From the NCBI GenBank assembly GCA_002269645.1, contig NIVC01002869.1, forward strand, positions 62,001 to 126,000: a stretch of DNA of 64,000 nt. Direction: 5' to 3'. A program made the position numbers and the translations under genes. Shown piece by piece: positions 1 to 64,000 of this stretch (within the stretch, counting starts at the first letter, position 1; every line of letters starts with the position of its first letter). The notes beneath the pieces were generated by a model. That model did no database searches. It was not told the origin of the DNA and saw nothing but the letters and a program-made list of their open reading frames with translations. Source of the stretch: Macrostomum lignano. Its lineage: Eukaryota.

Positions 1-13140: not shown

Positions 13141-13160
13141 TGGTGATCTCGCCCAGGCTC
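13141..13160 (+). other. Primer binding site
   Basis: TGGTGATCTCGCCCAGGCTC, 2 nt after the LTR; its reverse complement GAGCCTGGGCGAGATCACCA fits tRNA positions 57-76. Confidence 0.88.
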
Positions 13161-13504
13161 AAGCGCTACCAGGCTAGATCGCTGAAAGTACTTTGACACA
13201 AGTCCTTTGCGCAAATTTTTCTGAACTTTTTACCGAACCGTCATTGTTTGCATAGAGACCCTTTGATTCTTCGTGCACCGTTTTATACTTTTGTTAAATT
13301 TGCGAATATCCTATCTCAATTTCTTTCTTTGGTAAAGGCAACACAGAATTTTTTTTGCCCCCGTGTCCATTTTTCTTTCTTCCTTTAAGTAAATAAGAGC
13401 TTGCACACACACACAACACTTGTTCGCCACTTTGAAAGTCCAATCTGGAAAATCCTTTGGAAATTGATCCAGATCTGGTCCTCTTGCCGTTCCCATTTGA
13501 AAAT

Positions 13505-16500
13505 ATGGCTCGAAGAAACCCTACAGTGCATCGCGATGTCAAGGAAACTGTTGGAATGTATACCATGGATAAAGATTTTAACACCTTCATTGAACACTTC
13601 GACCTTGTAACTCGCGAATACGGACTACAAAATCCAGAAAAGGCACTTCTTCTTCCTCCACTGTTAGAAGGTACTGCTCGAGAAATTTATGGCAAACTAA
13701 ATGCCGCCGCACAGCAAGACTATCATACTTTAGTTACACAACTGAGAGCACAATTCGCCAGATGTGGAACCAATCGATCTGTGCTTCTACACAAACTTCA
13801 TAATCGAAAAATGAGTCCGACGGAATCCTTCCTTACTTTCGTCGATGACGTCCGCAAAATTATTAAAGCGTTGCACCAGCCACCACCACCGAACCCAGGA
13901 GCTCAGCCTATCGGACCAGCAGAACTAGCTGCACGAGAAAGACAACGCCTTGCTGACCAAGAACAAAGCCTAATCCTCCATGTCATTAATAATGCTCAAC
14001 CTTCGCTGCGAGACAGGTTGTTAAGAGAAACCATTGAGACAGAGGAACAATTAATTCGTTGCGGCATGCAATGGGAAGCAAGTGCCCCACTCCTGACTTC
14101 TCGTAGTAGTGATACGACACAATTGGGAGAACAATTGAGCAAACTCATGCAGCAGTACCAAACTTCTGCAATCATGCCACAGCGACAGAGATACGCTCCG
14201 CCACCCACTTGTTACACCTGTGGAAGAATTGGTCATTACGCCAGAGACTGCCGATCACGTGGCAATCCAAGACAATATAATGACAACAGAAGAAAAAATT
14301 GGACTCGTCCTCAAAATCGCAATTGGAACCCACCACAGAATAGACAAGGAAATGCCTTGGTACCTTATCGACAACAAAGAAATCCTCCTCCTCCAAGACA
14401 GCCTACTCAGGTCCGCAGACAATATGCTCAAGCTATTGAACCGGAATACACTCAAGTCATCGAACCAGAGTTTAAGATAGAGGATCTTATGCCGGATTTC
14501 ACAATCAATGTCCTTGAGGAGTTTGAAAAACGAAAAGATAGCACAAGCAGCGAAAGTAGCTGCATGATGGATTCTCTGTTTGAAGAAGATCCACCCATTC
14601 CTACCTCTTCTAAAGCAAGTCCAGTCTCCCGAGAAAACAAAAGACAACAACAAACTATTTCTAAGCAACAAAGCAATCTATTTAAAGTTCCGACGATCGA
14701 CAATCTTTCGGAAACTCACCGAGATGACAATTTCCAGGATCGTAAAGAAATGACAACACTTGAAGAAGACAGAGATCCAGCAACTTCTCAAAACATCTTT
14801 GAAGAAAGCGTTGACATGTTGCAGGTCCTAGTCGACGATATAGACCTGTCAGAAACACCTCCAACACAGGAACCAGACTATGAAAATATTGTCTCCCCTA
14901 GTCCAGTCCACGAAAAATGGAAACATGACAAGGCCACGAACACACAATCTAACCATTCGACAGATGAAAAGTTCGTACAGACGGAGGATGACACATATGT
15001 TTCAATGAACCTAGACTATGAAAGCGAATATGATGAACCGATAACAATAATGGAACCGGTTAACACTCCAACTGATGAGAATACAACTACACATCTTACC
15101 AATATATCAAAATCAACCAACTTTATGCGTCCGATGTTGCAATCGCAGCCACCCACACCATTACCATGTTCTAACAAATGGCACTTTTCGACTCGCCTTA
15201 CTCCTCCGCCGTATCCTGAAGATAGTCATGACGAGATTGAAGACACTCCACCAGTACCAACAAGACGAAAGAAAAAACATCCGCTACTGCAATGCTTCCT
15301 CACGATCTTGATGATGGCAATTGTTCCCACGGTACTGCCGTCTCCATCTCCAATGATCTGTCCCACTGATGGAGACATCCAGCCAGTCATTTACAAGATT
15401 CCTACGGAAATCAAATGCAGTTACTTTAAGACAAACCAAACCAAGCCACTACCACTAACTATTGAAATATACAAAGCAAATACAAAGAAGCATCGACAAA
15501 TGGGAATTGTGTGCTTCCGAGACAAGGATGAAATTGAAAAGGTTTGGCTGGTACAATGGAACCGAATCAGGTATTGGCAAACTTCGATGATGGTATCACA
15601 AGAAGAATGCCTTCGGTGGAATCAAACTCTGTTTTCCGAAGATGGTCAATTAAAACTTCATGAGACGTCCGCCAGCGGAGCACAGCTATTTCGCACAAAA
15701 AATGTAGCCGATGGAAGATATGTCCATTATCATCAATCACGATGGCCTACATACTCAGTCTACAATAGCTACCTCATCCGAAATGTTTTATTCTACCACA
15801 ATCCATTTGACAACATGGAATCCTTACAGCTACCACTCGACCAGTGTCACTACAGCTCTGGATATTGTTCTACCCCTAACTACAACAAAGAAGAAGCTCA
15901 AAATTTACCCCTAGCACCGATTTATTTCCATGACTATCGATACCAAATTGAATATAGATCGGATTCCCGATATGAGGAGCCCAGCCGAACCCGCAAATAT
16001 TTCACTGCATGGGAAGTAAAAACTGAAATTGACTGCAAGCTGCAAAAATATCACACTGTTCAAGGGAAACTGCTATCTAACACCTTCCTTGCCGACTCAG
16101 GAGATTTGGCTCTTACATTTCCAAAGCAACCAAGCTACACACACTTGAAATGTAAAAACAAGGACGAGCAACTAATCCTCTCCGACCAAGAAATACCAAT
16201 CGCGCTTAAGGATATGGATAAGAATGTTTTCCTGAAGGTAGTAAATGGAACCTATCAGAGAAAAGATGTCATAGAACGACATAAGCGAGACCTACCTAAG
16301 CCTTCTCTAGTATCAGCACGCCTCGCTAATATCCAGGATCCACATCAACCTCAGTTCTATGTTCACATTCAACGTCTAAAACGTATCACTAACGACACTA
16401 CATTCCTCCCAGACCTACAAAATCCAGACCACACAAAAACAACAAATAAACACATTGCCACTGCACACGCCGAAACACAAACAACAAACGCACCACCTGT

Positions 16501-16531
16501 CGGTCATACGTACAACCTAAGACCTCGTTAA
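13505..16531 (+). CDS. 1008-aa Gag / spacer / signal peptide / truncated Env-like polyprotein
   Basis: ATG in good context (AAATATGG); Ty3-type capsid pattern (FIEHF...LLEGTAREIY...LRAQF...SPTESF); CYTCGRIGHYARDC at 14210-14251; hydrophobic segment after RRKKKH; Cys-containing ectodomain; RHKR furin site at 16277-16288. Confidence 0.9.
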   Translation: MARRNPTVHRDVKETVGMYTMDKDFNTFIEHFDLVTREYGLQNPEKALLLPPLLEGTAREIYGKLNAAAQQDYHTLVTQLRAQFARCGTNRSVLLHKLHNRKMSPTESFLTFVDDVRKIIKALHQPPPPNPGAQPIGPAELAARERQRLADQEQSLILHVINNAQPSLRDRLLRETIETEEQLIRCGMQWEASAPLLTSRSSDTTQLGEQLSKLMQQYQTSAIMPQRQRYAPPPTCYTCGRIGHYARDCRSRGNPRQYNDNRRKNWTRPQNRNWNPPQNRQGNALVPYRQQRNPPPPRQPTQVRRQYAQAIEPEYTQVIEPEFKIEDLMPDFTINVLEEFEKRKDSTSSESSCMMDSLFEEDPPIPTSSKASPVSRENKRQQQTISKQQSNLFKVPTIDNLSETHRDDNFQDRKEMTTLEEDRDPATSQNIFEESVDMLQVLVDDIDLSETPPTQEPDYENIVSPSPVHEKWKHDKATNTQSNHSTDEKFVQTEDDTYVSMNLDYESEYDEPITIMEPVNTPTDENTTTHLTNISKSTNFMRPMLQSQPPTPLPCSNKWHFSTRLTPPPYPEDSHDEIEDTPPVPTRRKKKHPLLQCFLTILMMAIVPTVLPSPSPMICPTDGDIQPVIYKIPTEIKCSYFKTNQTKPLPLTIEIYKANTKKHRQMGIVCFRDKDEIEKVWLVQWNRIRYWQTSMMVSQEECLRWNQTLFSEDGQLKLHETSASGAQLFRTKNVADGRYVHYHQSRWPTYSVYNSYLIRNVLFYHNPFDNMESLQLPLDQCHYSSGYCSTPNYNKEEAQNLPLAPIYFHDYRYQIEYRSDSRYEEPSRTRKYFTAWEVKTEIDCKLQKYHTVQGKLLSNTFLADSGDLALTFPKQPSYTHLKCKNKDEQLILSDQEIPIALKDMDKNVFLKVVNGTYQRKDVIERHKRDLPKPSLVSARLANIQDPHQPQFYVHIQRLKRITNDTTFLPDLQNPDHTKTTNKHIATAHAETQTTNAPPVGHTYNLRPR

Positions 16532-16662
16532 ATTATTCGCTTCATGTCCCCGTGTAGTGACCGGGATAAAGAATAGCACTACAGCTTCCTCAAGCTTGTC
16601 GTAAGAGGCGACTAAATCCTTGTTTTCCTACAAACGCTCACACAACTACGACAAACACGACA

Positions 16663-17313
16663 ATGGATTGTCCTATCTGTCTCGGAGAATTTTCATGTAA
16701 ACTACCTTGTATATGTGTCAATAGACACCAGGTGTGTGGTTCTTGCTTAAGCCTTGCACATTACAAAAAACCTTTAAAAAATTGCCCTATGTGTCGAGGT
16801 AATCTCCGTCAATGCATGATATGCAACTCCTGGCGCACTGAACAATATTGCTTAAATCAACATTTTATGTGCACACAATGTATTAAGAAGCTTGCTTATC
16901 GCTCCATTTGTCAGTGTCCTATATGCGATGCCACCCCTTTACCTAAAGTTAACAACAAACTTGCATGCATTCAAGCGGACTACAACCTACAGCTTCACCC
17001 ATTCACTTATGCTCTTTTTCCATCACATGCTATAATTATCCGCCTCAGATCATGGCCCATACCACGTGCTGCTCATAAAACACGTAAATACCTCGTTCGC
17101 TATTCCTCTTCCTACGGTTCTAGACTCCGGCAATTATCTCCACAAGAAATTGAACATAAGCTGTTTAAAATTGTTAACGATATGAATTTTCACCCATGCC
17201 CCATCCTCTGTACAGCTCTACCTGCACTCATTCTGCGTAATGAGGACTTGTCTTATATATTACCACCCCAAGAATCATATGACTATAATAGTTCCGCTTC
17301 AGAAATTGATTAA
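16663..17313 (+). CDS. Double RING-HC protein A (216 aa), putative E3 ubiquitin ligase
   Basis: Two C3HC4 arrays with C-x3-H spacing: C3,C6,C18,H22,C25,C28,C41,C44 and C51,C54,C63,H67,C70,C73,C85,C88; strong start context ACAATGG. Confidence 0.88.
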   Translation: MDCPICLGEFSCKLPCICVNRHQVCGSCLSLAHYKKPLKNCPMCRGNLRQCMICNSWRTEQYCLNQHFMCTQCIKKLAYRSICQCPICDATPLPKVNNKLACIQADYNLQLHPFTYALFPSHAIIIRLRSWPIPRAAHKTRKYLVRYSSSYGSRLRQLSPQEIEHKLFKIVNDMNFHPCPILCTALPALILRNEDLSYILPPQESYDYNSSASEID

Positions 17314-17385
17314 AATACCATGCACCCACAGATATTGCAACCATTCTTGCACAGATATTACTTATCAAATTGACCATTTTCAGAC

Positions 17386-17985
17386 ATGGATAGCGACGAG
17401 TGCATTGTTTGTTATGAAGACACTGAACAGTATGTCTACTGTCAGCATGGGCATAAGTTCTGCTATAACTGCTGCACAACGGATAGAATAGACAAATGCC
17501 CGCTATGCCGCGCACCACCTACCCTGTGCCAGGTATGCAATACAACACCGCAACAAAGGATGTGCGCCAACGGACACTGGGTCTGCCGAGATTGTGCTCT
17601 AAAAATTCGCTGCCGCGACTATAAGCATTGCATAACTTGTGCAGCGCCAATATCTAAGGAAATTTACGCCGGAACAACAACATTACCAAAGATCCAACTT
17701 ACAAAGGAGACCATGGACAGTATGACGGCCAAGGAACTAGCAACAGCTATACGAACCTGGCCAATACCATTCAACAAGAGAGACCATTTGGAATATCTTT
17801 TTGACTTGGTACGTCAATATGCGGCGCATCCAATAAATACTACGAGTACAACTGAAGAGATCTACCTGGAATTCCTCAACGCCACCGAATCAACACAATT
17901 TACGCCGATACAGCACTTACTGTGGCCACTCGCGAGATTGACAACCAAAGTAAACGATATACTGAATAATACGCTTTCCTATTAA
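17386..17985 (+). CDS. Double RING-HC protein B (199 aa), paralog of A
   Basis: C6,C9,C19,H23,C26,C29,C38,C41 and C48,C51,C60,H64,C67,C70,C82,C85; shares R[ST]WPIP with protein A. Confidence 0.88.
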   Translation: MDSDECIVCYEDTEQYVYCQHGHKFCYNCCTTDRIDKCPLCRAPPTLCQVCNTTPQQRMCANGHWVCRDCALKIRCRDYKHCITCAAPISKEIYAGTTTLPKIQLTKETMDSMTAKELATAIRTWPIPFNKRDHLEYLFDLVRQYAAHPINTTSTTEEIYLEFLNATESTQFTPIQHLLWPLARLTTKVNDILNNTLSY

Positions 17986-18163
17986 CAATAACAATGCATC
18001 CTGCCAAGCAACACAATAACAATGTGACCTACCTATCTACCTATCCATCTACTATACTACTACTGGTTCAAAATTTCTAATCCTTAAATACATTTTCATG
18101 TTTATTAGAAGATAAAACCCCACTTCACCGCTTTAACTTTAAAATTCGGGACGAATTTTTCGT

Positions 18164-18175
18164 GAAAAGGGGAGA
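18164..18175 (+). other. Polypurine tract, preceded by an 8-bp hairpin
   Basis: GAAAAGGGGAGA, 3 nt before the 3' LTR; AAAATTCG-GGA-CGAATTTT at 18141-18159. Confidence 0.88.
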
Positions 18176-18178
18176 TAT

Positions 18179-19095
18179 TGTAGAGAGTTATTAGACCATA
18201 CCGTAATGCTCTACTTAAAGTAATATTCTAAGGAAGTCAATTTCTTTCAAAATGAGTCATATCTATTTTAGGAATCACGCGCAAACAGAATGATTTAGAA
18301 CCCTACATTGTTTGATCAAGGAACCGGATTTCAACAGCTGTATTTGTTTAACTCCATATATGGTAATGCTCAAACATGCATGACCGCTTAATCAAACATT
18401 TTTGACCTAAGTAAATACCCAATCCCAAACCGGTTTTTCTCCAAAATTTTGCTATAAATATAAGTGAAAATTCAAGTCAAAATTCAGACTCGGAGCGGTC
18501 TCTAAGAAGACACCGAAGAAATAAGAAGACCAATCTCTGAGGGACCATCCCTGTCCAATTGGTAAGCGTTTACCCGATTTAGTTAATTGTTAGTAGCGCT
18601 AATAAAGTGATTGATTGAGTATACGAGAGCAGTTCATTGTCGATACATTTGAGAAAGGCCTCCTTGTTTCCTAGGATATTCCTAGAGGATTTATTGATTT
18701 AATTGAGTTATCCGTTACGTTTCGGACGTAACGAAGAAGCCGCCCTTCAGGAGGACCTATCACAGAAAATTAGAGAATTCAATTGTTCATTAGGGCGCAA
18801 GTTCTATTGTGAATTCCGAGCTCGAGGACCGTTAAGAAGTTCTGATTCGCTCTCGTTTGGTCGACCCACAGATAAAGTTAAGGACACCAAAGAAAAACAG
18901 TGGTTCACCGGAACCGGTCGCCGTAACCGCTCAGCAAGCTTGCTATCCCGACGCGCCACAGAACTCCACCGGCTGCCGACCCCAAGAGGATCCGCTGAAG
19001 TAAGTTATTTGAACTGATAAATACCTAGGCACTTGTTCCCCCGTGTCTAGAAGTGGGAGTTTTTGAGTGACTGATCACCACTCTTAAACTCTTCA
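18179..19095 (+). repeat. 3' LTR (917 bp)
   Basis: Direct repeat of 12222-13138 at an offset of 5957. Confidence 0.97.
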
Positions 19096-19449
19096 CTCGA
19101 TTCCAAGTGCAGTCGCATTAATTTGGGGCTGAATTGGAATCTCGGCTTGGCTCGCTTGTGCAATTAACGGCCTTGAGAGCCAACCCCCCAAGGCGCAGTG
19201 AAGTGTACATGCCTAACGATAATATAAAGTTAGGGCCGCTGTACACTCCTGTGTGAGTGTGTGCCTGCGTACGTATCCGCGCGCTTGTATGCCTGCTCAG
19301 GGGAGTCGGCGGAATGGGCAGCAATGCCTCTCGCCGGTTGTGTGCCTATGTCGCTTAAAGTGCGCCAGGGTGCACACAACCCCCTGCCTCTAATAATAAA
19401 AATAAAAATATAGATAGTGACTACAAACCCCGTGACAGCGGTTATAAAT

Positions 19450-19970
19450 ACCGTGACCTCGAAACTATAGTGGTCACAAATCACGTGAATTTGAAACTAT
19501 AATGATTGAAACTCACGTGACCTTAACTCTAGTAGTTATAAGTCACGTGACCTGAAACTATAGGGATTAAAAATCACGTGACCTGACCACTAAGTGGGTA
19601 AAAATCACGTGACCTATAACTATAGTGGCTATAACTCGCGTGACCTGAACTATAGTGATTAAAAATCACGTGACCTTGAAACGACAGTCGACAGTGCTCA
19701 CAAATCACGTGACTTTGAAACTATAGTAATTGAAACTCACGTGATCATAGAATTCTAGTAGTTATAAATCACGTGGCATTGAACTATAGCGGCTATAAAT
19801 CACGCGACATTGGACTGTAGCGGCTACGAATCACGTGACATTGAACTATAGTGGTTATAAATCACGTGACCTGAAAACTCGTGGGCGATTGAATAATGTG
19901 ACATGAAATTTAAGCGACAAATCCACGCAACCGGAAACTACGTAAATAATAACAAAATCACGTGACCTCT
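19450..19970. repeat. Degenerate 31-32-bp repeat containing TCACGTGA and ACTATAGT palindromes
   Basis: About 14 CACGTG or near-match cores at a regular 31-32-nt spacing. Confidence 0.85.
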
Positions 19971-20120
19971 CAACTGGAGCAATATTAATAACCCTCTTGA
20001 TGTGCGACTCTGCTATTAAGCTACCATACTCGGACTAGCAGATAAAAAACAAACAAAACCAAAACCAAAACAAATTCAGGAAGCGAATGAATTTAGGAAG
20101 CAGGCGCGATTGAGACAGTG

Positions 20121-22508
20121 TCAGAGCACGGACGAGTAGCGATGCGGATCTGCGTGAAGTTCAAGCCGCCTTGAAGCAGCGGCGGCTGACACGCCAGAAG
20201 TTGACGGCGATGCAGCGGCCGTAGCCGCACTGTTCCGCCAAAGCATCTGCGTGACCAGAGCCACCCTGTAGCGCTCGTAGGCGGACACAATGGCCTCAGT
20301 CTCTTCCTTGGCTAATCTGGTAAGCAGCTCGGCTGAGCGCTCCAGCTCGCCCTGCGAGAATAGTTGCCATTGAATTTTGGCGTCGTATTCTGGCGGAGCT
20401 TTGAAGTAAACCGCCAGGAAGGACTCCAGATCTGCGGAGTTGAAGTTCAGTATCTAATTGTTACAACCCTCAGCTTCCTGACCAGTAATGAAAAGAAGCC
20501 GGCATCAATGCAAAGCAGGGAACAGAGTCGGTGGGATGGAAGGGTGCAAAAATTTAGATAGAGGGCCGTCAAAACAGATATAGGAGGGAACACAGATGCA
20601 GAGCACGCAAAAATGGACAGAAGGGGCGCCAAAATGGATGACAAGTGGCGCCAAAAAGGGTGAAATAGGCGCCAAAATGGATGAAGTTAGCGCCAAAATG
20701 GATGAAAGAGGCGCCAAAATGGATGAAGTTAGCGCCAAAATGGATGAAAGAGGCGCCAAAATGGATGAAATAGGCGCCAATACAGATGAAGTTAGCGCCA
20801 AAATGGATGAGAGGCGCCAAAATGGATGAAAGAGGCGCCAAAATGGATGAAAGAGGCGCCAAAATGGATGAAATAGGCGCCAATACAGATGAAGTTAGCG
20901 CCAAAATGGATGAAAGAGGCGCCAAAACAGATGAAGTTAGCGCCAAAATGGATGCAAGAGGCGCCAATACAGATGAAGTTAGCGCCAAAATGGATAAAAG
21001 AGGCGCCAAAATGGATGAAATAGGCGCCAAATGGATGCAAAGGGCGCCAAAATGAATAAGCGGTATCCTAACGCAGCAGCAGATCTTGCAGTTATAACGA
21101 ATTGAAGCATGGAAAGTGTCCTCTGAGGCTCCCGGACTCCCGGACAGTCGCCGACTGCGTCCGGCAGCTCAACCTCATGGCCAGTGGCAATACTGTCAGG
21201 CTGAAGTGGATCCCAGGGCACGCAGGGTTTCCGGGGAACGAGCTGGCAGACACCCTCGCCAGGAGGGGCGGCTCTGGCTCCGTCTTTGGCCCTGCCCCCT
21301 TGGTCCCTATGCCTTCGACAGTCATCAATCGTCTGATCGATGACTGGGCTGACTCCCTTCACAGGGACAGATGGGCGGGCACCCAAAACTGCCGACAATC
21401 TCGTGCCGCGGTTCCGTGCCCCTCTCGTAGGCTCAGAAATGTCCTTCTAAAGCAAAATCGGAAGGATATCCGAGCCCTTGTCATGACCCTCACCGGCCAT
21501 GGCAACCTCGCCAGGCACTGCTTCCTCCGAGGCGACCTCGAAAGTGAACTTTGCCCTTTTTGCGAGTAAGACAATGAAGATGCTCAGCACTTTGTCTGTC
21601 ACTGCCCTTTCTTTAACAGAGACCGGCTACGCTACCTCGGGCCGAACCCGTCCATTGACGAGGTCTGCCAGCCCGACAGCATCCCACGGCTCATCCAGTC
21701 CCTTCGGGCAACAAGACGAGCCACTTTCTTCCCCACGGAAGATCACGCTGCAGGACGGACCGGCGGACCACCCTGACCGGCCCCACGCCTCTGCCTGTCT
21801 GCGGGCCTTCAGGGGCTAGCGGAATGGGCGACCCTCGCCTCCCCGCTGTGTCTACGGACCACCCTGCAGCTGAGTCAAAAAAGTAAGTCAAAGTTCTCTG
21901 AGGCAAACGATGATGCCTGGCTCAGAAATGCACAATACCGTCTGCAATACAAGCAACAGTCAATTACAGACACTGTCAAAGTACGACAGCAAAACAATGG
22001 AGCTTGCAATACAGTTAAAATTTGCCTGCTTAATTTCGGGAAAGCCCATTGTTATAATGCAAAAACAATGAAATGCTTTAATAAAAAAACCTTCTATTGT
22101 TATCGCACAGTGATTTTTCAGCGAGATATTTTTTCCGATTTTGCCTTGCATTAATAAAATGAATTTGTCTGACTGCTATTTATATTCTGTTAAAAGGAAA
22201 TCATTTGAATTCGATCAAAGTTATATACGTTATTTTTCGATTGAGATTTCCTTGCCAATACGGTTTCTGTTTGAAATTCGAATAGTTACTTAGTAAAAAT
22301 TAAGGTTTTAAAATGATAGCTTTAAAAATGGCCTTTGGTATACTGCTATTATAAGTAGCATGCGGAAGATTTTCTGTTCCATAAATTATTTGCTACGTCT
22401 GCTTCTGGCGACTTACAGGGGCGGAAGGGAAACAAATGACCGCATCAAGACTCAAAAAGGACAAACAGACAGAGAACTGGGCGGAAAGACAGACAGACAT
22501 ACAGACAG

Positions 22509-22575
<67 letters not shown>

Positions 22576-24344
22576 CACAGACAGACAGACAGACAGACAC
22601 ACAGACAGACGGACAGACAGGCAGACAGACAGACAGACAAGCAGACAGACAGACAGACGAACATCACGATAAGCATAGCAACAGTTAATAAAGAATTTAG
22701 GCAGTAGGCCAGACTCACCAGTAGCAGCAGATCTTTGTCTGTTCACTTGCTGCTGCTGCTGCTGTTGCTTCTGCTGCTGATCAGTTAAACTGACAGCGCC
22801 ACCACCAGCAGCAACAGCAGCAGCAGGGTGTTGCGGAAGCGGCTGCGGCTGCTGACGTAGCTGTTGCTGCTGATGTTGCTGCTGCTGGTAGTATCTGTGA
22901 AGCTCTGTAGAGGCTTCCGGAGTCGACGACAACGGCAAAGCGGGACGCCGCGGCAGAGGCCGCTGCTGCCTGGTGAACAGGCCGAATGGCAGCGGCTGCT
23001 GGGTGGACTCGCCGTTGAATGGCAGGCCCGGATGATGCAGCTGCATCACCTTGCTGATGCGACTGCGGGTAGGATAGGGACGGACAATGCGGATTCATTA
23101 ACGGATGGGATAGATGCACTGTGGGTGTACACTAGTCAGGATAGATGCACTGTGGGTGTACACTAGTCAGGATAGATGCACTGTGGGTGTACACTAGTCA
23201 GGATAGATGCACTGTGGGTGTACACTAGTCAGGATAGATGCACTGTGGGTGTACACTAGTCAGGATAAATGCACTGTGGGTGTACACTAGTCAGGATAGA
23301 TGCACTGTGGGTGTACACTAGTCAGGATAGATGCACTGTGGGTGTACACTAGTCAGGATAGATGTACTGTGGGTGTACACTAGTCAGGATAAATGCACTG
23401 TGGGTGTACACTAGTCAGGATAGATGCACTGTGGGTGTACACTAGTCAGGATAGATGCACTGTGGGTGTACACTAGTCAGGATAGATGCACTGTGGGTGT
23501 ACACTAGTCAGGATAGATGCACTGTGGGTGTACACTAGTCAGGATAAATGCACTGTGGGTGTACACTAGTCAGGATAGATGCATCAGTTGCACTATAGAC
23601 GCACATAGCTCAGTCAGACAAATGTACAGTCAATAAGTTCAAAGCAACTCACTTGACATAATATATACCCTTGTCTTGACTTTCAATCCGCTCCCAACCG
23701 CTTGGCAGAGACTCCTTAGCCAACGGGTGACTCCACGAGGTGGCCCGATTCACATGGTCGATGTAGTACTTGCGGCCGCGCACGGTCCAGTCCACTGACC
23801 AGCCGGGCGGCAGCGGGAACTCCTCGGGCGGAGTTGGCGGAGGAGGCGGAGGCGGCGGCCGCTGACGAACAGGACTAGCGGTGAACTCCTGACCAGTGGA
23901 CGGATAGTGCGTTGATAAAGGCCGCCTGTGCTGCTGCGGCTGAATCGGATTACTGTAATACTGCTTCTGCTGTTGCTGTTGCTGCTGAACAGCAGGCTGT
24001 TGCCGCTGGGCTGCCTGCTGAAACTGCAGCTGCTGCCCGCCACCGCCGGCGCTGCTGCTGATGTTGCCAGACGAGGAGAATTTCCTAGTGATAGTCTGGT
24101 GCCTGTCCAGCTGCTGCAGCATGGCTGCGGACGGCGAGGCTGTTGGCGACTGTCGTAGCAGCTGCGGCTGTCGCTGACGCTCCGGCACCGGCGGCGGAGT
24201 CGGCGAGGCGCGCACAGCGAAGGCAGCCGCCTGCTGCTGCTGCTGGTGCTGCTGCATTGCCAACGGGGCCGGATCCTTCCTGACGTACTTGCCGGTGACG
24301 CCGCTGCTCATGCCGCCGAGCTCCTTCCTGCCGCGGGTGAGCAT
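20121..24344 (-). CDS. SAV1: Salvador (Hippo pathway scaffold, WW-WW-SARAH); exons 24344-23653, 23062-22719, 20431-20121
   Basis: N-terminus MLTRGRK...TGKYVRKD; WW1 [20 protein letters not shown]; WW2 [15 protein letters not shown]|[12 protein letters not shown]; [16 protein letters not shown]...[14 protein letters not shown]. Intron phases 2 and 1 are consistent. Confidence 0.93.
20630..21052. repeat. 21-bp minisatellite in the last SAV1 intron
   Basis: Unit about GGCGCCAAAATGGATGAAAGA. Confidence 0.93.
21130..21895 (+). mobile_element. 5'-truncated, inactivated non-LTR retrotransposon (RNase H plus C-terminal CCHC; I/R1/Loa-type group)
   Basis: [21 protein letters not shown] RNase H motif; LTGHG..ARH; [17 protein letters not shown] with an in-frame stop; 9-bp TSD CTCTGAGGC at 21121-21129 and 21896-21904. 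Confidence 0.9.
22490..22662. repeat. (GACA)n microsatellite
   Basis: Direct inspection. Confidence 0.95.
23108..23585. repeat. 31-bp minisatellite in SAV1 intron
   Basis: GGATAGATGCACTGTGGGTGTACACTAGTCA, about 15 copies. Confidence 0.96.
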
Positions 24345-25059
24345 CTCTGTGGAGGAGGACAGCGTCTGCCTGTCTCGGCTCCTGTGCCTGGATAAAAATA
24401 TTCCAACAGGGCAAACTGCTGCCGCATGCATGAAAATTGATTTTCTAATGATAACTTTCTAAGAATTGTCTGCAACCATCCCTCCGGCTAGAGCAGGCTC
24501 ACTATAATATCCTCATATGCTACTAATAAGTACTAATAAGTAGCCATCTTATTTGCAGAAATAGACTAACAATGAAACCAATTTTTCGACTGCACGCGCA
24601 ATCTGTTGCGTTAATGTCGAATAATAATATTATTATTATTAGTAATAATAATACGAAAAAAAACAAAAAGTAGCAGCCGACAGTAAATCAACTAGTACAA
24701 ACGGCTTTGGATGGCAAAAAAGAAGCAAGACAAATAGAGACAGATACAAATATTTGTGAAAATTAAAAAACCTGTGCGGGATTGGAGAGTCAGTAGAAAA
24801 ACACTTGTAGATCTAGCAGCCTGCTCAGATAGAGGCTCAAAGTTAAAGTTTGAGTATCAAAACGGCACGCAGCACTACAGCACTAAGACGGCGTGACCTT
24901 GCCACCTTGAAGGAGCTGGGATACAGGAAAACAATGTAGAATGAGTAAATGTCAACGGATAGCCGGTCTGTTGATTTATCGCGGGCGCACCAACGAATGA
25001 GACGTGAAAACCACTTGCATTTACTGTATGAAGATTATCTGCTGGGTAAGGGAATCAAT

Positions 25060-25410
25060 GGGGAATTTATAGAGGTGGATGGGGAATTTATGAAGATGGA
25101 TGGGGAATTGATGGAGATAGATGGGAATTTATTATGATAGATGGGAATTTATGAAGACAGATGGGGGAATTTATGAAGGTAGATGGGGAATTTTTGGAGA
25201 CAGATGAGGAATTTATGAAAATAGATGAGGAATTTATGATGATAAATGGGGAATTCATGGAAACAGATGGGAAATTTATTGAGGTAAATGGGGAATTTAT
25301 GGAGACTGATGGGGAATATATTATGATAGATGGATAATTTATTATGATAGATGAGGAATTTATGATGACAGGGAATTTATAGAGATAGAATGGGGAATTA
25401 GAGAGACGGG
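25060..25410. repeat. Degenerate 21-bp repeat
   Basis: Unit about GATGGGGAATTTATGAAGATA. Confidence 0.8.
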
Positions 25411-26566
25411 TGGGGAATCAGTCGTGGTGAATTTATGGATAATCTATGGTTAAGATACCATTTACCTTTTCCTTGAATCAAAATGAATTGGCAACAGTAA
25501 AAAATATGCTCATAAATGAGTTAATACCTGCATTCTATTTGATCACAACAAACCAGAGTCTAAAGGAGGTCAGCAGTATTAGTAAAGCAAAATTTACACA
25601 CTTGAATTATGAACACTAAAGAGAAATGATAACACAGGATAACATGTTAGTCATATCAATCTGGCACAGCAAATTTAAGCCTCAACGCAGCTTGTTATTG
25701 TCCACGGGAAAATTAACAAAATAATAAATACGTCTTAATTGCAACAAATAGCTACAATGACAAGGACGCTAAATTGTATATTAAGAGTAAAACACAGAGG
25801 AAAAAGTTGAAGCACTGCAGCTGAACTGAAAGATCGCAGCGAACACTTCAGTCGCACTGTCTGTCACAAACAGATTAATCTAGGAAAACAAAGGAAAACG
25901 CGCTGTCATGAAAATTGGCTACTAGGTGACAGAATTCCACAGAACCCCTATTGCATGCTTTTGCACAGATACCATGTACTACATCGAGTAATCATTAAAA
26001 ATGGAAGCATTACTCGCTCAGGTTACTACTTGCAGCGACAGCTAAACAATTATAAAAAATTATTATAGTCAGTATAGATTTTACTTGTCGAAAACAAAAA
26101 AGGTTCTGAAAAAAAACACACTGAAAAGAAGACAAAAACCACACAGGAATGACTCGATGCCAGTTTTCGCTAGATAAGATGGTCGAGGGTTGGTTGTGTC
26201 AATAATAAAGCAGAACCTTCACCTTACAGAGTGCAACTGTTGCAAAAAGAGAAATATAATATTAAAGAAATGTTCTCAAGCAAGCAATTGATTAGAGTAG
26301 CTAATAAATCATATCCAGCTAATCAATCAATCAGCCGATCAATCAATCAGAGGATCAATAAATCAATAAGCCGATTAATTAATCAATCAATCAGCCAATT
26401 AACCAATCAACCAATGAGCCAATCAATCAATCAGCCAATCAATCAATCAGCCAATCAATCAATCAGCCGATCAATCAATCAGCCAATCAACCAACCAATC
26501 AATCAATCAGCCAATCAATCCAAAATCCGCAACCCCAGTAAAGTCAGTCAATCGCATCAATCCCCA

Positions 26567-29500
26567 TCAATCGTAGGCGTCAACAACGGCGGGACTCTCT
26601 GGCCTGGCCGCCGCGGTCAGATCCGCCGCGCTGTCCTCCTCTTCGAAGGCCGCCGAGGTCACGGCGCAGGGCGGTTTCAGCTCGGACGAAACGGAGGCAG
26701 TGCTGTCGGCTGGAATTTGATGGCGCAGTGCCATGGGATTAAAATCCCGTATTTACACATGTGTGCCGAAACAATACACTAACTTACCCTGAATCCCACA
26801 CCCTGAAACTAAGATATCTCAAATCTCTCACCACGAGACAAAAAATCTCATACCCCACACCCCATGACTAAAACATCCCAAATCCCACACCTTGTAACTA
26901 AAATATCCCAAATCCCACACCTTACAACTAAAATATCCTAAATCCCACACCTTGCAGCTAAACATCCCAAATCCTACACCTTGCAGCTAAACATCCCAAA
27001 TCTCACACCTTGTAACTAAAATACCCCAAATCCCACACCTTGCAACTAAAACATCCCAAAACCCATACCTTGTAACTAAAATATCCCAAATCCCATACCT
27101 TGTAACTAAAATACCCCAAATCCCACACCTTGCAACTAAAACATCCCAAATCCCATACCTTGTAACTAAAACATCCCAAATCCCATACCTTGTAACTAAA
27201 ATATCCCAAATCCCATACTTTGTAACTAAAATACCCCAAATCCCACACCAGTTGCAGTTGCAAGCGCGGACAACTTGGAGTAACCGGCAATGCAAAGCCT
27301 CACCCGATTGATCATCGTGCGATCGAGCCACCTGTTGAATGTCGGCGGCATTCGGAGCGCTGCCTCTTCCTGCAGAGCGAAGGGGAATGTTGGATGCGCT
27401 GAATTCAACTGCATTCTTAATGTACAGGCAGCTACTGCGGATTGAATGGAATTCTATAGATATTGAATGGAATTCTATAGACGTAAATGAAATTCTATAG
27501 ATATTAAATGGAATTCTATAGATATTGAATGGAATTCTATAGACGTAAATGAAATTCTATAGATATTAAATGGAATTCTATAGATATTGAATGGAATTCT
27601 ATAGACGTAAATGAAATTCTATAGATATTAAATGGAATTCTATAGATATTGAATGGAATTCTATAGATATTAAATGGAATTCTATAGATATTGAATGGAA
27701 TTCTATAGATATTGAATGGAATTCTATAGATATTGAGTGGAATTCTATAGATATTGAATGGAATTCTATAGATATTGAATGGAATTCTATAGATGTTAAA
27801 TGGAATTCTATAGATATTGAATGGAATTCTATAGATATTAATTAAATGAAACTCTATAGAAATGTTAAATGGGATTCTTAAACCCCAAAAAAAAGATTTT
27901 ATGGAAGTTTTATGGTTTCACGGAATACAGAGTTTCAGGGCTTAAAGGGGGGTTTCCATGAAACTTAGTGTGCGATTATTTACTTTGTAGGTTGAAAAAG
28001 AATTCCATTGAAAGTACAGAGGACTGTTCTACTAAGTAAAGGCGTAAATGTTTTTCCTAGGCCAGTCTACAGTGACCGCTGGTGAGCGACAGCTAGGGGG
28101 GCAGTAGCGCACAAATCAATCAATAATTGACTAACTAGACGCAACGCTAGCCGAAGAAGCTCTCAGAGCAAATTTCGACTCGGCGGTAATCTTTTCTGGC
28201 GGCGAATCGTCCGACTTATGCGACACGGTGGACTCGTGTGTCATGAGCGCCATCGGACCGCGGAACATGTAGTAGTTGGGATAGTACAGCAGGTTCGTTA
28301 CGCTCTGGGCGTACAGGTCAGCATAGCGCTCCAGCTGGGAGGCAAAGCTGGTGAGCCGTCCCCCTGACCGGAACAGCGAGCCCATGAAGCCGTAAGAGGC
28401 GTCCATCGCTTGCACAGTCTCCCGTATCGATCGCTTCATCTTGTCAACCGATTGAGCTTCCAGCGCCAGACTTGGGCCGCTCTTAGACACGATGGTGCAG
28501 CCCTGATAGGCCCGGCTCATCTCCGCGTCCAGCTCCTGCAGGCGGACAAACAGCGCCTCCTCTTTCTTCCAGACGAACAGCTCGTTGGCCAGCTCGGGCA
28601 CTATCAGCAGGGTTCGCCAGCCAACCTTCTTGCTCTTCACAATGTCGCCGAATATGTGGTCACCGATGTACAGCACGTCCTTGCCGCGGCAGCCAATCAG
28701 GCGAGAGAAATCGGCGCACGAGCCTGCACAGAGGGTGTAAAAAACACGAAGGTAATTCCGCTGACTGCTGAGCACAATACACAGGATGTACAGCTGCCGT
28801 AGCATGTACACCCTTTGTGACTTGTCGGTTGGCCCTTATGCCTGTGAACCGCAAGACAACCTTTACTGGCCAATTTTCGTGCACAAAACCCCAAATGCGT
28901 TTGCGCACGGAATCGAACCACAGGGGTCGTGACCACAGATACTAGAATAACTAGATGGGCCACTCAGCACATTTGCGTGTAAGCTACTTTCAGTTCAGTA
29001 GTAAGTTAAACAAAAGCATTTTAATGTATTTTTAAAGCCAAGGCTCATTTATTGGCTCTTACCCGGCCCCAGCTTAAACCCTCCAACCGAGCCTTTCCAC
29101 ATTACCCCCGCCCCGCCCCAATTTTTATTGCCTTTCTCTCGGACTTCCACCATAAAGCTGCCATGTACATTCCAGTGGACTGGCTAATGTACATTAATGG
29201 CTGAACCAATTAGCAAGTTGTTTACGCCTGCAAGCTTGGCTTCTAAACTTATCAAAGTCGTTTCAGCTGCCTTTATTAGCTTATGTATTCTTCTTTGCTA
29301 CTGAACTGAAGTAGAAAGCTGTTTTATTAAGTACATGTATATTTGCCTGAGTGGCCCATCTAGTTATTTTAGTATCTGTGGTCGTGACGCCCCTCTTTGA
29401 ATAGCAAAGGTTCGCAACAAAAGATGCTTGGGCTTTTTATTCCTGAGAAATCATTTTACCAGCTGGCACCTGAAGCTCAAAATTCAGCTGCCAATTGCCA

Positions 29501-32289
29501 TCTCTGCAGTCGCCTCCTGAAATTTTAGCCCGTGTCCTTAAACCAGGGGTCCGCAAACTCCGGCCCGCCAAGCCTCTCTATCCGGCCCTCGGGTCCTTTG
29601 AAACTTCACAATAGCAATCTAGCCTGCTCAAGGTTTGTGTCTCTTCTCAGCCCTCCTCTCCTTTTATCTCTCAATTTGCCGAACCCCTGCCTTAAACAGT
29701 AAGCCCATGGAGTCGTTGATCACGAACAAGAATCTATCGGAGTCTATGCTTAGTTAGAGGAAGAAGTTCCCGCTGGGGGAGGCAGAGTGCTTAGCGGTAA
29801 ACACGTCTCGACTCTCGTGCCAGATTCCCCGTGGATTCGACATCGCGTCTCGTTGACAAAAAAGTGGCCAAGAGGCTTGAGCTAGTGTACATGCCTGACC
29901 CGATTGAAACAGTATCCTAGACCAAGAAGTGTTTCAGAGTTGTTGCAGGTGACAACAGGTAAAACAGGAAATATAAGACTCTAGACGACTCTAAAACGAC
30001 AAAATATCACGGCACAATTCGCGAAAAAGTCGTCAAAGAATCTCCTAAGAGTCAATTTGAGGCGTTTTTATTGTCTGCGACTCTGATGGGGGCAACGCAA
30101 GTGACAGTGGGGCGTTTCCATAACGAATCGTAGAGTCGTGTCTGAGGCGTGCCAGAGTCGCTGTAGACTCATGGAGTTGCATTCAAAGCGCATCTGCATC
30201 ACTTCATGAATTAGAATCGCATTTCGCATCTCTAACAACTATATTTAGACTGCTTGAGTTAGTAGGAAGTTAGGCGCCAACACAACGAGTTTAGGACGAC
30301 TTTTTCACGATTCTGCAACTCACGTGCTGCGCTCGTGACTCGACATTCGTCTCTTCGTCGCGTTAAAAAAAGTCACAAGAATCGCCCTAGATTCGCTGAT
30401 TATTTAGTGATTCTTGTTACGGTAATGTTTTCAACGGGTGACGGCGCGAAAGACAGGTCCGCTGTACCGTACACCCCGTGTGAGTGTGTGCCTGCTAAGG
30501 GGTCAGCGAACTCGGTACAAATGCTTTAACCTATCGGTGTCTTTGTGAACTAACTGCTAACCAATAGGCAATATCATGCCTTCCCTAGCAGAACTCACCG
30601 CCAGAGTACACGGTGCCCTTCTGCAGCGGCCCGGTGTGAGTCCCCAGTTTGAGTTTGCCGCTGGCCGGATCGACAACCCGCATGAGGCTGCCATCAGCGA
30701 AGAATCTCGGCTTGCAGGCGTCAACAACAGCGTAGTCGAAGTAGTCGCGCCACGAGTCGCCTAGCAGGTAGGTCATGATGTGCTCGGTGTACCAGTAGCC
30801 GGAGTTGGTGAGCAGAAACAGCTTAGCGCCGCCTGCGGACAGCTGGCGCAGCAGGTCGGCCAGGTCCGGGTCTTTGTGCACGTAGCGATCAACCTGCTCA
30901 ACTGTGAGCTTCTTCAACTCGCCCTTGTCGTGAATATAATTAGTAGCCTCTCTGACATCGGTAAACAGGGTGCGAAATGAGATGAACACTTCGTTATAAT
31001 TGAATCCGCTGCGGCTGACCGTGCAGTTGGATACAGACTTGAAGAACTCAATCACCGAGGCCAGGCAGTAGATCTCCGGCAAGTTAAACAATGTGTCGTA
31101 AACGTAGAAACGGTTGCTTAGCAACACAAATTTGTTCTCGTAGTGATTGCGCAATTCGGCAGCCGTGACGAAGCTTAAGCCAAACAGGCAGCTCAAAATG
31201 TTGCCAAACGTGTCCACCTTCAATAACAGGCCCTTCTCCTTGTCAAACCACAGGCCTCGGATGGGCACTGTGTGATCGTATTTAAACTGCAGAATGTCGG
31301 GCGGATACCCGGTCTCCACTAGCCGCTCCAGCATCAGTTTGAAGGACATGGTCTCGTACAGCGGCGACACGTACTGGGCCAGAGTGTAGTCCATGTCGAA
31401 CCCGTAGAACTTGATCTTCTCCATTTGAACGCTGCGATTCACGAATATTCTGGCATGAGGGAGGAGACATTAAACTTATTGGTCATTCATTATTAGGGCG
31501 AAGAACATACAGGCGCGCCAATACTGTATGACGCAGGCATGCACTCATACACACGCTGCACCCTCATGACTGTGAATCGCGCAACCCCACCCCCGATCTG
31601 GCCAATTTTCAAAAGTCAAGCGTCGAACTCTCTAGAATTTGAAAGGAACTTTTCATATTTTGGATTCAACCCGATGAAAACGGTACGCAGGCCAAGAAGC
31701 GTATCAGAGTAATAATAAAGTGATTCAAGACGACTCTAAAACGATACACGACACAAGTAGCCAAAAAATCGTAAAAGAGTCGCTTAAGAATCACTTTGAA
31801 GCGTTTTTGGGTCTTCTATAGAGTCACTATAGAGTCTCTGAATTGTGTCTAAGTGCTCTAACTAGCCTACTGAGTTAGCAGAAAGTTAAACGCTAACACA
31901 ACGATTCTTGGACGACTCTTGTGACTCTTTTACGATTCTACAACTCACGTGACACGCTTGTGACGCAACAGTCGCCTCTCCGTCGTATAACAGTCGTTTT
32001 GAGTCGTTAAAAAGTCACAAGAGCCCCCCAGAGTCGCTAGTGAGCTGTTTGCAATGACTTTTCAGCAATTCTTGTCACGGTATCTTTTTCAACGGGCAAC
32101 CAACTCGGCCCAAAAAGTCTGATAAAGCAGATTTTATCAAGAGTTTGCAGCCGCAATCAAACAATAGTTCTGAAGATTTAGTGGAAAAATGTCTCACCTC
32201 TGACTTGTCTGCCGTTTGAACAAGTCAGCTGACGTCACTGACAATGACTCGCCACCGTTACGACGCGGATGCTGCTCTGTGTCTGCCAT
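26567..32289 (-). CDS. NT5C2: Cytosolic purine 5'-nucleotidase cN-II; exons 32289-32198, 31449-30599, 28723-28136, 27408-27304 (tentative), 26709-26567
   Basis: R|IFVNRSVQMEKIKFYGFDMDYTLAQY (HAD motif I), LFLLTNS, KPRFF, YSGG|SC, YIGDHIFGDI, and an acidic tail. Exon lengths sum to 1779 nt in frame. Confidence 0.93.
26790..27248. repeat. 30-bp minisatellite in NT5C2 intron
   Basis: Unit about AAATCCCACACCTTGTAACTAAAATATCCC. Confidence 0.92.
27442..27860. repeat. 21-bp minisatellite in NT5C2 intron
   Basis: Unit TTGAATGGAATTCTATAGATA. Confidence 0.93.
28926..29388. mobile_element. MITE-like element with about 42-bp terminal inverted repeats
   Basis: GTCGTGACCACAGATACTAGAATAACTAGATGGGCCACTCAG versus the reverse complement of 29347-29388 (3 mismatches), plus an inner inverted CTACTTTCAGTTCAGTAG block. 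TSD not identified. Confidence 0.7.
29544..29689 (+). mobile_element. 146-bp hAT-type MITE
   Basis: TIRs CAGGGGTCCGCAAA / TTTGCCGAACCCCTG; perfect 8-bp TSD CCTTAAAC. Confidence 0.9.
29771..30530 (+). mobile_element. SINE-like element related to the 12166 SINE, interrupted by a MITE
   Basis: A-box-like TGCTTAGCGG; core AGTGTACATGCCTGA[MITE]CGGCGCGAAAGACAGGTCCGCTGTAC...GTGTGAGTGTGTGCCTGC matches 19200-19270. Ends approximate. Confidence 0.6.
29899..30438. mobile_element. CACTA/EnSpm-like MITE, copy 1
   Basis: Termini CCCGATTGAAA...TTTTCAACGGG; 3-bp TSD TGA; many GACTC/GAGTC motifs. Confidence 0.8.
31670..32096. mobile_element. CACTA/EnSpm-like MITE, copy 2
   Basis: CCCGATGAAAA...TTTTCAACGGG; 3-bp TSD CAA; internal similarity to copy 1. 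Confidence 0.82.
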
Positions 32290-34238
32290 CGCCTTTCAAA
32301 GCTAGCTGGCTGGCTGCAATTAGATAATTATAAGCTGCTGTGCTAAGTCCTCGCTTTTGCTCTCTTTCTTTTGCCTTCTCCTCTCCTGCTTTGCCAATAT
32401 ATTCAGTGTAGCTTTAAGGTCAATCCTTCAGCTATCGCTAGTCGCAGGGCAGAACAGTAGCCGCTGATAATAGGGCAAGTGTTGACTAGGCGGACTTACG
32501 CACTTGGCTTTAGGAAATTCCTCACTGAATAACAAATGTCTATCCTATATACAGAAGCAAACTTGGCATTGGCGCGCACAGTTGCAGGCAATATTTTTTT
32601 ACTTCAAAACAAAACACTCATTGTTCAATAAACTTTTCCTATACAATAACCACTTCAGCTGAAACAGTTGGCGCTTTGCTAGCACGCACAGGGTTCATTG
32701 CGTAGAAAGACTATTCTCATAAAAATATTTGCGCGCGAGCAAACATAGATAAGGCTTGATTTAATAAGATTTCTCTGAACCAGGGCGGACTGTAGAAGAG
32801 TGCAGCAGAAAGAAATGGACATAACCCAAGGCCGGCTCAGGGTGAGAAGTTAACTGCTGCGACAACACTCTGGCTGACGCCAATATGTCAGGGGAAGGGG
32901 ATCAAGAAGGGTCGACCCGTATATAGTACAATAAAGCAGTAAAATATCCTGTATTTTACGAAACTGTCTACTCACAAAACACAAGTAGCAGGAAGTGAGT
33001 GTGGAGAGAATATTGCTAGATCTATTCAATAGTTTTATAAAAGTTAAATAAATCACATTTATCACATCTATTCAACTGCTGTGGTGATGACTGACTGACT
33101 AACTCACTGATATCATTATGTATCACACTCTCCTTTCTCTCCCTTCCTATATGTTGTAGCCTAACTGTTCCCTTCAAACCTGTATGCATATTCGTCATCA
33201 CGTGACCCTGACTGTGGCGTTTTTAAGCATCAAAACTGTAGTGCCATTTGACATCCTAGGTCTAAACTTGAATTACCAAAATGAAAGCCAGGATACTAGC
33301 TAGAATTAGCTGAAAAATTCAAAATTGAACCAAAATATCTGCCCTTTACACTATGAGGCCTCTCTGACCCACAGAAGTTGCAGAAATTTATAGACTCTGT
33401 GTTTACAGATTATTCAAATTTTGAAAATTGATAGACATCTAAGATCTTGGAATCTTAGGAATCTATATTTTAAAAAATTATACTTCAAATGAAATATGAA
33501 TTATAGAAAATATGAAATATAAATATTGCATCACCTTTGAAAAAAGGTAGGTGCCAATTTGTTATTTGGAGTCCAAATTAAATTTAGACATCAAAATTAA
33601 ATTTGATATCTAAACTTTTGTATACCTTGTATTTGCTTATATTACTACTTGTCGAATAGACAATTAACTAATAAATGATTAGCAGGTTAGAAAAGCAGGA
33701 GGAGCAGAGGACGAGAACACCGGCCGTAGCCGCAAGTTGAACTTCTATTTATACTAACAACAATGAATAGGTTGGCTGAATAATTATCTATGGTGAATTA
33801 ACGGTTGATATTGTCTGTGGGGAAGAGCATGGTAGATGAAGGGAGACGGCTAACTGAAAAGTACGAGTCTGAATTGCAAAATAGAAAATACAAATATTTG
33901 GAGGATGGAAATCCGACACTACTAAATAGGCTATTTATACTTCCACTTTGTACTTTAAATTGAAGTATCTAGTTAGGAAATAAAAACTTGTAAAATCTAC
34001 TTCTAAATGGTACAAGTATATAAATGAAAACTCTAATATATCTCTAAAAAATCAGTAGAATGATACTTTAGGGATATTAAAAAGACCTTGACGTATAATT
34101 ATTAATGTCATTTAATATTACCCACAAATAGTGATCAACTTACTAAAATAAAAGCTTAGTAAGATAAATATTATAAAGAATTGTCTATTGTAGAAAAAGC
34201 TTGAGTAGATTTGTTTGAATTTTGACTTTACTTTTGAT

Positions 34239-35065
34239 CAGTGTTGGGCCCCATTAATGAAAATCTTAACTTCCAATAATGGCAAAAGCATTAGCATTAA
34301 AAGCAAAAAATCTTAACTTATTAACTCTTAATTTCTTTGTTAAGTTAACTAAAAGTTAACTGATAATCATTAATAAGTGTTAATCTGTTAAAGTTAACAC
34401 AGAAAATACAGAAATCTTGCACTTTTTTTTGAAAACAGACATTCATAATGCACTGTCTTTGCTTTTCTACCTTTTTAGCAAAACATGGAGATCATCTAAG
34501 GGATTTACAAGCTAAAAAATAATTATTATTTAAAAAACTTGTATGTACAATACTACTAAAAGTAAGCATACAGGAAAAGAAGTACCTTGTTTATTTGAAA
34601 CTTGAAAGCAAATTAGTTAATAATAATATACAAATAGGAAGGCCATTTCAATAGCATTAGCAGGTGCAGCAAAAAGTTACAAAAGATTGGGAAAGAAGGA
34701 ATCAAAGTGATCCATGCTCACGCACAAGCAATAAAGTTCACAATTTGAATTTGTTATTAAAGTTCATTAGTAAGACTTGTTGCATTTGCATGATCATTGT
34801 GATAAATAAAGAGATTAATTAAGCATTTAGGTATATTCAAATACATTTGCATTGTTGTAACTTCTTGTCAGACATATTTTGTTCTTTCTTTGCATCTTTG
34901 AACGATGAATTTGTCATTAACTCACAAAATTATTAATGCAAATTTGTTAATCCATTAGTGCAAAAAAATCTTAACGACAGTCCATTAATGTTAATGAAAA
35001 TTCTTAATGCTTATTAATGCTTATTAACGGATTAATGTCTATTAATGGACTGGTGCCCAACACTG
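34239..35065. mobile_element. hAT-type MITE
   Basis: TIRs CAGTGTTGGGC / GCCCAACACTG; 8-bp TSD CTTTTGAT / CTTTTTAT (1 mismatch); TTAA(C/T)-rich subterminal regions. Confidence 0.8.
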
Positions 35066-37006
35066 CTTTTTATGTTAATTCATAAATATAAATACTAGAA
35101 TACATTTGCTCCATTATAAATTGTACATTGTGAAGATAAAGGATTAATAGACTTCAATTTGGCAGTGCAATCCACTGCAAATAAATTCATGCAGTTTGGT
35201 CAACTTTGGTACCTGGCTAATCAGGAATAGCCAACAAAACTGCCATTTGAGTTGGCTGACATGCTTAAGGCATTGAACATTTCTGACTAATGCTTGGGCA
35301 GACTATTCAATTCAAAAGCATGGTGGCAATGTTTAGCAAAATGGGTGTTTTCACCTTCCCACTGTGTCCCCTCTAGGACAGCCCTACAGCTAAGTCAAGT
35401 AAGTCAATTCATGGTGGCAGCCTCCGCAACTGCATATCTAGCATCATTGATACTAGTTATCACAAAGGTATTTTGAGCAGTCACATTGTGCTAGCAGTGT
35501 TAGCCATTAAGATGACATACTACACCCCAATATAGACTATTTAAACTCCTATGCTAAGAAAATTCATTTATTAGGCTCTTTATCAGTGTTGGGAAAGTGG
35601 TCATCTATTAATTAATACTGAAATATTTTAATGGTCCTGAAAATGAGGCTTATACATTAATGATGCCAGCTTTTTCTTGTAGTTTTAACCCAAAAAAAAA
35701 AGATTCTGTGGGCTTCCCAAACACCCATACTCTATAATGACAGTATTGGTTATTGAATGTCTATGGCATAAAGTAGGGATTCTTAGTGCTCAGACCAGGG
35801 TCACTGCCCAAATAAAGATGTACAAAGATGCAATGACTCTAGCCAACTTCAGTGCACTTCTTCACAAGATAGTGCAAGGTTGTTTCAGTGACAACAAGCT
35901 CTTGGTAACATTGTTGCGCAGCTGCACTAGCATTTATAGGCCATTGTCAACTACCTGGCTAGAATTGACATTGCCACTAATATGAAAATGGTTGAAAAGG
36001 CTTATATCCAGTGTTCTATCACTGTCAGTTGACATGAAAAAGAAGTGTTTGCTTATAAAGAAATGTTGTCAAAGTGTGACTGCCAATGTCTGATGCACCT
36101 TGTTAGGACTAAGTAATATCTACAGTTGCTTCTAGCATAACAAAATTTGTTTGACCTATATGGGACAATATGGCTTAGCCTATTTCCCCATGTTTCTAGA
36201 TTAGTTTTCCCTTGGAAATATGTTCCTTCCCACGTAAAGCAACCAACTACATTATTATACTTAGTTCTAGGCTTATAAACTTAAATAGCACCAGGAATAT
36301 AGCTTGGTGTCTGACTATATTCCACAGCCTTACCCTTTTCCTGTTTTTAAATTATTTTTATCTTATTTGTTATTTATGTTTATGCAGCACCAGTTTTTTC
36401 AAACTATTTAAATCTGTTCATGTTTATGCTTGACATTATTTAAAAGTTAAATTTACATTAGCAACTCTATATTTTATCCAAATCTACTTTTTACAAAGTA
36501 AATCTACTCCAAATGGCATATTTATGCGCCTAGTGTTTATCTGATTCAAAAATCACATTTATTTGTCAGGTGCATCTATGCTAGATAGAACATTTATATA
36601 CATAGTTTAATTGCTTCAAACTGCACATTTATTTATCAATTGCATCTGTACCAAATGGCACATTTATGCAATTACTATAACTGCTTCAAACTGCATATTT
36701 ATTTGTCAAGGGCCAAATGGTACATTTATGGCATAGTTGTATACCAGTGTTGCCACTACAGCAACCAAAGAACTTATTGCAGGATAAAAAAATTGCAGGA
36801 ACAAATTTCTTATTTGTCATAGAGAAAAAGGCACCAGTATGCAAAAACAACTTTCTTTTTTAGCTTTCCATTTCTAATTCCATCTTCTATTTGACTAAAA
36901 AAACTACTACAATTTTGCAATAACTGCATGCAACTCTCATTTACACCGAATCAGTGAAGTAGTCATACAACACAAGCATTTTCTTAAGGGAAGACAGGCA
37001 TACATA

Positions 37007-37623
37007 CATTCAGTAACAGTCGAAACTGCACCCTACGGAGAGAGGCGACTTCTCTCTCACCTCAACTGCAAGTGACATAACTTGCACCACGGTGTGGCTA
37101 AAGCTGGGTATGAGTGAATTCCAGGGTGAGAGTACAAAAGGGACTGGGGTTGGGGTTGGGATGCAACAGTACATGTGACAATGGTCAGGCATATGACAGA
37201 CGCTAAATGATGGCGCGCTGTTGGCATGCTAGAAGCTGGTGCATCCATCAGCGCAGTTGCTCGCCAATTTGGCCAATCACGTTCAACAATTCAAGCGCTG
37301 TTAACGAAGTCCCAAGATACTGGTAGTGTTCAGCACGCAGCCATAGGCAGCCAGCGCCATGATCTCCGCGGCTCAATAGCCAGGGCAAATCAACGTCTGC
37401 TGCAGATTGTCAGGTGAACTCCGACCACACCAGCCACCCTGCTCCATCTAATGTGGGGTGAAAGAAGCAGATGGGGCATCCCCTGCATCCCCTGATTGCC
37501 CTCTCTTGCATTCACTCACACCCAGCTTTAGCCACGCCATGGCGCAAGTTACATCACTTGCAGTTGAGGTGAGAGAGAAGTTGCCTCTCTCGGTAAGGTG
37601 GCGGTTTTGACTGTTGCTGAGTG
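37007..37623 (+). mobile_element. Internally deleted Tc1/mariner element
   Basis: About 120-bp imperfect TIRs, TA on both flanks; transposase HTH remnant MVRHMTDAK*WRAVGMLEAGASISAVARQFGQSRSTIQALL. Confidence 0.88.
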
Positions 37624-39547
37624 TATAATATAGATTACTGATGTTCATTATGGAACCGACCCGAGCAACCAACTAAAACACAAGACGCTACCTACGACCA
37701 CTGATGAGTAATGACAATTTTACAACTAAATTTTGTGCTATATTCTAGTTGTCTGAATCTGTTCTCAATTCTATACAGCTAAAATTAATTCTTTTAATAT
37801 TTTAATTGTTGATCAATGTTGGTTAATATAGGGGAAGAAATACTTTTATGTGAATCTTTGTTTGGCTAATCAAATGTTAGTCAGGCAAAACTGCAGGCTC
37901 TTCAGTGGATGTTCATTTTTTCTTTGGAACCTTTGGCAAGACAGATCGAGCACCAAACTCTGGCTGTCACTTTTGCCAAGCCATTTTGTCAGCTTTCTTC
38001 AGTGCTCGCTCGACCGCAGCATGCTCAATCTCCTTTTGCCAAGCTTCAAAACTGGAGGCTTGCATAGCCTCACGCTATATTGATGACATTCATGACACTT
38101 TAATTGAGCACAAAATGAAACACAGTACTTGAAAAAAAGTTGAAAGGACTGGTGTCCACGAAAAATTGCAGAAAATGAGCAAAATAGACAAAATTATTGC
38201 TGAGCAATAAAAAATTGCAGTGGTGGCAACACTGTTGTATACAATTATAAGCACTGACACAATTGGTGCATAGTTATAACACAATAATGCACAATTAAAA
38301 ATAATTAATTATGTCATTTAAGCCAAGTAGCACAGCATGGCTTAGTTATATTTGTGCCAAGCTATGCTATGAAACTTATAAGAATCAATAAAAAAGATTA
38401 AAGAAGCAATTTACTCTAAGCATACATGTGCAACCTTGAAAATTTAGTTGGCCATGCGACTTAGTTTTAACAAAAATGCAACGTAGTTTTTGGCCAAAAA
38501 TGCGACTTACATATAAAAAACCCTAAAGCAAAATTAAGGCAACTTTGGGTAAACAGCAGGAGTAACTAAGGCTGTCTTACTAAGCCAAAATGCCTCATCA
38601 GCTCTTAGTACTACTACTTTAGTATTTTTTTGGTGGGCATTTTTGCTAATTCCTTGGTTGGTCACCAAATCAGTCAGCCGGATTGGCTGACTTGGCCGAC
38701 TGTTGCGCATGTATGACTATAAGCCTATAAAGAAATAAGAATTATATATTCAATAAAACAAATAATTGGTTTGATTCATTAATTGCAAAAATGACCTAAC
38801 TAAAACAATATATTTTATGGATATTGATTATTATTATAAGCATTACTTAAAGTTAAAGGAAAGCTTTTAATGATCAAGTATGAAGGCTGAAGCATTTAGC
38901 CAAGAAAATATCTTAAAGCCAAATGAATGGCTTTAAATTTGAATTATAAAGGCTTATTTAATATATAAGGCAATAATATGGTCAGGATTTTGTCTTGACA
39001 ATGACATTATGACAATGATAACATTTTACATTATAATTTAATTGCTATTAGGCCTAGTCCTAACCTAAGCTTTCAATTAACATATCCTACAGATATGACC
39101 TAAGGATTTTTATACAGAATAATCTAAACAAAAATGTACTATGTTATGCTTCAACCCTTAAGACACCTGTACTGTATGCATATGCACAGTAAGTCTTAAA
39201 TAAGTCCAGCAAACTATTTTGTCATTAATTGCATAATAGGGCCTATGAAGTTGAAGTCCTATGCCAATGGCAATACATAAATTTTACAAAATGTTTCCAT
39301 TGCGGGGCATTGGGCAGAGCCTGTAAATTCCAGACACAACTTCAGAAGCATTTACAAAACAATTTATTTTATTAATTCTTGCCGTATCCATGCGTCTATC
39401 ACTTCAGAAATTACATTTATTGGTGGCTGTTTTGCTTCGACAAGATAAGAGGCACGTAATAAAGAATTCATTTCGCTTTTTAAAAAGCCGAACAATTTCT
39501 TAGAAATTAACAGTAACCAAATTCGTCCGTGATATCGGAAATCTCCT

Positions 39548-40300
39548 TCTACATATAAAAATCAAAACTCTGTCTGTCTGTCTGTGTGTGGACAATTTTG
39601 ATCGCTATGGACTCCCAAACCGCTCAACCAAATGACACCAAACTTTACACCCACCCTAAACTCACTACGGAGAATGTCTTAGGCTACCTTTAAATTTCCT
39701 AAATTTGAGTCTTCCTACCTAAAAGTGCAAAAAACTGCTCAAAATCTCTACATATAAAAATCAAAACTCTGTCTGTCTGTCTGTGTGTGGACAATTTTGA
39801 TCGCTATGGACTCCCAAACCGCTCAACCAAATGACACCAAACTTTACACCCACCCTAAACTCACTACGGAGAATGTCTTAGGCTACCTTTAAATTTCCTA
39901 AATTTGAGTCTTCCTACCTAAAAGTGCAAAAAACTGCTCAAAATGCGCGATTTTTTCACTAAATCCTCCATAGCGCCGCTCCACTTCTACCGATTCTCTT
40001 CAAATTTGACACAGATAATCTTAAACTATTTTGGCACAATCGTGTAAAATTTCAAGTCTCAAAATGAATCCTGAACGGCGCTGTGCACTTTTAAAGTTAG
40101 GCTGTTTTTTTCAGCGAGGCAGCCACCCCAACCTCCGCCCGCCTGCCTCTCTTTCCCGATCTGGGCCCAGATGTGTAAAAGGGTTTCAAAATTGACTAAC
40201 TTTCAGCTGCCATAAGTTTGCTCCACGTAAAGCGATTGACTTCAAACTTGACACAATTCTTCACTGACCAATTCTCTATCTAAATGTAAAGTTTCAACTC
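39548..40300 (+). mobile_element. Helitron/Helentron-associated (HINE/DINE-like) element with a tandemly duplicated 199-bp 5' end
   Basis: TCTACATATAAAAATC...(TCTG)n head at 39548 and again at 39747; internal CCGATT...CAAA(C/T)TTGACACA motifs. 3' end not defined. Confidence 0.6.
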
Positions 40301-40959
40301 TGTAACTCAACCGAAAAAGAAACTGTAAGCATGTGAAGTTTGTCTGCTTTTTCTGTTGTTTGTGCCACTCACTCACTCCACTCATTCCCCCAGAGCCAGA
40401 CGAAGGGTCAGGCGATAGGACTGAATGTACATAGCAAATGTACAGTGTTTTGGAATAACTTTATTTATAGCCTTCTCTGCACCCCGAGAGTGGGGAGGCT
40501 ACGTTTAGCCATAACAGTTTAGTGAGAAATTCTAACCACTGCCCTCCCCTCTGTATTGGCAAACTCTGCAGCAGTTTAACAGTGGATGGCAATTGACAAT
40601 TGGCAAATCGAGGGAATCCACTATCCAGCAGGGTTTGTAAAAGCGAAAGATTTATGAAAAGGCGATGCGATGCAATGCAATACAACCCTACTAAATTAGG
40701 CACACCATGGAAATTTTAGGTTTCTTTTAAAGGTACTGTGTAAATATTAAATGGCCTCCTAAGAAATGCATATTTCCTTGGTTGTTAGACTGATGCAGAC
40801 TGCAGTGGAGCTGAAGATACACAAATTCCTTTCAGGGCTGCAAATTGGCAAGAATGATGACGTGATCAAAGCATGAGAACAACAATGAGAGTACTACGTC
40901 CCACAAACTGGCTTTCCAAGCAGGGATGGGCAGACTTTTATCTCAAAGGCCAGATAAAG

Positions 40960-41673
40960 AATCCAGCTCATAGCTGAGGGGCAGATGAAAGTGGAAAGAA
41001 GAAGGAATAGACGATTCGAAGAGAGGAGAGGCGACAGAGGGGATAAAAGAAAAGATAAAAGATAATAGGAGAGATGAGGGGGTGAGGACGATGAGAGAGA
41101 GGGGGAAGAGGGGAGAGAGGAAAAGCGAGAGGAGAGAGTAGAGATGAGAGAGCAGAGAGCTGCAGATGAGAGGAGAGAGGAGACAGCAGAGAGGAAACAG
41201 GTGAAACAAGAGATGAGAGAGTAAAGGGAAGAGAGAAGAGATAAAGATACATCTCTACATCTCTAAGGTTGTAGAGATGAGAGAGGTGGAAGGAGAGATG
41301 AGAAATGAGAGATGAGAGATAACGGAGAGAGGAGAGTGGAGTGAGAGAAGAGAGGGAGACAGAGTATAGAAAAGGGAAGAGAAGAGAAAAGAAGAAAGGA
41401 GAAAGGAAAGTGAGGAGTCAAAAGAGGGGAAAGAAAAGAGTACAGAGGAGAGAGGTGAGAGAACATATAAGACAGAGATGCCAGATTAAAGAGGGGGATG
41501 AGATAGCAGAGACGAGAGTGAACAGATAAAAGATGGGAGAGTAGAGAGAACAGAGGAGAGGTTACAGAGACGAGAGGAGAGAGGAGAGACAAAGGTAGAG
41601 AAGTGAGTGAGGAGAGAGGAGAGGAAAGAGGAGAATGGAGAGGGGAGAGAGTAGAGAGAGGAGGAGAGATAAC

Positions 41674-41739
<66 letters not shown>

Positions 41740-42205
41740 GAGAGAGAGGGGGAGCAGAGAGAAATGAGAAGAGATAAGAGAGAAAAGATAAAAGAAGAGA
41801 AAGGAAAGATGAGAGAGCAAAGACGAGAGAATAGAGGTGAGGGAAGAGACGAGAGAAGAGGGGAGAGATGAGAGAGTAGAGGAGAGAGTTACGAGAAGAG
41901 AGAAAAGAATAGAAAGGAGAAGGAAGATAAGAGAGAAGAGGGGGTGAGAGGAGAGAGGAGAGGGAGAGAGAGGAGAGAGGAGAGGAGAGAGAAAACGAAA
42001 AAGTAGAGAGGAGAGAGGAGAGGAGAGAGAAAAGAGACAAGAGATGAGATAAGAGAGATGAAAGAGAAGAGAGATGAGGGAAGATACGAGAGAAGAGGGG
42101 AGAGAGGAGAGAGGAGAGACGAGGGACGAGAGAGATGAGAGGAAACAAAGAGACGATAGAAATTTTAAAGGATCCAAGGGACGTAGGGAGAGTCAGGGAG
42201 AGACC
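40960..42205. repeat. GA-rich low-complexity tract
   Basis: Almost purely purine on the + strand, including (GA)n at about 41682-41750; preceded by a hAT-like terminus CAGGGATGGGCAGAC at 40921. Confidence 0.88.
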
Positions 42206-42479
42206 AGAGTTTAGCAATATATGTCGTATGTTTTAGAGTCAGACAGACATTGCCTGACATTCTGCGCAGTACCCCACCCAACAATGTCTCAAACCCTAAT
42301 TTTACACGAATGTGCTCCATCCTACTAACTATTAACAAGTTTTTGTTTGTGTATGGCCTTAGACTTCAGAATACATGCAAAAGTAGTTCTGGGTATTGGA
42401 ATTCCCCGGGTTCAAAATCCGCGGGTTTCAACAGCTTGTGGAATTATAATATTACGAGCTCGTCGGTTTTTATTTTTAA

Positions 42480-43013
42480 ATTCTGAATAAATCTTTCGAG
42501 GTCCAGCTTAAAAATTAAATGTCAAAATTTTCACGATATCCTGCGACACGGACGCTTCTGTTATTTAGAAATTAATTCTCCATATTTTTTGCAAAAATCA
42601 CACAGAAGTAAAGATATCAAGAGAATTTTATCTATTACACTTTGAATTTTTCATCCGCTCACTTTTTGGTGAGATCTGCCACCGAGTGCATGTATGTTTT
42701 AAACTGTACATGAAGTGATTCATTAAGATGGCAGATCTCACCAGATTGAGAAAGAATTAAATCAATACTCCGGGTAGGGAAAGTCTGTCGACATCCAGAT
42801 TTTTTTCTGTTGAAACCCCGGGTGCTCTCTCTCAGCTGGCGCCGATATGTACGGCCACCAAGCCTCGCTCCCTAGGAAATTCACCTAAGTTGGTGCTTTG
42901 ACGGAGTGGCCTTCAAGTTTTCATATTCCTGTTTAAAAGTATACTGATCCAATTTTTCTTTAATCAATCGCATACCCATATACATACAGACAACTCATTT
43001 TTAGTATATTGGA
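42480..43013 (-). mobile_element. Possible second Helitron-like element (5' end at 43013)
   Basis: Minus strand begins TCCAATATACTAAAAATGAGTTGTCTGTATGTAT, the same head architecture as 39548; extent uncertain. Confidence 0.4.
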
Positions 43014-44175
43014 CCTAGGGTATACGTGTTTGAAGGCTACACGCCAAAGGCACAGCCAACCCCTGCAGTTACTTGCGCAAAAGTACCACCCAGACAAAAA
43101 CCTACAAATGAGATAGGAATCCTAGCCTGGCTTTAAGGGCACTTCTAGTCTGGCTATGGCCGGTCTCTATAATTGGGACACTATGCGATCGAGTAACAAA
43201 ATTAAAATATATTAATGAGATATAAAAAGAAAAACCGGCAACTTAGAAATTATGACAATTAAAAGTGCGCTTGGACTCGAAAATGAGCAAAAACTTGAGT
43301 AAAACACCCAAAAGGTAATATAACAGCGAAATACTTTTATTTTGCATGGTAGACAGGTACGTGGGTCACTGTGCTAGCTGGGCGCTGTCACAGGCTTCGA
43401 TGATGCTGCTGACGTTTTATTAATTGTGATCGTGCTAGGCTTCAATTTCTTTGTTTGGGGTTTGATATTCGGGGGATTTCTCAGTGAAATCGGATGGGAG
43501 AGGGATTATCAGATTCTCTAGAGGGTGATCACGGTGATATTTTGTCCAAAACAGTGAATAGGAGACATCACAAATCCTAATAGGGGTGGAGAGACATCGG
43601 TTATATGGTTCTGGCAGGGAAGGTCGAAGCGAGCGCCAACCCTGCCTGTTTATATAGAACCCGAATCACGAATTGCGCGCGTGAATATAAGGCCTTAAAT
43701 TGACCTTGACCTGTGTCGCTTAGCTGTGCTGTGATTGGTTAGTAAAATTGGATGGGTGTGCGCAGCTTTGGAGGATCAAATGGAGATTACCATGTGATCG
43801 GGAGAAAAAGACTTTACAGAAGTGGGGCTTTACTGGGTGCGTTTTTCTTGAGGTGATTCAAACCATAGCCTGGATGTTGGGGTGGGTTGGCAAGGGAATG
43901 GGGTGGGCATAGGGAATGAGTCAAGCGATGGGTCATTGTCTTGTTGAGTGTTTATGAAAAAGTTGCTTGCTTTTATTTATAGCGACAAACCACACAACTA
44001 GCATATAATCGATAAATTTAAGCTAGAACTTAATCAATGTCTATGGGGTTCAACATTTTATTGCTACAATACCTACCCTGAGTTCAAGGACATTTAAGAA
44101 TTGCTCAATAGTCACGCCGCAGTTGTTTTGGTTTTCTAAAATTTAGCATCAAGCAGGAGCTTCAACCGATCGATA

Positions 44176-45881
44176 ATGCCGAGAAACTCGTCGCCGCAGA
44201 ATTCATCGGACGAATCGCCGTCGTGCAAGCACGGCTACCAGCGCGAGCTGCTCCTGCTGTACCCGAGCCTGTCCATCTACGGCCCCATACCCGGCAACAT
44301 TACTCAAATCCAACGGCTAGACAATCGGCGCGCCGTGTCCGTCAAATTTACTTGCGAACCGAAGATCAGCGAGTTCCTCAAGAGTGTGGCCAAGATGCAG
44401 GTGAAACTATTTTTCGATTGGTTTGTTCGCAATTATTACATAATTCAGCTCCTTCCAATTGAGCTTTAAGGCTTAGTGCGCCTAGTCTTCTCACATTCTT
44501 CGCCTTTAGAGCTAATTAGCTACTCTTGAATTTTCTATGCTGTAGCAGGTGGCCGTTCTGCTTAATAGCTTCAATGGGACTTCCACCACTTTACACTTCT
44601 TCGACGTGCATGACAAAAACAATTACAAGAGGGTTTTGGGCACCCTGACGCAACGCCTTCAGCTACGTCGTCCCACAACCAGTGCTGACAGCAATTCTGC
44701 TCATTCCGCTAACTTTCTGAGCACTTACACGTATAGTACATGCGCGCAGACTCAGTACGCAGGCACAGCATTCATACACACGCTCACACAGGGTGTACAG
44801 CAGCCCTGACTTTCTAATCGTCAGGCACGTACACTCATGAGTCTAGCTCGTAGCTCGCACGATAAGCCATGGCCGATTTTCGCGCACTGGATCCACAGCT
44901 TACTTAAATCATACTTAATCGTAGTTTAAAATGTTATAATAGTAAAAGACCCCGATAGAGCCAGCCTTGGCCAGACGATCGGCTAACTCAGTGCCTGAAG
45001 CGCAGGCTCGTATCACAGAGCCTGCGCAAACTGAACATTCAATTCAATGTCAAAATAAATTCTTCCGCTATAGCTATAAATCACGTTCTAAATGGTCCTT
45101 CTCTAGCCGTAGCCGTAACTCTTCGCTTTCTCCTCATCAGTCTAAGCTGTGGCCTTATATCGCAAATTGCATCACCCACGAGAGACAGGACGAGAACCGT
45201 GGGCATGGAGAGTGAATTGCGTCACTTGGGGCTGAGCTCTGAGAAAAATTGGCTACTTGTTTCAAGGCGCAAACTATAAAATGTTGCCGAGTGCATTTAA
45301 CAGAGTAGCTAATCCCTCGCAAAAAATTCTCAATAGCTAAAAGTTATAAACTTGGAGACCGTGGACACTGACAGACTTACCCGAGTAACATTTTGGCGTA
45401 AGATCGGCGACGGGATAACCAACGAGACACTGTAGCGCCGCGACGGCCTGACCCTTCCAAGCCAACTCTGTTGCTTCGTTATTGACTCCAGCTTGGTTCC
45501 ATCTCTCTATTTTGGTCTATTCAAAAAGTGTCTTTTGTTTAACAATCAAGTGACTGATTTGTATACAGACCGGTACTTTCGGTCATTGAACAATCGCGCA
45601 ATCACCGCCCAATGCAGGCCCAGTTCAACGATACGGTGTTCTTCGAGTTGAAGATTCTCCGTCGGATGTCGCAGCCCGGCCAGCCGGCCAAGCTGAACAT
45701 CTACACCGGCCGGGCCAACCTGGCCAGCCAGATCGACTCCGAGCGGGACAATTTCGGCCGCGAGGTGCACATCAGCATGGATTTGGACGAGCGCCTGTCG
45801 TCCACGTGCGACTTTGAGTTCGCTGGGCAGCAATTCTTCAGCCTGACGGCCAGGAAGATCGAGGCTTACTACTCCACCTGA
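44176..45881 (+). CDS. Two-exon gene for an unrecognised 162-aa protein; exons 44176-44400 and 45618-45881
   Basis: ATG...CAG|GTGAAA phase-0 donor and AATGCAG|GCC acceptor keep the frame; codon usage is GC3-rich like the recognised host genes. Confidence 0.72.
44730..44850 (-). mobile_element. SINE core fragment (same family as 12166)
   Basis: Minus strand AGTGTACGTGCCTGACGATTAGAAAGTCAGGGCTGCTGTACACCCTGTGTGAG...GTGCCTGCGTAC. Confidence 0.75.
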
Positions 45882-46160
45882 CCCGACTAAATTGATTTCT
45901 TTGATTCTCATTTAATAAAATTATCGAAAAAAAGTTTGACCGCGGTTGAAAATGTGTGTTGGAGCAAAAACACTTGTCTACTCCCAACCAAAGTGAGAAA
46001 AAAGCCGACATGTCATAAGCTTCAAACCTATTCGATTTTAAAAGGATTTCAGAGAGAACAAATATTTTTATGGAGTGGCTGCTGTAATAATAACTCCACA
46101 AGGAAGGAGATCAATGGATACTTGTTAAATATTGTCCGTTGGCAATCAAGGACGTCCTTA

Positions 46161-47215
46161 CAGCCACTGTAATTGCGTGTGTACGGCATGCACAGCCACT
46201 GTAATTGCGTGTGTACGGCATGCACAGCCACTGTAATTGCGCGTGTACGGCATGTACAGCCACTGTAATTGCGTGTGTACGGCATGCACAGCCACTGTAA
46301 TTGCGTGTGTACGGCATGCACAGCCACTGTAATTGCGTGTGTACGGCATGCACAGCCACTGTAATTGCGCGTGTACGGCATGTACAGCCACTGTAATTGC
46401 GTGTGTACGGCATGCACAGCCACTGTAATTGCGCGTGTACGGCATGTACAGCCACTGTAATTGCGTGTGTACGGCATGCACAGCCACTGTAATTGCGTGT
46501 GTACGGCATGCACAGCCACTGTAATTGCGTGTGTACGGCATGTACAGCCACTGTAATTGCGTGTGTACGGCATGCACAGCCACTGTAATTGCGTGTGTAC
46601 GGCATGCACAGCCACTGTAATTGCGCGTGTACGGCATGTACAGCCACTGTAATTGCGTGTGTACGGCATGCACAGCCACTGTAATTGCGTGTGTACGGCA
46701 TGCACAGCCACTGTAATTGCGCGTGTACGGCATGTACAGCCACTGTAATTGCGTGTGTACGGCATGCACAGCCACTGTAATTGCGCGTGTACGGCATGTA
46801 CAGCCACTGTAATTGCGTGTGTACGGCATGCACAGCCACTGTAATTGCGTGTGTACGGCATGCACAGCCACTGTAATTGCGTGTGTACGGCATGTACAGC
46901 CACTGTAATTGCGTGTGTACGGCATGTACAGCCACTGTAATTGCGCGTGTACGGCATGCACAGCCACTGTAATTGCGCGTGTACGGCATGCACAGCCACT
47001 GTAATTGCGTGTGTACGGCATTTACAGCCACTGTAATTGCGCGTGTACGGCATGCACAGCCACTGTAATTGCGTGTGTACGGCATGCACAGCCACTGTAA
47101 TTGCGCGTGTACGGCATGTACAGCCACTGTAATTGCGTGTGTACGGCATGTACAGCCACTGTAATTGCGTGTGTACGGCATGTACAGCCACTGTAATTGC
47201 GTGTGTACGGCATGC
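46161..47215. repeat. 32-bp minisatellite
   Basis: CAGCCACTGTAATTGCGTGTGTACGGCATG(C/T)A, about 33 copies. Confidence 0.96.
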
Positions 47216-47527
47216 AAGCGCTGAGATTGTGGATGCATGTAGGGAGACTTTCGAACTCCCCCCCCCCCCGACTCACACCACCGTAGATTTCTGCTCAGAG
47301 CTGCTAACTCCCTGTCACAGAAAGCAGAACTGGATCTTAAGCCGAGCATTTTTATGCAATTGTATCGATTAGTGTGGAATCAAGCGACGTGTTGTGCAGT
47401 CGGCAACTGGACGGGCCACAACATCCACGCCGAGTCGTACTGCCCATAGCCGGTTTAGGAGGTGCTGCTTCTGACGCTGCAGGCACCCTACAAGCGAGGA
47501 CAAGCTTGCTCAACTGCCTAACAAGCT

Positions 47528-48700
47528 CGTGTCACTGTCGAACATGTTTGTGTCACTACTGCTTAACGTGTTTGTGTCACTGTCGAACGTGTTTGTGTCA
47601 CTGTCGAACATGTTTGTGTCACTACTGCCGAACGTGTTTGTGTCACTACTGCCGAACGTGTTTGTGTCACTGTCGAACATGTTTGTGTCACTGCCGAACA
47701 TGTTTGTGTCAATGCCGAATATGTTTATGTCACTGCCGAAAATGCTTGTGTCAATGCCAAATATGTTTATGTCACTGCCGAACGTGTTTGTGTCACTGTC
47801 AAACATGTTTATGTCACTGCCGAACATGTTTGTGTCACTGCCGAATATGTTTGTGTCACTGTCGAACGTGTTTGTGTTCCTGTCGAACATTTTTGTGTCA
47901 ATGACGAACGTGTTTGTGTCACTGTCGAACGTGCTTGTGTCACTACTGCAGAACGGGTTTGTGTCACTACTGCCGAACATGTTTGTGTCAATGTCGAACA
48001 TGTTTGTGTCAATGCCGAACGTGTTTGTGTCACTGTCGAACATGATTGTGTCACTACTGCCGAACGTGTTTGTGTCACTGTCGAACATGTTTGTGTCACT
48101 ACTGCCGAACGAGTTTGTGTCAATGCCGAACGTGTTTGTGTCACTGTCGAACATGTTTGTGTCACTGTCGAACATGTTTGTGTCAATGCCGAACGTGTTT
48201 GTGTCACTGTCGGACATGTTTGTGTCACTGTCGAACATGTTTGTGTCAATGCCGAACGTGTTTGTGTCACTGTCGAACGTGTTTGTGTCAATGTGTCAAT
48301 GCCGAACGTGTTTGTGTCACTACTGCCGAACATGTTTGTGTCACTACTGCCGAACATGTTTGTGTCACTACTGCCGAACATGTTTGTGTCACTACTGCCG
48401 AACGAGTTTGCGTCAATGCCGAACGTGTTTGTGTCACTGTCGAACGTGTTCGGTCAATGTGTCAATGCCGAACGTGTTTGTGTCAATGCCGAACGTGTTT
48501 GTGTCACTACTGCCGAACATGTTTGTGTCAATGCCGAATATGTTTATGTCACTGCCGAACATGTTTGTGTCACTGCCGAACATGTTTGTGTCACTGTCGA
48601 ACATGTTTGTGTCAATGCCGAACGTGTTTGTGTCACTGTCGAACATGTTTGTGTCACTGCCGAACATGTTTGTGTCACAGCCGAATGTGTTTGTGTCACT
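47528..48700. repeat. 21/24-bp minisatellite
   Basis: TGTTTGTGTCACT(ACT)G(T/C)CGAAC(A/G). Confidence 0.95.
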
Positions 48701-49389
48701 TCCGTGGCCAACATCCTATTGACTTTGCCATGAATGAATTATAATTCTTTCATGCATAAATGTAATCAAGTTTTTGTGTAACGAATTAAAAAGGACTCAA
48801 GGACTCAGAACAGAGTCTGTTAGATTCGATTTAATTATTCTGTTCATTCGATAATTAAATCTGGAGTAAAAATGCTGATATGACTAAAGTCAAGTAGAAT
48901 TCATGAAGTTGCGACACAGAACAGATAAGCACTAATTAGCATGGCTTCAAGAGATATGATGAAGGATTTGTATGAATGTTGGCTATATAAAAATCATTAC
49001 AGAGTCGGTGCCACCCGTCTGCATCATAAAACACAATTAAAAAATAATGCTTGCTAATCATTAAAGAAGACGACGCCACACGGTCGCATAAGCAATAAAA
49101 ATAATTTACAGCAAATCGCGTACAGTTAGAGGCAGGGTTGACACCTGAACCAATGATTAAATCCTAGATAACAGGTTCGCCTAGCAACTTATTAGGTTAC
49201 GCTCTAACTGAGCCAATTTCTACTGAAAATTGCTCGCTATTGCAAGCATTGAATTGCGATTTAAGCAAAATTTTTGCATATAGAACTCTAGAAGTCCCAC
49301 GTCAGATACATGCATTCGGGTCTAGTTGCGCGAAAATGGGTATAAGGGTTCAGTGACCCATTTTTCCTATAGGGATCCTCCTAGACATG

Positions 49390-49965
49390 GGGCTGCATGT
49401 GACCAGTGGAATGCTTGGGAATAGGGGTAGAGGTGACCAGTTGAATGCTTGGGAATAGGGGTAGAGGTGACCAGTGGAATGCTTGGGAATAGGGGTAGAG
49501 GTGACCAGAGGAATGCTTAGGAATAGGGGTAGAGGTGACCAGTGGAATGCTTGGGAATAGGGGTAGAGGTGACCAGTTGAATGCTTGGGAATAGGGGTAG
49601 AGGTGACCAGTTGAATGCTTGGGAATAGGGGTAGAGGTGACCAGTTGAATGCTTGGGAATGGGGGTAGAGGTGACCAGTGGAATGCTTGGGAATAGGGGT
49701 AGAGGTGACCAGTTGAATGCTTGGGAATGGGGGTAGAGGTGACCAGTGGAATGCTTGGGAATAGGGGTAGAGGTGACCAGTGGAATGCTTGGGAATAGGG
49801 GTAGAGGTGACCAGTTGAATGCTTGGGAATAGGGGTAGAGGTGACCAGTGGAATGCTTGGGAATAGGGGTAGAGGTGACCAGTTGAATGACTGGGAATAA
49901 GGGATAGAGGTGACCAGTGGAATGCTTGGGAATAGGGATAAAGGTGAACAATGGAATGCTTGGGA
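49390..49965. repeat. 34-bp minisatellite
   Basis: GTGACCAGTGGAATGCTTGGGAATAGGGGTAGAG. Confidence 0.95.
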
Positions 49966-50073
49966 ATAAAGTATATAGGTGGCCAGTTTAAAAAATACTG
50001 GACCCGCATTAGCTATGCTATGGACTTAAGCAATATTTTCCTGTACTTTTCATTAATTACAATAAATCATATT

Positions 50074-53000
50074 TTAACGTCCATTCTCTATGCTGGCGAC
50101 GCGTTGAACGAGGCTGTCTAATTGACGAGACAACTTTGACACGCCTCTCAAGCTCCAACCAATTTGATGCTCCAGGGCCGGCCGCTTGAGGGACAGCGGG
50201 TCATCTACGAATGAAGACTCTGCCGCTGTCGCGCTGCGGGTTCCAGAAGTGGGCGAGGAGAGGCTTGGGTTGTAAATGCTCAAAAATTTACTACACTGGA
50301 TTAATTTATTCTACGATTGAATGACGCAGCCCGATGAAAACGATATGGAGACCAAGAAGCGTTCCAGAGTCACTAAAAATAGTAAAGAAATGACTCTAGG
50401 CGACTCTAAAACGACGAGAAGTCACTGTACAAATCGTCTAAGAGTCAAGTTGAGGTGTTTTATTGTCTGCAACTCTGAAACGACTCTTGGGTGAGGCAAG
50501 GAACTCTGGGGCGCTTCTATGAAGGCTTTCAGGACATAAAGTCGTATCTGAGGCCTGCCAGAGTCGCCAAAGAATCGCTGAGTTGCGTCTAAAGCGCATC
50601 TGCGTCACTTTATGAATTAGAATCGCATTTTGCATTTATAAAAATTCTATTTAGACTACTTGAGTTAGTAGAATGTTAAGCACTAACACAACGACTCTTG
50701 GATGGCTTTTCTTGACTCTTTTACGATTCTGCAACTCAAGTGATGCGCTCGTGACTCAACAGTCGCCTCTCCGTCGCGTTACAGTCGTTTGAGTCGTCAC
50801 AAGAGTCGCCCCAGAGTCGCTAGAGTCACTGGTGAGTTGTTTGTAATGACTTTAAGCGATTCTTGTCACATGACGTTTTCGACAGGCACTACCAGACAAA
50901 AAATAATGCTTACGTTTGCGTCGCCGCGAGAGCCGCGACCTGCCTTTGCAGCAATATTACCCGGTAAGAGAGAGTGACAGCAGATATTGTGCATAGAAGG
51001 AGGCTGCAACGGTAAATGTTTACATAGGTTAAAGTGGTTCTTTTTTATTTTCCTCCTTTATAACTGTACAAATCAAGGTCACTAAAACTCCACTTTCAAC
51101 AAATTCAAGATGGCTAAGAGAACGGTGGCTTTCGGTTCTTAATATGCTGGAGGGACAGTGGCTTTGGTCATGGATATCCTGGAGGGACAGTGGCTTTGGT
51201 CCTGGATATCCTGGAGGGAAAGTGGCTTTGGTCCTGGATATCCTGGAGGGACAGTGGCTTTGGTCCTGGATATCCTGGAGGGACAGTGGCTTTGGTCCTG
51301 GATATCCTGGAGGGAGAGTGGCTTTGGTCCTGGATATCCTGGAGGGACAGTGGCTTTGGTCTTGAATATCCTGGAGGGACAGTGGCTTTGGTCCTGGATA
51401 TCCTGGAGGGACAGTGGCTTTGGTCCTGGATATCCTGGAGGGACAGTGGCTTTGGTCCTGGATATCCTGGAGGGACAGTGGCTGTGGTCCTGGATATCCT
51501 GGAGGGAGAGTGGCTTTGGTCCTGGATATCCTGGAGGGACAGTGGCTTTGGTCCTGGATATCCCGGAGGGACAGTGGCTTTGGTCCTGGATATCCCGGAA
51601 GGAGTGGCTTTGGTCCTGGATAACCGGGAGGGACAGTGGCTTTGGTCCTGGATATCCTGGAGGGAAAGTGGCTTTGGTCCTGGATAACCGGGAGGGACAG
51701 TAGCTTTGGTCCTGGATATCCTGGAGGGACAGTGGCTTTGGTCCTGGATATCCTGGAGGGACAGTGGCTTTGGTCCTGGATAACCGGGAGAGACAGTGGC
51801 TTTGGTCCTGGATAACCGGCAGGGACAGTGGCTTTGGTCCTGGATATCCTGGAGGGACAGTGGCTTTGGTCCTGGATAACCGGTAGGGACAGTGGCTTTG
51901 GTCCTGGATATCCTGGAGGGACAGTGGCTTTGGTCTTGGATATCCTGGAGGGACAGTGGCTTTGGTCGTGGATTGATAGTTCGTCCAGCTATAGCGCCAG
52001 CGTACGAGAGCGGGATAGCAGACGAAGACAACAACTCACAGCATCAGAGAGAGAACTGCCCCCGCTGACACCCAAGTGAGTCGCGGTGCGTATCGAACAG
52101 GAGTAGCCAGTTTTGCCAGCCAGCGGTGGCAGACACTGGTCAATCTTCCAGTCTCCGTAGCTGGCTGATTTCTGTTCGTCTCTAACTGCCGGTCCTCTTG
52201 CTGTTCCTCTTGCTCCTCCTCCTCCTCCTCCTCCTCCAAATTGCCATCGAGCTCTTCTCCGTCGTCCTCTATTCGGTCGCCGACGTCCTGTTGTAACTGC
52301 AGCTGCTGAGCAACTGGGCTGGCGTCGAATCCCGAGTCACCGGAGTCGTCCGTTGAAGCTTCGACCTGACTGACGACGGCCTGTTGATTGGATTGAGAGC
52401 GGGATGTGGAATATTTCTTCAGCTTTAACCGGGTTAGTTCCTTAGTTTCTTAAGGAAAATTATGTTTATAGCCGGCTATCTAGCCAAAGATATCAGAATC
52501 CTCCTATGAGCCTTGACATCTCAGTAGTAAGCCTTGACTTCTCAGCAGTTCCCACATGAGCCTTGACATCTTGGTAATCCCCCATGAGCCTTGACATATC
52601 AGCAATCCCCCATGAGCCTTGACAAATCAGCAATCCCCCATGAGCCTTGACATATCAGCAATCCCCCCATGAGCCTTGAAAAACCAAGCCCAACCAAACC
52701 TTAAACCTTGGCATTTCAGCCACCTGTACGAGCTTAGTAAGTGCGTAATTAATAACTCATACTAGTTAATGTAAGGCAGAAGCAGAAATCTGGAAACAAA
52801 TACTCGTAGAATAGGAAAGAAGAGAAGAGAGACGGCCACAAACTCAATGGATTCTGAATTTCTATTCTTAGAGCGAATCACGCCACCATTTTGCTTACGG
52901 GGAGTGGCGAGCAAAAGGCGTGACTGCGAACTTAATAGCATAAACTTAGAAAGAGCCCTGTCAGTAGAATTAAATATGAAACTCTAACTGCTTGTCAAAC

Positions 53001-56000
53001 TTTGCTCATCTATTTTCAACTCGAAGATCTGAGGCGCATTTTAGCCTATCTGAGCTACAGTCTAGCCTCAATCTGAGCTACAGTCTAGCCTCAATCTGAG
53101 CTACAGTCTAGCCTCAATCTGAGCTACAGTCTGGCCTCAATCTGAGCTACAGTCTAGCCTCAATCTGAGCTACAGTCTAGCCTCAATCTGAGCTACAGTC
53201 TAGCCTCAATCTGAGCTACAGTCTAGCCTCAATCTGAGCTACAGTCTAGCCTCAATCTGAGCTACAGTCTAGCCTCAATCTGAGCTACAGTCTAGCCTCA
53301 ATCTGAGCTACAGTCTAGCCTCAATCTGAGCTACAGTCTAGCCTCAATCTGAGCTACAGTCTAGCCTCAATCTGAGCTACAGTCTAGCCTCAATCTGAGC
53401 TACAGTCTAGCCTCAATCTGAGCTACAGTCTAGCCTCAATCTGAGCTACAGTCTAGCCTCAATCTGAGCTACAGTCTAGCCTCAATCTGAGCTACAGTCT
53501 AGCCTCAATCTGAGCTACAGTCTAGCCTCAATCTGAGCTACAGTCTAGCCTCAATCTGAGCTACAGTCTAGCCTCAATCTGAGCTACAGTCTAGCCTCAA
53601 TCTGAGCTACAGTCTAGCCTCAATCTGAGCTACAGTCTAGCCTCAATCTGAGCTACAGTCTAGCCTCAATCTGAGCTACAGTCTAGCCTCAATCTGAGCT
53701 ACAGTCTAGCCTCAATCTGAGCTACAGTCTAGCCTCAATCTGAGCTACAGTCTAGCCTCAATCTGAGCTACAGTCTAGCCTCAATCTGAGCTACAGTCTA
53801 GCCTCAATCTGAGCTACAGTCTAGCCTCAATCTGAGCTACAGTCTAGCCTCAATCTGAGCTACAGTCTAGCCTCAATCTGAGCTACAGTCTAGCCTCAAT
53901 CTGAGCTACAGTCTAGCCTCAATCTGAGCTACAGTCTAGCCTCAATCTGAGCTACAGTCTAGCCTCAATTTGAGCAAACCAAAGCAACCTAAAAGATGCG
54001 TCCTCACCAGAGCAGCGTGGGATTCTACAATTGCGCTGGCACTGTTCGCTGCATCAGCTGAGGCATCCCAGGCGGACTGCAGCTGCTGCAGCAGTCGATC
54101 TCGGGAGCCAATGTTTGAGAAGGTTACCTAAAAAAGTGTGACAAAAGAAGCATTTTTTATATTAAATAGTTAATGCAGATTGGCAAAGCTTATGACTCAA
54201 GTTATTTTTCTGATGCCCAAAACATAGTGACTTAGAGCTTTATGACATAGATCCTTATGACTCAGATCCTTATGAACCAGATCCATATGACCCAGATCCT
54301 TATGACCCGGATCCTTATGACCCAGATCCTTATGACCCAGATCCTTATGACCAAGATTCTTATGACCCAGATCCTTATGACCCAGATCCTTATGACCCAG
54401 ATCCTTATCACCCAGATCCTTATCATCCAGATCCTTATGACCCAGATCCTTATCATCCAGATCCTTATGACCTAGATTCAAATGACCTAGATTCTTATGA
54501 CCCAGATCCTTATGACCCAGATCCTTATGACCCAGATCCTTATGACCCAGATCCTTATGACCCAGATCCTTATGACCCAGATCCTTATGACTCAGATCCT
54601 TATCATCCAGATCCTTATGACCCAGATCCTTATCATCCAGATCCTTATGACCCAGATCCTTATGACCTAGATTCAAATGACCTAGATTCAAATGACCTAG
54701 ATCCTTATGACCCAGATCCTTATGACCCAGATCCTTTTGACCCAGATCCTTATGACCCAGATCCTTATCACCCAGATCCTTATCATCCAGATCCTTATGA
54801 CCCAGATCCTTATCATCCAGATCCTTATGACCTAGATTCAAATGATTTAGATTCTTATGACCCAGATCCTTATGACCCAGATCCTTATGACCCAGATCCT
54901 TATGACCCAGATCCTTATGACCCAGATCCTTATGATCCAGATCCTTATGACCCAGATCCTTATGACCCAGATCCTTATCATCCAGATCCTTATGACCTAG
55001 ATTCAAATGACCTAGATTCTTATGACCCAGATCCTTATGACCCAGATCCTTATGACGCAGATCCTTATGACCCAGATCCTTATGACCCAGATCCTTATGA
55101 CCCAGATCCTTATCACCCAGATCCTTATCATCCAGATCCTTATGACCCAGATCCTTATCATCCAGATCCTTATGACCTAGATTCAAATGACCTAGATTCT
55201 TATGACCCAGATCCTTATGACCCAGATCCTTATGACTCAGATCCTTATGACCCAGATCCTTATGACCCAGATTCTTATGACCCAGATCCTTATGACCCAG
55301 ATCCTTATCACCCAGATCCTTATCATCCAGATCCTTATGACCCAGATCCTTATCATCCAGATCCTTATGACCTAGATTCAAATGACCTAGATTCTTATGA
55401 CCCAGATCCTTATGACCCAGATCCTTATGACCCAGATCCTTATGACCCAGATCCTTATGACCCAGATCCTTATGATCCAGATCCTTATGACCCAGATCCT
55501 TATGACCCTGATCCTTATCATCCAGATCCTTATGACCTAGATTCAAATGACCTAGATTCTTATGACCCAGATCCTTATGACCCAGATCCTTATGACGCAG
55601 ATCCTTATGACCCAGATCCTTATGACCCAGATCCTTATGACCCAGATCCTTATGACCCAGATCCTTATGACCCAGATCCTTATGACCCAGATCCTTATGA
55701 CCCAAATGCAAAACTCGTAATGCACTGTAAGCCTCTCACCGCCCGCTGAGCCGTGGCGATTCTGATCCCGGTGGGAAACAGGGAGAAAACCTTCTCCTTG
55801 CAGATGGAGACGACGTCAGAGAATTTTAGTTTCACCTGATATCGTAATTGTGAATCAGTTTGCACTTTTGTCAGTAATCAATCATGTGTGAATGCCAAGG
55901 TAATGGTTCTGCAGCAAAACTTACCTCCGGGGTGAGGCTGGGCAGTGCCGGCCAGAAGCAGATGTGACGGCGAGTGATCACGATGGTGCCGCGTGCGGGC

Positions 56001-56477
56001 ACGTCCGATACGCAAAATGCAGGCATGGCTTCAAGTTTGGGGTGGTGGGGTGGAGATTTTTATCCTCATATACTTGCCGAAATCTGCTTTTTCTGATCAT
56101 TCAATTATCGATCATATGATTTCATTTCTTCTTCCACATTACTTCTATCCTAATCCTTCAAGGACTTCTATCCTAATCCTTCAAGGACTTCTATCCTAAT
56201 CCTTCAAGGACTTCTATCCTAATCCTCCAAAGACTTCTATCCTAATCCTCCAAATACTTCTAACCTAATCCTCCAAAGACTTCTATCCTAATCCTCCAAG
56301 GACTTCTATCCTAATCCTCATTGTCTCACTTGTCACAATGCTGTCCCTGTGCGACAGTCGCAGCCTTCTAGTCAGCTTGTTCAGCTTTTGACTGATGCTT
56401 CTTCGTCGAGTCCCAGAGGCGGCGGCGACCGGCTGCGCCTTTTCTATCGTTTGCGGATCCTGTTGTGACCGACGCAT
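50074..56477 (-). CDS. GRAM-domain protein with C-terminal TM and coiled coil (GRAMD2-like, 357 aa); exons 56477-56330, 56028-55925, 55835-55740, 54127-54008, 52440-52040, 50278-50074
   Basis: GRAM pattern FCVSDVPARGTIVITRRHICFW|VKLKFSDVVSICKEKVFSLFPTGIRIAT|VTFSNIGSRDRLLQQLQSAW; acidic linker; TM WVSAGAVLSLMLIY. All five introns are GT-AG and phase-consistent (1074 nt). Confidence 0.85.
50330..50886. mobile_element. CACTA/EnSpm-like MITE, copy 3
   Basis: CCCGATGAAAA...TTTTCGACAGG; flanks CAG/CAC; extensive similarity to 29899-30438. Confidence 0.78.
51143..51965. repeat. 32-bp minisatellite in GRAM-gene intron 5
   Basis: CAGTGGCTTTGGTCCTGGATATCCTGGAGGGA. Confidence 0.95.
52505..52680. repeat. 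27-bp minisatellite
   Basis: CCCCATGAGCCTTGACATATCAGCAAT. Confidence 0.85.
53049..53970. repeat. Near-perfect 23-bp minisatellite in GRAM-gene intron 4
   Basis: TCTGAGCTACAGTCTAGCCTCAA, about 40 copies. Confidence 0.97.
54240..55705. repeat. 15-bp minisatellite with higher-order structure filling GRAM-gene intron 3
   Basis: TATGACCCAGATCCT with recurring variant blocks; source of the (HKDLG)n ORF. Confidence 0.97.
56155..56318. repeat. 23-bp minisatellite in GRAM-gene intron 1
   Basis: AGGACTTCTATCCTAATCCTTCA. Confidence 0.88.
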
Positions 56478-57883
56478 TGCTGCTGCTGTGTATATTGTTC
56501 TGAGAGGGGTTGGTCAGTGGCTTGCTTCAATTTATAGACTGCAAAGATAGCCTTGCAAACCAGCATTACTCATGGTGAGAACGGGGAGTGCGATCATGAG
56601 TTGATGCATGCGTACACTGTGTGAGCTATGTATATGAACTCTGTGTGCTCTCTCTCTCTCTCTCTCTCTGTAAAATTGGCCTCCATATACCCTATGAAGT
56701 GGGGGCGGGCCCCATTCGCGACCCTTTTTTTGGGGGGGGGGCTCGTTTTCTGGTTCATAGGCGGCCCTCTGCGCAATTCAATGGAAATATTGAGAAGAAA
56801 CAGGCTATAACTTGTGAGTTCTGTTTGACTTTATACTGTGGAACTATTCTGGATATGCAGCGAAGGCACAGCTCATTCCTGTTGCGTCATTCTCTCATTG
56901 ACGAGCATGATCTAGATCGTACTCACCACTGAGCTGCATGAATTTATCTGCATGAATACACCAGTGAGTCTCATGCAAGTATAAATGCATTTTACATAAG
57001 CAACTGTTTGCGTTTGCATGCGTGGGTGACGCAATTATTTGTTTAAATAACCAGGGGCTCGGAGCTAATGCATATTGGTATGCGCACTGACTCGGCAGCT
57101 CAAGCATCATTTAGCTACTCCTCAGCAACAGATAACTATACTCATGCAGCAACAGATAACAGTATACTCAGCAACAGATAACAGTATACTCAGCAACCGA
57201 TAACTATGCTCAGCCGGTAGCTTTAGCGTCCACTCAATTGAAGTGGCGCCGCCTCTACCCCCAATTCCCCACAGACGCGGATCCAATGAAAGATCTTGTT
57301 GGCCACACCTCAGATGTCACGACCAGTGACCAGTTCCTCACACGTTATACTGAATCACCACCAAAGGTATAAGCTAGTGCGTACTACTCGTGCTGTTTGG
57401 TCATTATTTCAGTCCGTGAACTAAGCAACGTCATTGTAGCAATGACACACGGTCATTGTCCATGACCTTTTTGCCCGGCGGGAACTTAACCATTCTCTTT
57501 AATACCATACTCGTAGACTACATTTAGTTAATTAGTTAACAAAAGTAAAAGTCAAAACATTAACTGCCCGCAAAATTGCTGATTCAGTAAGCTTCGTTTT
57601 CATCAAATGAAAGTGTCGATGGTTGAAATTAGGTGCTTCGCCCAAAGATCATATACACGTACACAGGATGGCCCACTCATTAACCATGCACTTATGTGGC
57701 CATAGAAGACAATTATAAAATTTTTCGCAACTCGCGACAGCGCGAAAATCATAACTACTGAACTCAATTTCATATATCTTGCATATATCTTTTTTAGTTT
57801 GCTTGAATAGCTTTTTATTTAATTTCTTGAAAAGTTCTATCACATTCTCAATATTTAGCGTTTATGTCCCTAAGCTACTCGTA

Positions 57884-60622
57884 CTAAACAAACAATTTAA
57901 GCAACCCATGTCGAGCTTTTTCGCACAACTGACGAAAAACAGCGGTCGCTCTTTCCGTTTTTGCTGCAATACCCATTCTTTTACGAGCGTACAATATAAA
58001 TGGCAAATCCTCCTGCGCCCTTAAAGACAATATACAGCTAAAATTGCTAGCTAGGGGTGCTATTGATTTGGAACATAGACTACAATAGCTTGAGTGGCCT
58101 GCGTATAGTGTCTGTCTATTTGTTACTCGCACTTCTCAGTGGTCCCACCAGGCGCCTGTCTTTGTCTAGCCGTTACAGTCATCACTGTACAGTTATCACT
58201 GGCTAATGCACGCGCAAGTCCGATGCACTAATCCTGTCTGCATCGACCCCGCACCCCCCAAAAAGCATAGGCCTACCGGATTGTATTTCCCCAAGCTAAG
58301 AAGCAGAGAAATAAATAAAGCACCCGGGCCTGGCGCTCTGCAAGAAGCTGAGAACCAAGATCGAGCATTTCATTTTGAGCTAGACTCCACAGCCTGATAT
58401 GATTTAGACTATAGACTAGATAAAAAATTGTCAGATTAACTGAATGCGTGAGCTAGCTTGAATCTAAAATATCAAAGATGCAAGTGTGATTCTACAGGGA
58501 GCTAGTACTCGTATTACTACACTATAATTTACGCGCCGAATTTAGCACATTTTTATTCATATTATAAATACACAACAGCTATTATCTAGAGCTGTATCTA
58601 GCACAGTTCTGAGTACAGTATCCAGAGTCCGCTCTAGACGCGTTTAGAATCCAGTGCAAATAAAATAGAATATAGCAATCTAAATTTTAAAATAATAGGT
58701 TGAAACTCTTTTAAACGAGTTATTAAAAATTACTCTAATAGTACACAAACAGTGAGACAAGTTTTGTTTTAGTGGTCAAATCTTAGTAATATTATAAATT
58801 CGTAAGTTATAGGAAAAAAACGAAGCGACGAGCGTACAAATATGAACTTTAGTTTTAATTATCGCGCTGCATTGTGAACCCCACAGTCACTTTTCTTCAA
58901 CACGTAAGTTTGCTAATTTTAGCACATTAATAATAATATGTTCAGTAATAGTAGTACGTTTATTTACTCACTAAATAGTTATAAGAACGTAGAAAAACTA
59001 TATGGCAATATAATAATTTCTTTGAGACCAGAAGTCATAATTCACTATTCACAAGTCGTCAAAAGTGTGCGAGTAAAATGAAAAAAATTGTAACTTCTGC
59101 ATCGATTAAATTATCCTCACATTACTTCGCAAATCTGGGCATATTTCAGTTTCGTCTTTATGTTCATAATACTGCTATTTAATTTTGCTGATTTATATTA
59201 TAATATAGCTGTCATATGTTACAAGTCTTTATTGGATATAATGAGTAGTAATATCTTAAGCTAACTTAAGATACTATCTTATATGATACAGAAGTCATTA
59301 AATTAATTAATATAACTTATAACTATGATATTAAAGTAGATATATACATATTCAATTTAAACTACACTGGATTAAGGTGAAAATTATAGCCAAAATAATA
59401 AGATAATGAATATTGCTACAATATTAGTAATGAATGTAACCATATTTAATCCTGTTGTAGTAATGTTTGAATTTTTTGTGGATTTTTAAATTAATATAAA
59501 GTGGCAGCAGTGTCAATTTTTATTATGTATACCATAATCTTTTTTGTGACATCTAACCATATTATTTTTATATTCAAATCTTGATGAAACTTTGACATAG
59601 AATTATTTAGTCTAATATATATTACTTTAACTATTTGAAATCCACGCAGCCAGTTATATCTTTTTATAAAGTTTTTAAACTGCATTAAGTAGCATAAAAA
59701 GAGGATATTTTCCTTTATTCTCAAGATTGAACTCATAATCAATGAATCATTTTTATTAATCTAACGAGTTGTCATCTAGAGACTATAAGATTAATAAATA
59801 CATACTTTTTCAGCTTTTTATTGGGATATTTTTCAGTTCTACTTATAGTAGCATTTGGCTGCAAAAAATTTCAACTGTAAGGAACTAGATTTTTTCATTT
59901 CTAAGCTGAATTTCATTTTACGAGTCAGAAAATTTGTTTGACACTTGGCTGAAACAGATAATTAGTAAAGATGGGACTTAAACTTGTGGTTAATTTATGC
60001 AAATTCTATAGACTTCAAAATAGTCTGGCATTGGCCATGTAGTCCCTGGAATGGGGCGATTCTTGACGAGAATGGGGCGATTCTCACAGGGAATTGGGAA
60101 GCGAAGCCTTAAGATTTTTTGCCATGATTTTGCTTTCTTCGGGTCTCGGTTTGTTTTAGTTGTGCCTGGACAGTTTTCTAAACATTTTGTTATTCAAAAA
60201 CTCCCATGCAAGTATTATACCATAAAATATTTTGTTTACCAGTATTATGAATCGCAGCAATTATTTTATACTAGAAGTTCATCAGGACTTGAATTTTTAA
60301 TTTTCTACTTAGATTCTATATAGGAATTAAATTATCCGAAAAATTCTCAAGTCAGTGCAAATTCGGTCAAGCTATAATTGTAAAAGCAGGCAGTTAGCTC
60401 CAAATGCTTGGATTGCTTTCTCACTCTTTGCCTTCGTGACCTCTTTAAACCCTATAAAACACGACGGCTTGTATGTAGCTTGGGTCATAAATTAAATATG
60501 GCTCACATGGGCTTTCTGTATACCGCCTATAGTTTTTTATTCGCTTTTATTCAAAATTTAAGCCTGCAATTGCACCCGGCTGAGAGTTACCTGTGCGCAA
60601 ATGCTGAGGTTGCGAATGGCAT
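57884..60622 (-). CDS. Predicted three-exon gene for a 94-aa protein with one hydrophobic segment; exons 60622-60591, 58393-58277, 58019-57884
   Basis: Phase-2 GT-AG junctions give MPFATSAFAHR|LWSLAQNEMLDLGSQLLAERQARVLYLFLCFLAWGNTIR|AQEDLPFILYARKRMGIAAKTERATAVFRQLCEKARHGLLKLFV*. No family recognised; exon 1 is the least certain. Confidence 0.45.
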
Positions 60623-61587
60623 TGATTAATTGGTATTAAGCCAGCCGCCCCTCGAAGAGAATAAAAAGAATTCTGGGTGCAGAGAGGCTGACAAAACCCG
60701 CCTTTATATAGGCATTAGCTAGCTACTGTTTCGCTTGGAGCTCATGCTCATACAGAATTGCTGGAGAGGCGGTCACTTGTCGCGCACCCCCTGCGTGAGT
60801 CAGCAGTCTAAGTGTTTAATAATTACAGACAGTGAACTGAGCTGAAATATTTTTTCGTCTCAAGTTTCCCGCTAGCTACCTGAAGACCTGAAGTTAAGTT
60901 TTTTTTTCAACAGGAGGCCCGGCGTTACGAAGAAGCAGCATTTTTAAGGGCGTCGTTCTGTGAGAGTTGGCTATAAGCAGCCATCCCTCCTCCATTTTGA
61001 GCCGGTTCGTTTCGGCTTTAGATGCTCTCAACTCTATACTTGTAATCTAGAGTGCACACAGGCTAGCCAATTCTTTCTTTTTAGAACACCTACCCGAGGC
61101 CATGCCTTCCAAATAGCATTTGTGCTTAGCTATAATAGTGCAGTCGCTATTAAGAGAACAGTTTATGAAGATTCTGCCAGGTTAATAGATCTTTGCACTG
61201 AATTCGAGAGACATATAGAGAAAAAACGCTAGCGGTGGCTTGATCAACGCTCGAATTCTGGTGAGTAACTTTTCACCATGACTTGCAGACCTTTTGCGAA
61301 CACACTTGAAAGTTTAGTAGGTACTGTCAGGGCGCCTTTGAAAGTTCAGCTTAAAACGGGTGTAAAAGGCTCGGATCTATTTGTCTTCTTACGGCCTGTG
61401 GAAAGGTCAGGTAGTCGGGACAAGCCTAAAAAAGTGGTAATAAAATTCCCTATAGTAGCCGGCAGCGTTGTTAATGACACTAGCGTTATTATTGTAAACT
61501 CCTGATTTTAAGGATAGAAGGATATAAGTACAAAAAGTACTCGACGATTATTCCAAGCAATATAGTGTCCAAAGTTAACAGTCTCGG

Positions 61588-62551
61588 CTAATGACTTGCA
61601 CAATGCCAAGTCACTAGCACTGCCAGTAAACAGACCAATCTGAGGGTTAATTGCGTCAGTAATCTACCGCCGGCATTGCACACGTCGCCCCTGCAGAAGC
61701 ACATGAATCCTTGGCCGCTGCGCGACTCGTAAATGCACACAGACGCTGTCTGGACGAAGCGCAGGTCTAGGCTTGTTGAGCAAGTGCGCATTATGCTGCT
61801 TGGTCCGCCTTTGAACGAGTGGTTGGAATTAAAAATTAATAAAGTGGTTCTTGCAGATAGAGATAATATCAGTGAAAGCATACGAGTACAGCACCTTAAT
61901 TGTTTTGCAAAATGTCTTAAGTCATGCAATGCGATCATTTAAGGCAGGGATCAGATAGAGAACCCAGCGCATGACTGAGAACCAGATGAGGGGGGAGAGA
62001 AGAGAGCTATGAGAAATGACAGGCGAAGGAAGAGAAGAGATACTCTTAGAAGAGCAGAAAGGAGAGGAGAGGAGAAAAGAGAGGGGAGAGAAGGAACAGA
62101 AGATGAGAGAAGAGAGCTGAGAAGAGACACAAGCCTTGAGCGGGCCGGATTGCTATTGTGAAGTTTCAAAGAACCCGAGGGCTGGATAGAGAGGCTTCGC
62201 AGGCCCCATGTTGCCCGCGGGCCGGAGTTCGCCGACCCTTGTTTTAACGCCAAAATATTCCACGAAACTTAGTGAAGATTAAAACAAAATGGTATAATTA
62301 GCTAACATTAAGCTAACTCGTATATTGAAGGTCAAACGAGCTCTTTCTCAGTACCCTTGACTGTACCTGTATCTGAAATCTTGACCATTTGACACAGAGT
62401 CCATCGCATGGCACAATGCTCAAGTTTGCGGGCCTTTTGTGCAGTGGCCGCTTCAGCTCTTTGTGCAGCTTGGGATCGAATGGATCGCTGCACTTGCTCC
62501 GGGCTGGGTCGCTGGGCTCTGTGCTGCACTGGAGGCAGCTGATGCCTTTCT
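61588..62551 (-). CDS. Quiver/sleepless-like Ly6 (three-finger) GPI-anchored protein; exons 62551-62367 and 61808-61588; signal-peptide exon not resolved; apparent 1-nt frameshift
   Basis: ISCLQC...KCSDPF...CDGLCVKW and IMRTCS...CFCRGDVCNA followed by a hydrophobic C-terminal tail. Confidence 0.8.
61945..62241 (-). mobile_element. Diverged copy of the 29544 hAT MITE family, in the Quiver-like intron
   Basis: Minus strand CAAGGGTCGGCGAACTCCGGCCCGC...AAGCCTCTCTATCCAGCCCTCGGGTTCTTTGAAACTTCACAATAGCAATC matches 29544-29640. Confidence 0.8.
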
Positions 62552-64000
62552 CTGTGTGCGTGCGGTGCGAGTTAGAAAACAGTTTATTTGAAATACTTTA
62601 CCTAGTTAGGGACAGGGAGCACACTGGCGCGACGTCTTTGGCGACATCGCTACACAACCCTACAGTGACTCTTGAGGGCTGAATAGGCGCGCATGACATT
62701 AGCGCGGATGTTTGCGTGTTTTTTACAATATTTGGCATAGGCGCTCACAAGCAGAAGCGCGCAAACGTGGCAGTGACACAAGCGCACAGACAATTGAGGG
62801 CCTCTTCGGTTGCCCGCGACTAGCTCCATTATCAAACTGTTCAGATTAGTGACATTGGAATAAGAGTAGCGGGCATAATGCACAAACAGCCATACACAAT
62901 TCCGATCTTCGTGGTTGTAGGCATTCATCGTAGATTTAGGACCATAAAAGATGTACATCGCCTGATTGACTAGCGCCCCTCTTATCTAGCCTTATATAGC
63001 CGTAGTCCATAAAACTTCCACGCCATAAACCACCCGAGCTCAAGTTGCATTCAGATTCAGGCACGCACTCATACACACGCTCACACAGTGTCCCCCCCGG
63101 GTCAATCAAACGAGTGGCTGGTGCTCACTTTGACACGACTCTTCCGGATCAGACGCGCTGACTATGACCGACTGTAGAAGCGTGTGACACGCAACTGGAA
63201 TCAGAGTGTTTTGATTGGATGCCACTTGTGTACATCAGAGTTCATGTTGGCGCTTTATCATTCTCAAAGTTAAACAAAAACTATGCGTTGCTTACCGGCA
63301 ATAAAAAGCTTTGTTGCTATAGCAACGCAGCTGGCCATATTGGCTTGCATGAAAGCGCCGCAGGTTCAACTAGGAAAAACACTATAAACACTTTACCGAT
63401 GGGACAGGAGAACGGGAGATTAACGTCGACTAATCTTTTATTTTCTTACTTCTTGCGTAGCCTTTGAACCCAGCGCCCCGTTGCTGGCTGCAGGTACTAG
63501 CTATCCTCCGTCTGCCAGAGGCGCCTGCACCGCATGGGTCCGGCATTTATGGGCAAAGGTGCAGAAGTCAGTGAATGGATTCCGACGCAATCGCCGTTGG
63601 AAAGGATTTTCTCGGGAAGAAGTTGGGGATAGAAAGGAGGCAGGATTTGCTTTTGCCGCTAGCAAACCAAACAGGTACGGAGAGTGAGGGAAGAATCAAT
63701 GGGTTGGAGGTTGGAGAAAATGGTCGAGTGAAGGATGCAGCGTTGATGGTCTGGCACCGACCATGTCTGTCTCGCCACCATAGAAGCCTTGGTACCCCAT
63801 CCTTGTATATTTTTCTGTGTATATCTTCCCTCTCGTCCCAATATATTTGGCTTCTCGAACTTCTGCAGGCTATTGATGAGTGATATTGACAAGGGAAAAA
63901 GGGAAAATTCAGTCCTGTTTGGTACTGTGGTCGGTAGGAATTCAATCATAAGCTTTAAGCTTGATTAAATCCTTGAATTTTTGTCAATTTTGCAGCTATG

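Follow-up and report, generated by a model that had tools for sequence, protein, structure and literature searches.

LTR retrotransposons of the Ty3/gypsy group with a GAG-ENV-POL gene order and an HSV/gB-type env have been described from Nematoda, Bryozoa, and Platyhelminthes (Chary and Hayashi 2026, PMC13524379). In the sections of that paper available to us, truncated elements are left out of the set, Sacco et al. 2022 is cited, and the use of a gB-type Env by single-polyprotein elements is treated in the discussion as an open question. As outlined in the available part of PMC4617298, the fusion loops of gB belong to domain I and its trimer helix to domain III, and the furin site is found in a domain II loop. 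A shortened element with a fusion ORF is known from the mouse, in which IAP 1-delta-1, an Env-less, betaretrovirus-like endogenous retrovirus (ERV) with Gag fused to Pol, is mobilized in trans and is transcribed and inserted more often than the full-length form, according to the accessible text of PMC6466679. Here, we describe a young LTR element of 6,874 bp at positions 12222–19095 of a 64,000-nucleotide stretch of Macrostomum lignano DNA (the window), which lacks pol and has only 2 mismatches between its 917-bp LTRs (Table 1). We conclude that this element is very probably an internally deleted, pol-less Ty3/gypsy copy that has reached five sites, likely by means of the protease, reverse transcriptase (RT), and integrase of its relatives, and that its half Env is likely a passenger.

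Both the element and its full-length parent have the TG...CA LTR ends, target site duplication (TSD), primer-binding site, and polypurine tract of a Ty3/gypsy LTR element; the complete set of Gag, Env, and Pol that marks an intact errantivirus is lacking in the window copy due to a 4,416-bp deletion. The main ORF (13505-16531) encodes 1008 aa, including a Gag zinc knuckle (Pfam, PF00098) at aa 235-250, and contains every motif listed in the first-pass annotation, i.e., RRKKKH at 15263, a hydrophobic stretch followed by MICP, cysteines, and RHKR (16277-16288), and then 80 residues and a stop. The hydrophobic 19-mer at 15284-15340 is the sole strongly hydrophobic one of the ORF (mean KD 2.06 versus 0.61 for the next best), and among the 34 homologous stretches listed, most have a similar segment ahead of Env. 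This segment is likely an internal signal sequence or signal anchor; because it has a proline-rich end, signal cleavage is uncertain in this lineage. The roughly 80 polar residues past RHKR are not an Env remnant; they comprise 9 Env residues, 2 shared residues, and 69 residues of the integrase C-terminus of the parent. The Env fragment matched 0 Pfam families, and a homologue search with it that considered longer proteins only gave 1 match among 1068 candidates. Elsewhere, the window contains tandem arrays at 1421-3370, 19420-19970, 20640-21050, and 54108-55750, with units of 24, ~30-40, ~20, and 15 bp, respectively, and the long ORFs within these arrays are likely repeat artefacts.

Table 1. 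Features of the element in window coordinates, with related Gag-only copies elsewhere in the genome in the last line
Feature	Position	Strand	Remarks
TSD	12218..12221	.	4 bp, CTCG; second copy 19096-19099
5' LTR	12222..13138	+	917 bp, TG...CA; holds GT-AG intron 12605-12914
Primer-binding site (PBS)	13141..13152	+	TGGTGATCTCGC
Gag core with CCHC zinc knuckle (aa 235-250)	13505..14260	+	
Polar linker, in frame	14261..15262	+	full-length parent has linker too
RRKKKH and hydrophobic segment	15263..15340	+	likely internal signal sequence or signal anchor
gB-type Env N-terminal half, domains I-II	15353..16315	+	furin motif RHKR 16277-16288
Likely fusion-loop hairpin tips	near 15545-15559, 15728-15748	+	placed by strand pattern of the model
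Mostly C262-like (second subfamily) alleles	15921-16237	+	inside Env half
Deletion junction	16316..16320	+	5-bp microhomology GCACG
Integrase end, last ~70 codons, past GPF motif, and stop	16321..16531	+	in frame
Accessory ORF, 216 aa, cysteine-rich	16663..17313	+	weak RING-type matches in sister copies only
Accessory ORF, 199 aa, RING finger	17386..17985	+	PF13920, E 7e-8
Polypurine tract (PPT)	18164..18178	+	
3' LTR	18179..19095	+	
3.2-kb Gag-only copies	C70, C1130, C3022 (L049/L050, L063/L064, L076/L077)		

The parent was found by searching the M. lignano genome with window positions 15200-16600, which gave 142 candidates, 40 of which were scored. Six of the scored matches were identical across the entire query; four others, at 94-98% identity, ended at query base 1124, and the remainder of the query matched at least 4.4 kb downstream. 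One copy, C717 (11,288 bp), is >99% identical to the window on either side of a 4,416-bp gap; its single ORF of 2,480 aa comprises Gag, the hydrophobic segment, Env, a second transmembrane segment (TM), protease, RT, RNase H, and integrase. In C717, Pfam detects the zinc knuckle, protease, RT, RNase H, and integrase, while PF24664 matches only the Env half that is deleted in the window (E 5e-5, below its cut-off). Thus, the PR-RT-RH-IN order with RNase H and integrase of the gypsy type is present in the parent and absent from the window copy. Env sits between Gag and Pol, and based on Foldseek, the profile, and hydropathy, it has a gB-type five-domain ectodomain (580 aa, including the furin motif) between two hydrophobic segments, the second of which lies at aa 1195. 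The copy C583 (~91% identity over the 5' part) shares this arrangement, also with an open frame, and in a simple motif scan, the same gene order was present in one protein in many of 69 database homologues (e.g., P0003, P0009, P0012, P0025, P0055).

The missing 4,416 bp encode the Env C-half, the TM anchor, protease, RT, RNase H, and most of the integrase. The deletion is in frame, has 5 bp of microhomology, and skips a segment with the ends GC..CG rather than GT-AG. In the Env half, the window copy and C717 differ at 12 synonymous and 6 non-synonymous codons, most of them within a recombinant stretch in the 320 bp ahead of the junction: 14/18 differing sites in 15921-16237 match C262, and the remainder is C717-like. 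This C717/C262 mosaic just ahead of the junction suggests template switching right before the jump, and the deletion itself may have arisen through template switching in reverse transcription. The first-pass annotation had proposed a distinct Gag-half-Env design; judged from these alignments, the window copy is instead a non-autonomous in-frame deletion derivative of a Gag-Env-Pol polyprotein gene. The parent resembles the GAG-ENV-POL elements in the accessible part of PMC13524379 in gene order and in having a gB-type Env between two hydrophobic segments, while the window copy differs from them in lacking pol and half of env. The PBS 12-mer of the window is the same as that of Mlig_errantivirus_2, which is listed there in a flatworm GAG-ENV-POL row; however, LTR length (917 versus ~863) and LTR spacing (10,375 versus 9,728 bp) differ between the parent and that element, suggesting, on sizes alone, that Mlig_errantivirus_2 is a sister family rather than the parent.

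The suggestion that the ORF contains a class III glycoprotein of the gB type, cut down to its N-terminal half and carried by an invertebrate LTR element, is borne out by profile and structure comparisons. A profile of 48 family members matches herpesvirus gB chains (EBV, VZV, and others) with E 4e-13 to 1e-7, and the match extends over the domain III-IV region. An AlphaFold model of the parent ectodomain (pLDDT 78, pTM 0.59) matches EBV gB in Foldseek with E 4e-20 over ~600 columns, yet with TM-scores of only 0.24-0.38, which may reflect the domain arrangement in the model. The modeled window fragment (pLDDT 83) is confidently folded over residues 31 to 300, making a stable soluble product plausible, and matches herpesvirus gB chains with E about 1e-8, a likeness to viral glycoproteins that the first-pass annotation had proposed to check with AlphaFold and Foldseek; in the viral library, its matches are to glycoproteins of nyamivirus, rhabdovirus, and chuvirus-like type. 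Using VIA, fragment residues 26-289 align to HSV-1 gB 137-456 (Z ~10, ~220 residues, rmsd ~6). Therefore, as far as the models go, the fragment is gB-like beyond chance, with the domain I-II fold predicted in the fragment and the whole-ectodomain fold in the parent, despite ~8-14% identity between the fragment and herpesvirus gB. Because the kept half aligns to gB domains I-II and domain I has the fusion loops, it is the fusion-loop half of the protein. Accordingly, two earlier descriptions of this half, as lacking a fusion subunit and as a receptor-binding subunit in a class I framing, do not fit.

Of the parts of a class III fusogen, the window copy retains domain I with its fusion loops, whose positions we infer from the model, and lacks the domain III trimer helix, domains IV-V, and the TM anchor. 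The long helix at 324-370 of the parent model and the TM at aa 1195 both fall in the deleted part, as noted earlier for the anchor, and the crown and the arm are lost as well. C3 and C22 at the start of Env are nearly invariant among homologues, and they presumably pair with C-half cysteines, as in gB, the two halves of which are linked by inter-half disulfides. In the profile, the C-half cysteines that align with those of gB lie in the deleted part; thus, C3 and C22 likely lose their partners through the deletion. The first 30 residues have a pLDDT of 76-82 in the parent model and 49-55 in the fragment model, a contrast that is weakened by the different alignments (35 and 48 rows) underlying the two models.

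An exact-pattern search of the genome found the exact junction at six loci and the undeleted junction at four; thus, the truncation is not private to the window copy, nor is it common to all copies. Because C2828 and C301 have a common flank, the six junction loci represent five independent insertions, with distinct flanks and the TSDs CTCG, CCGA, CTCG, GACG, and TCGA. LTR pairs in the five complete derivatives have 2 (window), 0, 1, 0, and 0 mismatches, the 1008-aa ORF and both accessory ORFs are open in 5/5, and the Env half is identical at all six loci. The complete reading frame is uninterrupted in just one of the four undeleted copies, C717; it is broken by stops or inserts in C2596 and C262, and C2129 is missing its 5' part. 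Thus, the same deletion with intact cis signals is present in several independent insertions, as is characteristic of a deletion derivative, and these five insertions compare with one open-frame full-length copy of the same subfamily plus one relative with 91% identity. Other deletion forms exist: a 3.2-kb Env-free form with a 268-aa Gag that keeps the zinc knuckle has three insertions, which argues that Env is not needed for spread, and a 4.7-kb form has one. The Env C-half has 141 matches in the same genome. At least three further families have the same Env region with ~65%, 27%, and 22% identity on many contigs, and several of their copies have open frames of ~2,450-2,870 aa. As a separate observation, CG is present in 5/5 derivative TSDs versus 5/31 at other LTR ends of the family (Fisher p ~7e-4, post hoc; a blind sample of 40 of the 130 LTR ends of the family, from which 8 duplicates and one 5' LTR were dropped), and the TSD of C583 likewise contains CG. 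This bias is unexplained and could reflect chance or a different helper integrase.

Four of 24 listed sequencing runs were aligned to C717. None of the listed runs is registered as RNA; three of the four, from three studies, were classed as RNA on the grounds that the 310-bp GT-AG intron in the LTR (window 12605-12914) is removed in these runs alone. The intron is kept in the fourth, a probable DNA run, and genomic copies retain it although the probable RNA runs show its removal. The 4,416-base joint was detected in all three probable RNA runs, two of which have long contigs with the window alleles, while pol was represented in these runs by a few short contigs only. Both the deleted and the undeleted form are present in the probable DNA run. 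Because this evidence consists of assembled contigs, it speaks to the presence of the joint rather than to its level, strand, or locus; on this basis, the derivative is probably transcribed. The deleted form is the form in which the Env half appears in the probable RNA runs, which counts against a pure-passenger reading. In the same three runs, a loose end is found at the place of the junction of the 3.2-kb form.

Downstream of the polyprotein gene, the family has two cysteine-rich accessory ORFs (L021/L022, L015/L016, L019); C391 has three and C583 two, while the sister family with 65% identity has a short accessory-ORF remnant. A database search with the RING ORF returned 0 homologues among 35 candidates. 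The words 'RING' and 'zinc' have 0 occurrences in the main text of PMC13524379, as does 'RING' in PMC5408684, and our literature search found no paper on RING/E3 ORFs in LTR retrotransposons. The products of these ORFs are possibly E3-ligase-like anti-host factors, and they are arguably more novel than the half Env.

How does a copy without pol reach five sites? RNA of the short copies is likely packaged and then copied with help from intact relatives, which would supply protease, RT, and integrase; several families in the genome have frames of 2,480-2,860 aa. By analogy with IAP 1-delta-1, the derivative's own Gag may favor packaging of its RNA in cis. In both cases, an in-frame internal deletion gives a fusion ORF; however, the cis effect of the mouse element was shown by experiment (PMC6466679, in the part available), while the derivative is known from its sequence. 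As for the protein, the hydrophobic segment would route everything downstream of it into the endoplasmic reticulum, where, lacking a second TM, the domain I-II fragment with its integrase tail would be released or remain anchored by the first segment. Without trimer helix and anchor, such a fragment would not fuse membranes, and because the Env half can neither trimerize nor anchor, we suggest that it is likely a passenger. The many open derivatives, the conserved ORF, and the probable transcripts fit a recent amplification, and they are also compatible with a role.

The first-pass annotation had envisaged such a role, either hijacking the fusion protein of a helper or blocking superinfection; nothing in our data points to it, given that the Env-free form has spread and that the likely partners of two conserved cysteines are gone. 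As the source of the short form, an assembly artefact or a retrocopied spliced mRNA can practically be dismissed: the family does splice an intron in its LTR and the assembly does contain duplicated loci (C2828 and C301), but the skipped ends lack GT-AG, for which reason splicing was rejected as the origin of the junction, the five flanks with their TSDs are distinct, and the junction recurs in the probable DNA run, which is from another study, and in the three probable RNA runs. It is also very unlikely that a distinct Gag-half-Env element recruits the fusion half of a helper for cell-to-cell spread. The truncation is common to five insertions and many relatives in the genome could supply an Env C-half, as the 141 matches attest; however, the architecture is that of a deletion with an integrase tail, helper particles would already have a complete Env, and gB-type halves derive from one chain and stay linked, with the furin site in a domain II loop (PMC4617298, in the part available).

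Somewhat less remote, though still improbable, is a role as decoy or dominant-negative inhibitor of the Env of the intact family, played by a domain I-II protein that the derivative would produce in stable form, either soluble or held by its signal anchor. The breakpoint lies 9-11 codons past the furin motif, and cleavage would therefore trim off the integrase tail; the fragment is predicted to fold, its ORF is open in every complete copy, and the joint is found in each probable RNA run. If furin-trimmed and secreted, such a gB domain I-II decoy would make the derivative a defective-interfering retrotransposon relative to its helper family, which we regard as doubtful to the same degree, and we found no invertebrate precedent for this in the literature searched. 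Truncated ERV Env restriction factors, such as FeLIX and suppressyn, resemble the derivative in having a signal and an N-terminal part of Env and no anchor. Refrex-1 is another factor of this type. These vertebrate precedents (PMC9245640 and PMC3598002, in the parts available) are class I SU fragments that bind receptors, unlike the derivative with its class III fragment, for which no receptor role is known. Moreover, the fragment lacks the trimer core with which to poison a trimer, the copies are young and mobile rather than a fixed single locus, and spread is also seen for the deletion form that has no Env.

Altogether, GAG-ENV-POL elements with a gB-type Env are already published, and the window copy is most likely an ordinary non-autonomous derivative of such an element. 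It provides a caution in that a truncation that looks neat at a domain boundary can be a deletion with a tail from integrase. If the derivative did encode a working decoy, it would be the class III counterpart of the truncated retroviral Env restriction factors. For M. lignano, our findings reveal a recently active GAG-ENV-POL family that is transcribed, based on the probable RNA runs, with deletion forms more numerous than the intact parent and with RING-finger accessory ORFs in its members.

Follow-up and report, generated by a model that had tools for sequence, protein, structure and literature searches.

A conserved tyrosine-containing block in the acidic Gag-Env spacer of a Macrostomum lignano errantivirus is a candidate docking site for host SH2 proteins

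A 1,031-codon open frame (13436-16531, ATG at 13505) in a 64,000-nt stretch of Macrostomum lignano contig NIVC01002869.1 (hereafter the window) forms part of an LTR element, in which an acidic spacer separates Gag from the envelope protein (Env). This arrangement raises the question of what the spacer is: a remnant of pol, a passive linker, or a segment that engages host proteins. An initial annotation of the locus had favored the last possibility, describing a disordered, host-signalling module with clustered phosphotyrosine motifs and a PPxY late domain. Here, we compared the window copy with its intact siblings and more distant relatives.

Layout of the element and its intact siblings

The window copy consists of the following features:

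12222..13138, + strand: 5' LTR of 917 nt, with 2 mismatches to the 3' LTR and the target-site duplication CTCG before it
13141..13152, + strand: primer-binding-site-like 12-mer directly 3' of the LTR, with a reverse complement identical to the PBS that the PMC13524379 supplement gives for Mlig_errantivirus_2
13505..14251, + strand: Gag, with a helical capsid-like region and a CCHC zinc knuckle (14210-14251; Pfam zf-CCHC, E=7e-7)
14400..15277, + strand: acidic Gag-Env leader or spacer, predicted cytosolic, with RRKKK (15263-15277) at its C-terminal end
14423..14437, + strand: YAQAI, the likely protease site ending Gag, proposed by eye from a VNAV/ANAI/VNSI-type motif that recurs at domain borders of relatives
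14870..15016, + strand: gapless conserved 49-aa block containing YEN[IL] (Y at 14879), NT (14939-14944), QTED (14978-14989), and TY[VL]xM (14993-15007)
15029..15040, + strand: YDEP, the third acidic tyrosine motif, of which relatives have differing versions
15203..15214, + strand: PPPY, at a position not kept in relatives
15278..15334, + strand: predicted hydrophobic internal signal or signal-anchor of Env, the single 19-residue window above 1.3 (Kyte-Doolittle) reported in the ORF (1.69)
15350..16315, + strand: N-terminal portion of a class III, gB-like Env ectodomain that carries a furin-type RHKR (16277-16288); the transmembrane anchor is absent from this copy
16316..16320, + strand: deletion junction with 5-nt microhomology; 4,416 nt are gone and the frame is intact
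16316..16531, + strand: integrase C-terminal tail, fused in frame to the Env fragment, with a 99.8% match to the ORF end of a sibling
16663..17313, + strand: accessory Cys-rich ORF, without a Pfam family at the cut-off
17374..17985, + strand: accessory RING-finger ORF (Pfam zf-C3HC4_3, E=7.6e-8, above the cut-off)
18164..19095, + strand: polypurine tract and 3' LTR (18179-19095), followed by CTCG

Residues 1-190 of Gag gave a helical AlphaFold model (pLDDT mostly 50-85), and the dN/dS of Gag was 0.01-0.05; a PDB sequence search matched essentially the zinc knuckle and little else. In the relatives read, a basic cluster and then a hydrophobic stretch also lie upstream of Env. The open frame at 13436-13504, upstream of the Gag ATG, encodes a segment conserved across subfamilies (L[ED][ND]PL[EQ]IDP[DN]LxLxxFP/YP, 5/5 loci), which suggests an N-terminal extension reached by a non-AUG start or a spliced exon, and a pyrimidine tract ending in AG is located at approximately 13370-13389. 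The two accessory ORFs lie between the pol end and the 3' LTR, and a Cys-rich ORF is similarly located 3' of pol in locus L083. The window contains no tRNA genes; it carries large satellite arrays with 24-nt and 15-nt units at 1-3119 and 54100-55750, the 24-nt array having an inverted arm at the window start.

Other copies in the same genome are 98-100% identical in Gag and Env and have frames of approximately 2,500 aa. Sibling L079 encodes one 2,480-aa protein consisting of Gag, the zinc knuckle, an identical spacer, the signal, the gB-like Env, its anchor, PR, RT, RH, and IN. Pfam scanning gave the order PR-RT-RH-IN in 4/4 polyproteins, with env located between gag and pol, and the LTRs, PBS, PPT, and target-site duplication are all present. 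The Env ectodomain of L079 was modelled with a mean pLDDT of 66 and a pTM of 0.44, and all Foldseek matches listed for this model were herpesvirus gB (best E=1e-18, TM-score 0.23); given this global TM-score and model pTM, the likeness to gB is at the domain level only. The Pfam family PF24664 was above the cut-off in L087, below it in L079 (E=3e-4), and absent in the other two of the four polyproteins. Based on the layout, the LTRs, and the Env likeness of the intact siblings, the family is a GAG-ENV-POL gB-type Ty3/gypsy errantivirus. In two distant families, L085 (3290-5575) and L092 (3212-5677), a long Thr/Pro-rich, mucin-like insert lies within the Env ectodomain, which is 762 aa and 822 aa long, respectively, compared with approximately 550.

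The GAG-ENV-POL order with an HSV/gB-type Env is described for Ty3/gypsy errantiviruses of Platyhelminthes, Nematoda, and Bryozoa in the consulted text of PMC13524379, and the part of its supplement consulted contains the entry Platyhelminthes_Rhabditophora_Mlig_errantivirus_2 from Macrostomum lignano. As far as these sources describe them, Mlig_errantivirus_2 and the other GAG-ENV-POL errantiviruses share with the present family the gene order, the gB-like Env, the LTRs, and the young multi-copy state, and the Macrostomum entry also has the same 12-nt PBS, but the window copy differs in having neither pol nor an Env anchor. A term search of the supplement found no sequence for the Macrostomum entry. 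In the public databases, P0005 (UniRef name: M. lignano) shares 99.5% identity with the L083 protein of the sister subfamily across 1,488 aa and 68% identity with L079. The part of PMC12801592 consulted classifies Macrostomum LTR families and uses the term "env" once; its supplements may list the family of the window element.

Comparison of the window copy with L079 revealed a 4,416-nt in-frame deletion at 16316-16320, approximately 1 kb downstream of the spacer, which took the rest of env, the anchor, the tail, PR, RT, RH, and most of IN. Since an intact env with its anchor and an intact pol are missing through this deletion, the window copy is a non-autonomous derivative. The identical junction occurs on six contigs, and the four with flanks examined sit at four distinct places in the genome, each bordered by a 4-nt duplication of its own, indicating that the deleted form has multiplied, presumably with enzymes supplied by intact copies. 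A GT..AG skip of 310 nt within the LTR (window 12603-12914), possibly an intron in the 5' leader, was observed in three putative RNA runs and was absent in a fourth. Contigs from two of these three runs span the deletion junction, which gives only a hint that the deleted form is transcribed. A comparable case is the rotifer TelKA2n, a non-autonomous env-retaining LTR family (PMC5408684, consulted in part); both are multiplied, pol-deleted derivatives of env-carrying families, but TelKA2n has retained env and lost a portion of gag, whereas in the window copy gag and the leader remain together with only the beginning of env, which lacks the anchor. A second multiplied deletion derivative has gag alone between its LTRs (C70, C1130, and C3022, loci L053-L055), with the joint running from 14280 to 17939 in window coordinates. 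The spacer is thus dispensable in cis, since spacer-less, Gag-only derivatives have multiplied too (three contigs).

Spacer motifs and their conservation

The initial annotation had described the spacer as standing where pol should be. This placement does not apply to the family, in which pol sits behind env and, in the window copy, was deleted downstream of the spacer. Its further statement that the spacer is not decayed pol agrees with our data: the same spacer stands in intact siblings that have a full pol, BLASTP against that pol gave a best E of 0.29, and the window ORF had no match to pol Pfam domains. The spacer does begin at the Gag end, the position at which the protease starts in ordinary Ty3/gypsy elements, but with an identical spacer in copies that have an intact pol behind env, a pol remnant is effectively refuted and in our view scarcely credible.

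All four motifs of the initial annotation are present in one open frame: EPDYENI (14870-14890), DDTYVSM (14987-15007), SEYDEPI (15023-15043), and PPPY (15203-15214), with the three motif tyrosines (Y 14879, Y 14996, and Y 15029) spanning 51 codons. The spacer is acidic, with 58 D+E against 29 K+R in 293 aa, and both this composition and the indels that occur freely between relatives speak for disorder. An AlphaFold model of Gag, spacer, and Env start had a mean pLDDT of 35 and is uninformative on disorder, since scores were just as low in the part of Env that is folded. The spacer precedes the basic cluster and the hydrophobic signal, from which a cytosolic location is predicted, in line with the initial annotation. 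In 100,000 composition-keeping shuffles of the spacer, the individual motifs occurred at frequencies of 0.16 (acid-YxN), 0.10 (acid-YxxM), 0.01 (YDE[PV]), and 0.07 (PPxY), and all four occurred jointly at 7e-5, a post hoc value. On a lenient list of 8 motif classes, 5/7 tyrosines matched against 2.9 expected (P=0.10), so that motif clustering within one sequence is weak evidence.

The relatives compared, with their Gag identities, are C583 (99%), C391/C4009 (84-85%), C2112/C106 of the sister subfamily (78-79%), and a public protein, P0004 (65%). Over its whole length, the spacer evolves with a dN/dS of 0.54 against C583 and 0.45 between C2112 and C106, compared with 0.01-0.09 for Gag and Env, and one 44-codon stretch reaches 1.27. 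The distance from a PDF/MDF anchor to the Env start varies between 160 and 291 aa among relatives, with the indels lying outside the 49-aa block. Relative to C391 and P0004, the spacer of the window family has an insert of approximately 100 aa (~14500-14810), possibly derived from duplication of a short block that follows the Gag end.

Alignment of the block in five sequences (window, C583, C391, C4009, and P0004) is gapless, and 12/49 columns are invariant in all five, namely YEN, NT, QTED, TY, and M. Synonymous differences are found at 9/12 of the invariant codons against C391 and at 8/12 against C4009; over the block, pS against C391 is 0.94, with synonymous sites near saturation, and pN is 0.37. 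The expectation that the motifs would be conserved islands was only partly borne out, as YEN[IL] and TY[VL]xM are invariant in 5/5 sequences and YDEP and PPPY are not. Of the 11 key residues in the motifs of the initial annotation, 4 are invariant, and whether this exceeds the surroundings depends on the background chosen: 21/98 for the remaining columns that could be aligned across four sequences (p=0.22), and 21/251 for spacer residues (p=0.014).

The block has a narrow distribution, being held, judged from the sequences at hand, by only about three independent lineages (window/C583, C391/C4009, and P0004). The sister subfamily C2112/C106/C3126 (Gag 78%), which is present in multiple copies, has an acidic spacer with other tyrosines, in which YEN, YxxM, and the block are absent, and the block is likewise absent from 5/5 distant loci of the M. 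lignano genome; a linker with YEN and YxxM occurred in only 3/11 large loci examined. Protein database searches returned few relatives, only P0004 and, from another search, only P0005. A search of representatives gave 474 matches, of which 150 were listed; among the 10 read of those listed, picked for Env match or length, 6 distant Gag-to-Env relatives have linkers of approximately 30-75 aa (by eye) in which the motifs are absent. When the block was searched against its own genome, all 15 matches fell at places also matched by the family spacer, Gag, or Env searches, and 0/15 lay outside an element as a host origin would have it, with the reservation that a 49-aa query is weak and does not bridge introns. 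The sister subfamily lacking the block is nearer in Gag (78%) than the block-bearing P0004 (65%). The Env tree gives no firm branching order for the window copy, C391, and P0004; by identity P0004 is the outlier, which favors a loss of the block in the sister subfamily over a gain.

The remaining two motifs are kept less well. For the Nck-type YDEP, the form YD[DE]P is confined to the two closest copies; C583 has YDDP, P0004 has YEEI with the spacing unchanged, and C391/C4009 have a displaced YEEL. PPxY corresponds to the NEDD4-type consensus, and PTAP and YPxI/L to the TSG101/ALIX consensus. The position of PPPY, which had been read as a late domain of the spacer, is shared only with C583, where the stretch is identical in protein. 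PPAY is located elsewhere in C391/C4009, the P0004 fragment is without PPxY, and C2112/C106/C3126 have PPxY in the Env tail. One PPxY in a predicted cytosolic segment was found in 6/6 near relatives, in the spacer of 3 and the Env tail of 3 (the C391 frame being incomplete), and these placements represent about three independent events. As PPxY shifts between spacer and tail, a movable accessory WW-domain site fits better than a fixed late domain. Across 11 loci, the segment from the Env anchor to the protease contains P[TS]AP in 9/11, YPx(1-3)[LI] in 9/11, and at least one of them in 11/11. The best-conserved late-domain-type (ESCRT-type) motifs thus sit in the Env tail, which was lost from the window copy, and not in the spacer.

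Candidate partners of the conserved block

YxxM and YDE[PV] correspond to consensus motifs of the p85 and Nck SH2 domains, and YxxPhi to that of AP adaptors. In the block, the residues that set specificity in both tyrosine motifs (Y and +2 N; Y and +3 M) are among the invariant ones. The spacer is a clade-specific, likely cytosolic leader that probably docks host SH2 proteins, and we rate it about as likely as not that the block itself would, tethered to the membrane on its cytosolic side, be the place where such phosphotyrosine-binding proteins of the host attach. Six of the 12 invariant residues (NT and QTED) lie outside any SH2 motif, and three other readings of the block were weighed.

The block may instead mainly be a docking and dimerising site for the dynein light chain LC8 (DYNLL), with QT and NT, separated by 13 residues, as its two anchors and with the tyrosines on either side regulating or accompanying it. 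E follows QT in 5/5 sequences (FVQTE, FAQTE, FTQTE twice, and KRTQTE), with TQTE in 3/5 and VQTE and AQTE in the others. As described in the consulted text of PMC6607443, LC8 partners favor an anchor Q with T to either side of it and D/E/P at +2, and MAST1 SVQTED is among the VQT cases; the QT-then-E pattern of the block resembles these anchors. An xTQT is also located at the integrase end in 6/6 frames read to the end with a standard tail (L079, L081, L083, L090, L096, and the distant L085), the genome encodes a canonical LC8, and IQT is kept in the spacer of the sister subfamily. The window copy retains xTQT near its integrase C-terminus (~16470-16490). However, a bulky aromatic residue at -2 disfavors binding according to the same text, and F occupies this position in 4/5 sequences; that text gives no backing for NT as an anchor, and this reading does not account for the invariance of N at +2 and M at +3 in the tyrosine motifs. 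On these sequence comparisons, we consider LC8 docking as the main function unlikely.

A second reading takes the tyrosines as unphosphorylated sorting signals (YxxPhi for AP adaptors, together with acidic clusters) that would route the Gag-Env precursor to the assembly membrane. YENI/YENL and YVSM/YVMM/YVTM/YLSM fit YxxPhi, with a hydrophobic +3 residue in 5/5 sequences, and the surrounding spacer is strongly acidic, but the invariant E+1 and N+2 and the strict M+3 are narrower than YxxPhi requires, and three YxxPhi motifs arise in 15% of composition shuffles. We therefore regard sorting as quite unlikely.

The third reading, that the block is an interface within the element (leader-capsid, leader-leader, or protease recognition) or that the spacer is a mere flexible tether with residual islands, draws on the fixed 49-residue spacing, which suggests a shaped contact, and on the weak constraint of the spacer (dN/dS about 0.5; 1.27 in 44 codons) and the short, motif-free linkers of distant relatives. 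Against an interface, the sister subfamily without the block has a Gag that is 78% identical; against a tether, the invariant codons carry synonymous changes, which argues that the islands are not mere residue; and against both, the invariant positions coincide with the specificity positions of host motifs. We judge this reading distinctly improbable.

Proposed role in exit and its significance

Returning to SH2 docking, the following mechanism may be proposed. The internal signal, which follows RRKKK, would take the chain into the ER, with Gag and the spacer staying cytosolic and tethered, and in intact copies the Env anchor would bring pol back to the cytosol. The element protease, supplied by an intact copy in the case of the window copy, would cut where Gag ends. 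The acidic tyrosines would be targets, at the membrane, of Src/Abl-type kinases of the host; once phosphorylated, pYEN[IL] would recruit a Grb2-type adaptor leading to actin nucleation and pY[VL]xM would recruit a PI3K p85-type subunit. Particle exit or cell-to-cell passage would thereby be helped, as in reovirus p14 and vaccinia A36. PPxY would act as an accessory, movable NEDD4-type site, with PTAP and YPxI/L in the Env tail as the main late domains.

In the consulted text of PMC7244324, Src phosphorylation of YVNI in p14 leads to Grb2 binding and actin nucleation through N-WASP, although of the 5 predicted tyrosines of p14 only 1 mattered. In vaccinia A36, Y112 binds Nck and Y132 binds Grb2 (PMC9333988, consulted in part). 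As far as these sources describe them, the tail of p14, a FAST protein of reptilian orthoreovirus, and A36 resemble what is proposed for the present spacer in being membrane-tethered cytosolic segments with SH2-docking tyrosines, and p14 is mostly disordered; their tails, however, are C-terminal and their binding is tested, whereas the segment here is N-terminal to the Env signal and fused to Gag, and no homology is claimed. The Env leader peptide of foamy viruses, in the descriptions consulted, is, as predicted for the present spacer, a long cytosolic N-terminal leader linking capsid and glycoprotein, but in the present family Gag and leader form one chain, with a class III Env and an acidic, variable leader. 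A fuller version of the mechanism, in which one flatworm errantivirus clade would have an A36/p14-like platform that recruits Grb2-type and PI3K SH2 proteins and LC8 at fixed spacing for actin- or microtubule-powered exit and cell-to-cell spread, with the pol-less derivative keeping the platform and parasitising intact copies, seems doubtful.

The GAG-ENV-POL layout is already published, and there is nothing unusual in non-autonomous derivatives. Searches of the openly accessible literature yielded no description of the conserved tyrosine/QT block, nor of a retrotransposon using phosphotyrosine signalling; the consulted main text of PMC13524379 does not mention tyrosine, late domain, budding, ESCRT, disordered, or RING. 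The value of the finding is limited by the published gene order, the confinement of the block to one clade, and the inferred nature of the docking. How env-carrying invertebrate retrotransposons exit and reach the germ line is a largely untested question, and the GAG-ENV-POL polyprotein places the capsid on a membrane tether. If true, a conserved host-docking block in this tether would represent a retrotransposon exploiting phosphotyrosine signalling and would provide a small, peptide-level handle on exit in a genetically tractable flatworm.
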